Shown here one piece after another: positions 1 through 64,000 of a DNA stretch of 64,000 nucleotides. The notes beneath the pieces are model-generated. The model was given only the letters and a program-made list of their open reading frames with translations. It was not told where the DNA came from and did no database searches. Made by a program: the position numbers and the translations under genes. Position 1 is the stretch's first letter; each line of letters starts with the position of its first letter. Source of the DNA: Capsulimonadaceae bacterium (lineage in GTDB: Bacteria > Armatimonadota > Armatimonadia > Armatimonadales > Capsulimonadaceae); NCBI GenBank assembly GCA_965215505.1, contig OZ244065.1:3552001-3616000 (forward strand). Direction: 5' to 3'.

Positions 1-319
1 TGATCCCGAAGAGTGGGGCACGGCGCACGAGGACAAAACAAGCGGCGGCGCTCAACGCGGCGTACACGCAGAACTCAAACCGCGCCTTCAGCACACTCCC
101 CGAAGGCCGAGAAACGAGGTCGCCAACAATACCAACGGCGACGATCACCAGGAATGTGCCTATCAGGCCCGCCGCCAAGCCCAGGCTGAGGTCCAGCCAG
201 GCGTAAGGCGTCAGCGTCCTAAACCGGGCAGGCTCGCTCCTGACGGGAGGAACCACCTGCGGCGCGGGCGGCCAGACAAGGCCGGGCGTCTCCGGGTCAG
301 GGCAGTCTGTGTCACTCAT
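1..319 (-). CDS. Partial (runs off window) small membrane protein of the same WPPxP family as 23044-23933
   Basis: Not in ORF track. Manual translation MSDTDCPDPETPGLVWPPAPQVVPPVRSEPARFRTLTPYAWLDLSLGLAAGLIGTFLVIVAVGIVG...FVLVRRAPLFGI; ATG overlaps the stop of the upstream ORF. Confidence 0.7.
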   Translation of the reverse strand, partial: MSDTDCPDPETPGLVWPPAPQVVPPVRSEPARFRTLTPYAWLDLSLGLAAGLIGTFLVIVAVGIVGDLVSRPSGSVLKARFEFCVYAALSAAACFVLVRRAPLFGI

Positions 320-488
320 TCTCCTGCCTTATCTTGTAGAGCGCCTGCATCGCCATCTCCAGGGTCACCCCATTGCGCGTCAGTATCTCCCGCATCTCGT
401 TGAAGTTCTCGTCAAGCCGTGTGGGGGGATACTCCGCCTCCCAAGGTTCGGGGGTGCTGCCGACGTCCGCCGTTTGCTTCTTGGTCAT
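312..488 (-). CDS. Small 58-aa hypothetical protein
   Basis: Manual translation MTKKQTADVGSTPEPWEAEYPPTRLDENFNEMREILTRNGVTLEMAMQALYKIRQENE; AGGAG upstream; ATGAGTGA coupling to the next gene. Confidence 0.6.
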   Translation of the reverse strand: MTKKQTADVGSTPEPWEAEYPPTRLDENFNEMREILTRNGVTLEMAMQALYKIRQENE

Positions 489-600
489 GGGCGCTCTCCT
501 GTCTTGTCTCGCTCACAGTTCTCGCTCACAGTGTACCCGGTAGGCCGGGCGCGGGGTGCCGGTGAGGTCACGCAGGTTGGGCGAGAGGTGTGCGCGGCGT

Positions 601-695
601 GACCCCGGCCCTGAAGGGCCGGGTCATAATGGCCGCCGCGCCGGGGCCGACACGCCGCGCGCAGGAAGCAGAGGGCGGGGGGACCCCGCCCCTAC
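601..695. repeat. TGAA-loop hairpin (601-625) plus GTAG-type REP palindrome (673-695)
   Basis: GACCCCGGCCC-TGAA-GGGCCGGGTC and GGGCGGGGGGACCCCGCCCCTAC; both recur across the window. Confidence 0.8.
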
Positions 696-728
696 ACGGC
701 CCGTGGTGACCCGCGCGTAGTCGCCCGC

Positions 729-2801
729 TCACCCCGCCCCGAAGAACACGCACTTGCCGCCCGGCGCGTCGAACGTCACGTCCACCCGCGCCAGGCCCCC
801 GGCGGCCGCCCGCACCGTGACGCCGGGCATGGCCCAGGTCTTGAGGTCGGCGGGAACGTGCGTCAGGTAGGTGTAGGTCCCGCGCGCCCCGGCGAAGACG
901 GACACGACGCCTCTGCCGGTGGCCGGGTCTATCTTCTCGTACACCTCGGGGCTGCCGCCGACCATCCCCGTCCGGCGGAGGGTCGCCCGCGTGATGTCGT
1001 CGCGGACCGACTTGTAGGCCGCCAATGCCGCGCCGAAGCGGGCGATGCCATCCTCGGAAACGCGCAGCAGGTCGCCCCAGAGGCCGTTCTGGCCCAGGAC
1101 GAGCGAGGCGATGTTGAGTTCCTGGCTGCTTTGCGGGTCGTCAGGCAGATAGTGGGTCAGGAACAGGACGCTAGGCACCCACTTGTCGTAGGGCAAGGGC
1201 GTCCGGCAGACCCAGGCGCGGGCGGGACCGGGGAAGAAGAACAGGTTGACGTTGCCGTCGGCGGGCGGCTTCAGGTCGTAATTGTTGTTGTACGGGCCGT
1301 TGTTAATCAGGAAGTATTTGCCCGCCGACAGGAAGCCCAGGCCGACCGAGCGGCCCCCCTCGGTGATGTCAAAGTCTACAATCGCCTCGGGGCAGGCCGC
1401 GCACAGCCTGTCCACGACGCGGGCCATGTAACCGGCCTGCTGGAAGGCGTAGGAGTCCGCCCGCTCCCGCTCGGTGTTCTGGGCCGTGCCGTGGAAGTGG
1501 CCGGGGGCATCGCACCCGTACTGGCCGACGGCGTCCCACTTGAAGTAGGTCACGCCTACCTCGCGAGTCAGGCGGATCAGCTCATCGGCAAAGGCCTCCC
1601 AGTAGCGGGAAACCAGGCACAGGCCCTGGCTGGCTTCGGTCTCCCAAACCTCGTGGGGGTCATGGGGCATGCCGTGCGACGTCATCAGGCAGTCTTCGTG
1701 ATCCGACCGCATGTTGCTGGACACGGCGGCGACGGTCGGGTTGAACCACAGGCCCAGCTTCATGCCGTGGCCTTCCAGCGTCCTGCGGATGCCCGCCAGC
1801 CCGTCGGGGAACCGGGCGCGGTTCACCTGCCAGTCGCCCGTCTTCTCGTACCAGCCGGTGTCCAGGACGAAGACGTCTATGCCCATGCGGTGCGCCACCT
1901 CGATCTCGGCTTCAACGTGGTCCTGCCGCATGGACTCTAAATAGGGGTTGCCGTGCCACCAGCGGTTCCGCTCCTGGAAGTTCCAGGTGTTGTAGAAGAT
2001 GTAGGGCTTGCGCGACTCGGCGTTCCGCGTGACATGGCGCAGCAGGAAATCCCGGTAGGCGCGGGCCAGGTCGTCTTCGGTCCCCGCGACGGCCCCGACG
2101 TGCATCCAGAGCGTTTGGTAGCCATCGGCAGGCTCCCCGTCACAGTAGTTGCCTTTGACCGCGCGCAGGGAGACGGCCCTGTCCGGGCCAAGATGGTAGC
2201 GCAGGAAGGCGTCGGGCGACTGCGACCCGTGTTCATAGGCCAGCAGCAATGCGTGGCTGTCCGAGGCCCCGACGAGGATCGGCCCCAGCGCGGTCAGGCC
2301 CTCGGCGAACTGGGCGGGTTCGATGTCGCGCTCCGCCAGGCAGTAGGAATGCACCTGCTCGTTGAACTCCGCCAGCCGCACCTCGGTGACAGTGGGCAGG
2401 ACGCCGAACGAGGTCCGAAGATAGGTCAGGCTGTCCGCCCCGCCGGTCTTGGTCAGACGCCGTTCCTGCCCGCCGCCAAGCTCATACCGGAAGCGCACGA
2501 CCGGGCCGTCCGGGGGCACCTGCCAGACGACAGCCAGCGTCAGGCCGGGTTCGCCGGCGACCGCCCCCCGCCACCGGTGTTCGGCAACCCCGTTCGTAAG
2601 GGTCCGCGCCGCGCCCTCGGGCCGGAACCCTTCCACTGCCGCCGTCACCGCCCGGCCGTCCATCTCGAAGACGGGCGGGGCGAACTCGAAGGTCTCCCCC
2701 GTGGCGGCGACGCCGTAGGCCCAGAGGACGTCCGGCGTCGCGCCCGGCGCAACCGTCAGCAGGTCGGTGGTGAGCCTCACGGGCACAGGGGGGGTAGTCA
2801 T
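729..2801 (-). CDS. Alpha-galactosidase-like glycoside hydrolase (GH36/melibiase)
   Basis: YNTWN, FVLDTGWY, GDWQVNRARFPDGL, GMKLGLWFNP, GVTYFKWD motifs. Confidence 0.85.
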   Translation of the reverse strand: MTTPPVPVRLTTDLLTVAPGATPDVLWAYGVAATGETFEFAPPVFEMDGRAVTAAVEGFRPEGAARTLTNGVAEHRWRGAVAGEPGLTLAVVWQVPPDGPVVRFRYELGGGQERRLTKTGGADSLTYLRTSFGVLPTVTEVRLAEFNEQVHSYCLAERDIEPAQFAEGLTALGPILVGASDSHALLLAYEHGSQSPDAFLRYHLGPDRAVSLRAVKGNYCDGEPADGYQTLWMHVGAVAGTEDDLARAYRDFLLRHVTRNAESRKPYIFYNTWNFQERNRWWHGNPYLESMRQDHVEAEIEVAHRMGIDVFVLDTGWYEKTGDWQVNRARFPDGLAGIRRTLEGHGMKLGLWFNPTVAAVSSNMRSDHEDCLMTSHGMPHDPHEVWETEASQGLCLVSRYWEAFADELIRLTREVGVTYFKWDAVGQYGCDAPGHFHGTAQNTERERADSYAFQQAGYMARVVDRLCAACPEAIVDFDITEGGRSVGLGFLSAGKYFLINNGPYNNNYDLKPPADGNVNLFFFPGPARAWVCRTPLPYDKWVPSVLFLTHYLPDDPQSSQELNIASLVLGQNGLWGDLLRVSEDGIARFGAALAAYKSVRDDITRATLRRTGMVGGSPEVYEKIDPATGRGVVSVFAGARGTYTYLTHVPADLKTWAMPGVTVRAAAGGLARVDVTFDAPGGKCVFFGAG

Positions 2802-2861
2802 GGGGTCGCTATTCGCGACGGCGGGCGCGGGTTCCTGCGCGGAGCGGGGGCGCAGAAGCGC

Positions 2862-3779
2862 CTAGCGCACTTGAAACGTCGTGCCGTTGAGGGCGGACCG
2901 GACGGCCCCCCCCAGCCGGATTCTCTGGGCGCGCGGGAGGCGCCGCTTGAGCGCTCGCAGGGGCCACCGGTCGGTGAGGGCGCTCATTGTCCGGCAGCGG
3001 GCATTGGCTTGTCGGAGCCGGCGCACGGCCTCGGTAAATCCAGCCCCCTCCCGGGCGCATTGCTCCTCAAAACGGGCGGCGGCGAAGGCATACAATTCCT
3101 GGTCCCATTCGTTCTGCCGCTGAATGACTCCCATCACGTCCTCTGGCACCTGGGTCCGGTCGAGGCGGTTTGCGCCGACGTTCTCCTTCACATAATACGG
3201 CAAGCCCCAGCCGAACCTCCGTTGCAGCAGCACCACGGTTTCCTCAAAACGCTCCGTCAGACCGGCGACCGCGAATCGCGCGGTTAGGTTGCGCTTGGCC
3301 TGCTCGAAGGCCGCGCGATTGCAGACGTCCGCGTCGGTCGCCGCTGCCCCCGCCAGCATCCGCGTCTGCCAGTTGTCCCGCTCGCCGAAGCCCAGCCGGA
3401 GGTAATCGCTCAGGGCCAAGTCCGGCCCCTCCCAGGCCCAGGGATGGCACGAAGGGTCGCCGCCCTGGAGTTCGCGAAGCACATGGCAGTAGTGGGACAG
3501 GACCCGCTCGACGGGGTCGCGGAGGAGGGTGATGTAGGTCGCCGGCTGAGAAAAGTATTGGTGGCCCCCGAACGGCAAATGCCCCAGGAGCAGGCGCGCG
3601 TCACGACGCTGCTGCGGGGTCAAGCCGGCCAGTCGCGAATAGCCGTCCGCATGGAGCGTGGCGTGCGTCAAATGCTGGTCCCTAAGAATGCCAGCCAGGG
3701 TGGTCCCGGCCGTCTTGGGGATGTGCAGGAAGATCAGCAGAGTGTCTTGGGGAGCCGCCGGTTTGATCTCAGTATACAT
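2862..3779 (-). CDS. Sulfotransferase family 2 protein
   Basis: FLHIPKTAGTT (5'-PSB) and TLLRDPVERVLSHY (3'-PB) motifs. Confidence 0.85.
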   Translation of the reverse strand: MYTEIKPAAPQDTLLIFLHIPKTAGTTLAGILRDQHLTHATLHADGYSRLAGLTPQQRRDARLLLGHLPFGGHQYFSQPATYITLLRDPVERVLSHYCHVLRELQGGDPSCHPWAWEGPDLALSDYLRLGFGERDNWQTRMLAGAAATDADVCNRAAFEQAKRNLTARFAVAGLTERFEETVVLLQRRFGWGLPYYVKENVGANRLDRTQVPEDVMGVIQRQNEWDQELYAFAAARFEEQCAREGAGFTEAVRRLRQANARCRTMSALTDRWPLRALKRRLPRAQRIRLGGAVRSALNGTTFQVR

Positions 3780-4016
3780 CGGAAAGTCTTTCTAGGCTGT
3801 CGTCGCAAGAATGCAGGCCAGGATGCAGGCCAGGATGCGAGCAAGAATCAACGCTTCGTTTCCTGCCCTGGTAGACGGGGAGGGCAAAGAATGGTTCAAA
3901 TTTCAGGGCGAATTATTAACACACGGTAAACAAACCCCCGGCGTCACGTCCACAACAGAGCGAGTGTGTCTCCAGAAGATGAAATATTAATGAGAAGGGG
4001 AACGGGAAAGGGGAGT

Positions 4017-4106
4017 CTGGAAGAAGACCCGGCGCTGGAAGAAGACCCGGCGCTGGAAGAAGACCCGGCGCTGGAAGAAGACCCGGCGCTGGAAGAAGAC
4101 CCGGCG
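4017..4106. repeat. Tandem repeat 18 bp x5 (CTGGAAGAAGACCCGGCG)
   Basis: Five perfect copies, no spacers. Confidence 0.95.
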
Positions 4107-4220
4107 GTCAGGGGACCGGCGCCGGGTCCCTCTTCCCCGGTCCGTCCCGAAGCAGGAATCTCCCCCGTGGCTGAGGAACAAGGATAGCAAAGACGGTTGG
4201 TGAAGAAAGAAGGTAGCCCG

Positions 4221-6809
4221 ATGCGCCGCTCGTTCTTGCTGCTGACCTGCGCTCTGGCCCTGACCATTTGGGGCGGCCCCGTCCGCGCGCAGGCTACCCC
4301 CGCCCCGCGCCCGACACTCGCGCGGGCTTTGGCCGCCCTCGAACCCCCCAAGCAAGACCTCTTCCTCACCGTCGGCGCGGACAAGATTGAACTGCCCCCG
4401 GACCCCCCGCCCGCCGAACCCTCCGACCGGCCCGGCGCGGTGGGCGGGACTTACGGACGGCTGGCCCGCGACTTCGGCGGCGTCACGGCCCTGGCCCCGC
4501 CGACGATGGCGGTGCTGAACACCCGCCCCGGCATCCCCGATCCCTACGACGGGATGCCGCCCGGCGACGCCCTCACGCTGCTGCTGGCGGGCCTGAACCC
4601 GGTGCAGTGGGCGGCGATCACGGGGGAGAACGGCTTGGGGATGGGGGACCTGACCGACGACGCCCAGCGCGGCCAGTTCCGGGCCGTCCTGCCGTCTCAG
4701 GACCTGACGGTGACCCGCGAATATAATCCCCGCGTCCATGTCCCATATTTTGAGCCGGTGACGCTGGCCGCACAGGACTTGGACACCGCCGCGCGCCTGC
4801 GCCTGGGCCAGCAGGTGACGATTGACGTCCCGCTGGCGGGGCCGGGGGGCGGCGGCGGAACCTACATCATTCCGCCCCTCTCCGCCGGGGCCACCTATGA
4901 TGCCGAGCCTGCCCCCAGCACCGTTCCTGGCCCGATCTATGGGGCGGTCCTGCGCCGCGTCCTGACTAACACCCCCAAGGACGCCGACCTGGATTATAAC
5001 GCCCCTGCCTTGAAACACAGCCTCCGGGTGGACGGCCTCCTGACGGTCGGGGACCTGGTCGCCCGCGTCGGGCGGGCGGTGGGGCTGGAGCTGTACGCCG
5101 ACCGGCGCTACGAGACGCGCCCCGTGACGCTGGTCGGACGCCGGACGGCGCGCGCCGTGGACCTGCTGCGGGCGACGGCGTTCTGCGTCACGGGCACGTT
5201 CCGCCGGGTCGGCCCGGCCTACGTCCTGACCGACGACTTGGAGGGCACGGCCACACGCCGTCAGCGGCTTGGCCGGTTCTTGCAGGAGGGCCGGCTCAAG
5301 GGCGAGGCCGGCCTGGGAGCGGCGCAAGACAGCCTGGCGGCGGCGCACGGCGGCACGGACGCGCTGCCCTGGCTTGGCGGGGCCGGCTTCAGCGACGCGC
5401 AATGGGCGCTGCCCGGACTCAGAGGGATGGGGGGGCACGCGCTGGTGACGTTCGCCCAGCTCACGCCCGCCCAGCAGGACCTCGTGCTGGGCCTCGGCAG
5501 CGTGGACAGGAACAAGCCGTTCAAGCTCTACGCGCGGACGCACGTTGTTCTGCTGTCCCCCGCCGCCCCTGGGCCGGTCGTCCTCGGCTACCTGTCGCCG
5601 TGGTTCGGGCCTTCGATCGGGTCCTGGATGAGGGCGGACTGGCAGCGAAGGAGGGCATCCGCCCTGAAGTATGTGCCCCCCCTTAACCCCCCGCCGCCGC
5701 CCCCCCTGGCGCACTTCCCGGCCGCCATCCCGCGCCGCGCGCTCCTCGCCGCCCCCAAAACGGCGCGCGCGCTGGACGCCGTCATCGCGGGGATGAGGAC
5801 TTCGGGATTCAACCAACTCTGGCTGGAGGTGTTCGTAGGAGGCCACCCGCGCCTGGACATCTTGACCGAGGCCTTGGCACGGACCAGGGGGACGGGCATC
5901 AGCGTCATCCCCACCCTGGACCTGCTCCGGTGGGACAAAGACGCGCCCGCCGGGGCGCTCGACCGAACCGTGCTGGGGGAGACCTCCGGCGAGCAGCAGG
6001 CCTGGCAGCGGGCCTGGAGTCAGGATTACACGAGGGCCAGCGCGGAGATGCCCGTCAAGCCGTCCCCCCAGGACTCGCCCGTCGAGGTGTGGGCCAACCC
6101 CGCCGCCCCCGCCACGGAGGCGATCCTGCTCGCCCTAGTGCGGAGTCTGGCGGCCACGCCCGGCGTCACGACCCTGGCCGTGCGTGACACGGTTCCTTTC
6201 GGCTACATCCACCTGGCCGGCTCCGGCGTCGGGGGGGCCGACCTGGGCTACGTCCCCGCCCTGCGCCTGGCCCTCCTGCGCCGCGACCATTTAGACCCGC
6301 TGGACCTGGACTGGGCGACCGCGACCGGGGGCAGTACGGACACGTCCCTGCCGCTGTTCGACGACCCCGTGAACATCCCGGCGCTCGGTCAGGTGGAGCA
6401 GGACTGGGGCCACCTGCGGGACGGGGCGAGCCGCGACCTGCTGCGTCACCTGCTGGCGGCGGCCCAGGACACGGGCGGGAGGCGGTTCCGGTTCCTGGTC
6501 CGGCAGCGGTGTGATCTGAGCCGGTACGCCTGGTACGGCCTCTGGGAAAGTCCGCAGGCCCCTCTGCCCGAGGTGCCCGTCACCGCAGTCGGCGTCCCGA
6601 GCCTGCCCTGGGAAACGGATTACGCGCCGGTCGCGCACTCCCAATGCCGGGTCAACCTGATCGTCTCCGGCATCGGGGATTTGAATCCGTATGCCCCAGC
6701 CGACGCGCTCCAGAAGCTGAGTGCGGGCTGGGACGGCCTGGTGCTGGACGCGACCGCCCCCTGGGAGGAGGCTTGGCTCGCGTACTATGGGTGGGGCGTG
6801 AAGCGGTAG
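4221..6809 (+). CDS. Large secreted hypothetical protein, paralog A (STN-like middle segment, C-terminal glycoside-hydrolase-like barrel)
   Basis: Signal peptide MRRSFLLLTCALALTIWGGPVRA; TVGDLVARVGRAVGLELYAD; GFNQLWLEVF; strong similarity to the next gene. Confidence 0.75.
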   Translation: MRRSFLLLTCALALTIWGGPVRAQATPAPRPTLARALAALEPPKQDLFLTVGADKIELPPDPPPAEPSDRPGAVGGTYGRLARDFGGVTALAPPTMAVLNTRPGIPDPYDGMPPGDALTLLLAGLNPVQWAAITGENGLGMGDLTDDAQRGQFRAVLPSQDLTVTREYNPRVHVPYFEPVTLAAQDLDTAARLRLGQQVTIDVPLAGPGGGGGTYIIPPLSAGATYDAEPAPSTVPGPIYGAVLRRVLTNTPKDADLDYNAPALKHSLRVDGLLTVGDLVARVGRAVGLELYADRRYETRPVTLVGRRTARAVDLLRATAFCVTGTFRRVGPAYVLTDDLEGTATRRQRLGRFLQEGRLKGEAGLGAAQDSLAAAHGGTDALPWLGGAGFSDAQWALPGLRGMGGHALVTFAQLTPAQQDLVLGLGSVDRNKPFKLYARTHVVLLSPAAPGPVVLGYLSPWFGPSIGSWMRADWQRRRASALKYVPPLNPPPPPPLAHFPAAIPRRALLAAPKTARALDAVIAGMRTSGFNQLWLEVFVGGHPRLDILTEALARTRGTGISVIPTLDLLRWDKDAPAGALDRTVLGETSGEQQAWQRAWSQDYTRASAEMPVKPSPQDSPVEVWANPAAPATEAILLALVRSLAATPGVTTLAVRDTVPFGYIHLAGSGVGGADLGYVPALRLALLRRDHLDPLDLDWATATGGSTDTSLPLFDDPVNIPALGQVEQDWGHLRDGASRDLLRHLLAAAQDTGGRRFRFLVRQRCDLSRYAWYGLWESPQAPLPEVPVTAVGVPSLPWETDYAPVAHSQCRVNLIVSGIGDLNPYAPADALQKLSAGWDGLVLDATAPWEEAWLAYYGWGVKR

Positions 6810-6873
6810 GGGAACAACAACGGCGGGAACGGGGGTAGAGAAGGCGATGGACGAAGAGAAAAGAAGACGCTCG

Positions 6874-9591
6874 ATGCGCCCCACGCCCCGCCTTGCCCGC
6901 CGCCGCTGTGTCCGCCGCCTGCTCCTCTGCCTCCCGGCCCTCGCGCTCCTCGGCGGGGCGAGCGGGGCGCAGGAGAAGAGCCAGCCCTCCTTCCTGTCCC
7001 AGCAGGAGACGCTCCCGTCCCGACTGGACGGGTTCTCGTTCGCCGCCCCGCGCCCCACGTTCGCGGGGGCTTTGGCCGCCCTCGAACAGCCCAAACAGGA
7101 CCTCTTTTTGACCGTCGGCGCGGACAAGGTCACGCTCCCCCCGGACGCCACGCCCGCAGACCCTTCCGACCGGCCCGGCGCGGTGGGCGAGGCTTACGGG
7201 CGCATGGCCCGCGACTTCGGCGGCGTCACGGCCCTGGCCCCGCCGCCGATGGCGGTGCTGAACACCCGCCCCGGCGTCCCCGACCCTTACGACGGGATGC
7301 CCGCCGCGGAGGCCTTCAAGGTGCTGGCGGCGGGCCTGAACCCGGTGCAGTGGGCGGCGCTGACCGGTCCCAACGGTTTGGGCCTGTCGGACCTGGACGC
7401 TGCCCAGCGCGGCCTGTTCCGGGCGGTCCTGCCGACCGGGGATGTGCAGGGATACCCCCAGGGCCGTTCCTTCATCCCCACGCCCGCCTGGCAATCGGTG
7501 ACGCTGACCGCGCGGGACATGGACGGCGCGCGCCTGCGCTGGGGCCGGCAAATGGAGATGGATGTCTCGGTGGTGGGGCAGGCGGGGACGAGCGGGAGCT
7601 ACCGCCCCTTCTCCGTCCCCGGCGAGAGCGGTTACGACGCAAACTTCGCGCCGGTCGCCCACCGGGAGACGGTCTACGGGGCGGTCCTGCGCGAAACCCT
7701 GACCAACAGCCCCAAAGACGCCGATCTGGACTATGAAGCCCCGGCCTTGAAGCAGAGCCTCCGGGCGGACGGCATCCTGACGGTCGGGGACCTTGTCGCC
7801 CGCGTCGGGCGGGCGGCGGGGCTGGAGCTGTACGCCGACCGGCGCTATGAGACGCTCCCCGTCACGCTCCTCGGACGGCGGACGGCGCGCGCCGTGGACC
7901 TCTTGCGGGCGACGGCGTTCTGCGTCACCGGCACGTTCCGCCGGGTCGGCCCGGCCTACGTCCTGACCGACGACTTGGAGGGCACGGCCACCCGCCGTCA
8001 GCGGCTGGTCCGGTTCGCGCAGCAGGCCGAGATCATGCGCCACGCGGCCGTGGAAAAGGCCGGGGACGACCTGGCGACGGCGCGCGGCGGCATGGACGGG
8101 ATGCCCTGGCTGGGCGGGCTGGGCTTCAGTGAGGCGCAGAAGGCGCTGCCCCAGTTCACCGATTCACTGTGGGGTGCCATGACCGTCTCCTTCGCCCAGC
8201 TCACACCCGCGCAGCAGGAGTTCGTGCTGGATCAGGCCCGGCAGGTCGCCGCCGGCAGCAACCGGCTGGACATGAGCGGGCGGTTCATGCTCCGCACAGC
8301 GCCGCACCTGCTGCTGCTGTCCCCGACTGCGCCGGGGCCTTTCTTCCTTGAGTACCTCAACCCCGTCCAGTTCCTCCAGCCCTCGATTAATTTCCAGATG
8401 GAGGAGATCAGGCGGCAGGCGGTGGCAGCCGCGAAGAAGGGACCCGCCGCCGCACCCCCTCCCGCCGCGCCTCCCCCTCCCGCCGCCGCACCCCCTCCCG
8501 CCGCGCCGCCCCGCCTGGTGTCCCTGCTGAGGTCCTACCCCCGCCGCGCGTTCCTCGCCGCCCCCCGGACGGCGGCCGAGCTGGACCGCGTGCTTTCCGG
8601 CATGAAGGCGCTGGGGCTGAACCAGCTCTGGCTGGAGGTGTTCGTGGGCGGTCACCCGCGCCTGGACCTCTTGACCGAGGCTTTGGCACGGACCAGGGGG
8701 ACGGGCATCAGCGTCATTCCCACCCTGGACCCGCTCCGCTGGGGGAAGGATGCGCCCGCCGAGGCGCGCGACTTGACCACGCTGGGGGAGACATCCGGCC
8801 AGGCGGAGGCGTGGGAGGCGCGCTACTACAATTCCGTCATGAACGCCTCGAACGTGGGCTACAGGCCGCCCGCCGTCGTCTGGGCCTGCCCCGCCTCGCC
8901 GGTTGTGGAGGGGACGCTGACCGCCCTGGTGCGGCATCTGGCCGCGACGCCGGGCGTCACGACGCTGGCCCTGCGCGGGACGGTCCCGCCGGGCTATAAC
9001 GACCCGCCCCGGCCCATCACCGACGGCACCGAGCTGGGCTACGTCCCCGCCCAACGCCTCGCCTTCCTGCGCCGCGACCATGTGGACCCGCTGGATTTGG
9101 ATGTGAACTACCCTCTGGCGGGGGCCGACCTCACCCTGCCTGACTTCGGCAGCTCATACGCGACCGGCAGCGCCCCGCAGGACTGGGTCCGCCTGCGGGA
9201 CGCGGCGAGCCGCGACCTGCTGCGTCACCTGCTGGCGGCGGCCCAGGAGGCGGGCGGGGGTCGGTTCCGGTTCCTGGTCCAGCAGCGGGGGCAGGCGGAG
9301 GCGGGCTGGTACGGGCTGTGGGAGGACCCACAGGCTCCTCTGCCCCAGGTGCCCGCCGTCCTGCCAGGCCGGGACCCCGCGCCGCCCCTCTCGGAGAGGG
9401 ATTACGCGCCGGCCGCCCGCTCCCAGTGCCGGATCAACCTGTATGCGCTCCCCGCCTGGGCCGCGTCGTTCCCCGACCTCCGCGCCGGAGACACGGACAT
9501 GCTCCCGTCGCTGAAACCCGGCTGGGACGGCATGGTGCTGGAAGCAGACACCGACCAACTGGCGGCCCTGGCACGGACCGTGAAGCGGTAG
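6874..9591 (+). CDS. Large secreted hypothetical protein, paralog B
   Basis: Signal peptide; near-identical blocks to 4221-6809; alternative start 6847. Confidence 0.75.
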   Translation: MRPTPRLARRRCVRRLLLCLPALALLGGASGAQEKSQPSFLSQQETLPSRLDGFSFAAPRPTFAGALAALEQPKQDLFLTVGADKVTLPPDATPADPSDRPGAVGEAYGRMARDFGGVTALAPPPMAVLNTRPGVPDPYDGMPAAEAFKVLAAGLNPVQWAALTGPNGLGLSDLDAAQRGLFRAVLPTGDVQGYPQGRSFIPTPAWQSVTLTARDMDGARLRWGRQMEMDVSVVGQAGTSGSYRPFSVPGESGYDANFAPVAHRETVYGAVLRETLTNSPKDADLDYEAPALKQSLRADGILTVGDLVARVGRAAGLELYADRRYETLPVTLLGRRTARAVDLLRATAFCVTGTFRRVGPAYVLTDDLEGTATRRQRLVRFAQQAEIMRHAAVEKAGDDLATARGGMDGMPWLGGLGFSEAQKALPQFTDSLWGAMTVSFAQLTPAQQEFVLDQARQVAAGSNRLDMSGRFMLRTAPHLLLLSPTAPGPFFLEYLNPVQFLQPSINFQMEEIRRQAVAAAKKGPAAAPPPAAPPPPAAAPPPAAPPRLVSLLRSYPRRAFLAAPRTAAELDRVLSGMKALGLNQLWLEVFVGGHPRLDLLTEALARTRGTGISVIPTLDPLRWGKDAPAEARDLTTLGETSGQAEAWEARYYNSVMNASNVGYRPPAVVWACPASPVVEGTLTALVRHLAATPGVTTLALRGTVPPGYNDPPRPITDGTELGYVPAQRLAFLRRDHVDPLDLDVNYPLAGADLTLPDFGSSYATGSAPQDWVRLRDAASRDLLRHLLAAAQEAGGGRFRFLVQQRGQAEAGWYGLWEDPQAPLPQVPAVLPGRDPAPPLSERDYAPAARSQCRINLYALPAWAASFPDLRAGDTDMLPSLKPGWDGMVLEADTDQLAALARTVKR

Positions 9592-9618
9592 GGACAGGAA
9601 GGGCGCGGCGGCAGACGA

Positions 9619-9642
9619 GGGCGCGATGAATCGCGCCCCTAC
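9619..9642. repeat. GTAG-type REP palindrome (GGGCGCGATGAATCGCGCCCCTAC)
   Basis: Related copies at 13597-13620, 32433-32456 and 35690-35713. Confidence 0.8.
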
Positions 9643-9672
9643 GCAGGGGAACCGGCATCTCAATGCCGGCTC

Positions 9673-12171
9673 TCACATCGGGAAGGAGAACCCGCCGATC
9701 CTCCCGCCCAAGCCCCGGCGACGCCGGACGGGGGGAGGCGGCGGGAGGCGCGCGGGCGTCCCCAGCCGCAGGGCGGGGCGCGGGTCCGCGCCGGGCGGGA
9801 GGGCGGCGGACACGGGCACGACCAGGCGGACGGGGCGGCGGTCCTGCTCCTCGCGGATCGTGATGCGGAAGGTGAGCGCGGCCAGGCGGCGCGGCAGCGG
9901 GGTGGCCGTCACAACGGAAGGGCCGTCGCGCCACGAGTAAGGCGGCAGCGGGGCGGACTGGACCGGCGGGAGCGGCGCGGGGGTGCGTTTCGGGGTCTGC
10001 GCGGCCCACACGGACAGGCGCAGGGGGGTGTAGCCGGCCCGCGCCAGGACGCGCGCGTCCCGCCCACTCGGCGGGGCGACGGCCCCGACGTAGGGGTCCG
10101 GGCGCGTGTCGTCCAGGGACAGGGTGAGCACGCCCGGCTGCGGCCTGCCCCCCGCCCACCGCGCCGGGGAGGCGACGCGGGGCGCGTTCAGGGGGGCGCT
10201 CTCGGCGGCCTGAAAGCCGGGCGGCAGACGCCAGGCCAGCAGAAGCTCGGCGTTGCCCCGGTCGTACCACCAGCCTTCCCGGTCCCGCCGCGCGTCGGAC
10301 CCCGCGTAGTAGCCCCCGCCCTGCTCCGGATGGAAGGACCCACCGGACGCAGGGGCGATGGTCTCGCGCCGTCCGGGGGTGCCGTTGAGGACGGTGACGG
10401 TGATGCCGGACGGCGTGGTCTCGGTCTCGGAGTGCCGCCAGACGATCCGGTCCCCGCCGAAGGCCGCGTCATGCACCACCTCGGCGTTGTGGAACGTCAC
10501 CGTCTCGGTCCGGGCGGCCTGACGGATCACCGAACCCGTCAGCGTCAGCCGGTGCTGCTGGCCGGGCCAGGCCCCGCCCACCGCGCCGTCCCGGAGCAGC
10601 CACTCGGCGGAGTGCGTCCCGGCAGGGTCCGTCTCGGACGGGGGGCGGGAGAGCGGGAACACGCCGAGCGGCTCGCCCGCGTTCGGCATCCCAGGGAACG
10701 GAGTCCCGAAGGCCGGCGACCCGAGGCCGATGCGGGCGTCCGGCCGGACGCCCGCCGCGCCGCCGTTCCGCCCGCCGGCAGACGCCACCCCGGACGGCCC
10801 CGTCTGACGCGGGGCGGCGGGCGGGGACGGCACGCCCCATTGCGGGGCGGCGTGGTCGAGCTGGAACAGCCAGGTCTGGCCGGGGGGCGCGGGCGACGCG
10901 GCACGGGCGAACAGCAGGAAGCGGAGGGTCGGCAGGCCCGTCCGCTGGTGGCCGTCCTCATTCGCCGGGGCCAGCCCACTCCCCGACTGCGGGTTGGCCT
11001 CGTCCTGCCGACCGCCGGTGTCCTCGGCCTCGGCGGCAACGGCGCGCAGGGTGAACGGGCCGACGGTGGCGGCATTCGCGGGCGTGGGGTCCTGCCCGTC
11101 CGCATCCGCCTCCCGCTGGGCGGGCGTCTCCAGCCGCGTGTCCTCGGCGGCGGGCGGCAGGCGCGTGATCACCCACGAGGCTCCCCCGCCGTCCCCCTGG
11201 CCCGCCGTCCCGTGGCCGCTCGCCCGCGCGACGGTCACGCGGAACTGGCGGGTGGCGGCGTCGTAGCCGGCGGGGATCTGCGTGAACAGGGCGTCGGCCG
11301 TGACCGGCTGGCAGAGCAGGGCGACCGCCTTCCCGGTCGGCCTGCCGTCCGCACCCAGCGGGGTGGCCGTGACCCGGAAGCCCGCCGAGAACGGCGTCGG
11401 GGTCAGCGTCACCAGGGCCGGCCCGGACTGGACCTGGGCGGGCTGCGGGGTATTGGCCGACACGATCTGGTAAGGGACCTGATCGTCCGAATGGGGAGGC
11501 TGTGAACGCGAAACCCGGCCCGGACCGCCCTCGGGCGGGGGTGCGGCGCGCGTCGTCGTCCACTGGAGCGTCGAGATGCCGGCCGCCCGGCTGCTGATGA
11601 TGACGCCGCCGAACCCGCCGCCAAGACTTCCGCTGAACCCGCCGGCACCGGGGCCGGTGGGGGGAGTCGTCTGGGGCTGGGCCACCAGGGTGAAGCGCCC
11701 GAACGGGTAGTCGTGGCGGCGTCCGTCCTGGGGGATGGCGAGCGTCTTGACGCCGACCCCGCCCCGGACGCCGATCCACAGGCCCACCGCGCCCGCCGAG
11801 GCCTGGAGGAAGGGGTTACGCGCGACGGTCGTCGGCTCTTCCCCGCCTGCGGGCGGCGCGAGCGGGGCGGGCGGCGTCTCGAACCCGCTCCGGGTGGGGA
11901 CGGTGAGCGCCAGCAGGGTCCAGTCGGCCTGCCTCGCCGCGCCCGAGGCCAGGCGCGGCGGCGGCCAGGCGGGGGTGTCGGGCGGGCCGGGCGGGGCGGG
12001 CGTCTCCCCCTCGGCGGGGCCGCCCATCCGGGCGTCCCCCGCCCCCGGCCCTCCCCCATGGCGGGAGTCGTGTGCCGGGTTCAGGAGGAGCCACACGGCG
12101 GCGAGCGGGACCAGCAGAAGCCCGCCGGTGAACAGCAGGGTACGCGCATCGCGTTTGGGTGGGGTAGGCAT
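9673..12171 (-). CDS. Large N-terminally membrane-anchored Pro/Gly-rich hypothetical protein
   Basis: Long ORF, single TM (LLFTGGLLLVPLAAVWLLL), consensus promoter upstream. Confidence 0.7.
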   Translation of the reverse strand: MPTPPKRDARTLLFTGGLLLVPLAAVWLLLNPAHDSRHGGGPGAGDARMGGPAEGETPAPPGPPDTPAWPPPRLASGAARQADWTLLALTVPTRSGFETPPAPLAPPAGGEEPTTVARNPFLQASAGAVGLWIGVRGGVGVKTLAIPQDGRRHDYPFGRFTLVAQPQTTPPTGPGAGGFSGSLGGGFGGVIISSRAAGISTLQWTTTRAAPPPEGGPGRVSRSQPPHSDDQVPYQIVSANTPQPAQVQSGPALVTLTPTPFSAGFRVTATPLGADGRPTGKAVALLCQPVTADALFTQIPAGYDAATRQFRVTVARASGHGTAGQGDGGGASWVITRLPPAAEDTRLETPAQREADADGQDPTPANAATVGPFTLRAVAAEAEDTGGRQDEANPQSGSGLAPANEDGHQRTGLPTLRFLLFARAASPAPPGQTWLFQLDHAAPQWGVPSPPAAPRQTGPSGVASAGGRNGGAAGVRPDARIGLGSPAFGTPFPGMPNAGEPLGVFPLSRPPSETDPAGTHSAEWLLRDGAVGGAWPGQQHRLTLTGSVIRQAARTETVTFHNAEVVHDAAFGGDRIVWRHSETETTPSGITVTVLNGTPGRRETIAPASGGSFHPEQGGGYYAGSDARRDREGWWYDRGNAELLLAWRLPPGFQAAESAPLNAPRVASPARWAGGRPQPGVLTLSLDDTRPDPYVGAVAPPSGRDARVLARAGYTPLRLSVWAAQTPKRTPAPLPPVQSAPLPPYSWRDGPSVVTATPLPRRLAALTFRITIREEQDRRPVRLVVPVSAALPPGADPRPALRLGTPARLPPPPPVRRRRGLGGRIGGFSFPM

Positions 12172-12218
12172 CGGTGCTTCTTTCCTGAGCCGCGCCCTCT
12201 TCGCCGGGCCGCGCCCCA

Positions 12219-12247
12219 AGTATAACACTGCGCCCCGCCGGTGTCAA
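12219..12247 (-). promoter_or_regulatory. Sigma70-type promoter TTGACA-17-TATACT
   Basis: Near-perfect consensus; -35 duplicated by a 22-bp tandem duplication immediately upstream. Confidence 0.75.
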
Positions 12248-12439
12248 GGACGGGCCGGGGCGGTGTCAAGGACGGGCCGGGGCGGGCGCGGGGCGGTGGA
12301 CCCGGCGGGCGTGTGACCCGGCGCGCGTGTGACCCGGCCCTTCAGGGCCGGACCGCTGCGCCGGGTTCGCCGCCCGCCGGCTTCACCCCGCCCCCGACAC
12401 GATCTGCCTCTGCCCCACGCACCCTTCCCGCCCTCCCCC

Positions 12440-13393
12440 TCACCCCACGCCATCGGGCGGCGCGCGGCCCGCCGCCGCCTCGGGCCGGGCCGCCCCACGC
12501 CTGGCCGCCGCTAAGGCCGCCTTGAACCGCGCCGCCCCGCCCCGGTTGACGGCCTGCTGCCCCGTGCTGAGGGCCGCCCCCCCGGCCACTGCCCGCGACA
12601 CCGCCCCCCGGACCACCGCCTCCGCGACCCGCACGTCCCGGAACACCCCCCGCGCCTGGAACGCGCCCCTCCCGCCGCTCCTGTCCGGGCCTCTTCCCGG
12701 CCTCCTGTCCGCGAAAGCCGAAGGCAGAATGGGCCTCGCGCGCGTCTGAGTTATTTCCTGCGTTCTCTCTGAGATGATCTCTGAAGTAGTTTGCGCGATC
12801 CCCGCAAACTGGCTTGCAGGAATCGCGCAAACAAGTGTTCGTGTTCCGCGCACTCCAGAGTGCGGCATTGCGGCAGCCGGAGAGGCATCCGGCGGCCGGG
12901 CTTGCGCCTGAAGGTGCGCCCACACCAGCCGCAGCACGGCGGCCATGTCCACCCGGAAGTGCAGGGTGGCGGGAATGCCGCACCGCTTTTCCTCCAGCAC
13001 GCCCTGGGCGCACAGCCGCCGCCGGGCCGTCGCGGTTTCGGCGCGCGACAGCCCCGTCTCCTCGGTGATCTCGCGCTGCGCCTTCCAGAACCAGCCGCTC
13101 GTCCGCGCCTGGACGGTGGGCGTCCCGGCCCAGAACCAGAACTGCGACAGGAGGAGGCCGCAGGCCGCCCCGCCGAACAGCCGCCCGAAGCAGGGGCGGT
13201 GGGCGACGACGCGGCCCGACCCGAACAGGGCGTCGAGGGCGCGCAAAGCCTCCGGCGGCAGCGCCTCGGGCGCGGCCACGGGCGGGGAGGCGTGGGCCTC
13301 CATCGGGGGGATGTGGGGCGACACGGGGGGCAGCGGGCGTTGGGGCGTGGGGCGGACGGGCGCGGGCTGAGACGCGGGAGCGGGCTGGAACAC
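12440..13393 (-). CDS. Phage-type replication initiator-like winged-HTH protein (orphan)
   Basis: GLLLSQFWFW...GWFWKAQREITEETGLSRAETATARRRL...GVLEEKRCGIPATLHFRVD resembles the N-terminus of prophage replication proteins; AAGGAGG RBS before GTG. Confidence 0.7.
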   Translation of the reverse strand: MFQPAPASQPAPVRPTPQRPLPPVSPHIPPMEAHASPPVAAPEALPPEALRALDALFGSGRVVAHRPCFGRLFGGAACGLLLSQFWFWAGTPTVQARTSGWFWKAQREITEETGLSRAETATARRRLCAQGVLEEKRCGIPATLHFRVDMAAVLRLVWAHLQAQARPPDASPAAAMPHSGVRGTRTLVCAIPASQFAGIAQTTSEIISERTQEITQTRARPILPSAFADRRPGRGPDRSGGRGAFQARGVFRDVRVAEAVVRGAVSRAVAGGAALSTGQQAVNRGGAARFKAALAAARRGAARPEAAAGRAPPDGVG

Positions 13394-13426
13394 GGTGCGG
13401 ACCCTCCTTGAAGCGCAGGCGAGTCC

Positions 13427-13469
13427 AGTATGGCAGGTTTACGGCTGTTTGTCTACTATTTGTCTACTA
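13427..13469 (-). promoter_or_regulatory. Promoter TAGACA-17-CATACT overlapped by an 11-bp direct repeat (TTTGTCTACTA x2)
   Basis: -10 at 13427-13432, -35 at 13450-13455, repeats at 13448-13469, AT-rich context. Confidence 0.6.
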
Positions 13470-13747
13470 TTTATAAAATAAAGACCAAATCAGGCAGCCT
13501 CACGGCTGGGTTGGGGAGCGCCCGCCCGCCGCGCTGCCGACGCGGCGGGGTTGGAAGGGGAGCGCGGCGGGGGAAGGGGAGCGCGATAGAGAAAGGGGGT
13601 GCGATGAACTGCGCCCCTACGAGGCTCGGCGGACATCGTCCGGCGGCGCTATCCAAAGCCCCGAAGCGGGCGGCCCATCCGTGTAGACCGGCCTTTCAGG
13701 GCCGGGTGCGCGCCGGGCCGGGTGCGCCGGGCCGGGTGCGGTGGTAG

Positions 13748-13891
13748 GACGAGTGATTGAAATCACTCGCTGACGCAGGATTTGTCCAAGGGACAAGTGG
13801 ATAGGATTGTGCCCAGCGCCCGCCCCGTCCCGTCTGCCTCTTCTGTCCCCTGGACAGGTCCGACAGGAGCGAGTGATTTCAATCACTCGTC
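13748..13891. repeat. Palindromic MITE/REPIN-like element, copy 1
   Basis: GACGAGTGATTGAAATCACTCG...GTCCAAGGGAC...GTCCCCTGGAC...CGAGTGATTTCAATCACTCGTC. Confidence 0.9.
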
Positions 13892-13939
13892 CTACCACCG
13901 CACCCGGCCCGGCGCGCACCCGGCCCGCCACGCCCCCGT

Positions 13940-14030
13940 TCCCGTCTTCCTGTCCCGTCTTCCTGTCCCGTCTTCCTGTCCCGTCTTCCTGTCCCGTCTT
14001 CCTGTCCCGTCTTCCTGTCCTGTCTTCCTG
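13940..14030. repeat. Tandem repeat 13 bp x7 (TCCCGTCTTCCTG)
   Basis: Direct read; last copy has one mismatch. Confidence 0.9.
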
Positions 14031-14046
14031 TCCCATCTCCCCGCCC

Positions 14047-16173
14047 TCACGCCGCCGCCACCGTCACCGGGCCGAACTCGCCGTAGCCCGCCTCCGCCAG
14101 CAGGCCGACGGCCCCGCGCGTCGGCAGGTCCGGCCCCGAGGCCGTCAGGGAGACGGGACCGTAAGTGGCCGTGATACCCGACGCGGTGATGGTCAGCGAA
14201 ACCGGCTGCGCCTCCTCCATCGTCCAGGTCGCCCCCGACTCGGCCAGGACACGGGTGACGTCATCGCGCTGCTCGATCAGGCGGACTCGGTGGTCCTCGT
14301 CCAGCACGAGGGCGACGTAGCGGCGCAGGCCGCGCACCGCCCCGGCAAGCCCCAGGCGCTTCGCCAGGTGCGGGAGAATGACGGCGGAAACAGAGTAATC
14401 CGTCCACTCCCACTCGCCCTGCGTCGCCAGCCCCACGCCCTCGTTCTGGATGACCCGGTAGGCCATGCCCGCCCCCGAGCCGGCCTCGAAGGCGGAGGCG
14501 CTGCTGACCCACGCCCGCCGCCAGCCGTCCCCGGACACGGCCCGGCCAAGCGTGACCGACGCGGGGACGCCGCCCCAGGTCAGCCGGTCCAGGAGTACTG
14601 TGCCGGACGCCGCGCCGTCCGAGGCCGTGACTTTCAGGCCGACCACGGCGATGGGCAGGCCCGCCGTTTCGGGGACGGTCAGCGAGGGGGAGGCCGACCC
14701 GCCGGGCGCGAGCGGCACGGCCTCGCCCTCGGTAAACGTCAGCACGTCCCCCGCCCCGTAGGCCCCGACATACAGGCGCACCGTGACCGGGCCGGACAGG
14801 TCCGGGCCGCCCTCCACCGTCGCCGTGACCGTCTGACCGGGGTAGAGAGTCGGGCTGCACGCCAGGTCGTAGCCGCCCCCCGCGAAGGCCGAGGGCGCGG
14901 GGAAGGTCTCGCGCCCCGCCCGGACGGTCCCGCCCGCCCCAAGCCCGTCCAGGCGCAGGGCCAGCCTGCCGCCCTCATTGCCGACCGTCAGGACACCCGC
15001 CGAATCGGGCGCGTCGTCGGGCCGGAACCCCTGCACCGCGCCGGGCAAGGAGAAATGGAACCGCGCGCCGCCCTTGGGGGCGACCGGCGGCAGCCCGGCC
15101 AGCGCGCGGCCCGAATCGACCAGGGCATACGTCTCGCGCAGGGCGTCGGTGATGCACCGCCCGCCGTCCGCCGTGGGCAGGTACAGCCGGTCGGCGACCG
15201 GCCCGCGCCAGTCCGGCCCGGCGTCCATGCCGGCCAGGCCGTTTTGGATGCCCAGCAGGCAGCCGACATTGCCCGCGTTGCAGTCGGTGTCCCAGCCCGC
15301 CGTACTCGCGATCATCAGGGACTTTTGGAAGTCGCCGCGCCCGTGCAGCAGGCCCAGCAGGATGACGGCGTGGTTCGGGACCATGTGGCAGTTGCCGCCG
15401 AATTTGTCATAGCCGTAGTGGGCCTGGATCAGCTTCAGAGTCGCCCGCCAGTCGTCGCCGCTGTCTGCCGCCCACCCGCGCACGTCGCCGATCAGCCGAT
15501 AGATCACGCTCTCCTTCGGGATCAGCCCCGCCCCCATGTCCAGCAGGGCGTTCAAATCAGGCTCGACGAAGGCCAGCGCCTCCATCGCCGCGATGACCTG
15601 CGCGCCGTAGATCGCCTCGCCGTCGTGCGACACCGAGGCGGCCAGCCGCGCGAAGTGGGCGGCCTTCGCGGGGTCGCCGGGGCAGACCATCCCCCAGCCG
15701 TCAACAAAGATCTGCGCCCCGATCTGCTCGGCGACGATGGCCCCGTTCGTCGCGATGCTCCCGCTGTCCGGGGCCTTGATCCCCGCCTTGAGCCGCAGGA
15801 AGGCCGTATGCTCGGTGGACATGCCCAGGCCGCCCCACCACAGAATGGTCCGGCCTTCAATGATGGTGTTCCGCCACCAGTCGCCGATCTGGGCCGCCGT
15901 TAGGTCCGGGTCGTTCCCGCTCTCGGCCAGGGCGCGGGCGAACGTGAAAGTGCCCGAGACGTCGTCGTCGGTGACGACGAGCGGTGCCTTCAGTCTGTCG
16001 TGGACGTAGTAGTCCACCTCGCCCAGTTCGCGCTCGATGCGCTCGTTGGACCAGCCTTCAAAGGGCCGGCCCAGGTAGACCCCGATGATCTTGCCGAGGA
16101 CGCCCGCATAGACGCGCGCCTCGTAGTCGGGGGGCAGGGTGGACTCGGACGGGAGGGAGGAACTAGTAGGCAT
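14047..16173 (-). CDS. ADP-ribosylglycohydrolase-family protein with C-terminal extension
   Basis: YAGVLGKIIGVYLGRPFEGW, VTDDD, GWDTDCNAGNVG motifs. Confidence 0.85.
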   Translation of the reverse strand: MPTSSSLPSESTLPPDYEARVYAGVLGKIIGVYLGRPFEGWSNERIERELGEVDYYVHDRLKAPLVVTDDDVSGTFTFARALAESGNDPDLTAAQIGDWWRNTIIEGRTILWWGGLGMSTEHTAFLRLKAGIKAPDSGSIATNGAIVAEQIGAQIFVDGWGMVCPGDPAKAAHFARLAASVSHDGEAIYGAQVIAAMEALAFVEPDLNALLDMGAGLIPKESVIYRLIGDVRGWAADSGDDWRATLKLIQAHYGYDKFGGNCHMVPNHAVILLGLLHGRGDFQKSLMIASTAGWDTDCNAGNVGCLLGIQNGLAGMDAGPDWRGPVADRLYLPTADGGRCITDALRETYALVDSGRALAGLPPVAPKGGARFHFSLPGAVQGFRPDDAPDSAGVLTVGNEGGRLALRLDGLGAGGTVRAGRETFPAPSAFAGGGYDLACSPTLYPGQTVTATVEGGPDLSGPVTVRLYVGAYGAGDVLTFTEGEAVPLAPGGSASPSLTVPETAGLPIAVVGLKVTASDGAASGTVLLDRLTWGGVPASVTLGRAVSGDGWRRAWVSSASAFEAGSGAGMAYRVIQNEGVGLATQGEWEWTDYSVSAVILPHLAKRLGLAGAVRGLRRYVALVLDEDHRVRLIEQRDDVTRVLAESGATWTMEEAQPVSLTITASGITATYGPVSLTASGPDLPTRGAVGLLAEAGYGEFGPVTVAAA

Positions 16174-16289
16174 GGGGTGACTCCGGTGTCGGCTGAATGC
16201 TGGGAATGCCGTTCGGCAATGGGGGGGCGTTCTCCTGCCGGGAACGGGGTGCGGCGTGGTACAATGGGACAGGAAACGGTTCCGGGCAG

Positions 16290-16427
16290 AACGAGTGACT
16301 GAAATCACTCGCTGACGCAGGATTTGTCCAGGGGACAAGCGGACAGGATAGTGCCCAACGCCCGCCCCATCTGCCTCTTCTGTCCCCTGGACAGGTCCCA
16401 ATCAGCGAGTGATTTCAATCACTCGTC
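16290..16427. repeat. Palindromic element, copy 2
   Basis: Same terminal hairpins and inner GTCCAGGGGAC/GTCCCCTGGAC arms. Confidence 0.9.
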
Positions 16428-16588
16428 TTGCTCGCCCTTGTCGTCCCTTCCGACTCCATCCTCGCTGCCCTGGATGCCGCCGCCTACCCGTCGTTCGTCC
16501 GCGCCGACTGGACTCTGGGGGCGTCGTGACCGCACGACGGGAGCGGCTTGCCGGGTATACTGGGAGGGATCACGAACGGCAGGAATCC

Positions 16589-16891
16589 ATGAAATCCGGC
16601 AGTCTCAACACGACCTTGACCAGTCTTCTGCGGTATCTCATTAATGGGGCCGTCTTCCTGTGCGTCTACCTCGGCGCGCACATCTTCGGCCCCTCCCTCT
16701 GGCACTACGCCGCCGCGAATGTCCAGCACTGGTGGCACCGGGGCGCGTCCGGCGACATCACCAGCGGCCTCGTGGGGATGGCGGCGTTCCTCGTGTTCGG
16801 CGAGTACCGCCGCCGCGAGAGGTCGGCGCGAAATGTCCCCGCCGCAGCCCGGCGGCAGCCGAGCAGGTCGCCGAGCGGGCCGTGGGCGTGA
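16589..16891 (+). CDS. Small two-TM membrane protein
   Basis: AGGA RBS, TATACT upstream, two hydrophobic segments. Confidence 0.6.
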   Translation: MKSGSLNTTLTSLLRYLINGAVFLCVYLGAHIFGPSLWHYAAANVQHWWHRGASGDITSGLVGMAAFLVFGEYRRRERSARNVPAAARRQPSRSPSGPWA

Positions 16892-16924
16892 GGCCCGGCG
16901 TAGGGAAGGCGGGGCAAGAGAAGA

Positions 16925-17035
16925 GGGCGGGGGGACCCCGCCCCTACGAGGACCGGATGATGCCGCCCGGATGATGCCGCCCGGATGATGCCGCCCGGAT
17001 GATGCCGCCCCTGTAGGGGTCGGGTCCCGCGACCC
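16925..17035. repeat. Two GTAG-REP palindromes flanking a 14-bp x4 tandem repeat (CCGGATGATGCCGC, 16953-17008)
   Basis: Direct read. Confidence 0.85.
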
Positions 17036-17272
17036 TCATTTCCCTCTGGCTTTGCCCCTACGCTATCTCCGTTCTGGCCTGACCCATCCTCAACCCCGGA
17101 GGGGTTTTCACTCAAGAGTAGCCCGGCCATTCATGGCCGGGGCCAGCCGTGCGGCTTTTTTCTTTCGCCACAATCGCACTGTTGCGCGGGCGAAAACCGT
17201 TCCGAGGCCGGTAATCCGTGGTACAATGTCGGCGTGCGATCTAAGTCTTACGCACACTAAGGAGTAACGCTC

Positions 17273-19426
17273 ATGAGTCCGCGACGTGTCCTGCTCTCCG
17301 TCGGGTCCCTCTGCGCCCTGGTGGCCGCCTCCCTCGCCGGGCCGGTCCGCGCCGACCAGGCCCTCTACACCGATTCCCTGCAAAACGGCTGGGTCAACTA
17401 TAGCTGGGCCTCGGTCAGCTTCACCGCGACCAGCCCCGTCCACACCGGGGCCGACTCGATCTCGGTCCAGTCCGGGCCGTACCAGGCCCTCTATCTGCAC
17501 CACGCCGCCCAGGCCGCCGCGCCGTTCACGGCCCTGACCTTCTGGATCAACGGCGGCCCGACGGGGGGCCAGCGCCTCCAGGTGCAGGCCACCCTGAACG
17601 GCAATCCTCAGCCCGCCTACGCCCTGCCCGTGCCCCAGGCGAATACCTGGACGCAGGTCACCGTCCCCCTGTCCGCCCTGGGCGTCGCGGGGCAGACCAC
17701 TTTCGACGGCATTTGGATACAGGATGCCAGCGGCGCGGCGACGGTCCCCGTCTTCTATGTGGACGACATGGCCCTGGTTTCGGCGGTGCAGACCGCGCCC
17801 GGCACGACGATCAAGGTGGACGTCGCGGCGAACCGCCACGCGATCAGCCCGCTGGTCTACGGGGTCGCCTACGGGGACGCCGCAAGCCTGGCCGACCTGA
17901 ACGCGCCTTTGAACCGGCAGGGCGGCAACAACACCACCCGCTACAACTGGCAGCTCAACGCCGACAACCGGGCCAACGACTACTTCTTTGAAAGCATCGG
18001 CGACACGGACCCGACGCCCGGCGGGCGCGGGGACGCTTTCATTTCGGCCTCCAAGTCCGGCGGCGCATCGGCGATGCTCACCATCCCGACCATCGGGTGG
18101 GTCGCGAAGCTCGGCCCGAACCGCGCCAAGCTGCCGTCGTTCTCGGTCGCCAAGTACGGCGCGCAGAAGAGTACCGACCCGTACCTGCCCGACGCCGGCA
18201 ACGGGGTGCTTGCGAGCGGCGCGAACGTCACCGGCAACGACCCGAACGACGCCGACGTGCCCTCGACGCCCGCCTTCCAGGCGGGCTGGATGAGCCACCT
18301 CGTCTCGCAGTGGGGGACGGGGGCGGCGGGCGGCCTCCAGTACTACATCATGGACAACGAGCCGAGCCTCTGGTTCAGCACCCACCGGGACGTCCACCCG
18401 GTCGGGCCGACCATGGACGAGGTCACGAACGACATCCTGGCCTACAGCGCCAAGGTCAAGGCCGCCGACCCGACCGCGAGCGTGGTCGCGCCCGAGGAGT
18501 GGGGCTGGTCCGGCTTCTTCTACAGCGGCTTCGACCAGCAGTACGGGGCCGCCCACAATTACCAGGGGGGCTACCCGGACCGCAATGCCCACGGCGGCAT
18601 GGACTATCTGCCCTGGATGCTCGGCCAGATCTCCAAGAACGACCAGGCCACCGGGAAACGCTCCCTGGACGTCTTCAGCGTCCACTTCTACCCGCAGAGC
18701 GGCGAGTTCAGCGACGCCACCGACACGGCGACGGTCCTGCTGCGGAACCGCTCCACGCGGCAGCTTTGGGATCCGAACTACGTTTCCGAGAGCTGGATCA
18801 ATGACAAGGTCATGCTGATCCCCCGGATCAAAGGCTGGGTGAACTCCTACTACCCCGGCACCAAGACCGCGATCACCGAGTATAACTGGGGCGCGGACGG
18901 CAGCATGAGCGGCGCGACGACCCAGGCGGACATCTACGGCATCTTCGGGCGCGAGGGCCTGGACATGGCGACCCGCTGGACCATGCCGGCCACTAACTCG
19001 CCGACGTACCAGGCGATGAAGCTGTACCGCAACTATGACGGCAAGAAGTCCGGCTTCGGCACCACCAGCGTCTCCGACATCGCCCCCAGCCCCGACACGG
19101 TCTCGTCGTTCGCCGCCATCCGCCCCTCCGACGGCGCTCTGACCGTGACGGTGATCAACAAGGACCCGTCCGCGACCGCCCCGGTGACTGTCTCGGTGGC
19201 GGGCTTCACGCCCGCCGCGACCGCCCAGGCGTGGCAGCTCACCGGCGCGACTGCCGCCATCACCCGCATCGCCGACGTTCCGGTCAAGAGCGCCGCGCTC
19301 TCGGTCAGCCTGCCCCCGCAGAGCGTCACGCTCTTCGTCATCCCGACGACCGGCATCCCCGTCTCGATCATCCCGCCCCCCGTCCGGCGTCCGGCCCCGA
19401 TGCCCCGGCCCGAGGTCGGGCCGTAG
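17273..19426 (+). CDS. Secreted GH44 endoglucanase with N-terminal carbohydrate-binding-like domain
   Basis: Signal peptide; HAISPLVYG, RQGGNNTTRYNW, MDNEPSLWFSTHRDVHP, AITEYNWG, GIFGREG. Confidence 0.88.
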   Translation: MSPRRVLLSVGSLCALVAASLAGPVRADQALYTDSLQNGWVNYSWASVSFTATSPVHTGADSISVQSGPYQALYLHHAAQAAAPFTALTFWINGGPTGGQRLQVQATLNGNPQPAYALPVPQANTWTQVTVPLSALGVAGQTTFDGIWIQDASGAATVPVFYVDDMALVSAVQTAPGTTIKVDVAANRHAISPLVYGVAYGDAASLADLNAPLNRQGGNNTTRYNWQLNADNRANDYFFESIGDTDPTPGGRGDAFISASKSGGASAMLTIPTIGWVAKLGPNRAKLPSFSVAKYGAQKSTDPYLPDAGNGVLASGANVTGNDPNDADVPSTPAFQAGWMSHLVSQWGTGAAGGLQYYIMDNEPSLWFSTHRDVHPVGPTMDEVTNDILAYSAKVKAADPTASVVAPEEWGWSGFFYSGFDQQYGAAHNYQGGYPDRNAHGGMDYLPWMLGQISKNDQATGKRSLDVFSVHFYPQSGEFSDATDTATVLLRNRSTRQLWDPNYVSESWINDKVMLIPRIKGWVNSYYPGTKTAITEYNWGADGSMSGATTQADIYGIFGREGLDMATRWTMPATNSPTYQAMKLYRNYDGKKSGFGTTSVSDIAPSPDTVSSFAAIRPSDGALTVTVINKDPSATAPVTVSVAGFTPAATAQAWQLTGATAAITRIADVPVKSAALSVSLPPQSVTLFVIPTTGIPVSIIPPPVRRPAPMPRPEVGP

Positions 19427-19431
19427 GCCAT

Positions 19432-19526
19432 GGAGCCGGACGCGCGGAGCCGGGCGCGCGGAGCCGGACGCGCGGAGCCGGGCGCGCGGAGCCGGACGCG
19501 CGGAGCCGGACGCGCGGAGCCGGACG
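19432..19526. repeat. Tandem repeat 14 bp x~7 (GGAGCCGGACGCGC) running into palindromic element copy 3
   Basis: Direct read. Confidence 0.9.
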
Positions 19527-19671
19527 AGTGATTGAAATCACTCGCTGATTCGGATTTGTCCAGGGGACAAGCGGATAGGATAAGGCCCGACGCCCGCCCC
19601 GCCCCGTCCTGTCTGCAATCTTCTGTCCCCTGGACAGGTCCGACCGGAGCGAGTGATTTCAATCACTCGTC
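19523..19671. repeat. Palindromic element, copy 3
   Basis: Same conserved arms; sits between convergent genes. Confidence 0.9.
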
Positions 19672-19707
19672 CCCATCCTCGCTCGCCGTCCGTGGCGGCT
19701 CTCAGTC

Positions 19708-19980
19708 TCAGAGCAGCCACGGCGGGTGATGCGTCACCAAAGCCCACGCCTGCCACGCGAAGACCGCGCCCCAGAACAGCGTCACCCAGGGCGGCTTGGC
19801 CCAGCAGTGCCACTCCCGGACGCCCCGGAGCGCGGCCAGGACGTAGAACAGGGTCGCGAGGCCCGACAAGGCCAGCAGGGCGTAGCGCTGGAAGAGCAGC
19901 ACGAGGAAGGCCGCCTTGCAGAAGGTGAACGCCCAGCCCTCGTACCGCCGACCCTGCCGCTGACGGTCGTATTCGCTCAT
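19708..19980 (-). CDS. Small membrane protein
   Basis: Three hydrophobic segments; ATGA overlap with the GNAT stop. Confidence 0.75.
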   Translation of the reverse strand: MSEYDRQRQGRRYEGWAFTFCKAAFLVLLFQRYALLALSGLATLFYVLAALRGVREWHCWAKPPWVTLFWGAVFAWQAWALVTHHPPWLL

Positions 19981-20564
19981 CCCGCCCCCACCTGTTTCTC
20001 GGCCCCGTCGCGCCCCTCGGCCCCCTCATGCCTCTTGATTCCTTGCAGCAGCGGCGGGCACTTGCGGATCGCCCCGCCCTTGCGGATGCTCTCTGCAAAG
20101 CGGTGCCGGCTCGCCATGTAGCACTGCATGTACCAGTGGACGGCGAAGGGCGCGCGCCATAGTTTTCCGTCCACGGCCATGCCCAACTCGCGCATCCACC
20201 CGACCACCTGCGGGTTCCGGCTGAGGACGTAGACGTGCCGCCCGCGCCCCTGGGCGCGCTCCCAGGCCGCCCGGAACAGGTCCGCGCCCAGACCCCGGCC
20301 CCGGAACTCGGGCAGGACATATAGGGCCGCGATCTCCGTCCACCCGGCGGCGAGGTCCACGCTGAAGCAGACGCCCGCGAACCCGTCTCCGTCCCCCTCG
20401 GTCGCCTGTCCGGCGGCCTGTCCGGCGGCCTGTTCGGCGACCTGAACGTCGGTCAGCCGCTCCAGCTCGCGAACGGTGTAGCCGAGGATGTTGGGCGTCG
20501 TCTTCAGCTCCTGGTGCAGCCGGACGGCCTCGGCGCGGGTCAGCGGGCGGTGGGTGATTTGCAT
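19977..20564 (-). CDS. GNAT family N-acetyltransferase
   Basis: EIAALYVLPEFRGRGLG acetyl-CoA motif; AGGAG RBS. Confidence 0.85.
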   Translation of the reverse strand: MQITHRPLTRAEAVRLHQELKTTPNILGYTVRELERLTDVQVAEQAAGQAAGQATEGDGDGFAGVCFSVDLAAGWTEIAALYVLPEFRGRGLGADLFRAAWERAQGRGRHVYVLSRNPQVVGWMRELGMAVDGKLWRAPFAVHWYMQCYMASRHRFAESIRKGGAIRKCPPLLQGIKRHEGAEGRDGAEKQVGAG

Positions 20565-20653
20565 GGGTTCTCCTGGTTCGGTCCCGGCGCGACGAACCCG
20601 GCCCGCGACCACGAAGGAGGGCAGGGGGACCCTGCCCCTACGGGTTTATCGGT

Positions 20654-20742
20654 CTGCCGCGCCCTCGTCTCCTGCCGCGCCCTCGTCTCCTGCCGCGCCC
20701 TCGTCTCCTGCCGCGCCCTCGTCTCCTGCCGCGCCCTCGTCT
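20654..20742. repeat. Tandem repeat 18 bp x5 (CTGCCGCGCCCTCGTCTC), next to a GTAG-REP at 20619-20641
   Basis: Direct read. Confidence 0.9.
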
Positions 20743-20746
20743 GCCC

Positions 20747-22165
20747 TCACCCCAGCATCCGCAGCGGCACGACCGCCGCGCGGCCTTTGTCCCCGCTCCG
20801 GCGGCCCCGGCGGAAGACGTTGAACTCGCAGAACGACACGGCCGTCCCGTCCTCGGTCAGAATCTTGGTGCAGCACTGCTCGATGCGCTTCTTGTCGTAG
20901 GTGTGCGCGTCCATGAAGGGCTTGACGACGACGCGGAAGACGCGCCGGCCGAAGGCGTCGGGGTCGCGCATCAGCGGCAGGACGTCCCGCAGGCCGCCGC
21001 GCGCGAACAGGACGCCCAGGTCGCGCAGAGTCTGCCGGCCCCGCAGGTGCGCGACGTCCGACCAGACCCGCCGGGCCGCCCCGCCGACAAGCCCCGAGAA
21101 GCTGATGCGGTCCGTGAACAAATCTAGGTAGCGCGACACGTCCAGGTGCCGGGGCAGCGGCGTGATCGTCTCGCGCTTCGCGTCCAGGAAGCCATAGGTC
21201 AGGACGCAGCAGTCCGGGTGCGAGCAGGGCAGGCCCACGAAGTCCGAGCGCACCAGGGCGCCGCCGGTCTGCCGTTCCAGCGCGTACAGCACGTCCGTCA
21301 GGGTCAGCCGGTCCGCAGCCGCGTACTCGTGCTGGTAGCGGCCCGTGTCCATGACCGGCTGGAAGGTCAGCCCGGTGACCGTCCCCAGCGACAGCGCGAA
21401 GCGGTACAGGTCGCCGATCTCGTCGTCGTTCACCCCGCGCTCCACGGTGGGGACGAGGGTCGTGAACAGGCCCGCCGCCTGCGCTTTCTCCAGGGCGTCC
21501 GTCTTCTCCTGCCGCAGGTCGCGCCCGTAGAAGTGTTCGTGGCCGGACGCGCGGAAGCTCGAAAACGAGAAGTACAGCTCGACGCGCTCCTTGTGGGCCG
21601 CCAGCGTCTCCACCAGGGCCGCGCTCTGGCCGAGCCGCAGGCCGTTTGTGTTTATGACGACGCGGTCCACGGGGTAGGAGAGGGCCAGGTCTAAAATCTC
21701 GGCGAAGCGGGGGTGGATGGTCGGCTCGCCGCCGGACAGCATCAGGATGTCCAGCCGGGGCTGCTTGCGGAAGAACACGTCCAGCCGCCGCCGGGCCTCG
21801 TCCGCCGTCATGAAGTCGTGCCCCTGGGCGTCGGCGTAGCAGGTCGGGCAACGCAGGTTGCAGGCCTGCGTGATCTCCAGCAGCAGGGCGCAGACCGGCG
21901 GGCCGACCGCGCCGCCGGGGGTGCCGTCCGGCCCGCACGTCTCGCCCGGCCCGCAGCAGCAGTTCGCGCCGCTCCGGTCGGGGACGTACTGCCGGAGGCG
22001 CAGGTACTCGCCCGCGTCCGAGGCCAGCAGGGCGCGGCTTGCGCCGTGGCGCGGGCACTGCTGCCGTATCCAGATGCGCCCGGCCTCTTCAAGCAGCGTC
22101 GCAGGCACGTCCCGCAGGCAGGTCGGGCACAGGCCGCGCGTTTCTTCCGACCACGAGGTTGTCAT
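20747..22165 (-). CDS. Radical SAM protein, MJ0619/Tes (GDGT-MAS)-like family
   Basis: N-terminal CPTC...CPRHG metal site, CNLRCPTC, SGGEPT, NTNG, PCSHPDCC and C-terminal FMDAHTYD..RIEQCC...SFC auxiliary-cluster motif. Confidence 0.85.
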   Translation of the reverse strand: MTTSWSEETRGLCPTCLRDVPATLLEEAGRIWIRQQCPRHGASRALLASDAGEYLRLRQYVPDRSGANCCCGPGETCGPDGTPGGAVGPPVCALLLEITQACNLRCPTCYADAQGHDFMTADEARRRLDVFFRKQPRLDILMLSGGEPTIHPRFAEILDLALSYPVDRVVINTNGLRLGQSAALVETLAAHKERVELYFSFSSFRASGHEHFYGRDLRQEKTDALEKAQAAGLFTTLVPTVERGVNDDEIGDLYRFALSLGTVTGLTFQPVMDTGRYQHEYAAADRLTLTDVLYALERQTGGALVRSDFVGLPCSHPDCCVLTYGFLDAKRETITPLPRHLDVSRYLDLFTDRISFSGLVGGAARRVWSDVAHLRGRQTLRDLGVLFARGGLRDVLPLMRDPDAFGRRVFRVVVKPFMDAHTYDKKRIEQCCTKILTEDGTAVSFCEFNVFRRGRRSGDKGRAAVVPLRMLG

Positions 22166-22710
22166 GGGGCGGCCTCTTCGATACTTCCCTTTTGTTCCTT
22201 CAGTCGGTTATCGAGTTGATTCTGAACGGCGAGGCTGATCCGTTTTGCTTCCAAAGGATCATTCTTCACGCTCTGCATTCCTTGAGAGTAGCGTTTTCGC
22301 AGATCGACATGCTCCTGGGTGAACGCAGCTACTGGAAAGTTTTTGTCAATTTTCATCCGGTCTCTCAGTGTCTCTATATCAGTACGCAAGCCCGTAAAAA
22401 ACCGTTTGTTCTCCTCGTAGCCTTTGAGACGCTCGGGGATTCCCAAGACGGTGTTCACGATAGATAAAACGGCGGCAAGTCCTGCCAATGTCAGCCAGAC
22501 TGGTTTTGCATAGGGCTGCGTCCAGAATGCCCACCCCGATATGGCTGAACCCGAGGCCGTGAGCGTCACCAGCGCTTTGGTCCAGGCGTCGGACCTTTGG
22601 TAGAAAATAATATACCAATCGATAAGCATTTCCTGGTAATAAGCCTCGTAATAGGTGTTCCAGACCGCGTTCCAAAGTTGCAGGCGGTCGCGTGAGTACG
22701 GGTTTGACAT
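22162..22710 (-). CDS. SLATT-like two-TM protein (lower GC)
   Basis: Helix + two TM (ALVTLTASGSAISGWAFW; VWLTLAGLAAVLSIVNTVL) + helical tail; AT-richer codons; stop overlaps radical SAM start. Confidence 0.65.
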   Translation of the reverse strand: MSNPYSRDRLQLWNAVWNTYYEAYYQEMLIDWYIIFYQRSDAWTKALVTLTASGSAISGWAFWTQPYAKPVWLTLAGLAAVLSIVNTVLGIPERLKGYEENKRFFTGLRTDIETLRDRMKIDKNFPVAAFTQEHVDLRKRYSQGMQSVKNDPLEAKRISLAVQNQLDNRLKEQKGSIEEAAP

Positions 22711-22732
22711 TAGCGTCTCCGAGTGCTACAAT
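22704..22732 (+). promoter_or_regulatory. Consensus promoter TTGACA-17-(TGc)TACAAT, antisense to the surrounding operon
   Basis: -35 at 22704-22709, -10 at 22727-22732. Confidence 0.75.
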
Positions 22733-22761
22733 ATGGCTGTTAAAAAGGAGGAAGGGATAAC

Positions 22762-23034
22762 GTGAAAAGGCCTTTTGTAGTTTCTCCTGCATTCCTGTTC
22801 ATGGCAGGCGGTATCGTACTTTGCTCATTTGGCGGTGCCTTTGCTTCCTCTTCGGGTCATCATTTTACGCCCCCCCGTTCTGCCGGCACAGGCCCGCCAA
22901 AGGGTAAACCGCCGCCCCCGCCGCCGCCGCGAATTCTCCGCTCCTATCACGGGGCGAAGAGGCACTACACGCGACATCTTTCGAACCCGCGAGGACGAGC
23001 AGCCAGAGCACCGCACTCCCCGGTGACGCCGTGA
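22762..23034 (+). CDS. Small secreted Pro-rich basic peptide
   Basis: AAGGAGG RBS, consensus promoter, signal-peptide-like N-terminus. Confidence 0.5.
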   Translation: MKRPFVVSPAFLFMAGGIVLCSFGGAFASSSGHHFTPPRSAGTGPPKGKPPPPPPPRILRSYHGAKRHYTRHLSNPRGRAARAPHSPVTP

Positions 23035-23043
23035 ACAGGTAGG

Positions 23044-23445
23044 TCATAAGCCGCCGCTTCCGCTGAGGCTGTACAGACAAAAAGCAAACGCGCCTAGCAG
23101 CAGGGCCAGACCCGCCAGAATCCCATAGCCGATGCCGCGCGCAAAAACCGGGTAATTTCGTTTCAGCGTGAAGTACAGGACCGGCATCAGGAGGAACCCC
23201 GCCCCGGCGAGGAAGTTGGACAGGAAACTGAGGCCGATCCCCAGCGTCAGGTCCCCCCAAGCCCTTCCCGTGATCAGCCTGGGGACGGGCGGGGCCGGCG
23301 CGACCCGCCCGGCGGGCGGCGGGGACCAGGCGGGGCGGACAAAGCCGCAGTTCGGGCAGACGCCCGCGCCGGGCGGCCAGGGCGTCCCGCAGTTAGGGCA
23401 CGGCGTTATCTGTGGCGGCGTTATCTGTGGCGGTTCATCGGGCAT
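23044..23445 (-). CDS. Zinc-ribbon membrane protein, paralog 2
   Basis: CPNCG..CPNCG, WSPPP, three TM, ends LLLGAFAFCLYSLSGSGGL; alternative GTG start 23454. Confidence 0.8.
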   Translation of the reverse strand: MPDEPPQITPPQITPCPNCGTPWPPGAGVCPNCGFVRPAWSPPPAGRVAPAPPVPRLITGRAWGDLTLGIGLSFLSNFLAGAGFLLMPVLYFTLKRNYPVFARGIGYGILAGLALLLGAFAFCLYSLSGSGGL

Positions 23446-23450
23446 GGGCG

Positions 23451-23933
23451 TCACTGGTGGCCGTTCGTGCTGCACAGGGACAGGATGCCGAGCGCCAGCG
23501 CCGCCAGCACGGCGATCACCGCGAACGGCAGCAGGATACAGCCGGTCAGGACCCCCCAGCCCAGCCCGCGCGCGACGGTGGGGTAGCGGGGCCGCAGAAC
23601 GAGGTACAAAATGGGCGGCGCGAGCAGGCCCAGCCCCCAGCCCACGTTTCCACGGAAGAGTGACCCGTGGCCGGTCATCAGCGAAAGCGACGCGAGGCTG
23701 ATCACGAGGCTGATCGAAAGCCCCAGCGTCACGTCGCCCCCGACAGCCCCCGTCACCAGTGGCCCCGCCGCCAGCGGCCCCGCCGCCGGCTTGCCGACGT
23801 ATCGCGGGGCGACGAAGCCGGCGGGGGGCGGCGGCCAGACGGGGCGGACGCAGCCGCAGTTGGGGCAGACGGCGGCTGCGCCCGGCGGCCAGGGCGTCCC
23901 GCAGTTCGGGCAGAGGGGGGGCGGGACGGACAT
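23451..23933 (-). CDS. Zinc-ribbon membrane protein, paralog 1
   Basis: CPNCG..CPNCG, WPPPP, three TM, ends LALGILSLCSTNGHQ. Confidence 0.8.
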   Translation of the reverse strand: MSVPPPLCPNCGTPWPPGAAAVCPNCGCVRPVWPPPPAGFVAPRYVGKPAAGPLAAGPLVTGAVGGDVTLGLSISLVISLASLSLMTGHGSLFRGNVGWGLGLLAPPILYLVLRPRYPTVARGLGWGVLTGCILLPFAVIAVLAALALGILSLCSTNGHQ

Positions 23934-23954
23934 GGATCACCTCGCAGACCTGGA

Positions 23955-24662
23955 TCACCTCGCGGGGACCGCTCCGGTCCCCGCCTCGTTCGGGCCGGCG
24001 AGCCGGGTCGGGCGCAGCAGGCGCAGGAGCCGGACGCCGAAGAATGCCAGCCCCGCAAGGCACGCCCACTGCGCCCCGGTCAGCCCCCAGACGGGCGGGG
24101 GGCCTTCGCGGAAGAACTCGACGAGGAACCGGGCCAGGCAGTAGAGTACCCCTTGCAGATACCACAGGCCGTTCTCGGGCGGGCGCGTCTTGTCGAACCG
24201 CCACAGGGCGACCAGGATCAGGGCGCTGGCCGCCGACAGATAGAGCTGCGCCGGGTGCCGCCACGCGCCGTGCTGGTTGACGGCCCACGGCAGGGCGCAG
24301 GCCTTGCCGTAGCAGCAGCCGCCGAAGAAGCACCCCCAGCGGCCCACCGCCTCGCCCGCGCTGACGGCGACCGCGAACAGGTCCCCGGTCGGACGCCGCA
24401 GGCCCAGCCAGCGTTTGAAGAGGAGGACGGACAGGTAGCCGCCCGCGATGCCGCCCAGGACCGTCTTGCCCGCCTCGCCGCCCCCGAACAGGTGGGCGTA
24501 GGCCCACTGCGTCAGGTTCGCCCCGACCAGCCCGCCCAGAAGCCCCGCGCCCATGACCGCCATGACCCCGGCCGTCGCCAGGTGCCGCCGGTGCGCCATC
24601 CAGGCGAACGCGGCCACCCCGGTCAGATACCCCAGCGCATAGCACCCCGCCGAAAGCGTCAT
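23955..24662 (-). CDS. Divergent prolipoprotein diacylglyceryl transferase (Lgt)-family protein
   Basis: GEAVGRWGCFFGGCCYG, RHPAQLY, YCLARFLVEFFRE; promoter TTGCTT-17-TATAAT at 24713-24741. Confidence 0.85.
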   Translation of the reverse strand: MTLSAGCYALGYLTGVAAFAWMAHRRHLATAGVMAVMGAGLLGGLVGANLTQWAYAHLFGGGEAGKTVLGGIAGGYLSVLLFKRWLGLRRPTGDLFAVAVSAGEAVGRWGCFFGGCCYGKACALPWAVNQHGAWRHPAQLYLSAASALILVALWRFDKTRPPENGLWYLQGVLYCLARFLVEFFREGPPPVWGLTGAQWACLAGLAFFGVRLLRLLRPTRLAGPNEAGTGAVPAR

Positions 24663-24784
24663 GGCCCCGCCCCCCTCTGCACACACGAGTCCCGCGCACA
24701 CGAGATACCGGCATTATACGCCGATTCGCGCGGGGAAGCAAGGAGGCCCGGCGTCGGCCCCGATCCAGGGCCATCGCACCCGCC

Positions 24785-24849
24785 GGGCAACCACAGGGGG
24801 TTGCCCCTACCGACCACGAAAACGTAGGGGCAGGCCCCCGTGCCTGCCC
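24785..24849. repeat. Pair of inverted GTAG-type REP palindromes
   Basis: GGGCAACCACAGGGGGTTGCCCCTAC and GTAGGGGCAGGCCCCCGTGCCTGCCC. Confidence 0.8.
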
Positions 24850-24997
24850 TCTCTTCCCCGTGCTGCCCTCCCTTCCCCGTGCCTGCTCTCCCTCCCCCGT
24901 GCTCGCCCCTTGCCCTAGCGGACTGCTGTAGACAAAAAAGGGGCGATGGTGTATACTAGCGAGTAACACAACAAGGTAGACACGGGGGGAGAGCGAC

Positions 24998-25324
24998 TTG
25001 GCAGCAACAACGGGACGAACCACGAAGCAGTCCGCGACGGTCCGCATCAGCGCGCAGTCGCACCTCCGGCTGCGGGAGCTGGCCGCGCAGGACGGCGAGC
25101 CGATGCAGGCGGTCCTGGATAAAGCCCTGGAACAGTACCAGCGGCAGAAGTTCCTGGCCGACTGCGATGCGGCCTACGCCGCGCTTCAGCGGGACCCGGA
25201 AGCCTGGGCGGGCTATCAGGCAGAACTGGCGGCCTGGGAAGTGACCTCGATGGACGGGCTGGAACCCGAGGAAAACGGGAACGAAAGGGGCAGCGTTGCC
25301 GATGCGGGTGGTGCCTGTGGTTAG
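24998..25324 (+). CDS. Antitoxin (ribbon-helix-helix-like)
   Basis: TVRIS..HLRLRELA..MQAVLDKALEQY, acidic tail; promoter TAGACA-17-TATACT at 24929-24957; overlaps toxin gene. Confidence 0.8.
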   Translation: MAATTGRTTKQSATVRISAQSHLRLRELAAQDGEPMQAVLDKALEQYQRQKFLADCDAAYAALQRDPEAWAGYQAELAAWEVTSMDGLEPEENGNERGSVADAGGACG

Positions 25325-25658
25325 TCCGATCTATGGCGACATCTGGTTCGGGGATCTTGACCCCACGGTAGGGCGCAAGCAGGCCGGGGAGCGGCCCGTC
25401 CTGATACTCTCCGTTGACTCCTTCAACCGAAGCCCCGCCGGCCTCGTCGTCATCCTGCCCATCACCACGCGGCTCCGGGGCATCCCCTGGCACGTCCTGG
25501 TGTCGCCGCCGGAAGGGGGCCTGACGCGCCCGAGCGCCATCCTCTGCGAGGCGGTGCGGTCCGTCAGCCAGCAGCGCTTACTGCACCGGATGGGGGTCGC
25601 CGCCCCGGCGACCCTCGAAGCCGTCCGGGACCGGCTACGCATCCTGATGAACCTCTGA
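25302..25658 (+). CDS. mazF: PemK/MazF family toxin
   Basis: GDIWFGDLDPTVGRKQAGERPVLILS..FN...VVILPITT; start uncertain. Confidence 0.88.
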   Translation: MRVVPVVSPIYGDIWFGDLDPTVGRKQAGERPVLILSVDSFNRSPAGLVVILPITTRLRGIPWHVLVSPPEGGLTRPSAILCEAVRSVSQQRLLHRMGVAAPATLEAVRDRLRILMNL

Positions 25659-25675
25659 CCCGACGATCAGCCGAA

Positions 25676-26413
25676 ATGCCCGACTTCTTTGCGACCCTGC
25701 TCCGCCTTCTCGGCAGGGAGCCTGCCCCCGCAGAATGCGCGCCCGCACCGCCGGCCCCCGTCAGCGGCGCGCTCGCCGTGGAAGCCGGCCCGACCGACGG
25801 GCCGCTGCGGGACGCGCTCGCCGCCATTGATGCGGTCCACCGGGACGGGCGGCTGCCGACCATCCCGATGCGGCGCGTCGTCCTGAGCCGCCGGCTGCAC
25901 GGGCACTTCCGGCACGTCGCCGGCGGCCCGGCCCTCGACATCGGCGTCCACCCCGCCGCCCGCCACGCCGCCCTGACGGCGGTGCATGAGGTCGGGCACT
26001 TCCTGGACTACGCGGGGCTTGGGGCGGGCGGCGAGTTCTGCTCGGTTTCGGGCGACGCGCTCGGCGCGTGGCGCGCGGCCGTCCGGGGCAGCGGCGCGGT
26101 GCAAAGGCTGGGGCAGCTCTTACGGTTCACGGCGGACCGGCCGCCGGAGACGCGGGCGGGCGGGGATGTGGTGAGATACCCGGCGGAACACAGGTACATC
26201 GAGTACCTGCTCCAGAACGAGGAGCTGTGGGCGCGCTCCTACGCCCAGTTCATCGCCGCCCGGAGCGCCCACCCCCTGCTCGGGGAGCAGCTCGACCGCC
26301 TGCGCGTCCGGCCCGCGCGCCGCCTCTATTACGGGTCGCAGTGGGACGACGTGGACTTCCGGCCGATCCAGGCGGAGATCGAGGCCCTGTTCCGGGGGCA
26401 GGGGTGGCTGTGA
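25676..26413 (+). CDS. Zincin-like metallopeptidase (LPD1/polyvalent-protein type)
   Basis: HEVGHFLD and YLLQNEELWARSYAQFIA motifs. Confidence 0.65.
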   Translation: MPDFFATLLRLLGREPAPAECAPAPPAPVSGALAVEAGPTDGPLRDALAAIDAVHRDGRLPTIPMRRVVLSRRLHGHFRHVAGGPALDIGVHPAARHAALTAVHEVGHFLDYAGLGAGGEFCSVSGDALGAWRAAVRGSGAVQRLGQLLRFTADRPPETRAGGDVVRYPAEHRYIEYLLQNEELWARSYAQFIAARSAHPLLGEQLDRLRVRPARRLYYGSQWDDVDFRPIQAEIEALFRGQGWL

Positions 26414-26424
26414 AGACGAGTGAA

Positions 26425-26576
26425 GACGAGTGATTGAAATCACTCGCTGACCTTGGACCTGTCCAGGGGACAGAAGAAGGACAGGATGAAGGACAGGATG
26501 AAGGATAGGATGGCACCCTCGGTTCCCTTGTCCCCTGGACAAATCCTACCGAAGCGAGTGATTTCAATCACTCGTC
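26425..26576. repeat. Palindromic element, copy 4 (opposite orientation)
   Basis: Inner arms swapped (GGACCTGTCCAGGGGACAGAAG on the left). Confidence 0.9.
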
Positions 26577-26631
26577 ATTTCTCGTCCGGCCGGCCCTCAT
26601 CCCGGCCGGCATAGATCGGCGCGTAACACCT

Positions 26632-26880
26632 ATGAGCAAACCATTCGGATTCGGCGGCCTGTTCCGCAAGGCGCCCGAGACGCACGAAGAAGAAGCGGCG
26701 GCGGAGGCCGTTCGGGAGCGGCTGGCCCGCGAGTCTGCCGCCAACGAAACGACCGATGACCTCGACGCGGACTTCCGCGAAGCGCTCGCCGACGGCGAGA
26801 TCACCGGCGACATCGTCGTGATTGACGCGAAGGGGCGCGAGGTCAAAGGCCGGAAGCGCTCCAACATCTTTGACGTCTGA
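26632..26880 (+). CDS. Small acidic hypothetical protein
   Basis: 82-aa ORF with typical high-GC codon usage. Confidence 0.6.
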   Translation: MSKPFGFGGLFRKAPETHEEEAAAEAVRERLARESAANETTDDLDADFREALADGEITGDIVVIDAKGREVKGRKRSNIFDV

Positions 26881-26925
26881 CGCCCGCGCAAAACGTGCGC
26901 CGGGCCTCCCCAGCACTTTTACCGG

Positions 26926-26955
26926 TTGACAAACCGCCCCGCCCCGTGCTATCAT
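26926..26955 (+). promoter_or_regulatory. Promoter TTGACA-18-(TGc)TATCAT for the riboswitch-metK transcript
   Basis: Consensus hexamers upstream of the riboswitch. Confidence 0.75.
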
Positions 26956-27017
26956 AGACCCGACAACCTCATAGCGTAGCACGAGGAGCGCCTGCCGTCT
27001 GAGGCAGGCGAGGATTG

Positions 27018-27155
27018 AAACTCAAGAGTGGTGGAGGGACCGGCCCTGCGAAGCCACAACAACCACCCTGGCGGTAACGCCGGGGCAGGTGCTAAATCCG
27101 GCGCCCTAGCACCGTCTTTGATTCGTCAATGACGGGCCTAGCGCGCAAGAGTTGA
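27018..27155 (+). ncRNA. SAM-I (S-box) riboswitch
   Basis: TCAAGAG-TGGTGGAGGGACCGGCCCTGCGAAGCCAC-CAACC...GGTGCTAAATCC...AAGAG; P1 AACTC/GAGTT; upstream of metK. Confidence 0.9.
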
Positions 27156-27292
27156 GATGCCAGCGTGACGACTCTCTGACCCCCGCTTGCACCGCCCTTA
27201 CCGGACGTTCTTGATTTGCTCTTCCTGACCCCACCCTCTGCTTGCCGCTCTTACTGCAAAGCATTACTGCAAAGAAGGAAGCAAACACACCC

Positions 27293-28450
27293 ATGCCCGA
27301 CGTTAAACTGTTCACCTCGGAGTCCGTCTCCGTGGGCCACCCCGACAAGCTCGCCGACCAGATCAGCGACGCCATCCTCGACGAGCTGCTGCGCCAGGAC
27401 CCCAAGAGCCGCGTCGCCGTCGAAACCCTGCTGACGCGCGGCCTCGCCGTCATCGCCGGCGAGGTCACCACCCAGGGCTACGTCGAGATCCCCGACGTCG
27501 TCCGGGCCGCGATCAACGACGCCGGCTACACCAAGGTCGAGTACGGCTTCGACGGCGACACGACCGGCGTCCTGATCGCCCTCCAGAAGCAGTCCCCCGA
27601 CATCAGCGTCGGCGTGGACGCCGGCGCGAAGGGCGACAAGGCCCAGGGCGCGGGCGACCAGGGCATGATGTTCGGCTTCGCCGTCAACGAGACGCCCGAG
27701 CTGATGCCCCTGCCCATCACCATCGCCCACGAGCTGACCGCCCTCTACGCCCAGGTCCGCAAGGGCGGGTCGCTGGGCCTGCGCCCCGATGCCAAGTCCC
27801 AGGTGACGGTCGCCTACGACCCCGCGACCGACAAGCCCCTCTCGATTGACACCATCGTCTTCTCCGCCCAGCACGACCCCGAGCTGAAGCAGGCCGACGT
27901 CCAGGCCTTGGTCCAGCAGCACGTCATCAGGCCCGTCCTGGCGCAGTACGAGAAGTACATCACCCACGACATCAAGTACCACGTCAACCCCACCGGCATC
28001 TTCGTCATCGGCGGCCCGCAGGCCGACACCGGCGTCACGGGCCGCAAGATCATCGTGGACACCTACGGCGGCTACGCCCGCCACGGCGGCGGCGCCTTCT
28101 CCGGCAAGGACCCCTCCAAGGTGGACCGCTCGGCCGCCTACGCCGCCCGCTTCATCGCCAAGAACATCGTCGCGGCGGGCCTGGCCGAGAAGGTCGAGAT
28201 CCAATTGGCCTACGCCATCGGCGTCGCCCAGCCCGTCTCGGTCCTGGTCGAAACTTTCGGCACCAACGCCATCGCCGAGGACGAGATCAGCCGCCGGGTC
28301 AGCGCGAACTTCGACCTGACCCCGCGCGGCATCATCCAGCTCCTGGACCTGACCCGCCCGGTCTACTCGCAGACCGCCAAAAACGGCCACTTCGGGCATC
28401 CCGAGTTCGCCTGGGAGGCGACCGACCAGGCCGCAAAGCTGGCCGGGTAG
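27293..28450 (+). CDS. metK: S-adenosylmethionine synthetase
   Basis: [46 protein letters not shown]. Confidence 0.98.
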
Positions 28451-28478
28451 AGGGACGTAGACGGACAGAGGCAGGCAC

Positions 28479-28513
28479 AAGGAGGCCGCCGGGCAATGCC
28501 CGGCGGCCTCCTT
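28479..28513 (+). terminator. Hairpin terminator after metK
   Basis: AAGGAGGCCGCCGGGC-AAT-GCCCGGCGGCCTCCTT; second copy at 29332-29360. Confidence 0.7.
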
Positions 28514-28548
28514 CCGTTCTGTGGTACAATGGGGCCGGGAGAAAGTCA

Positions 28549-28851
28549 ATGGCAATCGCAGAGCAGGAGATCACGCGGCACCTGAGCATCCCTCTGGACC
28601 GGGACCAGCAGGAGAGACTGGAACGGGCCGCGCTCATGGCCGGGCAGAGCTTGGAGGGTTTCGCCGCCACTGCGCTCCTGCGCGCGGCGGACGCGGCGCT
28701 GACACCGCCGCCGCCCGCCGACAACCCATTGGACAAGGTCATCGGCATTTTCAAGGACGAGCCTCTGATGGATGAGCTGATGGAGCGCATTCGCCGGGAT
28801 CGTCAGGCAGAGATAGAAGCGTATGCGATAGAAGCACAGGCGGAAGAATAG
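28549..28851 (+). CDS. Antitoxin, DUF1778-like
   Basis: LERAALMAGQSLEGFAATALLRAA; directly upstream of PIN toxin. Confidence 0.75.
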   Translation: MAIAEQEITRHLSIPLDRDQQERLERAALMAGQSLEGFAATALLRAADAALTPPPPADNPLDKVIGIFKDEPLMDELMERIRRDRQAEIEAYAIEAQAEE

Positions 28852-28855
28852 CCTC

Positions 28856-29275
28856 GTGTACTCCCTTGATTCCGACACTGTAAACAACCTCCTCCGGGCC
28901 AATCCGAACATTGCTCGGCGCGTGCGGGCTGTCAATCCTGTTGACCTCCGGGTCAGCACCATTGTTTTGGAAGAAGTCGTCGGCAAGCAGATCAACCACC
29001 TCAACACCCTGCGCTCGCAACGCCGCCCACTTACGCGTGCCTCTCAATTCCTGGCCGAATTAACAATAGCCTTGTCGGCTTTCCAGATATTGCCGTACTC
29101 AGACGAGGCCGAGCAGTTGTATCAGTCGTGGCCCGCGAAGCAGAAGCGCGTTGGCCCCAATGACTGCCGCATCGCTGCAAGCGCCATTGTCGCGGGATTG
29201 ATCGTGGTGACGTGCAACCAGAAGGACTTCTCGACCATCCCCGGCCTCGTCTGGCAGGATTGGAGCCGGGAGTGA
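28856..29275 (+). CDS. vapC: VapC-family PIN-domain toxin
   Basis: YSLDSD, STIVLEE, GPNDCRIAASA, VVTCNQKDF. Confidence 0.88.
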   Translation: MYSLDSDTVNNLLRANPNIARRVRAVNPVDLRVSTIVLEEVVGKQINHLNTLRSQRRPLTRASQFLAELTIALSAFQILPYSDEAEQLYQSWPAKQKRVGPNDCRIAASAIVAGLIVVTCNQKDFSTIPGLVWQDWSRE

Positions 29276-29373
29276 TGGCCTACCCGGTCTACTCGCAGGC
29301 CGCAAGGCTCGCCGCGCAGACAGGTCGCAGCAAGGCCGCCGGGCATCGCCCGGCGGCCTTCAATCCGTCAATG

Positions 29374-29660
29374 TCACGCGGCCTGATGCGCGAGCCACTG
29401 CTCCAGGTCGGCGGCCGTGCTGAAGTCCAGCAAGGCCTCCTTGCCCTCCGCGATGCCCAGCGTGATGCCCTCGGCGATGCCCAGTGCCCGCCCCTCTCGC
29501 TGCCAGCTCGTCATCATCTCCATGGTTTCCTGCCTCTCCGCTGGGTCCAGCTTCAGGCTCGCCAGCAGCCGCAGGCACTCCGCCTTCACCCGAGGCCGGT
29601 TCCCAGGCCGCATCTTCATCTTCGCCATCAGGGCGCTCGCGATGGGGTTTTCCTGACGCA
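29374..29660 (-). pseudogene. C-terminal remnant of an Rpn/DUF4351-type protein
   Basis: NPIASALMAKM..RPRVKAECLRLLASLKLDPA..MEMMTSW..EG repeats..LLDFSTAADLEQWL; nuclease N-terminus absent. Confidence 0.7.
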
Positions 29661-29730
29661 CGGACCGCCGCCACGGCAGACCGCCGCCACGGCAGCGGGT
29701 TGAGAATGGGACGCAGCCCGGTTCGCCACG

Positions 29731-29931
29731 GGCCACGGGTTGAAACCCGAGGCTGGGAAAGGCGCGCCGTCCAGGGGACGTGAAGACGAAGACACAGGAT
29801 AAGGAGCAGAGGACGGGGATAGGAGGGCGGGGGATAGGAGGGCGGGGGGACCCCGCCCTCCTTCTTGTTTCTCACCCCCTTACGTCCCCTGGACGGTGGG
29901 CACTTCCCAGCCTCGGGTTTCAACCCGTGGC
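29731..29931. repeat. ~200-bp palindromic element with GCCACGGGTTGAAACCCGAGGC termini and GTCCAGGGGAC inner arms
   Basis: Inverted arms read directly; related half-site at 35857-35878. Confidence 0.85.
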
Positions 29932-29975
29932 AGGTCCCTTCAACAGCAGGCCCGCGTGTGATTTTTCTTTGCCCC

Positions 29976-30009
29976 TTGACATACCCTCAGAATCTATGTA
30001 TACTGAGGG
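29976..30009 (+). promoter_or_regulatory. Promoter TTGACA-17-TATACT with overlapping inverted repeat CCCTCAG-N12-CTGAGGG (probable PadR operator)
   Basis: Direct read; upstream of padR. Confidence 0.75.
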
Positions 30010-30043
30010 GCATGGACGAAAGCATAGAAATCGGAGGTAGGTT

Positions 30044-30415
30044 ATGAGGCGTGAACTCGCCCACGGCGACCTGCCCGCGCTCATCCTCGCCGTGTTGGGG
30101 GCCACGCCGCGCCACGGCTACGCCATCGCCCGCGAGGTCGAGCGCCTGAGCGACGGCGCGCTGCACCTGCGCGAGGGCACCCTGTACCCTGCCCTGCGCG
30201 TGCTGGAACAGGACGGCCTGATCGCGGGGGCCTGGGAGGCGCAGGAGAAGGGCGCGGACCGCAAGGTCTACGCGCTCACCGAGGCGGGCCACCGGGAGGG
30301 GAAGAAGCGGGCGCAGGCATTGCGCGACTACGCGACCCTGCTGCACACCATCTTAGGCCGCGTGGAACAGGGGACACCGAAACGGAGGGCACCCGGCCAT
30401 GCACAGCCTGCTTGA
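30044..30415 (+). CDS. PadR family transcriptional regulator
   Basis: ILAVL..PRHGYAI...EGTLYPALRVLEQDGLI...RKVYALTEAG. Confidence 0.93.
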   Translation: MRRELAHGDLPALILAVLGATPRHGYAIAREVERLSDGALHLREGTLYPALRVLEQDGLIAGAWEAQEKGADRKVYALTEAGHREGKKRAQALRDYATLLHTILGRVEQGTPKRRAPGHAQPA

Positions 30416-30968
30416 AACTTATCTTTCGGAAGTCGCCTCCCACCTGAGAAGTCTGCCAACCGAGCGGCGCGCGGAAGAGCTGCGGGAGATGCGGGCGCAC
30501 CTGGAGAGCGCGTCCGCAGCCTTGCGGGAGGGCGGGGCGACGGGGGCCGGGGCGGCATCGGCAGTCCTGGAGCAGTTCGGGGGGTCGGAGGCGATCGCGC
30601 GCGGCTTATGGGGGGCGTGGCGGCGCGGTGAGAACAAAAGAAAGAGGGTCGTGATGAAAGAACGCATTATCTTCGGGTCGAGTCTGGCGGCGGTGACGCT
30701 CGGGGCGGCCTGGCTGGTGTTCGTGGCGGCCATGATCGGCCGCGTCCTCCGCCCGCAGGGCCAGATCCTCATCCACGCCTCGGAAGGCGCGAGCCTCAAA
30801 GTGCAGCAGGGGATCGTCCAGGTGCTGTCGGCGGGCAGCAACGGCACCGGCGTCGAGACCTTTAATGTGCCGCTCCTGGCCGCCTGCATCTCGGTGCCGT
30901 TCCTGCTCATCGTCGGCTTCGCGGTCGTGGGCTGCTGCTCCATGCTCCGCGCCCGCCGCCTGGCGTGA
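30399..30968 (+). CDS. HAAS/permease-prefix-domain membrane protein 1
   Basis: MHSLLETYLSEVA..EELREMRAHLE...QFG followed by TM segments. Confidence 0.8.
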   Translation: MHSLLETYLSEVASHLRSLPTERRAEELREMRAHLESASAALREGGATGAGAASAVLEQFGGSEAIARGLWGAWRRGENKRKRVVMKERIIFGSSLAAVTLGAAWLVFVAAMIGRVLRPQGQILIHASEGASLKVQQGIVQVLSAGSNGTGVETFNVPLLAACISVPFLLIVGFAVVGCCSMLRARRLA

Positions 30969-30992
30969 GGACTCGGCCCAGGGAGAACCGCC

Positions 30993-31628
30993 ATGCACAG
31001 CCGACTTGAAAGCTATCTGTCGGAGGTCGCCGCGCGCCTGAAAGGGCTGCCGGCGGTCCGGCGCAATGAAGAACTGCGTGAGATGCGCGGGCACCTGCTC
31101 AGTCGTGTCGAGGCGTACCAGGAGTTAGGCGAGACGGAACAAGAGGCGATCGAGTCAACCCTGCGGCAGTTCGGGCCGCCTGTGGAGGTCGCCGGCGGCC
31201 TGACCCGCGCGTGGCGGCGCAGTTGTGGCGGCCGGCAGGACGTCCTCCGCGCGGCGGGCTGCTCCGTACTCCTGATGGCCCCCTACATCGCCGGGATGAT
31301 GCTTTTGGAGCCTAAAATGGAACCGCTCCGTATGCTGTGGGTCGCGGTGTACCCCTATGGCGATGCGCTGGCCATCGTCTGCGCGGGGGCCATCACCGGA
31401 TGGCTTCTCCCGAAACGCGCCGCTATGGGGACGGCACTCGGGATGGTAGTTCTGCTCGCCATAGGGGCCGCCTCCTGCATCAATCGCGGCATCCCCGGCG
31501 GTTTCCTCGGTCTTCTGCTGGGGAGCCTCTGGACGACCAAAGCCTGCTGGCCCGCTGTTCTGGCGGCCTGGGCCGGCAGTCGTTGGCGGAACGCACGGAC
31601 GGGCCGGGCGCGACTGGCGCGGGGTTGA
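30993..31628 (+). CDS. HAAS/permease-prefix-domain membrane protein 2
   Basis: MHSRLESYLSEVA..EELREMRGHL...QFG. Confidence 0.8.
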   Translation: MHSRLESYLSEVAARLKGLPAVRRNEELREMRGHLLSRVEAYQELGETEQEAIESTLRQFGPPVEVAGGLTRAWRRSCGGRQDVLRAAGCSVLLMAPYIAGMMLLEPKMEPLRMLWVAVYPYGDALAIVCAGAITGWLLPKRAAMGTALGMVVLLAIGAASCINRGIPGGFLGLLLGSLWTTKACWPAVLAAWAGSRWRNARTGRARLARG

Positions 31629-31640
31629 AGGGGAAGCACT

Positions 31641-32336
31641 ATGCACAGCCTGCTTGAAGCGTACCTGTCGGAAGTCGCCGGGCACCTGGGCGCACTGCCG
31701 GCCAAGCGGCGCGCGGAAGAGCTGCGCGAGATGCGGGCGCATCTGGAGAACGCCGCCCTCGTCAGCCGCGAGCTAGGCCAGACGGAGGACGAAGCGGCGG
31801 CAAACGCCGTGGCACAGTTCGGGGCGGCGCGGGACCTAGGGGAGAACGTCGTCTGGGCCTGGCGGCGGGGGGAGATGCTCAACAGGAAAAGCTTCTTCGG
31901 GGCCACTGCCGCCACCACGCTGGTTCTGTGCCTCATGGCGTTTCTCAGGGACGGCGGCCTTTGCGGCGTGTTGTACAGCGCCCTGGAACGCCTCCTGCCA
32001 CATGCGTTCCTCCTTTACTGCGGCAAACATGAGGCTTACGGGATGGCGCTCACGCGCGGGATGTTCCTCGCCAGTTTCGGGCTGGCCGGGTTAGTTGCCG
32101 GCAGCCTGTTCCCCAAGCGGGCCGTGCGCGGCGCGTGTCTGGGTCTGGCCCTCTATTGGGTCGGCTGGGCCGCCGTTGACGGCATCGGGCGTGGCGGGAT
32201 CTGGTCTTTCTTGTTTTACGGGGATCAAGCAGGCTGGATGCTGGCGGCGGTCGTATCGGCCTGGGCGGGCAGCCGGTCCCGGCGGGCGTGGGGAAGGCGG
32301 AGGCGGGGGGCGCGGGGGCGGTTAATGCGGGGGTGA
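31641..32336 (+). CDS. HAAS/permease-prefix-domain membrane protein 3
   Basis: MHSLLEAYLSEVA..EELREMRAHLE...QFG. Confidence 0.8.
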   Translation: MHSLLEAYLSEVAGHLGALPAKRRAEELREMRAHLENAALVSRELGQTEDEAAANAVAQFGAARDLGENVVWAWRRGEMLNRKSFFGATAATTLVLCLMAFLRDGGLCGVLYSALERLLPHAFLLYCGKHEAYGMALTRGMFLASFGLAGLVAGSLFPKRAVRGACLGLALYWVGWAAVDGIGRGGIWSFLFYGDQAGWMLAAVVSAWAGSRSRRAWGRRRRGARGRLMRG

Positions 32337-32475
32337 TCTTAGCGCGTGCGCCGAAGTCAGTCCCGGCCCTGAAGGGCCGGTCTCCTCCCGGCTTCGCCGG
32401 CGGGCCGCCCCTTCGGGGCTGAGGACCGTGTTGTAGGGGCGCGATTCATCGCGCCCTCGTTCCCTGTCCGCGCCC

Positions 32476-33396
32476 CTACGGTTGCGGACCGCCCTCCGCC
32501 TCGGCCAGCCACCCTTCCCGCGCCGCGCCCATGCGCGTCCGCCAGGCTTCGGTCTCGCCCGCGCCGAGCCGCTGCACGAAGCCGAGCGAGACCCAGGCGG
32601 CGTACAGGGCCACCAGCGCCCGCTGGTCCGCCGTTAGGGCCAGCAGCCGGCAGAGTTCGTCCACATAGAACAGTTCGCGCGTGCCGACATCACAGACCAC
32701 GGCCGTCGCGGTCAGGCCCAGCCAGAACAGCGGGTCGCCGTAGCAGACGGCGTCGAAGTCCACCAGCCCCTGCAATTCGCCGCCCGACACGATGACGTTC
32801 TTGGTCGTGATGTCGTCCAGGAAACAGGTGGGCGGGTGGTGACGGAAGTAGCCCTCGCGCGACGCGAGGAGCGCGGCGAGGCGCGGCTCCCACAGGCCCG
32901 CCGTGGCCGCCTCCTCGGCGCGGAGCAGGTCCCACAGCGACGCGAACGGCCCCGGCTCGCCGAGCGGGACGTAGCCGAAGCCGGTCCCCGCCGGCAAGGC
33001 CATGACGCGCTTATGGAAGCCGGCGATCTGCCCGGCCAGATGCGTCATCTGCCCCTCGGTCATGGCGGGCAGCTCGTACCGCAGGTCGCAGCCCGGTATC
33101 CTTTCCAGCAGCATCCAGCCGAACGGGAAGCGGCCCGCCGTAAGGTCTGCGGCCAGGACGCGCGAAACCGGCAGGCCCAGCCCGGCCAGGGCCGCCAGGG
33201 TGTGCGCGGTCCCGGCGAAGGTCTGGGCGTCATCATTGGTGCGGACGATGACGTTTCGCCCGGCCAGGGCCACGTCGAAGGTCAGGCTCCGGTGGCCGAA
33301 GTCCTGGTGCGTGACCGTCACGGGTTCCTCGCCCAGAACGTCCCGCACCAGGGCGCGCACCTGCCCCGCCCGGTCTTGAACGGCCTCGGGCCTCAC
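32476..33396 (-). CDS. Aminoglycoside phosphotransferase-like kinase
   Basis: DDITTKNVIV..GLVDFD..CYGDP; GTGA overlap with upstream gene. Confidence 0.8.
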   Translation of the reverse strand: MRPEAVQDRAGQVRALVRDVLGEEPVTVTHQDFGHRSLTFDVALAGRNVIVRTNDDAQTFAGTAHTLAALAGLGLPVSRVLAADLTAGRFPFGWMLLERIPGCDLRYELPAMTEGQMTHLAGQIAGFHKRVMALPAGTGFGYVPLGEPGPFASLWDLLRAEEAATAGLWEPRLAALLASREGYFRHHPPTCFLDDITTKNVIVSGGELQGLVDFDAVCYGDPLFWLGLTATAVVCDVGTRELFYVDELCRLLALTADQRALVALYAAWVSLGFVQRLGAGETEAWRTRMGAAREGWLAEAEGGPQP

Positions 33397-33719
33397 TCCG
33401 ACTCGTACTCCTGCGCGTCCGCGAGGGCGGCGTCGAACCACTCCCCGAAGCCCGCGTAGTGCCGCGCCGCGCCGCCGTCCTGCGCCTCCAGGTCCTCGAA
33501 CACCAGGACGGCCTTGCCCGCCCCGTCGGGGCCTTTGTCGAAGCAGGCCACGGCGTCCGTGTCGGTCCGCCGGGCGATGGCGACCAGGTTCCGGCCCGGA
33601 CGCCGCTCGCGCAGCCGGGCCGTCTGCGACTCGATGCCGTCCTCGTCCAGCATCTCCCACGGGGCGATGCTGTCCGGAGCGTCCGCCGCCGTGAGTTCCT
33701 TGCGCTTGCGTTTGAACAT
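33393..33719 (-). CDS. Small SMI1/KNR4-like hypothetical protein
   Basis: IARRTDTDAVACFD...YAGFGEWF pattern; tight operon spacing. Confidence 0.55.
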   Translation of the reverse strand: MFKRKRKELTAADAPDSIAPWEMLDEDGIESQTARLRERRPGRNLVAIARRTDTDAVACFDKGPDGAGKAVLVFEDLEAQDGGAARHYAGFGEWFDAALADAQEYESE

Positions 33720-33723
33720 GTGG

Positions 33724-34497
33724 CTAGGCTGCTTTCTTCGCCTGCGTGAAGCGGTCGTTGACGAAGTCCCAGTTGACCGTGTTGTACCAGGCGGCGACGT
33801 AGTCCGCACGCCGGTTCTGGTACTTGAGGTAGTAGGCGTGTTCCCAGACGTCTATCCCCAGCAGGGGCGTCCGGCCCAGCATCAGCGGGCTGTCCTGGTT
33901 GGCCGTGGACTCCACCTTCAGCGTGCCGTCGGGCGCGAGCGAGAGCCAGGCCCAGCCGCTGCCGAACTGGCCCAGGGCGGCCTTGGTGAGCTGGTCCTGG
34001 AACTGCGTGTAGGACCCGAACTGCTTGTCCACCGCCGAGGCAAGGTCCGCGGTCGGCTTGCCGCCCCCGCCCTTCTTCATCAGGGGCCAGAACAGGGAGT
34101 GGTTGTAGTGCCCGCCGCCGTTGTTGCGGACGACTTTGAACGTCGGGTCGGTCGGGTCCGTGATGCCGAAGGAGGCGGCGAGGAGCAGGCCGCGCACGAG
34201 CGCGGCGGGGTCGCCGCCCGCCGTCAGGGCGGGCGGCAGCTTGGCGGCGACCGCGTTCAGGTTCTTCACATAGGTGGCGTGGTGCCTGTCGTGGTGGAGC
34301 ATCATCGTTTGGGCATCGATGTACGGCTCCAGGGCGTCGAACGCATACGGCAGCGGCGGCAGCGTGAACGGCCCCGCTGCCATGGGGGCGGCGGGCGCGG
34401 CGGGCGTCGCCTGGCCCCAGGCAGGGAGGTGAGCGGCGGCGGCAAAGGCCGCCGCCGAGAACAGGGCCGTCTTGATGGCGTCACGTCGGGTCAGCAT
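33724..34497 (-). CDS. sodA: Fe/Mn superoxide dismutase with twin-arginine signal peptide
   Basis: [33 protein letters not shown]-terminal TRRDAIK. Confidence 0.93.
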
Positions 34498-34501
34498 GGG
34501 T

Positions 34502-35197
34502 CTAGTCTCCTTCTCGTGGCAGTAGATCGGCGAAGACGAAGCCGTCGCGGGTGACGACCTCGCCCGCCGTGGTTGGGATCGAGCGTGAGAACATCGGCCC
34601 TCCGTGGGCGAACGTGTGGAACTCGCCGCCCTCGCCGCAGGGGTCCACGTCCGGCGGCAGGTCTCTGAGCAGGGCCGCATCAAAAGCGCGGCCCGCAAAC
34701 GAGGTGGGCAGCCGCCTCGGGTCCACGCAGGTCAGCCGCGCTTCCAGGCCGCCCGCGATCATCTCCCGCGCCAGCGTATCGGTCGGCAAGCCCCACAGCG
34801 GGAACAGCGGCGTCAGCCCCGTCCCGGCCAGCTGACGCTCCCGGTAGGCGCGGACCTCCTCTAGAAACAGGTCCCCGAACGCGATGTGCGTCACGCCCCA
34901 CGTCTCGCGCGCCTCGGCCAGCGCCAACCCCAGAGCCGCCTCGTACTCGGCATTGGAACACGGCCACGGCAGCGGGACTTGCAGCAACGGCAAGCCCGCC
35001 GCCTCCGCCTGGGCCTCCAAGAGCGCCCGCCGGACGGCGTGCATGGCGACCCGGTCGAAGGCCGCGTTCAAGGTCGTCAGCAGCCCGGCGACCTCAACGG
35101 CCCCGCTCTGGCGCAAAGTGTGCAGCGCCCAGGCGGCGTCCTTGCCGCTGCTCCAGGACAGCAGGGCGCGCGGCCTGACGGGGGTGGGGGACGGCAT
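34502..35197 (-). CDS. PP-loop ATP pyrophosphatase (diphthine-ammonia ligase/MJ0570-like)
   Basis: [26 protein letters not shown]. Confidence 0.88.
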
Positions 35198-35255
35198 GGG
35201 GTGTAGTTCCCGCTTGCCCGCCCTGTTTCCTGCCTCCGTGTGCTATAATCCTGTC

Positions 35256-35483
35256 ATGGAAGTTCCTACAACGCTTTCCTCGGCACGGCCTGTCTCGACA
35301 CCAACACTGGAAGGGCAGGTCCAGCGCAAGCTAGAGGCGCTTTTTCCTCCCGCAGAAGCGCGGCGCTGGCTGGAAGCACCGCAAGCGCAACTTGACGGCA
35401 GCCCACGCGAGCTGATGGCGCGCGGCGAAGCCGAGCGCGTCCTGCGTATGCTGACCCGCTTGGAGCAGGGCATCCCGACCTGA
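35256..35483 (+). CDS. Xre/MbcA/ParS-type antitoxin C-terminal-domain protein (orphan, probably leaderless)
   Basis: ARRWLEAP..QLDGSPRELM...VLRMLTRLEQG; TGCTATAAT ends 6 nt before ATG. Confidence 0.7.
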   Translation: MEVPTTLSSARPVSTPTLEGQVQRKLEALFPPAEARRWLEAPQAQLDGSPRELMARGEAERVLRMLTRLEQGIPT

Positions 35484-35562
35484 CGCGGCGCGGCGGCTTC
35501 CACACCCCCCAAGGCGTCCCGGCACGCGAGGCGGTCCCGCCCGTCGCGTCTGCCACGGATAT

Positions 35563-35878
35563 GACCCGGCCCTGAAGGGCCGGTCTACTCTGGAATGAAA
35601 ACCGCTGCGCGGTTGAAAATCAGCCCGTAGGGGCACCGCTTGCCGCGCCCTCTTTCCCATCCTTGTTCTTGCCGCACCTTCATCAGAGAGGGCGTGATGG
35701 ATCGCGCCCCTGCACCGAATGCCTCCCCGAAGCTTCAAAGAGGCGGCCCATCCGTGTAGGCCGTCGGTTTAACGCCGGGTCTTCCGCGACCGTGGTGACA
35801 GGGGTAGGGCGGCGTCCCCCCGCCCTTGCCCTCCCACCCTATGGTTCTTGTCCGGTGCCCTGGGCTTCAACCCGTGGC
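35563..35878. repeat. Cluster of TGAA-loop hairpins and GTAG-REP palindromes
   Basis: At least five short palindromes in one intergenic gap. Confidence 0.75.
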
Positions 35879-35901
35879 TTCCCTGTTGAGCGAGCGAGCT
35901 T

Positions 35902-37023
35902 ATGAAAGTCATCGTCGTCGGCATCGGCGGGACCGGCAGCGCGGCGGCGCGCTTCCTGGCGCGGGCAGGCCATGAAGTGGTCGCCTTCGAGCAGTTCGCC
36001 GTCGGGCACGCCCTGGGCAGCTCGCACGGCCAGTCGCGCATCATCCGGTACACCTACCCGGACGAGGTCTACACCCGCATGATGGGCGCGGCTTACCCCC
36101 TGTGGCTGGCCTTGCAGGAGGAGGCGGGCGAAAGCCTGCTGGCGCGCACCGGCGGCGTCTTCTTCGGGGACAAGTCCGGCCCGCTCCTCGCGTCGGCGCG
36201 GGCCGCGCTGGCGGGGAATGGTGTCGCCCACGAGATGCTGGACGCCGCCGAAGCGTCGGGCCGCTTCCCCGCCCTGCGCCTGGCGGGCACCGAGGCCGCC
36301 CTGTATCAGCCGGATATGGGCTACCTGCGCTCCACGGCCTGCGTCTTGGCGAACGTCCGGCTGGCGCGCTCGCTGGGCGCGGACATCCGGGAGCAGACCG
36401 CCGTTTCCGCCGTGACCCAGCGCGGCGACAAAGCCGTCGTCACGGCAGGGGACGGGGAGCAGCATGAGGCCGACCGGGTCATCGTCACGGCAGGCCCGTG
36501 GATGGGCCGGCTATTTTCCTCCCTCAACCTGCCCCTGCGCGTCACCCGCCAGCAGGTCGTCTACCTGGAGCCTGAGCCGGAAAAGGCGCGGGACTTCGAG
36601 GCGGACCGCCTGCCGGTCTGGATAGACGCCGACGCCAACCTGTACGGCTTCCCCGCAGACGGCCACATCGCGGGCGTCAAGCTGGCTTCGCACGACCTGG
36701 GCGAACCCGCAGACCCCGACGCCGCCCGCCGCCCGCCGGACGAGGCTTATGCGGCCCAGATGGCGGGCTACGCCGCCGCCCGGTTTGTCGGCCTGACCGG
36801 GAGGGTGACACACGCCCAGACCTGCCTCTACACCAGCACCCCCAATGAGGACTTCATCCTGGACGCCGCCCCCGACATGCCCCACGTCTGGCTCGTCAGC
36901 GGCTGCTCCGGTCACGGCTTCAAGTTCACCGTCCTGCTCGGCAGGCTCGCCGCCGAGGCCGCGACATCAGGCGTGACGCCGCCCTACCTCTCCCGCTTCG
37001 CCCTGGCCCGCTTCCTGCCTTGA
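35902..37023 (+). CDS. solA: N-methyltryptophan oxidase/monomeric sarcosine oxidase family
   Basis: GIGGTG, GSSHGQSRIIR, CLYTSTPNEDF, SGHGFKF. Confidence 0.88.
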   Translation: MKVIVVGIGGTGSAAARFLARAGHEVVAFEQFAVGHALGSSHGQSRIIRYTYPDEVYTRMMGAAYPLWLALQEEAGESLLARTGGVFFGDKSGPLLASARAALAGNGVAHEMLDAAEASGRFPALRLAGTEAALYQPDMGYLRSTACVLANVRLARSLGADIREQTAVSAVTQRGDKAVVTAGDGEQHEADRVIVTAGPWMGRLFSSLNLPLRVTRQQVVYLEPEPEKARDFEADRLPVWIDADANLYGFPADGHIAGVKLASHDLGEPADPDAARRPPDEAYAAQMAGYAAARFVGLTGRVTHAQTCLYTSTPNEDFILDAAPDMPHVWLVSGCSGHGFKFTVLLGRLAAEAATSGVTPPYLSRFALARFLP

Positions 37024-37031
37024 CCCGGCAC

Positions 37032-37061
37032 TTGACTTAGGCCGCCGCCGGGGGCTATACT
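37032..37061 (+). promoter_or_regulatory. tRNA promoter TTGACT-18-TATACT
   Basis: Consensus hexamers 15 nt upstream of the tRNA 5' end. Confidence 0.75.
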
Positions 37062-37076
37062 TCCTTGGCGATTCAC

Positions 37077-37412
37077 GCCTAGGTGGTGGAATGGCAGACA
37101 CAGGGGACTTAGAGAATTGGGTCGCGGTCGGGGAAACCCGGCCGTAGCAGCTCCCTAATTCGGGGAACTCTAAACCCTGCACCGAGCAGGGCAAGACAAT
37201 CCCGAGCTAGGCGCACTGGTCATCCCAGCGCGCCGAGTGTAGAGACTGTACAGGAGCTATCTAAACCGCCAGGTTGTTGTCCCGGCGGCAGGATAAAGAG
37301 ACAGTCCAGACCACAAACGGCCTTTCCATGGAGAGGCAGGCCGCGAAAGCGGTAGCGGTAAGTAAAATCCCCCGAGGGCGACCTCATAAGGGTTCGAGTC
37401 CCTTCCTTGGCA
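37077..37412 (+). tRNA. tRNA-Leu(UAA), intron-containing; exons 37077-37109 and 37363-37412
   Basis: D-arm GTGGAATGGCAGACAC, anticodon arm GGGGA-CT^TAAAA-TCCCC, long variable arm GAGG-GCGA-CCTC, T-arm AAGGG-TTCGAGT-CCCTT; no encoded CCA. Confidence 0.92.
37110..37362 (+). ncRNA. Group I self-splicing intron (253 nt, IC3-like, no ORF)
   Basis: P1 GACT/GGTC with U.G wobble; P3 AGCTCC/GGAGCT; AATTCGGGGAA and AATCCCGAGC (P4); P7 GACTGT/ACAGTC; terminal G. Confidence 0.92.
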
Positions 37413-37476
37413 TTGGTTGATGGGACGCGGCGGCCTCTACGGACGGCTGACGAGAGGCCGAAGGACGAGCCGGAAA

Positions 37477-37613
37477 GACGAGTGATTGAAATCACTCGCT
37501 TCGGCAGGATTTGTCCAGGGGACAACCGGACGGGAGGATGCCGAACATGCTCCCCTTCCCTCTTCTGTCCCCTGGACAGGTCCGGCGGCAGCGAGTGATT
37601 TCAATCACTCGTC
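37477..37613. repeat. Palindromic element, copy 5
   Basis: Same conserved arms. Confidence 0.9.
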
Positions 37614-37692
37614 TTTCCGGCTCGTCCTAACCCGGCCTCACTCATTCCCGAGCGTCAGGCACAAACCGCGCCCGTCCGGTGTTAGTAAAGAC

Positions 37693-38013
37693 ATGAGCGG
37701 TACGTTCCATTGTCCCCTCTGCGAGCGCGAGGGGGCATTTCTTATGCCCTCCAAACATCACCTCGTCCCCAAATCGAAGGACGGGCGCGTCACGGTGGAG
37801 ATTTGCGCGGACTGCCACCGGCAGATCCACGCCCTGTTCACGCTGCAAGAGCTGGAGCGCGAACACAACACCATTGAGGCCCTGCGAGCGACCGAGCCGA
37901 TGCGGCGCTGGATCAAGTGGGCGGGCAAACAGGGCGGGGGCCGCGTCGCGGTCCGGGCCAGCCACGCGAAGAAGAATTGGCACCAGAAGGATAAAGTTTA
38001 TGGCGCAATATGA
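37693..38013 (+). CDS. Small HNH-like protein (YisB-type)
   Basis: CPLCER..HHLVPKSKDG..ICADCHRQIHALF. Confidence 0.8.
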   Translation: MSGTFHCPLCEREGAFLMPSKHHLVPKSKDGRVTVEICADCHRQIHALFTLQELEREHNTIEALRATEPMRRWIKWAGKQGGGRVAVRASHAKKNWHQKDKVYGAI

Positions 38014-39511
38014 CGTAGACCTCATGGTCATCGGCGGCGGGCCGGGCGGATACCCCGCCGCCATCCACGCGGCCAAGATGGGCGCGAAAGTGGCCTGCAT
38101 TGACTTCGACAATGCCGGCGGGACCTGCCTCAACTGGGGCTGCATCCCGACAAAGACGATGATCGGGTCGGTCGCCGCGTTGGAGACGGCCCGGCACGCC
38201 GCCGACTTCGGCCTGACCATCACGGGCGAGGTCGGCTTCGACTTCGGGGCGGTCATGGCCCGCAAGGACAAGATCGTCAAGACCCTGGTGGGCGGCGTCG
38301 AGTTCCTGTTCAAGAAGAGCGGCGTCCGGTTCATCAAGGGCAAGGGGCGCTTGATTGACCCGCACACGGTCGAGGTGACTTTAGAGGACGGCAAGACCGA
38401 GACGGTCACTGCCGCCAACATCATTATCGCCACCGGCAGCGTCCCCTCCCGCGTCCCCATCCAGGGCCTGGACGGCGGCGGGGCCGACTCGGACGTCTTC
38501 ATTGACAACCGCGAGGCGAAGAAGCGCCGGGCGGCGGGCACGCTGGGCACGACCGCTTTGTGGACCTCGAACGAGGCCGTGTCGGCGGGCGAAGTCCCCA
38601 AGCGGCTGGCCGTCATCGGCGGCGGCGTCATCGGCTGCGAGTTCGCCTACACTTACCGGGGCTTGGGGGCCGAAGTCACCGTGGTCGAGTTCCGGCCCAA
38701 CATCCTGCACGGCCCTCGGGACGCCCCCGCGTTCGACACCGAGATTTCGGGCGAATTGCAGAAGCTCATGGTCAAGGCGGGCGTCAAGTTCCTCCTCAGC
38801 ACTAAGGTGGTGGCCGTGGACGTGCCGGGCCGCAAGCTGAAATATGTCAGCGAGAAGGGCGACGGGGAACTAGAGTTCGACAAGCTGCTGGTCGCCGTGG
38901 GCCGCAAGGCCTTCGTGGACGGCGTCGGCCTTGAAGCCGCAGGCGTCCAGTTCGATGGCCGCGCCGTCGCCACCGACGACTTCATGCGGACCAATGTCCC
39001 GCACATCTACGCCATCGGCGACGTGGCCGCCCATGAGCAGCCCTTCCACGGGACCTACGGCGGCGGCCTGGCCCACGTCGCCACCCGCGAGGGCGAGGTG
39101 GCGGCCGAGAACGCCTTGGGCCATCAGACCAAGATGGACTGGCGCGCGATCCCGAACTGCGTCTACACCGAACCCGAGGTGGCCTGCACCGGCCTGACCG
39201 AGCAGCAGGCGCGCGAAGCGGGCTACGATGTCAAGGTCGGCAAGTTCACCTTCAAGTCGCTCGGCAAGGCCATGGCGATCAACGAGAACGTCGGCCTGGT
39301 CAAGATCGTCACCGACGGCAAGTACGGCGAGATTCTGGGCGTCCACATCGTCGGCCCCCACGCCACCGACCTGATCCACGAGGCCTGCGTCTCGATCAAA
39401 TTAGAGTCCACCATTGAGGAGCTGATGCACACCATCCACGCCCACCCAACCTTGTCCGAGGCCATCATGGAAGCCGCCCAGGACGTCAAGGGCGAGAGCG
39501 TCCACAAGTAG
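38000..39511 (+). CDS. lpdA: Dihydrolipoamide dehydrogenase
   Basis: GGGPGGY, GGTCLNWGCIPTK, HAHPTLSE. Confidence 0.95.
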   Translation: MAQYDVDLMVIGGGPGGYPAAIHAAKMGAKVACIDFDNAGGTCLNWGCIPTKTMIGSVAALETARHAADFGLTITGEVGFDFGAVMARKDKIVKTLVGGVEFLFKKSGVRFIKGKGRLIDPHTVEVTLEDGKTETVTAANIIIATGSVPSRVPIQGLDGGGADSDVFIDNREAKKRRAAGTLGTTALWTSNEAVSAGEVPKRLAVIGGGVIGCEFAYTYRGLGAEVTVVEFRPNILHGPRDAPAFDTEISGELQKLMVKAGVKFLLSTKVVAVDVPGRKLKYVSEKGDGELEFDKLLVAVGRKAFVDGVGLEAAGVQFDGRAVATDDFMRTNVPHIYAIGDVAAHEQPFHGTYGGGLAHVATREGEVAAENALGHQTKMDWRAIPNCVYTEPEVACTGLTEQQAREAGYDVKVGKFTFKSLGKAMAINENVGLVKIVTDGKYGEILGVHIVGPHATDLIHEACVSIKLESTIEELMHTIHAHPTLSEAIMEAAQDVKGESVHK

Positions 39512-39520
39512 GGGCGGCCC

Positions 39521-39643
39521 GCCGGGGCTGTGGAAAGCCCCGGCAGGGGATGTCCTTCGGACCGGGGATTCAGGATTTCTCCTTCGGCCCCCTCCCTCTT
39601 CGCCCGAAGGGCGGCACACTGCCGGGGCTTTCCACAGCCCCGG
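39521..39643. repeat. Inverted pair of GCCGGGGCTGTGGAAAGCCCCGGC hairpins
   Basis: Direct read. Confidence 0.8.
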
Positions 39644-39716
39644 CACCTATGGCAAAGCAGCCCTCGTACCGCCCGGTGCGGGGGCTGTCGTCTTTTCACC
39701 CCCCAAGGAGAACGTC

Positions 39717-40922
39717 ATGCGGGTCACGGAGTTACACATCCAGGGCTACCGGACCTTGAAAGATGTTCGCTGGCAGCCGGGCGCGCTGAACATCGTCATC
39801 GGCCCGAACGCCAGTGGCAAATCCAACCTGCTGAAGTTCCTGCGGCTCATCAGCGCCTCTGCGCGGGCGGGCCTTAATGATTTGGTGCTGCGTGAGGGCG
39901 GCATGGGGGCTATCCTGTGGGGCGGTAAAGGCGAAGAGATTTCCTTTGCCTTGCTTGTTGGTGAGCCAGAGTTGACGCAGGCGGAGGACTTTCAATATGG
40001 TTCTTCGCTGAGACGCCTTGGGGCCAGTGCTGGTTTCGTAGTGGACATGGAGGCTTTGGTTAGCTTATATAGCCGAGGAGAGAACTTTGAGGAAGGGTCT
40101 GAGTATATGCTACGGACACAAACCGAGGCAAACTACCATGACCCCAATGGTACTTTTATTCTTGACCCGCGGGAGTTGAATGCTTCGGAAACATTGTTGG
40201 GACAAATCAGTGGGCTAACCCCGCAGTCGCCGGAGATCAAAAGCTTCCGGCAGTTCCTTAGCGGCTGGTCCATCTACGACGACATCCACACCGAGAGCGG
40301 GACGGCCATCCGCCGCGCCGTCACCTCCCGCTTCGACGAGCGCCTGGATGCGGACGGGCAGAACCTCGCGTCCGTCCTGCACACCCACTACACCAACGAC
40401 ATGGACTTCAAAGACCGCGTGGACGAGGCGATGCGGGCCGCCTTCGGCGAGGACTACCGGGGCCTGGCCTTCCCACCCGCCGCCGACCAGCAGATTCAAC
40501 TCGCGGTCCAGTGGAACACCCCCAAGCGCCCGCAGTCGGCGGCCAGCCTGTCCGACGGCACGTTGCGGTTTCTGTGCCTGCTGGCCGTGCTCGCCCAGCC
40601 GAACCCGCCCGGCCTGATCGCCTTCGATGAGCCGGAGACGGGCCTGCACCCCCGGATGATGCGGATCGTGGCGGAGCTAGCGGAGGATGCCGCACTGCGA
40701 ACGCAGGTGATTTTCACCACCCACTCCGCCGCCTTCCTGGACGGGTTCAGCAAGGAGACGCCCCCGACGACGACCGTGGTAGCCCTGGCGGACGGCCAGA
40801 GTGCGCTAAAAACGGTCCAGGCGGAGGAACTGGCCGGGTGGCTCGAAGACTACTCGCTGGGGTCGCTCTACCAGAGTCGGACACTGGAGAACCTGTCGGA
40901 AGCCGGGGCCGCCCGCCCATGA
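39717..40922 (+). CDS. ABC-type AAA ATPase (AAA_21-like)
   Basis: GPNASGKSN, LSDGTLRF, FDEPETGLHP, FTTHS. Confidence 0.9.
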   Translation: MRVTELHIQGYRTLKDVRWQPGALNIVIGPNASGKSNLLKFLRLISASARAGLNDLVLREGGMGAILWGGKGEEISFALLVGEPELTQAEDFQYGSSLRRLGASAGFVVDMEALVSLYSRGENFEEGSEYMLRTQTEANYHDPNGTFILDPRELNASETLLGQISGLTPQSPEIKSFRQFLSGWSIYDDIHTESGTAIRRAVTSRFDERLDADGQNLASVLHTHYTNDMDFKDRVDEAMRAAFGEDYRGLAFPPAADQQIQLAVQWNTPKRPQSAASLSDGTLRFLCLLAVLAQPNPPGLIAFDEPETGLHPRMMRIVAELAEDAALRTQVIFTTHSAAFLDGFSKETPPTTTVVALADGQSALKTVQAEELAGWLEDYSLGSLYQSRTLENLSEAGAARP

Positions 40923-41647
40923 AGTTCATCCTGCTCCTGGAAGGGGCCACCGAGGAGAAGGGAGTACCCGGCTTCCTCAACCGGTGGCTGAACCAGTTCT
41001 TCGCCGTGGGCGTCGGCGTTCAGCCCGACACGTTTGAGGGTTGGCCGGACCTCCACGACAGCGCCCCCAAGAAGGCGGCGCGCTTTCTCACCGACGCCCG
41101 CTCCCCCGACGTCATCGCCGTCGTCTCGCTCCTGGACCTATACGGCCCGACGTTCTATCCCGCCGACACAGTGACGGTGAGCGAGCGATACGCCTGGGGC
41201 ACTGAGTACATGGAAGGCCGCGTCCGGCAATACTTCCACGGCAAGGGGCTTTCGGACGATCTCGCGGCGAAGTACCGGCACTTCTTCGCCGTCCACGAGA
41301 CAGAAGCGTGGTTTCTGGCACAGCCTTCCCTGTTCCCCGACGAAATCCGCCAGTTCCTGGAGAAGCAGCCAAAGGCACCGGAGGCCGTCAACTTCCAAAC
41401 GCCCCCCGGCAAGATGCTCCAACAGCAGTACCTACAAAAGCTAAAGGTGCGCTACCCCAAGACCACAAAGGCCCGAAACTTCTTCCCGCGCCTTGACACG
41501 GAAATGGTCGTGAGCCGCTGCCCCTATCTGAAGGCGATGCTCCACGAACTCAGACAGATGGCCCTGGACGCCGGGGTGCCGCCCAAAGGCGATTGGCATT
41601 CAGTGGCAGCGATGGAAGCCGCCCAGGACGAGAGCATCCGCAGGTAG
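40919..41647 (+). CDS. DUF4276-like (TOPRIM-fold) protein
   Basis: LLLEGATEE, LLDLYG, HETEAWFLA; ATGA overlap with the ATPase. Confidence 0.75.
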   Translation: MKFILLLEGATEEKGVPGFLNRWLNQFFAVGVGVQPDTFEGWPDLHDSAPKKAARFLTDARSPDVIAVVSLLDLYGPTFYPADTVTVSERYAWGTEYMEGRVRQYFHGKGLSDDLAAKYRHFFAVHETEAWFLAQPSLFPDEIRQFLEKQPKAPEAVNFQTPPGKMLQQQYLQKLKVRYPKTTKARNFFPRLDTEMVVSRCPYLKAMLHELRQMALDAGVPPKGDWHSVAAMEAAQDESIRR

Positions 41648-41782
41648 GGGCGGACCCCCGTGTCCGCCCTTTCTAGGGCGGGTCCCCCGGCGACAATGAG
41701 ACAGCCCCCGCGCCATCGGCGCGGGGGCCGTCGTCTTTCTCCATGGCCGTCCAGGTCCCGTCGCACGCATCGTCTGCGGCCA

Positions 41783-42226
41783 TCAACCCATGCGCTTTGC
41801 TCGCGTGAGTAGGAACCCCTCGACGGCTTTCCCTTTCCGGCGCTGCGCTTCCTTCCAGACGGCGCGGGCGTTGCGGTAGCGGGCTTCCAGCTCGTCCAGC
41901 GTCGCCGGCAGCACAGGCGGCAGGGGAAACGCGCCGACCCCGGCGGGATCAGCCGCTTCATTCTGATCCTCGGAACGCGGCCAGATCGCCTCCAGGAGCA
42001 GGGACAGCTCCGCGCGGACTTGGCGCAGCGCCAGAGCGGCATTCATCTCCCGCTCGGTCGCCTGTAGAAGACGGCCTGCCGCCTGACTGCACCGCTCTGC
42101 ACTGTACTTCCCTGCCATGCCGCCCGCGAATATGCTTGCAGCCGGCCTGTCCCTCTTTTCGGCCAAAGAGCCGTTCTCACCCGGAGCGCCTCCCCAAAGC
42201 AGTCCGGGGTTCATTCGCAAGGCCAT
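41783..42226 (-). CDS. Hypothetical helical protein
   Basis: GAGGAG RBS before ATG 42226; alternative start 42118. Confidence 0.5.
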   Translation of the reverse strand: MALRMNPGLLWGGAPGENGSLAEKRDRPAASIFAGGMAGKYSAERCSQAAGRLLQATEREMNAALALRQVRAELSLLLEAIWPRSEDQNEAADPAGVGAFPLPPVLPATLDELEARYRNARAVWKEAQRRKGKAVEGFLLTRAKRMG

Positions 42227-42311
42227 AGATCTCCTCTTCCATGTGTCCGGGGGCGGGGACGACTTCATCCGTCCTCTGGGAACTCCCGGCAGTGCCGGAA
42301 ACTCAGCACGG

Positions 42312-44030
42312 CTAGTGTCCAGGCCGGATGCGGACCGCCGGTGCCGACCGAGTTCTGCGGTGGACCAGCAGCAGGGCCACGGGGACGGAGACGGCGGAGA
42401 CGGCCGCCAGCAGCAGGAAAGCGTCGTCATAAGCCAGCGTCGCGGCCTGCCGCTGCACCAGACGGTCGAGGACGGCGACCGCGGCGGCATGCGCGCCCGC
42501 CGGGCTGAGGCCGGCGGCCAGGAAGCGGGCCGCGGTCCCGGACACGCGGGCGTCCAGGATCGGGTTGCCGGCGTACAGGTGCAGGACCAGGGCCGCGCGG
42601 TGCCGGGCGGCCTGGCCGGTGACGTAGGTGTTGACGAGGGCGATGCCGAACGAGCCGCCGAGCTGCCGGAACAGGTTGGTCAGCCCCGCCCCCTGCGCGA
42701 TCTCCGCCCCGCGCAGCGGCGACAGCGCGGCCACCGTCACCGGGGTCAGCAACAGCCCCAGGCCCGCCCCCCGCAGGATCAGGCCCGCCTGCACGTCGCC
42801 CGCCCCGCTCTGCGGAGTCAGGTGCCCGAGCAGCGACTGCGAGAGCGCGAACAGGCCGAACCCCGCCGCGATCAGGGCCGGCGGCTTCACCAGCGGGCGG
42901 GCGCCGTTGAGCAGCAGCCCGCACGCCACCGTGCCGAGGATGGTGGCGACGCCGGCCGGCAGGAACAGCAGCCCGGTCTCGGTCGGCGAGAAGCCCAGGA
43001 CGCCCTGGACGAACAGCGGCAGGATGAAGACGCCCCCGTAGATGCCGACGCCGCTGACCATCAGCAGGAGCGACCCCACCGCCAGGTCGCGGTGTCTCAG
43101 GACGCGCAGGCTGACGACCGCCCGCGTGTTGGCGGGCGAGAGCTCCCAGGCGACGAAGGCCGCGAGCGTCCCGGCGGCGAGGACGGCCAGGCGGGTGATC
43201 GCGGGGTCGTCGAACCAGTCGTAGCGCTCCCCCTCCTCCAGGACGTATTGCAGCGACCCCAGCCCGACGGCCAGCAGCCCGATCCCCTGCCAGTCCAGCC
43301 CGCGCGGCTTCTCCCGGATCTGCGAGTCCGCCAGGAAGCGCCAGATCAGGGCGGCCGCGCCCAGCCCGAGGGGCGACTTCGCCAGGAAGATCCACTGCCA
43401 CGAGTAGTTGTCCGTGACCCAGCCGCCGAACGCCGGGCCGAGCGTCGGCCCTGCGACGACCACGACGATGAAGAGCGCCTGGATCAAGCCCTGCTGCTCC
43501 TTCGGGAAGACTTCGCTCAGGCTGGCCTGGGCCGTCGAGAGCAGGGCCGCCCCGCCCGCCCCCTGCACGATGCGCCAGAAGACCAGCGCACCGAGGGTGC
43601 CGGACAGGCCGCACAGGATCGAGGCGAACGTGAACAGCAGGATGGAGGCGGTGAGATAGCGCCGCCGGCCGAAGACCGATGCCAGCCAGGCGGTCATGGG
43701 CAGGATGACGACATTGGAAAGGATGTATCCCGTGGAGATCCAGGCGACCTCGTCCGAAGTCGCGCCGAGGTTCCCCTGGATCTGGCGCAGGGCGACGTTG
43801 ACGCTGGTGGTGTCGAGCAGTTCCAGGAAGGCGCCCGTCAGGACGGCCACCAGGATGATCCACCGGTGCGGGTTCAAGCCCCCCGTGGCAGGCGGCGCAG
43901 GCGGAAGGGGCCGGGCCGGCGCCGACCGGACGCGCTGCGGGCGTTCGACGCCCCGGCGTTCCCGCGCGTGATCGGCGGGCGAGGTGGTTGTTGAGGGCAC
44001 AAGCGTGGCCTTGTCCGGGCGGACTAGCAT
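42312..44030 (-). CDS. DHA2 (EmrB/QacA) MFS efflux transporter
   Basis: LDTTSVNVAL, WISTGY, GPTLGPAFGG, many TM segments. Confidence 0.92.
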   Translation of the reverse strand: MLVRPDKATLVPSTTTSPADHARERRGVERPQRVRSAPARPLPPAPPATGGLNPHRWIILVAVLTGAFLELLDTTSVNVALRQIQGNLGATSDEVAWISTGYILSNVVILPMTAWLASVFGRRRYLTASILLFTFASILCGLSGTLGALVFWRIVQGAGGAALLSTAQASLSEVFPKEQQGLIQALFIVVVVAGPTLGPAFGGWVTDNYSWQWIFLAKSPLGLGAAALIWRFLADSQIREKPRGLDWQGIGLLAVGLGSLQYVLEEGERYDWFDDPAITRLAVLAAGTLAAFVAWELSPANTRAVVSLRVLRHRDLAVGSLLLMVSGVGIYGGVFILPLFVQGVLGFSPTETGLLFLPAGVATILGTVACGLLLNGARPLVKPPALIAAGFGLFALSQSLLGHLTPQSGAGDVQAGLILRGAGLGLLLTPVTVAALSPLRGAEIAQGAGLTNLFRQLGGSFGIALVNTYVTGQAARHRAALVLHLYAGNPILDARVSGTAARFLAAGLSPAGAHAAAVAVLDRLVQRQAATLAYDDAFLLLAAVSAVSVPVALLLVHRRTRSAPAVRIRPGH

Positions 44031-44344
44031 GATCGTTCCCCCATCGGTGCCGCGCTGCGGTCCGCGTGCGCGGAGACATCCGCGCGGGCGAGAACGCGGG
44101 CGCTGAAGGCGGCGTGCAGGTTCCCGAAGAGCCAGGCGAGCGTGCTGCGCGACCGCAGAGACTCGGGGGTGCGCCGCCGCCGGAACTGATCGTAAGACCG
44201 CGAGGCGCGGACGTAGGCCGCCACGACCAGGTCGGCGGCGGCCTCCGGGCTGCCCGTCAGGCAGAAGGCGTCCGAGTAGACCGCGTCCACGAAGGGAAAG
44301 GTTTCTGCGCGGAAGGCCGCGCCCGAGGTGTTCTTTGGTTCCAT
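44024..44344 (-). CDS. ECF sigma region-2-only protein or truncated sigma factor
   Basis: VYSDAFCLTGSPEAAADLV..AYVRA..YDQF...AWLF; no region 4. Confidence 0.55.
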   Translation of the reverse strand: MEPKNTSGAAFRAETFPFVDAVYSDAFCLTGSPEAAADLVVAAYVRASRSYDQFRRRRTPESLRSRSTLAWLFGNLHAAFSARVLARADVSAHADRSAAPMGERSC

Positions 44345-44418
44345 GGGCCGCCTGCCTTCTGCCGCTGCGGGCCAGCCTCCCCCCATAAATGGAGGGAAAG
44401 GCCGGCCCTGGACACCGA

Positions 44419-45228
44419 TCACCTGGCTGCCGCCGCTTCCTGGACCGGAGCCGTTGCCGCTTCTTCGATCAGCCGGGCGATCTGCTGGGGGTGGGAGATG
44501 AAGGCCACATGGCTGGCCTTGATCTCGCTCGTGTGTGCGCCCATGCGCTTGGCGTAGAAGCGCTCCAGGTCCGGATTGATGGCCTGATCCTCCTGGGACA
44601 CCAAGTACCAGGATGGGACCGTCTTCCAGGCCGGGACGGGCACGGACTGGCCGAAGACCGCGCCGGCGAGCGGCTTCTGGGTGACCGCCATGATGTTCGC
44701 CTCGGCCGCCGGCACGTCGGCGCAGAAGACGGCGTGGAACTTGGCCCGGTCAATGTACAGGAAGCCGGCCGCGTCCGGCGCGACCGCTTTGGCGAGCGGG
44801 ATTTTGTCGTTGAACGCGCCGACCGGCTCCCCGGCTTCCGGGGCGAAGGCGGCCAGGTAGACCAGCGCCTTGACGTTCGGCTGGCCCGCCGCGCCCGTGA
44901 TGACCGCGCCGCCGTAGGAGTGGCCGACGACGACCACGGGGCCTTTCTGGGCGTCAATGACGCGCTTGGTGGTGATGACGTCGGCGTCCAGGGAGACGAG
45001 CGAGTTCTGCACGGCGATGACCGTGTAGCCGTCCTTCTCCAGCAGGGGGATGACGTGCTGCCAGCCCGTGCCGTCGGCGAACGCGCCGTGGACCAGCACG
45101 ATCACGGGCTTGGCGGCCGGGGCGGCAGTCGGCGTCAGGTCGGCGGCGCGGGCGGCCCCGAGGGAGCCGGTCACCGCCGCGAGGGAGAGGGCGACGAGAG
45201 AGAGTCGGTTTGTGCTGCTGAGTGTCAT
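44419..45228 (-). CDS. Secreted alpha/beta hydrolase
   Basis: Signal peptide, VLVHGAFADG, VGHSYGG. Confidence 0.9.
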   Translation of the reverse strand: MTLSSTNRLSLVALSLAAVTGSLGAARAADLTPTAAPAAKPVIVLVHGAFADGTGWQHVIPLLEKDGYTVIAVQNSLVSLDADVITTKRVIDAQKGPVVVVGHSYGGAVITGAAGQPNVKALVYLAAFAPEAGEPVGAFNDKIPLAKAVAPDAAGFLYIDRAKFHAVFCADVPAAEANIMAVTQKPLAGAVFGQSVPVPAWKTVPSWYLVSQEDQAINPDLERFYAKRMGAHTSEIKASHVAFISHPQQIARLIEEAATAPVQEAAAAR

Positions 45229-45307
45229 GGTCGTTTTTCCTTCTGTCTTTCTCCGAGTCTGTTGCCTGCGATTCAAATCCTGTAGGGGGCGCTGCTTGCT
45301 GCGCCCT

Positions 45308-45673
45308 CTAGTCTTGCTGCGCCCTCCAGTCTTGCTGCGGCTTCTTCCCTGCGGGGAACACGTCGCCGAACATCGGGATTCCGCTTCGGGACCGTTCCCG
45401 CGTCACCTCGTCCCGGATGACGTCCCAGTGATCGGCGAAGACGCCGTCCTTCAGGCGGATGATGTCCACCGCGACCCAATCCGCCGGCAGTCCGAGGCTG
45501 GAGTATCGGCCATGCATCATCACGAAGTCGCCCTCTGCGGCGATCAGGCCCGGCTCGTATTTCGCTGCGGGCGGGAGCGCCCGGACCAGGGCGAACAGGC
45601 CCTCCCGACCCGACGGGATGCTGGCGCTGTGCTGGGCGAGCGCCTTGTTGCGTTCCTGAGTGCTGATTTGCAT
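45308..45673 (-). pseudogene. SnoaL/NTF2-like protein, apparently internally deleted
   Basis: ERNKAL joins directly to QHS..IPSGREG; AEGDFVMMHGRY, DHWDV. Confidence 0.55.
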
Positions 45674-45688
45674 GTGTCCGGTCTCCTT

Positions 45689-46825
45689 TTATTTCTCGTT
45701 GTAGAATGGGTAGTCGGTGTAGCCGTGCGCGCCGCCCCCGTAGAAGGTCGCACGATCGGGCGCGTTAAGCGGTGCGCTCTTTCGGATGCGCTCGGGGAGG
45801 TCGGGGTTGGCGAGGAACAGCCGCCCGAAGGCGACGCCATCGGCCTCCCCCGATTTGACTGTCGCCGCCGCGCTTTCCGGCGTGTAGGCCGCCGCCGAGA
45901 TCAGCGGCCCGTCGAATAGGGGGCGGAACAGGGCGGCGTTGTTCACCGCCCGCGCGTGGAGGTCGTCGCTCAGGCCGATCTCGGAGCCGAGGGCTTCGAT
46001 CAGGTGCAGATACGCGATCCGGCGCTCACTTAGCCGGGCGATGACGTAGGAGAAAAGGCCGACGGGGTCACCGTCGGAGATGCCCCCGAACTGCCCGTGC
46101 GGCGACAGGCGCACCCCGAGCCGGTCCATGCCGATGGCCCCGCCGACCGCCTCCACCACTTCCAGGAGCAGCCGCGCCCGGTTCTCAATGCCGCCGCCGT
46201 AGCCGTCCGTGCGCTTGTTCGTCCCGTCCTCCAAGAACTGCTCCAGCAGGTGGCCGTTGGCCCCCTGGACGCAGGCCCCGTCGAACCCGGCCTCCATCGC
46301 ATTCACAGCCGCCCGGCGAAAGGAATCAACGATGCCGGGAAGCTCGGACGTTTCCAGGGCGCGCGGCGTCTCATAAGCGACCGCCTCAAAGGCGGGCGTG
46401 TGGGCCTGCCCGGTCGGCGGGATCGCGGACGGGGCGACGGGCAGTTCGCCGTCCGGCATGTACGAAGAGTGCGAGTTGCGGCCGTTGTGGGCGATCTGCA
46501 TGACGATCCGCCCGCCCCGCGCATGCACCCCGTCCGTGACGGCCCGCCAGCCTGCGACCTGGGCGGGCGTGAACGCGCCGGGGACATCGGGGTAGCCCTG
46601 CCCCTGCCGGCTGACCGTCGTGTCTTCCGTGAAGAGCAGCGCCGCCGAGGCGCGCTGGGCGTAGTATTCGGCGTTCAAGGCCGTGGGTATCCCGCCCGGC
46701 CCCGCCCGCATCCGGGTGAGCGGGGCCATGAGGACGCGGTGCGGGAGTTCGAGCGCCCCGAGCCGTAGGGGCGTGAAAAGCGTATCCGAGAGCGTGTCGG
46801 CAAGCAAAGTGTCCCTCCAGTCCAT
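45689..46825 (-). CDS. nemA: Old yellow enzyme family alkene reductase
   Basis: MAPLTRMRA, YYAQRAS, GANGHL, RTDGYGG, FLANPDL, GYTDYP. Confidence 0.88.
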   Translation of the reverse strand: MDWRDTLLADTLSDTLFTPLRLGALELPHRVLMAPLTRMRAGPGGIPTALNAEYYAQRASAALLFTEDTTVSRQGQGYPDVPGAFTPAQVAGWRAVTDGVHARGGRIVMQIAHNGRNSHSSYMPDGELPVAPSAIPPTGQAHTPAFEAVAYETPRALETSELPGIVDSFRRAAVNAMEAGFDGACVQGANGHLLEQFLEDGTNKRTDGYGGGIENRARLLLEVVEAVGGAIGMDRLGVRLSPHGQFGGISDGDPVGLFSYVIARLSERRIAYLHLIEALGSEIGLSDDLHARAVNNAALFRPLFDGPLISAAAYTPESAAATVKSGEADGVAFGRLFLANPDLPERIRKSAPLNAPDRATFYGGGAHGYTDYPFYNEK

Positions 46826-46827
46826 CG

Positions 46828-46893
46828 CAGTCGGGCCTCAACAGTGGGCCTAACAGTGGGCCTCAGCAGTGGGCCTCAGCAGTGGGCCTCAGC
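46828..46893. repeat. Degenerate 13-bp tandem repeat x5 (CAGTGGGCCTCAG) overlapping a stop codon
   Basis: Direct read. Confidence 0.8.
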
Positions 46894-47605
46894 GGAAAGT
46901 GATCTCGCCCATGTCTATGGCGACCAGCACCGGATCCGGCACCTTGACGTAATCGTCCTCGTAGGCGTAGATCCGCCGCCGGGTCGGGACGATGATGCCC
47001 TGCACGTCGCGGTACTCCGAGGCGTAGTTGAGGCCGGTCGCGCCGCCGAGGATGTCCACGGTGTAGTCGTGCCGGCGCAGCAGGCCGTCGGGGCCGAAGC
47101 AGGAGAACTGTTCACGGGTGTGGCTCTTCACCCAGTCCGGGAAGGTGACCTTCAGACGCCGCCACGTCTCACCGTCGGCCCGGATCGGGGCGATCTCCTC
47201 GGTCTGGAACCCCACCTGGGTGTAGAGGAAAGGGGTGTTGAGGTACGTCCACAGCGCCTCGCCCTGGAAGTAGGCGACGTGGATGTCGTCCCAGGGAGTC
47301 TCCCTCTGCTGCCACTCGAAGGACTTCTCCGGGTCGTCGCGGGCCTCAATCAGTGTCCCGTCCGCCCGCTCCATCACGACGCGGTCCGGCTGGAAGATCG
47401 AGCGCTTGTCCAAGCCGGGGAAGTCCGTGACCAGGCGCTCGGCCTTCGTGTCTACGGTCATGACCACGTCTTTAAGGACATCGGGCTTGCCCTTGACGTG
47501 CCAGATCGCCCCGGTGATCGCCGCCTCCACCCGCACCGTCGTCAGCTCGTTCCAGCGGTCCAGTCCGCCGTGCGCGTTGACCGCCGTTTTCAATAAGTCG
47601 TTCAT
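46889..47605 (-). CDS. Conserved hypothetical protein
   Basis: AHGGLDRW..PWDDIHVAYF..ALWTYLNTPF; GAAGGA RBS; in operon. Confidence 0.8.
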   Translation of the reverse strand: MNDLLKTAVNAHGGLDRWNELTTVRVEAAITGAIWHVKGKPDVLKDVVMTVDTKAERLVTDFPGLDKRSIFQPDRVVMERADGTLIEARDDPEKSFEWQQRETPWDDIHVAYFQGEALWTYLNTPFLYTQVGFQTEEIAPIRADGETWRRLKVTFPDWVKSHTREQFSCFGPDGLLRRHDYTVDILGGATGLNYASEYRDVQGIIVPTRRRIYAYEDDYVKVPDPVLVAIDMGEITFR

Positions 47606-47615
47606 GATCTTTCCT

Positions 47616-48488
47616 TCACTTGGTCGCGGAAAAGTCCGTGCCGTCGGTCACGGGCTGCCAGTCCGCGATCTCCTGCTCGATCCCGTCCGTCTTCCGGCGG
47701 TACTGGGCGACGCTGTCCGGCCCCAGCGGCAGGTGGACCGGCGGGCGGTCCGAGGCCGCCAGCCGGAGCAGCGCCTGCGCCAGCTTGGCGGGGTCCCCCG
47801 GCTGCGCGCCATGGAAGCCGCCGGCGCGCGCCCTCATCCGGCCGACGGTGTCCGCGTAGTCCGGGAGGGAGCCGGCCGCAGCGGCGAACGAGTCTGCGCC
47901 CAGGAAGTTGGTGCGGAACAGGCCCGGCTCGACGGCGGTGGCGAACAGCCCCAGCGGGGCGATCTCGGCGGCCAGGGCCTCGGTGATGCCCTCGACGGCG
48001 AACTTAGTCGAGGAGTAAATGCCCCACCCGACCTGACTGCCCAGGCCGTACATGGACGAGACGTTGATCACACGGCCCGCATGCCGGGAGCGCATGGGCG
48101 GCAGGACGGCGCGGGTGACGTTGAGCAGCCCGAAGACGTTGGTGTCGTACTGCCGCCGGACTTCGGCGTCCGACGCCTCCTCGACCCCGCCGAGCAGGCC
48201 GTAGCCGGCGTTGTTGACCAGGACATCAATGCGCCCGAACCGGGCGAGGGCCTGGGCCACGGCGGCTTTGACCTGCGCCTCGTCGGTGACATCCATGACG
48301 GCGACGAAGAGGCAGGGGTCGTTTTGAAGGGCCGCCCGCAGCGCCTCGGGCCGGCTGCGGACGGTGGCGACGACCTGATGGCCCGTCGCAAGGGCGGCTT
48401 TGGCGATCTCGAAGCCGAGGCCTTTGGCGGCCCCGGTCACGAGCCAGACTTGCTGGTCTTTCGTTTGCTTCTCCGTGTTCATTTGCAT
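47616..48488 (-). CDS. SDR family oxidoreductase
   Basis: TGAAKGLG, NNAGYG, YSSTK. Confidence 0.92.
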   Translation of the reverse strand: MQMNTEKQTKDQQVWLVTGAAKGLGFEIAKAALATGHQVVATVRSRPEALRAALQNDPCLFVAVMDVTDEAQVKAAVAQALARFGRIDVLVNNAGYGLLGGVEEASDAEVRRQYDTNVFGLLNVTRAVLPPMRSRHAGRVINVSSMYGLGSQVGWGIYSSTKFAVEGITEALAAEIAPLGLFATAVEPGLFRTNFLGADSFAAAAGSLPDYADTVGRMRARAGGFHGAQPGDPAKLAQALLRLAASDRPPVHLPLGPDSVAQYRRKTDGIEQEIADWQPVTDGTDFSATK

Positions 48489-48551
48489 CTCCGTTCTCCT
48501 TTTCTTGAAGTCGTGCTTATCATCCCAGGCCGGCATTCTCCGCAGCGTCCT

Positions 48552-48728
48552 CTAGACAGAAGGAAAGCGGAAAGCCTCCGCCCACGCGCCGTGGACGAGG
48601 ACGATGACCGGCCTGATGGAGTGGCCCGGTGTGTTGGCCGGGGCATCGGCGAGGGCGACCGCGCCTGCGGCGAGCGGGCCGACGGCGGCGAGAATGCCGA
48701 TTTTGGTCGTGAGCGTGCTGAGTTTCAT
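48552..48728 (-). pseudogene. Truncated alpha/beta hydrolase fragment
   Basis: Manual translation MKLSTLTTKIGILAAVGPLAAGAVALADAP..RPVIVLVHGAWAE then early stop; matches the N-terminus of 44419-45228. Confidence 0.7.
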
Positions 48729-48841
48729 GGTGTGTTCCTTTTCTCCTGCGTACCGAGGGGACGGCGGAGCCGGTGCTCTGCGTTCGCTCCTGCCGCGCCT
48801 CTGAGGAGCCGACGAGGACGCGAAGGCCTTCCCTCACGCCG

Positions 48842-49597
48842 TTACATGGTCGCTCCGCCGCCGGCGATGATCCGCTGGCCGTTGACCCAGTAGGCGTCGT
48901 CCGAGGCGAGGAAGGCGGCGATGCGGGCGATGTCCTCGGGCCGACCGATGCGGCCCAGCGGGGTGATCTTGAGCGTAGCGTCATAGAACGCGCCCTCCAG
49001 GACACCCTGGGACCGCGTCCCTTCCGTCTCGACCATGCCGGGGTTGAGGCCGTTGACGCGGATATGGCGCGCGCCCAGCTCTTTGGAGAGCGAAACCGTG
49101 ATCGAGTCCACCGCGCCTTTGGTGGCGGCGTAGATCGAGCCGTAGGCGGGCGGCATGGAGCCGACGATGGAGCCGATGTTGATGATCGAGCCGCCGTCCG
49201 GGCCGAAGAGCGGCAGGGCGGCCTGGGTGGAGAGCAGGAGGCCCAGGACATTCAGGTTGAACTGGCGGTGGAACTCAGCGGGCGTGACTTCCTCGATCGG
49301 GCCGAAGTCATAGACCCCGGCATTGTTGACGAGGATGTCGAGCTTCCTGTGCTGCTGCTTGACTGCGGCGAAGACACGGGTGATGTCTTCCGGCTTCGAG
49401 AAGTCGCCCTGAACGGCGGTGGCCGTGCCGCCGGCGGCGCAGATCTCGCTGACGACCTTGTCCGCGCCAGCTTGACTGGTGGCGTAGTTGACGACTACCG
49501 AAGCGCCGGCGTCGGCCAAATGCTTGGCGATGGACGCCCCGATGCCTTTGGAGGCTCCGGTGACGAGTGCGACCTTGTTTGTGAGCGTGTTCATCAT
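48842..49597 (-). CDS. SDR family oxidoreductase (FabG-like)
   Basis: TGASKGIG, NNAG, YAATK. Confidence 0.92.
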   Translation of the reverse strand: MMNTLTNKVALVTGASKGIGASIAKHLADAGASVVVNYATSQAGADKVVSEICAAGGTATAVQGDFSKPEDITRVFAAVKQQHRKLDILVNNAGVYDFGPIEEVTPAEFHRQFNLNVLGLLLSTQAALPLFGPDGGSIINIGSIVGSMPPAYGSIYAATKGAVDSITVSLSKELGARHIRVNGLNPGMVETEGTRSQGVLEGAFYDATLKITPLGRIGRPEDIARIAAFLASDDAYWVNGQRIIAGGGATM

Positions 49598-49791
49598 GAT
49601 CCGTCTCCTTCTTCCGTCGAGTGCCTTTTGTTCGGCCTGGGATGATTATCCCTGGCCTCCATTCCCGCAGCATTCTAATCGCAGGAGGAAAAGCGTTCCC
49701 GGCCCCGGAACTCTTTCTTGGGATACACATTCAAGTATCAGCAGAGCATCAAAGGAGCATCAAAGCTGCCCCATATCGAAAGGGAACCGCC

Positions 49792-52700
49792 ATGGCTATG
49801 ACCGCTGCGAAGGTCCCGCCAGACACTCCGCCGGATACAGTGCCGGTGGCCGCTGCACCGTTCACGATCACCCTGTTCGGGCCGATGCGTGTTCTCGTGG
49901 AAGGCAGGCCGCTGCCCCACATGCACTCGCGCAAGGCGCTCTGGCTGCTCGCGCTCCTGACGCTGCGCCATGGCCGGCCCGTGGAGCGGGAGTGGCTGGC
50001 CGGCACGCTCTGGCCCGACGCCGACCCGGTGCAGGCATTCGCCAGCCTGCGTCCGGTGTTGAGCGCGCTGCGCCAGGCCATGGGAAGTCAGGGGGGGCGG
50101 CTGCAATCCCCGAACCGCCATACCCTCTGCCTGGACCTAGTGGGGGCTGAGGTGGACGTTCTGGCGTTTGATCGCGCGGTCGCGAGTCAAAAGCCTGTGG
50201 CGACGGAGCAGGCGGTGGCGCTGTATCTCGGGCCGTTGCTCGAGGGGTGTGCCGAGGAGTGGGTGGCCCAGGAACGTGCCGCCCGCGAGCAGGATTTCCT
50301 CCAAGCGCTCCAGGCCCTGGCGGAGACCGCCCTCCGGGCGGGAGATCCGGGGGGGGCGGCCGGCCACCACCGGCGGGCGATCACCCTGGACCCCTGGCGG
50401 GAGGCCGCGCAGCGGGGGCTGATGGAGGCGCTCTCCCAAGGCGGGGAGGGCAATGCGGCCCTGGACGTCTATCAGGCCTTCGTGCGCCTCCTGCACAGAG
50501 ACGACCCGAGGGCGGCTCCCGACGAAGCGACGACCGCGCTCTACGCCCGCCTGCGCGCCGAAGCGCGGCGGCGGGCCGCCGCCCCGGTTGTGATCGCCCT
50601 CGAGGACGCAGCCGTCCCTACGGTGACCGGGTATCTTCCCCATCCACTCACGGGTCTGGTCGGACGCGAGGACGAGCGCGAGGAGGTCGTCGAGCGGCTG
50701 CGCCGGTCGCGGCTGGTGACTCTGACCGGGCCAGGCGGCATCGGTAAGACGCGGCTCGCCCTGGCAGTGGCTGAAGGGGCGGCCTCGGGCTTCGCCGACG
50801 GGGTCTGGCTCGTGGCTCTGGACGCTCTTTCCGAGGGCGCGCAGGTGCCCGCCCAGATCGCTCGCGTTCTGGGAGTGAAGGAAGAAACGGGCCGGACGGT
50901 GCGGGACACCCTGACCGGCCACTTGCGCGCCCGGCGGCTCCTGCTGGTACTGGACAACTGCGAGCACCTGCTGGAAGCGAGCGCCGGGATGGCTGCCCAC
51001 TTGCTCCGGGAGTGTGCGGGGCTGCGCGTTCTGGCGACGAGCCGGGAGGCGCTGGGCATCACCGGGGAGGTGGCCTGGGCCTTGCCGCCCCTTACTGTCC
51101 CCGACCCCGCCCACCTGCCGACGGGCGGGGCCACCCTCCTCCGGGTGCTGGCCGGGTACGAGGGCGTGCGGCTCTTCGTGGAGCGGGCACAGGGCGTGCA
51201 GAAGCTGTTCGCCCTGACGCGGGAAAACGCGCTGCCGGTGGCCCAGGTGTGCGCCCGCCTGGAAGGCATCCCGCTGGCAATCGAGCTGGCCGCCACGCGC
51301 ATCAGGTCCCTGACCGTCGAGCAGATCGCGGCCCGGCTGGACGATCACCTGGCGCTGCTGACAGGCGGGAACCGGACCGCCCAATCCCGCCAGCAGACAT
51401 TGCGGGCGACGCTCGACTGGTCGTATGGACTCCTCAGCGTGCCGGAGCAGGCCCTGCTGGAGCGCGTGGCGGTCTTCTCCGGCGGCTGGACCTTAGGGGC
51501 GGCCGAGGCGGTCTGTTCCGGGGAGGGGATCAAGGCGCGCGAGGTGCTGGACCTGCTGACATCACTGGTGGACAAGTCCCTGGTCATCTTCAAGGATGGG
51601 TTCAAGGATGGGTTCAAGGACGGGACCGACGGCGGAAGGTATCGCCTGCTGGAGATGGTACGGCAGTACGCCGCCGGGCGGCTGGGGAAGGGCGGCGGGG
51701 CGGACCGGCTCCAGGCCCGGCACCGAGACTTCTTCCTAGCACTGGCGGAGGAGACCGAGCCGCACCTGTGGGAGGCCGACCAGTGGGCGTGGCTGCGGCA
51801 CCTGGAGGCCGAGCGCGATAACCTGCGGGCCGCCCTGGCCTGGTGTGAGGAGGCCGCGCCGGGGGCGGAGGATGAGGCCGGGTTGCGGCTAGCGGGCGCT
51901 CTGTGGCTGTTCTGGTCCACGCACGGCGACTTCAGCGAGGGGCGGGGGCATCTGCACCGGGCGCTGGCCCGGCCGGGCGCTCAGCGGGCGACCGCCGCGC
52001 GAAGCCGGGCCCTTAAATGGGCCGGCAAACTCGCTGACCGTCAAGGCGATTACGAGGCGGCGCGGGCGCTGCACGAACAGAGCCTGGACATCGCCCGGCG
52101 GCTGGGGGACAAGAAGTGGATCGCCAGCGCCCTCGGCGACCTGAACGATCTGGCCCATCGTCAAGGCGACGTGGCTGCGGCACGGGCGTTCTATCAAGAG
52201 TCGCGCGCGTTCTATGAGGAGCGCCTGGACCTTTACCGGGAGTCGGGGGACAAGAGGGGCATGGCACACGAGATGGCCCACCTCGGTCTCCTGGCGTACA
52301 ATCAAGGCGACTATGGCTCGGCGCGGGCATTCGATGAAGAGTGCCTAGGCCTTTATCGGGAGATGCGTGACGCCACAGGCATCGTCATAGCACTCAACAA
52401 CTTGGGCGAAATCGCCTATCATCAAGGCGACCACGCCTCGGCACGGGCGTTCTACGAGGAGTGCCTAAACTTCTACCAGGAGTTGGGAGCCAAGCAGGGC
52501 ATCGCCAGACAGGTCGGTAACCTCGGTTTCCTGGCCCATCATCAGGGCGACCACGGGGCGGCGCGGGCGCTCTACGAGCAGAGCCTGGACCTCTACCGGG
52601 AGCTAGGGGACAGGAAGAGCGTCGTCGGCACGCTGAACGCCCTGGCCCTCGTCGTGGGGGATCAAGGGGACTACGGCTTGGCACGGGCGTTCCAGGAGGA

Positions 52701-53001
52701 GGAGATCCTCCTGTGCAAAGAGATGGGGGACCGGGCAGGGTTGGCAGGCGGGCTGGAGGGGATGGCGACGGTGCTGCTGGCGCAGGGGGAGACACACCGG
52801 GCGGTGCGCCTGTGGGGGGCGGCCCGGTCGCTGCGGGAGGGCATTGGCGCTCCCCTGCCTCTGGGTGAGCAGGAGGAGTACGACCGGGGGGTGGGTCAGG
52901 CCCGGCTGGCGCAGGGCGCGGACGCCTTTGCCGCCGCCTGGGAGCAGGGCCGGGCCATGACTTTGGAACAGGCGACCGCCCATGCGCTGGGGGGCGAGTA
53001 G
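49792..53001 (+). CDS. AfsR/SARP-type regulator: wHTH-BTAD, P-loop NTPase, TPR repeats
   Basis: REWLAGTLWPD, LDPWREAAQRGLM, GPGGIGKT, LVLDNCEH, GIPLAIELAA, TPR repeats. Confidence 0.9.
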   Translation: MAMTAAKVPPDTPPDTVPVAAAPFTITLFGPMRVLVEGRPLPHMHSRKALWLLALLTLRHGRPVEREWLAGTLWPDADPVQAFASLRPVLSALRQAMGSQGGRLQSPNRHTLCLDLVGAEVDVLAFDRAVASQKPVATEQAVALYLGPLLEGCAEEWVAQERAAREQDFLQALQALAETALRAGDPGGAAGHHRRAITLDPWREAAQRGLMEALSQGGEGNAALDVYQAFVRLLHRDDPRAAPDEATTALYARLRAEARRRAAAPVVIALEDAAVPTVTGYLPHPLTGLVGREDEREEVVERLRRSRLVTLTGPGGIGKTRLALAVAEGAASGFADGVWLVALDALSEGAQVPAQIARVLGVKEETGRTVRDTLTGHLRARRLLLVLDNCEHLLEASAGMAAHLLRECAGLRVLATSREALGITGEVAWALPPLTVPDPAHLPTGGATLLRVLAGYEGVRLFVERAQGVQKLFALTRENALPVAQVCARLEGIPLAIELAATRIRSLTVEQIAARLDDHLALLTGGNRTAQSRQQTLRATLDWSYGLLSVPEQALLERVAVFSGGWTLGAAEAVCSGEGIKAREVLDLLTSLVDKSLVIFKDGFKDGFKDGTDGGRYRLLEMVRQYAAGRLGKGGGADRLQARHRDFFLALAEETEPHLWEADQWAWLRHLEAERDNLRAALAWCEEAAPGAEDEAGLRLAGALWLFWSTHGDFSEGRGHLHRALARPGAQRATAARSRALKWAGKLADRQGDYEAARALHEQSLDIARRLGDKKWIASALGDLNDLAHRQGDVAAARAFYQESRAFYEERLDLYRESGDKRGMAHEMAHLGLLAYNQGDYGSARAFDEECLGLYREMRDATGIVIALNNLGEIAYHQGDHASARAFYEECLNFYQELGAKQGIARQVGNLGFLAHHQGDHGAARALYEQSLDLYRELGDRKSVVGTLNALALVVGDQGDYGLARAFQEEEILLCKEMGDRAGLAGGLEGMATVLLAQGETHRAVRLWGAARSLREGIGAPLPLGEQEEYDRGVGQARLAQGADAFAAAWEQGRAMTLEQATAHALGGE

Positions 53002-53029
53002 ACTTTCAGCCCGCCGCCTCCCCCGCGCC

Positions 53030-53821
53030 CTAGCCCACCCCCTTCGGCGGGTTGCGGCCGATCATCGGGTACTGCTCCAGCTCGACCACTGCGCCGCTGA
53101 CCGGGCCGCCGCCCGGCTCGACGAAGGCCAGGGCGAAGTGGGCGATCTCGTCGGGCGTCAGCAGGCGGCCCGAAGGGGCGCTCGAGGGCGGCAGGCGCTC
53201 CGGCCAGTCGCCGGGCAGGCCCTCGCGGAGCTTCAGGGCGTACTCGCTTTTCGTCAGCACCCAGCCCAGGTTGAAGTGGTTCACCCGGACGCCGTCCGGC
53301 CCGAGGGCGTCGGCTAGGTTGCGGGAGAGGGTCATCAGGGCGCCCTTGCTGACCGCATAGGCGAGCTGGTTCCTTTCGCCGCAGTAGCCGTTGACGCTGC
53401 CGATGTTCAGGACCGCCCCCCGGCCCCGTTTCAGGGACTCCAGCGCGGCCTGGATCAGCAGCAGGGGCGCGCGCGTGTTGACGGCCAGGGTGCGGTCGAA
53501 GACGTCCGCCGTGGTCGAGCCGAGGTCGCTGCGCGTCATCAGGGCGGCGTTGTTGACCAGGATGTCCAGCCCGCCGAACCGCTCCAAAACCGCCCCCACC
53601 AGGCGTGAACACCCCTCCGGGTCGGACAGGTCTTCGATGGTGTAGGCGGCCTCGCCGCCCCGGTCCGTGATGGCCCGGACCACCGGCTCGGCTTCGGACG
53701 CCGACAGCCCGTGGACCATGACCCTGGCACCCTCCGAGGCGAAGCGCACCGCCATCGCCTCGCCGATGCCGGTCGTCGAGCCGGTCACGAGGGCGATCCG
53801 GCCCGCGAGTCTGCCGCTCAT
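53030..53821 (-). CDS. SDR family oxidoreductase
   Basis: TGSTTGIG, NNAA, YAVSK. Confidence 0.9.
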   Translation of the reverse strand: MSGRLAGRIALVTGSTTGIGEAMAVRFASEGARVMVHGLSASEAEPVVRAITDRGGEAAYTIEDLSDPEGCSRLVGAVLERFGGLDILVNNAALMTRSDLGSTTADVFDRTLAVNTRAPLLLIQAALESLKRGRGAVLNIGSVNGYCGERNQLAYAVSKGALMTLSRNLADALGPDGVRVNHFNLGWVLTKSEYALKLREGLPGDWPERLPPSSAPSGRLLTPDEIAHFALAFVEPGGGPVSGAVVELEQYPMIGRNPPKGVG

Positions 53822-53896
53822 GTCTGAACCCTCCCTGTCTGAACCCTCCTGGTGGCGATTCTCCCCGCTTTCGCCGCGCGCGGGTATAATGACCGC

Positions 53897-55249
53897 ATGA
53901 ACATCCTCCACGGCGCGCTGCCGCGCCTCCTCGTCTGTGCCTTCGCGCTTGCCGCCGCCGCCGCCCGCGCCGCCGACACGCCGGCCAGCCCCGCGCCGCC
54001 CGCCAATGCGGCCTCGTACCGGCGCGTCGCGGGCGAGGTGGAGACCAACCTCCAGAAGCAGGTGCTGGCGCAGTGGTTCCCGCGCGCCCTGGACCCGGCG
54101 GGCGGCTTCTACCAGAACTACGGCGAGGACTGGACGCGCGGAGCCGCGAACGACAAGGCCATCGTCTACCAGTCGCGCCTGACCTGGGTGGCGGCCCAGG
54201 CCGCCCTGCGCTACCCGGCCCAGGCGGAGGCCTACCGCGCGGACGCCCGGCACGGCCTGGACTTCCTGGCCGGTCCGATGACCGACAAACAGGACGGCGG
54301 GCTGTACTGGGGCCTGGATGACAGGGGCGCACCCGTCCGGGGCGGCGAGAAGCACGCCTACGGCATCTCGTTCGCCATCTACGCCGCCTGCGGCGAGTAT
54401 TCGGCCACGCACGACGCGAAGGCTCTGGATTTCGCCAAGACCGCCTACCGGTGGCTGGACTCGCACGCGCACGACCCGAAGAACGGCGGCTATTACGAGG
54501 CCCTGACGCGGGCGGGCAAGCCGGTCCTGACGATCACCGACGCCGCCCAGCCGAATGACGAGATCGGGACGCGCTACGGCTTCAAGACGATGAACACGCA
54601 CATCCACCTGCTGGAGTCGCTGTCCGCCCTGTACGCGGTCTGGCCGGATGCGGGCCTGCGGGCGCGTCTGGAAGAGATGTTCGCCCTGGTCCGGGACAAG
54701 GTCGCCGTCGAGTCGGTCGGCTGCCTGAACTACCAGTTCACGCCCGAGTGGCAGCCGCTGCCGGACCACGACTCGTTCGGCCACGATGTCGAGACCGCGT
54801 ATCTGCTGACCGAAGCCTCCGCCGTTTTGGGCCGGCCCGAGGATGCCCGGACGTGGGCCTTGGCCCGAGGCATCGTGGACCACGCCCTGGACTTCGGCTT
54901 CGACGCGGATAGCGGCGGCTTCTACGACTCCGGCTCGGTCTTCGGCAGCGCGCCCTACACGACCGACAAGATCTGGTGGGTGCAGGCGGAGGGCCTGAAC
55001 GCCCTGCTGCTGATGCACGCGCGCTACGGCAAAGAAACGCCGCGCTACTGGGCGGCGTTTAATCGCCAGTGGGCGTTCATCCAGAACCATCAGATAGACG
55101 CCGCGCGGGGCGGCTGGTACGCCACCGTCACGCGCGAGGGGGCGGCCTTCCCCGGCCGCGCCAAGAGCGACGGCTGGACGGAGGCGTACCACCAGGGCCG
55201 CGCCCTGCTGAACGTCTCCGCCGACCTGCGTAAGCTGGCGGGGGACTAG
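53897..55249 (+). CDS. AGE-family epimerase (cellobiose 2-epimerase-like) with signal peptide, probably leaderless
   Basis: KTMNTHIHLLE, SFGHDVE, KIWWVQAE, YHQGRA; TATAAT ends 6 nt before ATG. Confidence 0.88.
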   Translation: MNILHGALPRLLVCAFALAAAAARAADTPASPAPPANAASYRRVAGEVETNLQKQVLAQWFPRALDPAGGFYQNYGEDWTRGAANDKAIVYQSRLTWVAAQAALRYPAQAEAYRADARHGLDFLAGPMTDKQDGGLYWGLDDRGAPVRGGEKHAYGISFAIYAACGEYSATHDAKALDFAKTAYRWLDSHAHDPKNGGYYEALTRAGKPVLTITDAAQPNDEIGTRYGFKTMNTHIHLLESLSALYAVWPDAGLRARLEEMFALVRDKVAVESVGCLNYQFTPEWQPLPDHDSFGHDVETAYLLTEASAVLGRPEDARTWALARGIVDHALDFGFDADSGGFYDSGSVFGSAPYTTDKIWWVQAEGLNALLLMHARYGKETPRYWAAFNRQWAFIQNHQIDAARGGWYATVTREGAAFPGRAKSDGWTEAYHQGRALLNVSADLRKLAGD

Positions 55250-56304
55250 GCCCCCAGATACGCCGCCGCCTTCTCGGTGTCCACCTGCCAAATGCACCGC
55301 GATAGGTACGGCTTGAAGCCCAGGGCGTGGTTGATGCCGAGCATCGCCGCGTTCGAGTCGGCATTGCTGGTGCGGACGAACTGCGCCTCGGGCCGCTCCC
55401 GCAGGACGCGGTCCAGCATCGCCGCCTTCAGCCACCGGCCAAGCCCCAGGCCCCGGAAGTCGGGGAAAACGCCCGTCGCGCCCTGGCCCACGACGAGGGG
55501 CCGGTTCGGGTTCCAGAAGACTTCGGTGAAGCCCGCGAACCGGCCCGTCGCGGCCTCGGCGGCATAAAGGCTCCAGCGCTGGGTCCCGGACGCTACCATC
55601 CCCTGCTCCATCTGCCGCAGGTGTTCCGCCGTGAAGTGCATGTCCTCCACATCCAGCTTCTCGCGCGGGGCCGTGTTCATCACCTCGTTCAAAGCGGCGA
55701 TGGCCTCCAATTGGTCCTCGGGGTACGGGCCGTCCCAGAAGCCCAGGGTGAAGCCCGATGCCCGCTCCTGCCCCGCCTCCTGCCACCGCGCGACCAGGCC
55801 CCGGTCCAGGTCGGCCAGCGCGAGCTGGTTGGTGTGGTCTTCCATCCCGCGCTCCGCCCCGACGCGCTCCATGAAGGCCGCCCCGGCGGGGACGCGCTCG
55901 TTGGTGTCGGTCATCATCAGCCGCCGCCCCTCGGCCCGCGCCGCGCCGACGGCCAGCCGCAGCAGCTCGCGCCCGACGCCCCGGCGGCGGTATTCGGGGT
56001 CCACGCTGATCTCGAACTGGGCCAGGTGCCTGTTCTCCTCGGTCTTCAGGAACGAGACGACCAGGCTCGCCAGCATCTCCGCGCCGTCCGCGCTCCACCC
56101 GGCCCAGGGGTACACGGCGACGAACGGCGGGATGTTCCGCAGCCGCGCCATGGTTTCTTCCAGCGGCGTGGGCGGGTCGTCCGGCAGCGTCTCGGCGCGG
56201 GCGCGGTTGAAGTGGCGGTTCAGGGCGGCGTACTCGGCGTCGCTCGCGGCGGCCAGGTCGAACGGGCGGATGGTGACGGGCAGTGCGGCGGGCGTCGTGG
56301 TCAT
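55246..56304 (-). CDS. Tandem GNAT acetyltransferase
   Basis: VDPEYRRRGVG and VFPDFRGLGLG; NAAMLGINHALGF. Confidence 0.88.
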   Translation of the reverse strand: MTTTPAALPVTIRPFDLAAASDAEYAALNRHFNRARAETLPDDPPTPLEETMARLRNIPPFVAVYPWAGWSADGAEMLASLVVSFLKTEENRHLAQFEISVDPEYRRRGVGRELLRLAVGAARAEGRRLMMTDTNERVPAGAAFMERVGAERGMEDHTNQLALADLDRGLVARWQEAGQERASGFTLGFWDGPYPEDQLEAIAALNEVMNTAPREKLDVEDMHFTAEHLRQMEQGMVASGTQRWSLYAAEAATGRFAGFTEVFWNPNRPLVVGQGATGVFPDFRGLGLGRWLKAAMLDRVLRERPEAQFVRTSNADSNAAMLGINHALGFKPYLSRCIWQVDTEKAAAYLGA

Positions 56305-56590
56305 GGGGGCAGGTTCCCTTCGGGCAGTAGGATGGCGTTCAGTTCGCCCGCCGGGGCGGGTTTTCCTGCACACGGGCAGCGGCGTTTCGTTCCAGCCCGG
56401 CGCAGCGGTCCGGCCCTTCAGGGCCGGGACCTAATCCGCGCGTGCCGGGACATGCCGGGCCGGGACCCGCACGCGCGCCGGGACCCACGGCAGGTCCTTT
56501 TTGTCGCCCTCCCCTAGACAGTCCTATCGCGAGTATGATACACTGTGCCTAGCAGACCGCAGCACCCCTGACCGCAAGGAGAATCCAGCA

Positions 56591-57490
56591 ATGCCGACCG
56601 CCATGCTCACCGACGAACAGGTCCAGTCCTTCCGCGAGAACGGCTTCCTCAACTACGGGCGCGTCCTGACCGACGAACAGCTCCAGGCGCTGCGCGAGTC
56701 GCTGGGCCGCGTCCTCTCCGGCGAGAGCGAGGCATCGCCCGAGGCCATGAACAACATCGGCGGCGGCGCGGACTCGGTCGTCACCCAGGTCGTCAACATG
56801 TGGGAGGCCGAACCCGCCTTCCGCGACCACCTCTACAACGAAACCATCGTGCCGATGGCCGCGCAGCTCATGGGCACCGACACCGTCCGCGTCTGGCACG
56901 ACCAGATGCAGCTCAAGCCCGCCCACATCGGCGGGCCGACGATCTGGCACCAAGACCACCCCTACTGGCCCGTCATCCAGCCCGCCGACCTCGTCAGCGC
57001 CTGGGTCGCTTTGGAGGACGCCACGGCGGAGAACGGCGCGATGAGCATGGTCCGCCGCAGCCACCTGTGGGGCCAGTACAACGGCGGCACGGTGGGGATC
57101 AACCCGGACTATTCGCCCGCCCACGACCCCGCCTTCATCCCCGAGGGCGAGACGGTCGAGGTGGTGTCCTGCGAGGTGCCTGCGGGCGGGGTCGTTTTCC
57201 ACCACTGCCGGACCTGGCACGGCGCTCCGGCCAACCACTCGGGCAACCCGCGCCCGGCCATCGCCGTCCACTACATGCCCGGCTGGACCCGGTATGAGCC
57301 GTCGGACCGGACGCACATGGTGGAGCATCACATCCACGTCAAGCCGGGCGAGACACTGGTGGGCGACCACTTCCCGACGGTGATGGAGGCGGGGAAGATG
57401 GAACCCACCCCGGCGCAAGCGCCGACCCTCCCGCCCCTGCTCGCAGGGCCTCGGCAGCGGGTACAACGGGAAGGTGGGGTGAGAAGGTAG
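56591..57490 (+). CDS. PhyH-family Fe(II)/2-oxoglutarate dioxygenase
   Basis: FRENGF, WHQD, SAWVALED, TWHG; C-terminus supplied by an inverted-repeat arm. Confidence 0.9.
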   Translation: MPTAMLTDEQVQSFRENGFLNYGRVLTDEQLQALRESLGRVLSGESEASPEAMNNIGGGADSVVTQVVNMWEAEPAFRDHLYNETIVPMAAQLMGTDTVRVWHDQMQLKPAHIGGPTIWHQDHPYWPVIQPADLVSAWVALEDATAENGAMSMVRRSHLWGQYNGGTVGINPDYSPAHDPAFIPEGETVEVVSCEVPAGGVVFHHCRTWHGAPANHSGNPRPAIAVHYMPGWTRYEPSDRTHMVEHHIHVKPGETLVGDHFPTVMEAGKMEPTPAQAPTLPPLLAGPRQRVQREGGVRR

Positions 57491-57692
57491 TTGAGAGGTT
57501 TGGCGGGGTGATTAGGGGGCAGTACGGTTAAGGGTGCTGTTCGGCCGTGTTCGCGGACCCTTGACAGGGCAGCCCCCCACTCGTCCCACCACACCCCCCG
57601 ATCACCCTCCCAGTCCACCCTCCCGTTGTACCCGCTGCCGAGGCCCTGCGAGCAGGGGCGGGAGGGTCGGCGCTCGCGCCGGGGTGGGTTCC
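57400..57692. repeat. 293-bp element with 78-bp terminal inverted repeats
   Basis: 57400-57477 versus 57615-57692, near-perfect reverse complements. Confidence 0.9.
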
Positions 57693-57715
57693 CGGCACAC
57701 CGAAGAGGCCACCCG

Positions 57716-58516
57716 ATGACTACGACGCCGTTCTCTTACCTCCAAAAGACCTTCGCCCTCGACCAAGTGGGCGAGATGGCCGGGGCTATCCGCGAAGACG
57801 GCTTCGCGCTCGTCCCCGGCGTCCTGTCCGCCGAGGAGGTGGCCGCGCTGCGGGAGGCGACCGACCGGCTCCGGCCCTTCGGGCTGGACCACAGCAGCCC
57901 GGCGGGCGACCACTACAAGTGCGTCTTCAACCGCGAGCGGGTCTTCCTGGACCAGATCGACCGGCCCGGCATCGTGGATCTGGCCGAGAAGACGATGGGC
58001 GACCAGTGCCACATCATCGGCGAAACCGCCTGGCGGTCGCGGCCCGGCCATGACGGCTGGGCACCCCACGCCGACCAGGTCTGGGTGACATTCCCCGAGT
58101 CGAACTTCGGCGACCCCGCGTTCGAGCTGCCGGTCTACGTCTGCACCGCCCACTACTACCTCAGCGACATCCCCACCGAGGCCCACAGCCCGACCTACGT
58201 CATCCCCGGCAGCCACAAGTCGGGGCGGGGCATCGGGTGGGGCGCGGACCCGAACCCGGCCTGGCACGGCAAGACGCTGGAGCCGGTCTTGGTGAAGGCG
58301 GGCGACGTGCTGTTCTTCCGCAGCGAGATCTGGCATTCGGGCAGCAAAAACACCTCGGACACGACGCGCTACCTCCTGCAAGTGCATTACTCGCACCGCT
58401 TCATCAGCCAGAAGTTCTCGCCGTGGCCGTTCCAGTACAACCCGGAGATCCTGGCGGTCGCCAACGAGCGGCAACTGCGTCTACTAGGTAAGCACCCCGA
58501 ATCGAGCTACGGCTGA
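57716..58516 (+). CDS. PhyH-family dioxygenase
   Basis: IREDGF, PHAD, IPGSHK, IWHSG. Confidence 0.88.
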   Translation: MTTTPFSYLQKTFALDQVGEMAGAIREDGFALVPGVLSAEEVAALREATDRLRPFGLDHSSPAGDHYKCVFNRERVFLDQIDRPGIVDLAEKTMGDQCHIIGETAWRSRPGHDGWAPHADQVWVTFPESNFGDPAFELPVYVCTAHYYLSDIPTEAHSPTYVIPGSHKSGRGIGWGADPNPAWHGKTLEPVLVKAGDVLFFRSEIWHSGSKNTSDTTRYLLQVHYSHRFISQKFSPWPFQYNPEILAVANERQLRLLGKHPESSYG

Positions 58517-58533
58517 GGCCGATTGGAGACCAA

Positions 58534-59769
58534 ATGACCTCTTTCCGCAAACCAGCAGCCATCGCCGCCGTGATGGCCGCGTTCTCCCTCTGCCTCTGCG
58601 CGGGGCCGGGCCGGGCGGCGGACCCGTTCATCCCCGGCGCGTACCTCTGGACGCAGGCCCATGACGCCGACCTCAAAGGGACGGCGGGGCAGGGCAACGG
58701 CGACTGGGCCGCCTACAAGTCGTGGCTCGGCGTGCCCGCGCTGGCCGTCGAGTCCGACGCGGGGTGGGGGCCGGGCGACTGGTACGATAGCTCGCAGCAC
58801 GTCAACTGGAACGCCCCGTGGGGGACGATGCAGCAGCGGCAGGGGGCGGCCCTCCCGGTCGTCATGCTGGGCATCGCCCAGATGCCCTCGGACCCGAACG
58901 CCAATGACCCGTGGGAGAAGAAGCTGGCCTGGGAGGACAAGACCTGGCAGCTCGAGGCCGACGGCGACCCCGCGACCATGGCCTACTTCGCGACCTACGC
59001 CCAGGAGCTGGACAAAGGCTCGACCGGCTTCGGCGCGTTCAGGAGCGTCATCATCCGCCTGGGCTACGAGTTCGACGGCGGCTGGAACCCCTTCGGCAAC
59101 CTCAACGCCATGTCCAAGATGCCCGGCAACTACATCCAGGCCTGGCGCAACATCGTCAAGACCATGCGCGCCAACGACCCCAAGCACGTCATCAAGGGCT
59201 TCTGCTGGAACCCCACCGACGGGAATGTCCAGATTGACCAGTTCGCCTACTATCCGGGCGACGACTCTGTGGACTACATCGGGTTTGACGAGTACGATTT
59301 CGGCTACAACGGCGACTACAAGGTGACCGCCGAGCAGCCCACCCAGGCCCAGCAGGACGCCGCCTGGAAGGACATGGAGCTGCCCCGCATCAACCGCTTC
59401 GCGGACTTCTCCAGGGCGCACGGCAACAAGCCGGTCGTCGTGGGCGAGTGGGGCCTGTGGCAGCTCAATGACAAGAGCCACCCGAGCGGCGGCGACAACC
59501 CCTCTTACATCCGCCGGATGCACGACTGGATGGCGGACCCCAGGAACCACGTCTATCTGGAGGTCTACTTCGAGACGCCCTCCGACGGCGTCTCCCAGCT
59601 CTGGCCGGGCGGCAGGAACGGGGGCTGGCACCACGGGACGACGTTCCCGAAGTCCGCGGCCCTGTACCGGACGCTGTTCGGCGCGGCCTCCTACGCGCCG
59701 CCGGTCAAGAAGCCGGTCGTCAAAGCCGCGCCGCCGAAGGCCAAACGCGCGAGGGCCAAACGGCGATGA
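58534..59769 (+). CDS. Secreted GH26-like glycoside hydrolase
   Basis: Signal peptide; RLGYEFDGGW, YYPGDDSVDYIGFDEYD, KPVVVGEWG. Confidence 0.85.
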   Translation: MTSFRKPAAIAAVMAAFSLCLCAGPGRAADPFIPGAYLWTQAHDADLKGTAGQGNGDWAAYKSWLGVPALAVESDAGWGPGDWYDSSQHVNWNAPWGTMQQRQGAALPVVMLGIAQMPSDPNANDPWEKKLAWEDKTWQLEADGDPATMAYFATYAQELDKGSTGFGAFRSVIIRLGYEFDGGWNPFGNLNAMSKMPGNYIQAWRNIVKTMRANDPKHVIKGFCWNPTDGNVQIDQFAYYPGDDSVDYIGFDEYDFGYNGDYKVTAEQPTQAQQDAAWKDMELPRINRFADFSRAHGNKPVVVGEWGLWQLNDKSHPSGGDNPSYIRRMHDWMADPRNHVYLEVYFETPSDGVSQLWPGGRNGGWHHGTTFPKSAALYRTLFGAASYAPPVKKPVVKAAPPKAKRARAKRR

Positions 59770-61130
59770 CGCATGGAAAGAACTGGCTCCTCCTCGCCGC
59801 CGCCCTCCTGGCCTCCTGCGGGTCCGCGCGGGCACAGGCGCAACTATTGAGCGCAATCCCGCGCAGCATCACGGCGCGGGACTTCGCCGACACCTTCGGC
59901 GTCAACGTCCACTTCGGCGAGAACGGCTACCGGGACGTGCAGGCCGTCGCCGACGCCATGAACCTCATCGGCTTCTCGCGGGTGCGTGGGAGCTGCGTCA
60001 GCGCCTCCGAGGTCGCCGCCTGGAAGGCGCTGGCGGGCAGAGCGCGCCGCCATTTCCCGGCGGGGCTGAAGGCCGACGTCCTCATCGGCGGCTACCTGAA
60101 CGCGCCCGGCGTGACATTGGCGGGCCAGGAAGCGCTCGTCCCCCAGCTCGGCGGCCTGGTCGAGAGCGTGGAAGGGCCAAACGAGATCAACAACTACTCC
60201 GTCGGGCACGGGACGCACGGGCCGGGCGACTTTTCCGACCGGACGGAAAGCTTCGCCGACAACTCCGTGGCGTGGGCCAGGGCGCTGTATGACTGGCGCA
60301 AAAGCACTCCCGCCCTGTCCGGAGTCCGGCTGTTCGGGCCGACCATCGCCAGCGGCGACCCCAAAGACTACGCCGCCCTGCCGGACATTTCCCCCTTTGT
60401 AGATGCCGGCAGCGTCCACTTCTACGCCGGGAACGGCCGCCAGCCTTCCGGCTTCGGCGGGGGCAATTTCGCGGCCATTTACCGCTGGTGCCGGGCATCG
60501 GCCACACCTGGGAAAAGCCTCGCGCTCACCGAATGGGGGCAGACGACGGCGGGCCGGCCCGGACAGGGCGGGTGCGACGAGGCGACGCAGGCGCGGTACG
60601 TCCTGAACCAGATGTTCGATGCGGTGGCAGTCGGCGCGAGCCGGGCCTACTTCTATCAGCTCATGGACGACACCCCGGACGGCGACCCGACCGGCGCGGG
60701 CGGCTCCGAGTCGCATTTCGGGCTGTTCGACTACAAGTGGCGTCCGAAGCCCGCCGCACTGGCGCTCGCGAACGTCAAGACCCTGCTGGCCGACACGTCC
60801 GCCCGCCCCGCGCCCCGTGTCCCGGCGTACCGCGTCAGCGGCGTCACGAGTCCGGGGGCGGCGGGCGACTGCCTCGCGGTCAGCAAAGGCGGCGGCACGG
60901 TCCTCGTCGTCTGGAACGAGCCGCCGATCTGGGACCCTAAGAGCAACCGCACCGTCGCGCCGCCCGCCGACGCGGTGACGGTGGACTTCGGCGGCGTCTA
61001 CTCGTACCAGGTCTATGACCCGCTGCTGGGCGTGAGCGCCATCGCGGCGGGCCGTGGCCCGAGCGTCAGCGTCAACGTCACCGGCTCCCCCATCCTGGTA
61101 CGGATCATCCCGACGAAAGGCTACCAATGA
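59766..61130 (+). CDS. Secreted clan-A-like glycoside hydrolase
   Basis: Signal peptide; FGVNVH, EGPNE, TEWG, YQLMD, HFGLF. Confidence 0.7.
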   Translation: MTHGKNWLLLAAALLASCGSARAQAQLLSAIPRSITARDFADTFGVNVHFGENGYRDVQAVADAMNLIGFSRVRGSCVSASEVAAWKALAGRARRHFPAGLKADVLIGGYLNAPGVTLAGQEALVPQLGGLVESVEGPNEINNYSVGHGTHGPGDFSDRTESFADNSVAWARALYDWRKSTPALSGVRLFGPTIASGDPKDYAALPDISPFVDAGSVHFYAGNGRQPSGFGGGNFAAIYRWCRASATPGKSLALTEWGQTTAGRPGQGGCDEATQARYVLNQMFDAVAVGASRAYFYQLMDDTPDGDPTGAGGSESHFGLFDYKWRPKPAALALANVKTLLADTSARPAPRVPAYRVSGVTSPGAAGDCLAVSKGGGTVLVVWNEPPIWDPKSNRTVAPPADAVTVDFGGVYSYQVYDPLLGVSAIAAGRGPSVSVNVTGSPILVRIIPTKGYQ

Positions 61131-62599
61131 CCGACACCGCCACCGACTACCGCGCCCGCGTCATGGGCTGCTGGCTGGGCAAGGCCGTCGGCGGCACCCT
61201 GGGGATGCCGTTTGAGGGGCAGGACGGGCCTCTAGACGTCGCCTTCTACACGCCCGTTCCCACCGAGATGCTGCCCAACGACGACCTGGATTTGCAGGTG
61301 CTGTGGGCCTGCGTCCTGGACCGCCGGGACCCGGTGCGCGTGGACAGACACGTCCTCGCCCGCGCCTGGCGCGACAACTGCGGTTTCCCGTGGGACGAGT
61401 ACGGGGTCGCCAAGCGCAACCTGGCCGAGGGGCTTGCCCCGCCGCTCTCCGGCTCGTTCGACAACTGGTTCACGCGCGGCATGGGCGCGGCCATCCGCTC
61501 CGAGGTCTGGGCCTGCCTCGCCCCCGGTGACCCGGCTCTGGCGGCCAAGTACGCCTACGAAGACGCCTGCGTGGACCACGCGGGCGAGGGCATCTGGGCG
61601 GAGGTCTTCTTCGCCGCCCTGCAAAGCGCCGCCTTCGCCGAGTCCGACCCGGCCGCGCTTCTGGACCAGGCGGAGGACGCCCTGCCCACGACCAGTGAGG
61701 TCCGGCGGGCCGTCCGCAACACCCGGCGCTGGTGGCGCGAGTCGCACGACTGGCGCACGGTCCGCGAGAAGGTCTTGAAGTATCACGGGCACGAGAACTT
61801 CACCGACATCGTGATGAACGTCGCCTTCACCGTGCTGGGCTGGCTCGCCGGGGCGGGCGATTTCGGGCGATCCATTTGCATCGCCAACAACTGCGGCAAG
61901 GACACCGACTGCACGGCGGCGACGGTCGGGGCACTGCTGGGCATTCTGGACCCCGGCGGCATCCCCGAACGCTGGCTGGCCCCCATCGGGCGCGACCTGG
62001 TCCTCAGCCCGGAGATCGTCGGCATCACCGCCCCCGCAACCCTGGACGGGCTGACCGACCTGATCCTCAGCCTGCGGGCGCGGCTGGATGGACGCGCCCC
62101 GGAGCCGCCGGAGGAAGACGGGCCGGGGCTGGTGCCGCCGCCCGGCCTGGTCGTCCAGGTGGGCTGGACGGAGGCCCTGCCAGAACCCGACTCGCCCACA
62201 CCCGACCTGCCGCCGGGACACGCGCCGCTGACCCTGCCGGGGACGTCCGCCACGCTGCCCGCCGATAAGTTCCGGGGGGAGGTCCTGCTGCTGCGCTACA
62301 CGTTCACTCTCGGCCAGGCCGAAAATGCGCGCGTCCTGTTCAACACGCGCGAGGCCTGCCGGGTCTGGGTGGACGGCGTCTACGCCTTCGGGCGCGAGGG
62401 CGGCCTGATGGCCCCCTCCCTGCACCGGGTCCCGCCGGGGCAGGCGGCGAACCTGGCGCTGGATGCCGGGGAACACGTCCTGCTCGCGGCCCTGCGCCGC
62501 CCGGACGGGGGCCGGGCGGCGGCGGAGTGGGTGGCGGCCATCGGGGACGCCCGCACGAACCAGTGGCTCCCCGGCGTCTTCCGCACCGAACGAGAGTAG
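61127..62599 (+). CDS. ADP-ribosylglycohydrolase-family protein
   Basis: GCWLGKAVGGTLGMPFEG, PNDDLD, GKDTDCTAATVG. Confidence 0.88.
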   Translation: MTDTATDYRARVMGCWLGKAVGGTLGMPFEGQDGPLDVAFYTPVPTEMLPNDDLDLQVLWACVLDRRDPVRVDRHVLARAWRDNCGFPWDEYGVAKRNLAEGLAPPLSGSFDNWFTRGMGAAIRSEVWACLAPGDPALAAKYAYEDACVDHAGEGIWAEVFFAALQSAAFAESDPAALLDQAEDALPTTSEVRRAVRNTRRWWRESHDWRTVREKVLKYHGHENFTDIVMNVAFTVLGWLAGAGDFGRSICIANNCGKDTDCTAATVGALLGILDPGGIPERWLAPIGRDLVLSPEIVGITAPATLDGLTDLILSLRARLDGRAPEPPEEDGPGLVPPPGLVVQVGWTEALPEPDSPTPDLPPGHAPLTLPGTSATLPADKFRGEVLLLRYTFTLGQAENARVLFNTREACRVWVDGVYAFGREGGLMAPSLHRVPPGQAANLALDAGEHVLLAALRRPDGGRAAAEWVAAIGDARTNQWLPGVFRTERE

Positions 62600-62615
62600 A
62601 CCCGAGAGTAAACCC

Positions 62616-63374
62616 ATGATTGATCTGACCGGGAGACACGTCTTCATCGCGGGCGGCAGCCGGGGCATCGGGGCGGCCACGGCGCGGATGGCCGGGGCGG
62701 CGGGCGCGTCCGTCTCGGTGAACTACCGGCACGAACGGGAGGCGGCGGGCGCGGTGGTGGCGCAAATCGAGGCGGCGGGCGGCAGGGCCTTCGCCGTGCG
62801 CGCGGACGTGGCCGAGGACGGCGCATTGGACCAGGCGATGGACGCCGCCGCCCAGTGCCTCGGGCCGCTGAACGGGCTGGTCGTCTCGGCGGGGGTCTTC
62901 GAAGGGGCCGCGCTCCAGGACATGACGGCGGACTTCTGGGACCGGACTCTGGCGATCAACCTGCGCGGGACGTTCCTCGCCGTCCGCGCCGCCGCCCGCC
63001 ATTTCCGGCTGGGCGGCAAGGGCGGCAGCGTCGTCATCTACACGAGTACGGCGGGCCAGCGCGGCAGCGCGGACTACTCGGCCTATGCCACCTCCAAGGG
63101 CGCGCAGATCGTCTTCATGCGCTCGATGGCGCAGGAGCTTGCCGGGGACAGAATCCGGGTCAACTGCATCGCCCCGGCCTGGACCGAGACGGACATGGCC
63201 GCGCCCAGCCTGGAGGCTTTGGGCCGGGACGCGGTGGCGGCGCGCTTTCCCCTGGGCCGGATCGGGCTGCCCGGCGACGTGGCGGGCGCATCCTGTTTCC
63301 TGCTGAGTGACCTGGCCGCCTTCATCACCGGCACGACGATGACGGTGGACGGGGGGATGGACATGCGGGGGTGA
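62616..63374 (+). CDS. SDR family oxidoreductase
   Basis: GGSRGIG, YATSK. Confidence 0.9.
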   Translation: MIDLTGRHVFIAGGSRGIGAATARMAGAAGASVSVNYRHEREAAGAVVAQIEAAGGRAFAVRADVAEDGALDQAMDAAAQCLGPLNGLVVSAGVFEGAALQDMTADFWDRTLAINLRGTFLAVRAAARHFRLGGKGGSVVIYTSTAGQRGSADYSAYATSKGAQIVFMRSMAQELAGDRIRVNCIAPAWTETDMAAPSLEALGRDAVAARFPLGRIGLPGDVAGASCFLLSDLAAFITGTTMTVDGGMDMRG

Positions 63375-63558
63375 GGACCCCCGCCCCCCGCCCCTGCCCC
63401 CGCAAGCGGGAGAGGGGAGTTAGAGGGGCAGGAGTCAGTGGGACAGGAGAACAGACGGGCATTCGGCGGGCATTCCCCTCGCCTCCGCCCTCTTCTCACG
63501 CCCTCTTCTCATGCCCCCCTCTCCCGCTAGCGGGGGAGGGGCGGGGGGCGGGGGTCCT
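63375..63558. repeat. Inverted pair of CCCC..CCCGCAAGCGGGAGAGGGG-type repeats between convergent genes
   Basis: GGACCCCCGCCCCCCGCCC... and ...GGGCGGGGGGCGGGGGTCC. Confidence 0.75.
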
Positions 63559-64000
63559 ACCCCCCCAGCGCCTGCGCTTCGAGCCGGCGGCCGATCTCGC
63601 CCAGGGCCTGGAGCTGCGGCAGGGTTAGGGGTTTGGGCGACCTGACCCCCGGATGCGCGGGCGCTGTCTCGCGCAGGAACGAGGCCAGGGCGTCGCGCAG
63701 GGCGGCCTGCTCGGGCGTCGGCGCGTCCGGGAGGCGCAGCGCGAGCCAGTCGCGCAGGCCGCGCAGGTCCGTCGCGACCTGCTGGGCGGGCGGCAGCAGG
63801 CTCGGCATCCCGTGGGCGGCGGCCGTCTGGGCCAGCGCGACGATCTCGCCCTCGCCGTACCAGACGGCCGCCGACCGGGCGAGCGAGGGGGTGTCCAGCC
63901 ACGCCCGCAGGGCGGGGTCTTCGGGCAGCGACGAGAGCGCCTCGAACTCGTTCAGCGACGACAGCGCGCGGGCCGCCTCCCGGTTGAACAGCAGCAGCGG
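63557..64000 (-). CDS. 3' end of a hypothetical protein (partial)
   Basis: Frame is open from the window edge to the stop at 63557. Confidence 0.6.
   Translation of the reverse strand, partial: PLLLFNREAARALSSLNEFEALSSLPEDPALRAWLDTPSLARSAAVWYGEGEIVALAQTAAAHGMPSLLPPAQQVATDLRGLRDWLALRLPDAPTPEQAALRDALASFLRETAPAHPGVRSPKPLTLPQLQALGEIGRRLEAQALGG

Follow-up and report, generated by a model that had tools for sequence, protein, structure and literature searches.

The conserved unit at this locus, which lies on the minus strand of a genome from the family Capsulimonadaceae, consists of four gene types: an Lgt paralog, zinc-ribbon membrane proteins with a cysteine near their C-terminal end, a radical SAM enzyme, and a membrane protein of 90 residues. 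We tentatively favor the reading, which we hold to be possible rather than probable, that this unit would serve as a dedicated system for diacylglyceryl-type transfer onto the tail cysteine of the small zinc-ribbon proteins, coupled with radical chemistry on lipid tails. The unit is embedded in a run of seven minus-strand genes described by a first-pass annotation of the window (the whole stretch of 64,000 nucleotides that was analyzed), and all seven ORFs are present between positions 19708 and 24741 (Table 1).

Table 1. Features of the locus, given in the order of reading of the minus strand with positions in the window
Feature	Position	Strand	Status	Details
Promoter-like site	24713–24741	−		TTGCTT (24741–24736), 17 nt, TATAAT (24718–24713); direct reading
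Lgt paralog	23955–24662	−	core	235 aa, seven helices; PF01790, 91.8 bits
ZnR2	23451–23933	−	core	CPNCG..CPNCG zinc ribbon at the N terminus, then a Pro-rich linker and three hydrophobic segments; tail ...LGILSLC-STNGHQ; DZR match, E = 0.05
ZnR1	23044–23445	−	core	133 aa; built like ZnR2; tail ...LGAFAFC-LYSLSGSGGL; PF13240, E = 4.9e-5, 23.4 bits, just short of the cut-off of 25
SLATT-like two-TM protein	22162–22710	−	local insert	182 aa; weak assignment: NF033634, 19.1 bits against a cut-off of 41; PADLOC RT-associated SLATT (RTasSLATT), E = 4.8e-6
Radical SAM enzyme, Tes/TrsS superfamily	20747–22165	−	core	472 aa; PF23545 and PF04055
Tandem repeat	20654–20742			perfect 18-bp unit, 4.9 copies; within the radical SAM/GNAT spacer
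GNAT acetyltransferase	19977–20564 (or start 20612)	−	local insert	195 aa; PF00583, 33.3 bits
Small membrane protein	19708–19980	−	core	90 aa; no named family

Layout of the locus and its local inserts

The motifs that had been pointed out earlier, namely CPTC...CPRHG, FMDAHTYDKKRIEQCC...FC, and the two CPNCG...CPNCG ribbons, can all be read directly from the sequence. The start of the Lgt-like gene is the ATG at 24662, which is preceded by GAGGGGGG and from which the orthologues begin with the same MTLS, the longest ORF beginning at a GTG at 24701. The TTGCTT-17-TATAAT promoter proposed upstream lies where it was described, but a consensus promoter scan did not list the site because its −35 element matches at only three of six positions, and it is therefore best regarded as a plausible, predicted promoter rather than a demonstrated one. 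Four of the six junctions are tight, as the first-pass annotation had it for most of them: the Lgt-like and ZnR2 genes are separated by 21 nt, ZnR2 and ZnR1 by 5 nt, ZnR1 and the SLATT-like gene by 333 nt, and the radical SAM and GNAT genes by 182 nt, with overlaps of 4 nt between the SLATT-like and radical SAM genes and between the GNAT and small-protein genes. A single transcript for the seven genes is putative, and the same scan places a strong plus-strand promoter-like site inside the 333-nt spacer. At the tandem repeat in the 182-nt spacer, the contigs of two runs jump by 52 nt.

The GNAT and SLATT-like genes, which the earlier annotation had counted as members of the set, are local inserts or passengers outside the conserved module, each being found in none of 78 related loci in the neighborhood survey. 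In other genomes, the same two junctions hold toxin-antitoxin-like pairs, genes for lipoproteins, or yet other genes, those at the SLATT-like junction being unrelated to it, and 34 of 50 loci have the small-protein gene no more than 300 nt beyond the radical SAM gene. The foreign composition of the SLATT-like gene (GC 0.51 and GC3 0.60, against a GC3 of 0.80–0.95 for the remaining genes of the run) fits its status as an insert, and the GNAT gene is native-like (GC3 0.89).

Linkage of the module and its small membrane proteins

The proposed linkage between the Lgt-like gene, the small Cys-tailed genes, and the radical SAM gene recurs in other genomes and phyla, and natural fusions clinch it. 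Among the 38 Armatimonadota loci with at least 2.5 kb of upstream sequence, 34 carry a same-strand Lgt paralog upstream of the radical SAM gene, and 30 carry it within 3 kb; in 14 of 24 more distant loci, the radical SAM enzymes of which are about 35% identical to the one described here, an Lgt-like gene lies directly upstream of, or is fused to, the radical SAM gene (Burkholderiales, Chloroflexia, Mycobacterium, Actinomycetes, Chloracidobacterium, Blastocatellia, and Pirellulaceae). The three fusions (P0128, P0162, and L056:9095-11251) share the order LGT, Zn ribbon, radical SAM. The module is patchy, being present in 41 of 401 Armatimonadota genomes and in only four families, and it is dispensable; no peptidase or exporter was found to be conserved across its loci in the neighborhood survey.

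ZnR1 and ZnR2 are paralogs (65% identity across residues 10–77) and belong to a family whose hallmark is the end of the chain, with a cysteine among the last 20 residues in 45 of 47 ORFs, followed by 2 to 17 residues (median 9). The residue before this cysteine is V, L, I, T, W, or F in 39 of the 45 ORFs, and the retained LGxxxxC tail differs from the canonical lipobox. In the interval from the Lgt-like gene to the radical SAM gene, at least one ORF with such a hydrophobic helix and Cys end occurs in 38 of 40 Armatimonadota loci, against a background rate of 35 in 2242 ORFs, and the number of copies ranges from 1 to 13 per locus, the highest being in L019. Loci from Chloroflexia, Mycobacterium, and Burkholderiales encode small proteins with other N-domains and the same helix-plus-Cys tail, and the search for tail-Cys ORFs in the Acidobacteria, Gemmataceae, and Myxococcota loci found none. 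By the positive-inside rule alone, the tail cysteine is predicted to lie on the external side of the membrane. The 90-residue protein, for which neither Pfam nor NCBIfam has a family and whose atlas neighbors are unnamed Armatimonadota clusters, has its gene downstream of that for the radical SAM enzyme in 45 of the 50 loci from Armatimonadota, with homologues at the matching position in three Chloroflexia loci (L057, L063, and L075) and in L072; all 26 sequences compared have its Cys21 (AFTFCK), and its Cys59 is nearly invariant.

The Lgt paralog and the radical SAM enzyme compared with known systems

The Lgt paralog shares with E. coli Lgt, the phosphatidylglycerol:prolipoprotein diacylglyceryl transferase, the seven-helix fold and the Pfam family, the E. 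coli structure (5AZB) being the sole significant PDB match to its model (pLDDT 89, TMq 0.72), but the genome also encodes a canonical Lgt at another site (198.6 bits), to which the paralog is an additional copy, and the TIGR00544 score of the paralog, 43.8 bits, is below the cut-off of 118.9. When 30 paralog sequences are aligned with E. coli Lgt, whose numbering is used here, G142, R143, G145, G154, R239, E243, and D129 are conserved in all 30, and R246 (28/30), Y26 (23/30), and Y235 (26/30) are mostly kept, whereas position 103 is L, V, or I in every sequence, position 100 is K in 28 of 30, and the part of the head domain that carries W256 and Y259 is absent. Judged from this alignment, the residues for the phosphatidylglycerol donor are retained and the His or aromatic residue at position 103 is lost. 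Excerpts from the structural work on the E. coli enzyme (Mao et al. 2016, PMC4728403) place the active site in the periplasmic half, with R143 and R239 as catalytic residues, suggest the HGGL motif as the binding site of the lipobox peptide, describe the N terminus as adding one strand to the periplasmic head, and report that none of the variants H103A, N, Q, R, and Y complements; position 103 is H in E. coli and Y, W, or F in other phyla (PMC13251419). A paralog with an aliphatic residue at this position may have no transferase activity left and do no more than bind lipid as an anchor. Since the N terminus of Lgt lies in the periplasmic head, the C terminus of a seven-helix protein would be cytoplasmic, which fits the C-terminal radical SAM fusions. 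The presumed acceptors also differ, in that Lgt substrates carry an N-terminal lipobox, whereas here a polytopic protein carries the LGxxxxC motif at its C terminus.

The architecture ascribed to the radical SAM enzyme, that of the archaeal tetraether synthase M. jannaschii MJ0619 (Tes/GDGT-MAS), which couples lipid tails, is borne out by full-length homology to 7TOL (phmmer, E = 1.2e-49) and by the overall fold, the AlphaFold model matching 7TOL with TM scores of 0.75/0.72 and the next structure with only 0.38. Aligned to 7TOL (Tes being also represented by 7TOM and NF045702), the enzyme shares the rubredoxin-like CxxC...CxxH, the CX3CX2C motif, and the C-terminal cysteines (SHPDCC, QCC...FC), and C13, C16, C37, H40, C102, C106, C109, C314, C319, C431, C432, and C446 are invariant. 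Membership of the Tes clade itself did not hold: the 197.5 bits that the enzyme reaches are far short of the Tes cut-off of 450, and it lies outside a 32-tip Tes+TrsS clade (support 0.97), in a separate clade that contains every Lgt-linked sequence, including the three fusions. Taken strictly, this is the outcome that the first-pass annotation had named as refuting its own proposal. Further differences from Tes are the motif CCCGPGExCG...C92 where Tes carries its N-terminal cluster motif (the loop of residues 62–87, in which this site is expected, has a Cys pattern unlike that of Tes and a pLDDT below 50), a bacterial host with ester lipids, and a constant partnership with, or fusion to, an Lgt-like protein; the enzyme is the single member of the superfamily encoded in the genome.

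The best-scoring named model is the radical SAM (seleno)protein TrsS (NF045646), which matches end to end (positions 2–432 of 441) at 228.9 bits, below its cut-off of 490; true TrsS representatives (556–595 bits) form their own 17-tip clade (support 1.0) and are fused not to Lgt but to MobA-like/HD or DUF5714 domains. Because these relatives are joined to a MobA-like nucleotidyltransferase/HD or to DUF5714, the superfamily is not limited to lipid chemistry. A literature search for TrsS found only one table row naming it (PMC13188914). Mss of Thermotoga, likened here by description only, is likewise a radical SAM enzyme with a proposed role in coupling bacterial lipid tails; the portion of PMC13159169 consulted describes it as only remotely related to Tes and, unlike the module considered here, reports no Lgt partner for it.

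A candidate mechanism and its rivals

In the mechanism that we propose, the Lgt paralog would bind a diacylglycerol phospholipid and, on the outer side of the membrane, move its diacylglyceryl group onto the tail cysteine of the dedicated small proteins, an acceptor that the canonical Lgt site would refuse. The radical SAM enzyme, cytoplasmic and docked on the cytoplasmic C terminus of the paralog, would take hydrogen from a lipid alkyl tail, belonging either to the donor lipid or to the anchor once attached, and form a new C-C or C-S bond by cluster-assisted coupling as in Tes (the mechanism and metal sites of which are treated in section 2.1 of PMC13459092). The 90-residue protein might serve at the cytoplasmic face as a subunit or as a second Cys partner.

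A close rival, which we consider possible if on the unlikely side, confines the pathway to lipids: the Lgt paralog would no longer lipidate proteins and would be a membrane anchor and lipid-presenting domain, the Tes-like enzyme would receive a phospholipid tail from it and yield lipids with coupled tails (membrane-spanning or macrocyclic) or with some other modification, and the small Cys proteins would be scaffolds or regulators. The fusions, in which the Lgt-like domain and the radical SAM enzyme form one chain, speak for it, as do the retained donor-lipid site combined with the loss of position 103, required in E. coli, and the Acidobacteria (Chloracidobacterium L071 and Blastocatellia L077), which have the enzyme pair alone with no tail-Cys ORF found; bacterial Tes homologues have moreover been put forward as candidates for the synthesis of acidobacterial iso-diabolic acid (portions of PMC8941075, PMC13159169, and PMC11868695). 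Yet the tail cysteine (45/47 ORFs) and Cys21 (26/26) are kept too well for mere scaffolds, the expansion of the small proteins to as many as 13 copies resembles that of a substrate family, and a literature search found no membrane-spanning lipid recorded for Armatimonadota. It is improbable that the radical chemistry is instead directed at the small membrane proteins, for example as a thioether or other cross-link at a conserved cysteine, with the paralog adding the lipid and a lipidated short C-terminal peptide or cross-linked membrane protein as the product. The tandem paralogous small proteins beside a radical SAM gene do recall peptide-maturation clusters, no more than 2 to 17 residues lie beyond the tail cysteine, and the TrsS branch shows the superfamily active in non-lipid contexts; against this, the enzyme has the entire four-domain GDGT-MAS fold rather than a SPASM/RiPP-recognition build, its best peptide-maturase structure matches span the core only (TMq at most 0.38), the tail cysteine is predicted on the face away from the cytoplasmic enzyme, and the loci hold no conserved peptidase or exporter.

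The neighborhood survey decides against the two remaining readings. That all seven genes, GNAT and SLATT-like included, form one pathway under one promoter is very improbable: the shared strand, the two 4-nt overlaps, and the native-like GC3 of the GNAT gene are set against the absence of both genes from all 78 related loci, the different genes at both junctions elsewhere, the foreign composition of the SLATT-like gene, and the plus-strand promoter-like site in the 333-nt spacer. Accidental adjacency of unrelated genes, to which the patchiness within the phylum might point, is scarcely credible and is contradicted by the gene order kept across phyla and by the three fusions. Our literature search found no paper describing a module of an Lgt paralog and a Tes-like enzyme, and this module without a characterized function, read as the lipid transfer to tail cysteines that we tentatively favor or otherwise, points toward an as yet unrecognized modification of lipids or lipoproteins.

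Composition of the gene cluster and its surroundings

The seven minus-strand open reading frames (ORFs) that run from 24662 down to 19708 lie in a complete, 6.18-Mb genome, in a window with a G+C content of 69%, whose proteins find their closest relatives under the labels Armatimonadota, Capsulimonadaceae, and Chthonomonadaceae. The first-pass annotation had taken them for a candidate lipid or lipoprotein modification system served by one promoter, and the family matches, motifs, and TTGCTT-17-TATAAT site on which it relied were all found in the sequence; this promoter-like site agrees with the -35 consensus at 3/6 positions only and is absent from the list of the consensus scan. Four of the six junctions in the run are tight, and the two loose ones are spacers of 333 nt and 182 nt, the latter containing a perfect 18-bp tandem repeat that shows a 52-nt difference in the contigs of two metagenome runs. 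Metagenome contigs from four runs span the whole stretch, the SLATT-like gene included, and a few contigs link 19980 to 20801 with the GNAT gene left out; these joints have sides of only some 30 nt, with a likeness of 85%, and may stem from related organisms, so that they carry no weight here.

The membership of the set was defined by a survey of 78 loci with a related radical SAM gene (one genome per species; 54 from Armatimonadota and 24 more distant), which were queried with all seven window proteins. In the Armatimonadota, a Lgt-like gene lies upstream on the same strand at 34 of the 38 loci with at least 2.5 kb of upstream sequence, and within 3 kb at 30 of them, while the gene for the 90-aa membrane protein lies downstream at 45 of the 50 loci with at least 700 nt of downstream sequence (within 300 nt at 34/50). 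Homology search recovered the zinc-ribbon proteins at just 26/38 loci; when small proteins were sought by their build, namely an ORF of 60-260 aa with a terminal hydrophobic stretch and a Cys among its final 20 residues, one or more tail-Cys ORFs of this kind were present between the Lgt-like and radical SAM genes at 38/40 Armatimonadota loci, against a background of 35/2242 ORFs. The linkage of Lgt-like and tail-Cys genes to the radical SAM gene, for which the first-pass annotation had proposed a neighborhood survey, is thus borne out, and the inclusion of the remaining two genes is not: GNAT and the SLATT-like gene each occur at 0/78 loci, different, unrelated genes occupy the same two junctions in other genomes, and the SLATT-like gene is foreign in composition (GC3 of 0.60 vs 0.80-0.95 in the other genes), so that both are passengers. 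The GNAT protein passes its family model (PF00583, 33.3 bits vs a gathering score of 20.7), and the SLATT-like protein scores 19.1 bits against NF033634 (cut-off 41) and E=4.8e-6 against the PADLOC model RTasSLATT, with no match in a Pfam search. The four-part module that remains (Lgt paralog, tail-Cys small proteins, radical SAM enzyme, and 90-aa protein) is accessory, its close orthologues being found in 41 of 401 sampled Armatimonadota genomes, confined to 4 families, and in 10 of 17 other species of the source genus.

Features of the cluster and of the flanking sequence, in window coordinates
Feature	Position	Strand	Basis
Lgt-like protein	23955-24662	-	PF01790 match
ZnR2	23451-23933	-	zinc-ribbon membrane protein
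ZnR1	23044-23445	-	zinc-ribbon membrane protein
SLATT-like protein	22162-22710	-	weak SLATT match
Radical SAM enzyme	20747-22165	-	Tes-fold model
GNAT	19977-20564	-	PF00583
90-aa membrane protein	19708-19980	-	outside every named family
Intergenic repeat copies	13751-13888, 16293-16424, 19526-19668, 26428-26573, 37480-37610		repeat search
Tandem repeat, 18 bp x 4.9	20654-20742		100% matches
Tandem repeat flanking cluster, 14 bp x 6.8	19432-19526		
Tandem repeat flanking cluster, 20 bp x 3.4	24836-24902		
Two small overlapping ORFs just upstream of cluster	24998-25324, 25296-25658	+	
717-aa ORF directly downstream of cluster	17273-19426	+	signal-like N-terminus

Several further elements were recorded in and around the cluster. 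An intergenic element some 115-145 bp long, with near-palindromic 18-mers at its borders (GAGTGATTGAAATCACTC and a variant), recurs in five copies in the 64 kb, where 0 are expected. One copy closely follows the 90-aa gene on its downstream side; metagenome contigs accumulate at this copy and end at 19619 and 19672, the pattern of a multi-copy repeat of the MITE or REP type. The 333-nt spacer beside the SLATT-like gene (window 22704-23034, plus strand) carries a strong promoter-like TTGACA-17-TACAAT site with a TG element (11/12), followed by a plus-strand ORF of 90 aa that begins like a signal peptide and is rich in Pro in its central part, which found no match in a PADLOC search and may have come along with the SLATT-like insert. 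The two overlapping ORFs upstream of the cluster we take, by eye, to resemble an antitoxin and PemK/MazF-type toxin pair. In other Armatimonadota, the junctions between the small-protein and radical SAM genes and between the radical SAM and 90-aa genes are insertion hot spots (fetched loci L006:3707-4272, L020:10731-11236, and L012:11672-12550, plus L008, L009, and L011 between the ZnR and radical SAM genes), which hold toxin-antitoxin-like small gene pairs, genes for lipoproteins with a signal peptide, and one gene of 292 aa.

The radical SAM enzyme and the Lgt paralog

The first-pass annotation matched the radical SAM enzyme to the archaeal tetraether synthase MJ0619 (Tes, or GDGT-MAS), which joins two lipid tails at their terminal carbons, and at the level of homology and fold the match holds. 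The enzyme aligns end to end with M. jannaschii GDGT-MAS (PDB 7TOL; E=1.2e-49), and its AlphaFold model (pLDDT 78, pTM 0.82) superimposes on 7TOL with TM 0.75/0.72 over 504 columns and reproduces the four-domain Tes build of rubredoxin-like, N-terminal, radical SAM core, and C-terminal domains, with other PDB entries matching the core only (TM at most 0.38). The metal sites of Tes are described, in the available text of PMC13459092, as a 3Cys+His iron, the CX3CX2C cluster, an N-terminal 3Cys+His cluster, and a C-terminal 3Cys+Met cluster; across 25 sequences of the present family, the rubredoxin-like CxxC...CxxH (C13, C16, C37, H40), the CX3CX2C motif (C102, C106, C109), and the C-terminal cysteines 314, 319, 431, 432, and 446 are invariant, and the region of the N-terminal cluster aligns poorly to Tes and has another Cys pattern.

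It is at the level of family assignment that the match fails. The enzyme scores 197.5 bits against the Tes model NF045702 (cut-off 450; 164.4 bits in the genome search) and 228.9 bits against the TrsS model NF045646 (cut-off 490). The phylogeny, which the first-pass annotation had proposed as a check, was computed with FastTree from 149 sequences, these being the window enzyme, 34 loci (10 of the 54 from Armatimonadota among them), and 114 of 150 representative proteins, the 36 shorter than 400 aa having been left out. Two of the picked representatives pass the Tes cut-off (P0228 and P0236; 556 and 593 bits) and four pass that of TrsS (P0203, P0238, P0250, and P0255); all six lie in a Tes+TrsS clade of 32 tips with a support of 0.97, and the window enzyme falls outside it, separate from the TrsS clade in particular. 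With midpoint rooting, all Lgt-adjacent or Lgt-fused sequences lie on the opposite side of the tree, a split whose support is ambiguous on re-rooting (0.51 or 0.99). The enzyme is therefore not a Tes in the curated sense, and the genome search found no second member of the superfamily elsewhere in the genome. Within the TrsS branch, the proteins P0264, P0265, and P0256 are fused either to DUF5714 or to a MobA-like nucleotidyltransferase, the latter in some cases together with HD; the superfamily is hence not limited to lipid work, and these fusions hint that the branch has a role outside lipid chemistry, perhaps one related to cofactors.

The Lgt paralog belongs to the family of Lgt, which moves diacylglyceryl from phosphatidylglycerol onto a lipobox Cys, but not to its canonical members, as it passes PF01790 (91.8 bits vs a gathering score of 24.9) and fails the equivalog model TIGR00544 (43.8 vs 118.9 bits). 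A canonical Lgt is encoded elsewhere in the genome, and the two copies score 198.6 (canonical) and 91.6 bits (paralog) on PF01790. The model of the paralog (pLDDT 89) has seven helices, and E. coli Lgt (5AZB) is its sole significant PDB match in a fold search; a sequence search of the PDB gave no match. When E. coli lgt was aligned with 30 paralogs (E. coli numbering throughout), G142, R143, G145, G154, R239, E243, and D129 proved to be kept in 30/30, and position 246 is R in 28 and K in 2. R143 and R239 are catalytic in E. coli Lgt according to the consulted part of Mao et al. (PMC4728403), and the essentiality of the catalytic and donor-site residues compared here is as given in the available text of that study and of PMC13251419. 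Position 103, which is H in the canonical Lgt of the same genome, is L, V, or I in 30/30 paralogs, position 100 is K in 28/30, and the segment with W256 and Y259 is absent. As far as the accessible text of PMC4728403 goes, every H103 substitution in E. coli Lgt is inactive, and the HGGL motif that holds H103 is the proposed binding site of the lipobox peptide; a 2026 study (PMC13251419, available in part) reports Y, W, or F at this position in other phyla. We read this residue pattern as suggesting a retained donor-lipid site and an altered acceptor site. The Cys-rich GCFFGGCCYG was considered as a special feature of the paralog and set aside, given that the canonical Lgt of the genome has GCLLNGCCYG and that N146C/E151C are known variants in the available portion of PMC13251419.

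Small membrane proteins and distribution beyond the Armatimonadota

The presumed acceptors form a family in which 45 of 47 zinc-ribbon ORFs carry a Cys among their final 20 residues (with, at the median, 9 residues beyond it), usually preceded by L-G-x-x-x-x. Whereas the Lgt lipobox has a small residue at position -1, here this position is bulky, being V, L, I, T, W, or F in 39/45, and a canonical lipobox is absent. By our reading of the positive-inside rule, the ribbon and the R/K-rich loop would be cytoplasmic and the last helix would bring the tail Cys to its outer end, the place that the lipobox Cys occupies in a signal peptide. The genome holds two ZnR-type genes, both in the cluster, and one weak ribbon-only match (E=4.9e-4). 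The 90-aa protein matches no named family in Pfam or NCBIfam; among 26 sequences its Cys21 is invariant (26/26) and its Cys59 almost so. In one Capsulimonadaceae genome (L019:3800-9900), 13 tandem helix-plus-Cys ORFs stand between the Lgt-like and radical SAM genes.

The association extends well beyond this phylum, with a Lgt-like gene directly upstream of, or fused to, the radical SAM gene at 14 of the 24 more distant loci (radical SAM identity of 33-38%), which come from Burkholderiales, Chloroflexia, a Mycobacterium, an actinomycete, Chloracidobacterium, Blastocatellia, and a Pirellulaceae genome. The other ten (Gemmataceae, Myxococcota, one Chloroflexota locus, and several short contigs) show no Lgt-like gene in either arrangement. 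Three natural fusions (P0128, P0162, and a 718-aa ORF of locus L056) share the order LGT, Zn ribbon, radical SAM. The complete four-part order recurs in Chloroflexia, where the homologue of the 90-aa protein has AFTFCK too and the small proteins have unlike N-domains joined to a similar C-terminal membrane part and tail Cys. A tail-Cys membrane ORF also adjoins the enzyme pair in the Burkholderiales, Mycobacterium, and Pirellulaceae loci; none was found in those of Acidobacteria, Gemmataceae, and Myxococcota.

Possible functions and significance

The four parts are linked, the two enzymes are naturally fused, and their folds and residue patterns are established. What the module does can be proposed from sequence with graded confidence. 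The reading that we favor, and hold tentatively, combines a diacylglyceryl-type transfer, with the small proteins as acceptors, and radical chemistry on lipid tails: the Lgt paralog would take up a diacylglycerol phospholipid and, at the outer face, load its dedicated small proteins with the diacylglyceryl group at their tail Cys, while the Tes-like enzyme, positioned at the cytoplasmic C-terminus of the paralog, would abstract hydrogen from a lipid tail to form a C-C or C-S bond. The coupling step is proposed on the pattern of Tes, for which the available text of PMC13459092 describes a cluster-assisted coupling, and the 90-aa protein may act as a subunit or as a second Cys partner. A complex prediction with the Lgt paralog, radical SAM enzyme, and 90-aa protein scored 0.00 in both of its runs, which were made without controls, and counts neither for nor against this reading.

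Ranked close behind, and in itself somewhat improbable, is a role in lipid chemistry only, in which the Lgt paralog would serve as a lipid-presenting anchor; the loss of position 103 in the paralog favors this explanation, as do the Acidobacteria loci, which have just the enzyme pair. A more novel reading, which we consider decidedly unlikely, is a covalent trans-bilayer staple: the altered Lgt would place diacylglyceryl on the outer-face tail Cys of the small polytopic proteins, and one of its acyl chains would be radical-coupled to an inner-leaflet lipid tail or to Cys21 or Cys59 of the 90-aa protein. If true, this would yield a protein-bound membrane-spanning lipid, and with it an undescribed kind both of protein lipidation and of bacterial membrane-spanning lipid.

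Counts of bacterial Tes homologues cover many genomes, and these proteins have been suggested to produce the branched tetraether lipids that serve as climate proxies, none with a shown function in the available text of PMC8941075 and PMC11868695. The tail-coupling enzyme of Acidobacteria is described as still to be identified in the accessible part of PMC13159169, which presents Mss as a known bacterial tail-coupling enzyme that is only remotely related to the Tes-type enzymes. A literature search that covered the main text of papers found none tying a Lgt-family gene to this Tes-like radical SAM branch, and the available text on a second mycobacterial lgt homologue only speculates on its function. 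New here are the Armatimonadota form with its zinc-ribbon N-domains, the linkage counts and the Lgt residue map in E. coli numbering, and the recognition of GNAT and the SLATT-like gene as inserts. For one large bacterial branch of the superfamily, this establishes a link to a special copy of Lgt and to small proteins whose Cys is conserved, in some cases within one polypeptide, and it cautions that a bacterial "Tes hit" need not equal tetraether capacity. The module offers a concrete hypothesis, testable by expression, and points to either a new way of making modified membrane lipids or a new protein lipidation with its own substrate motif.
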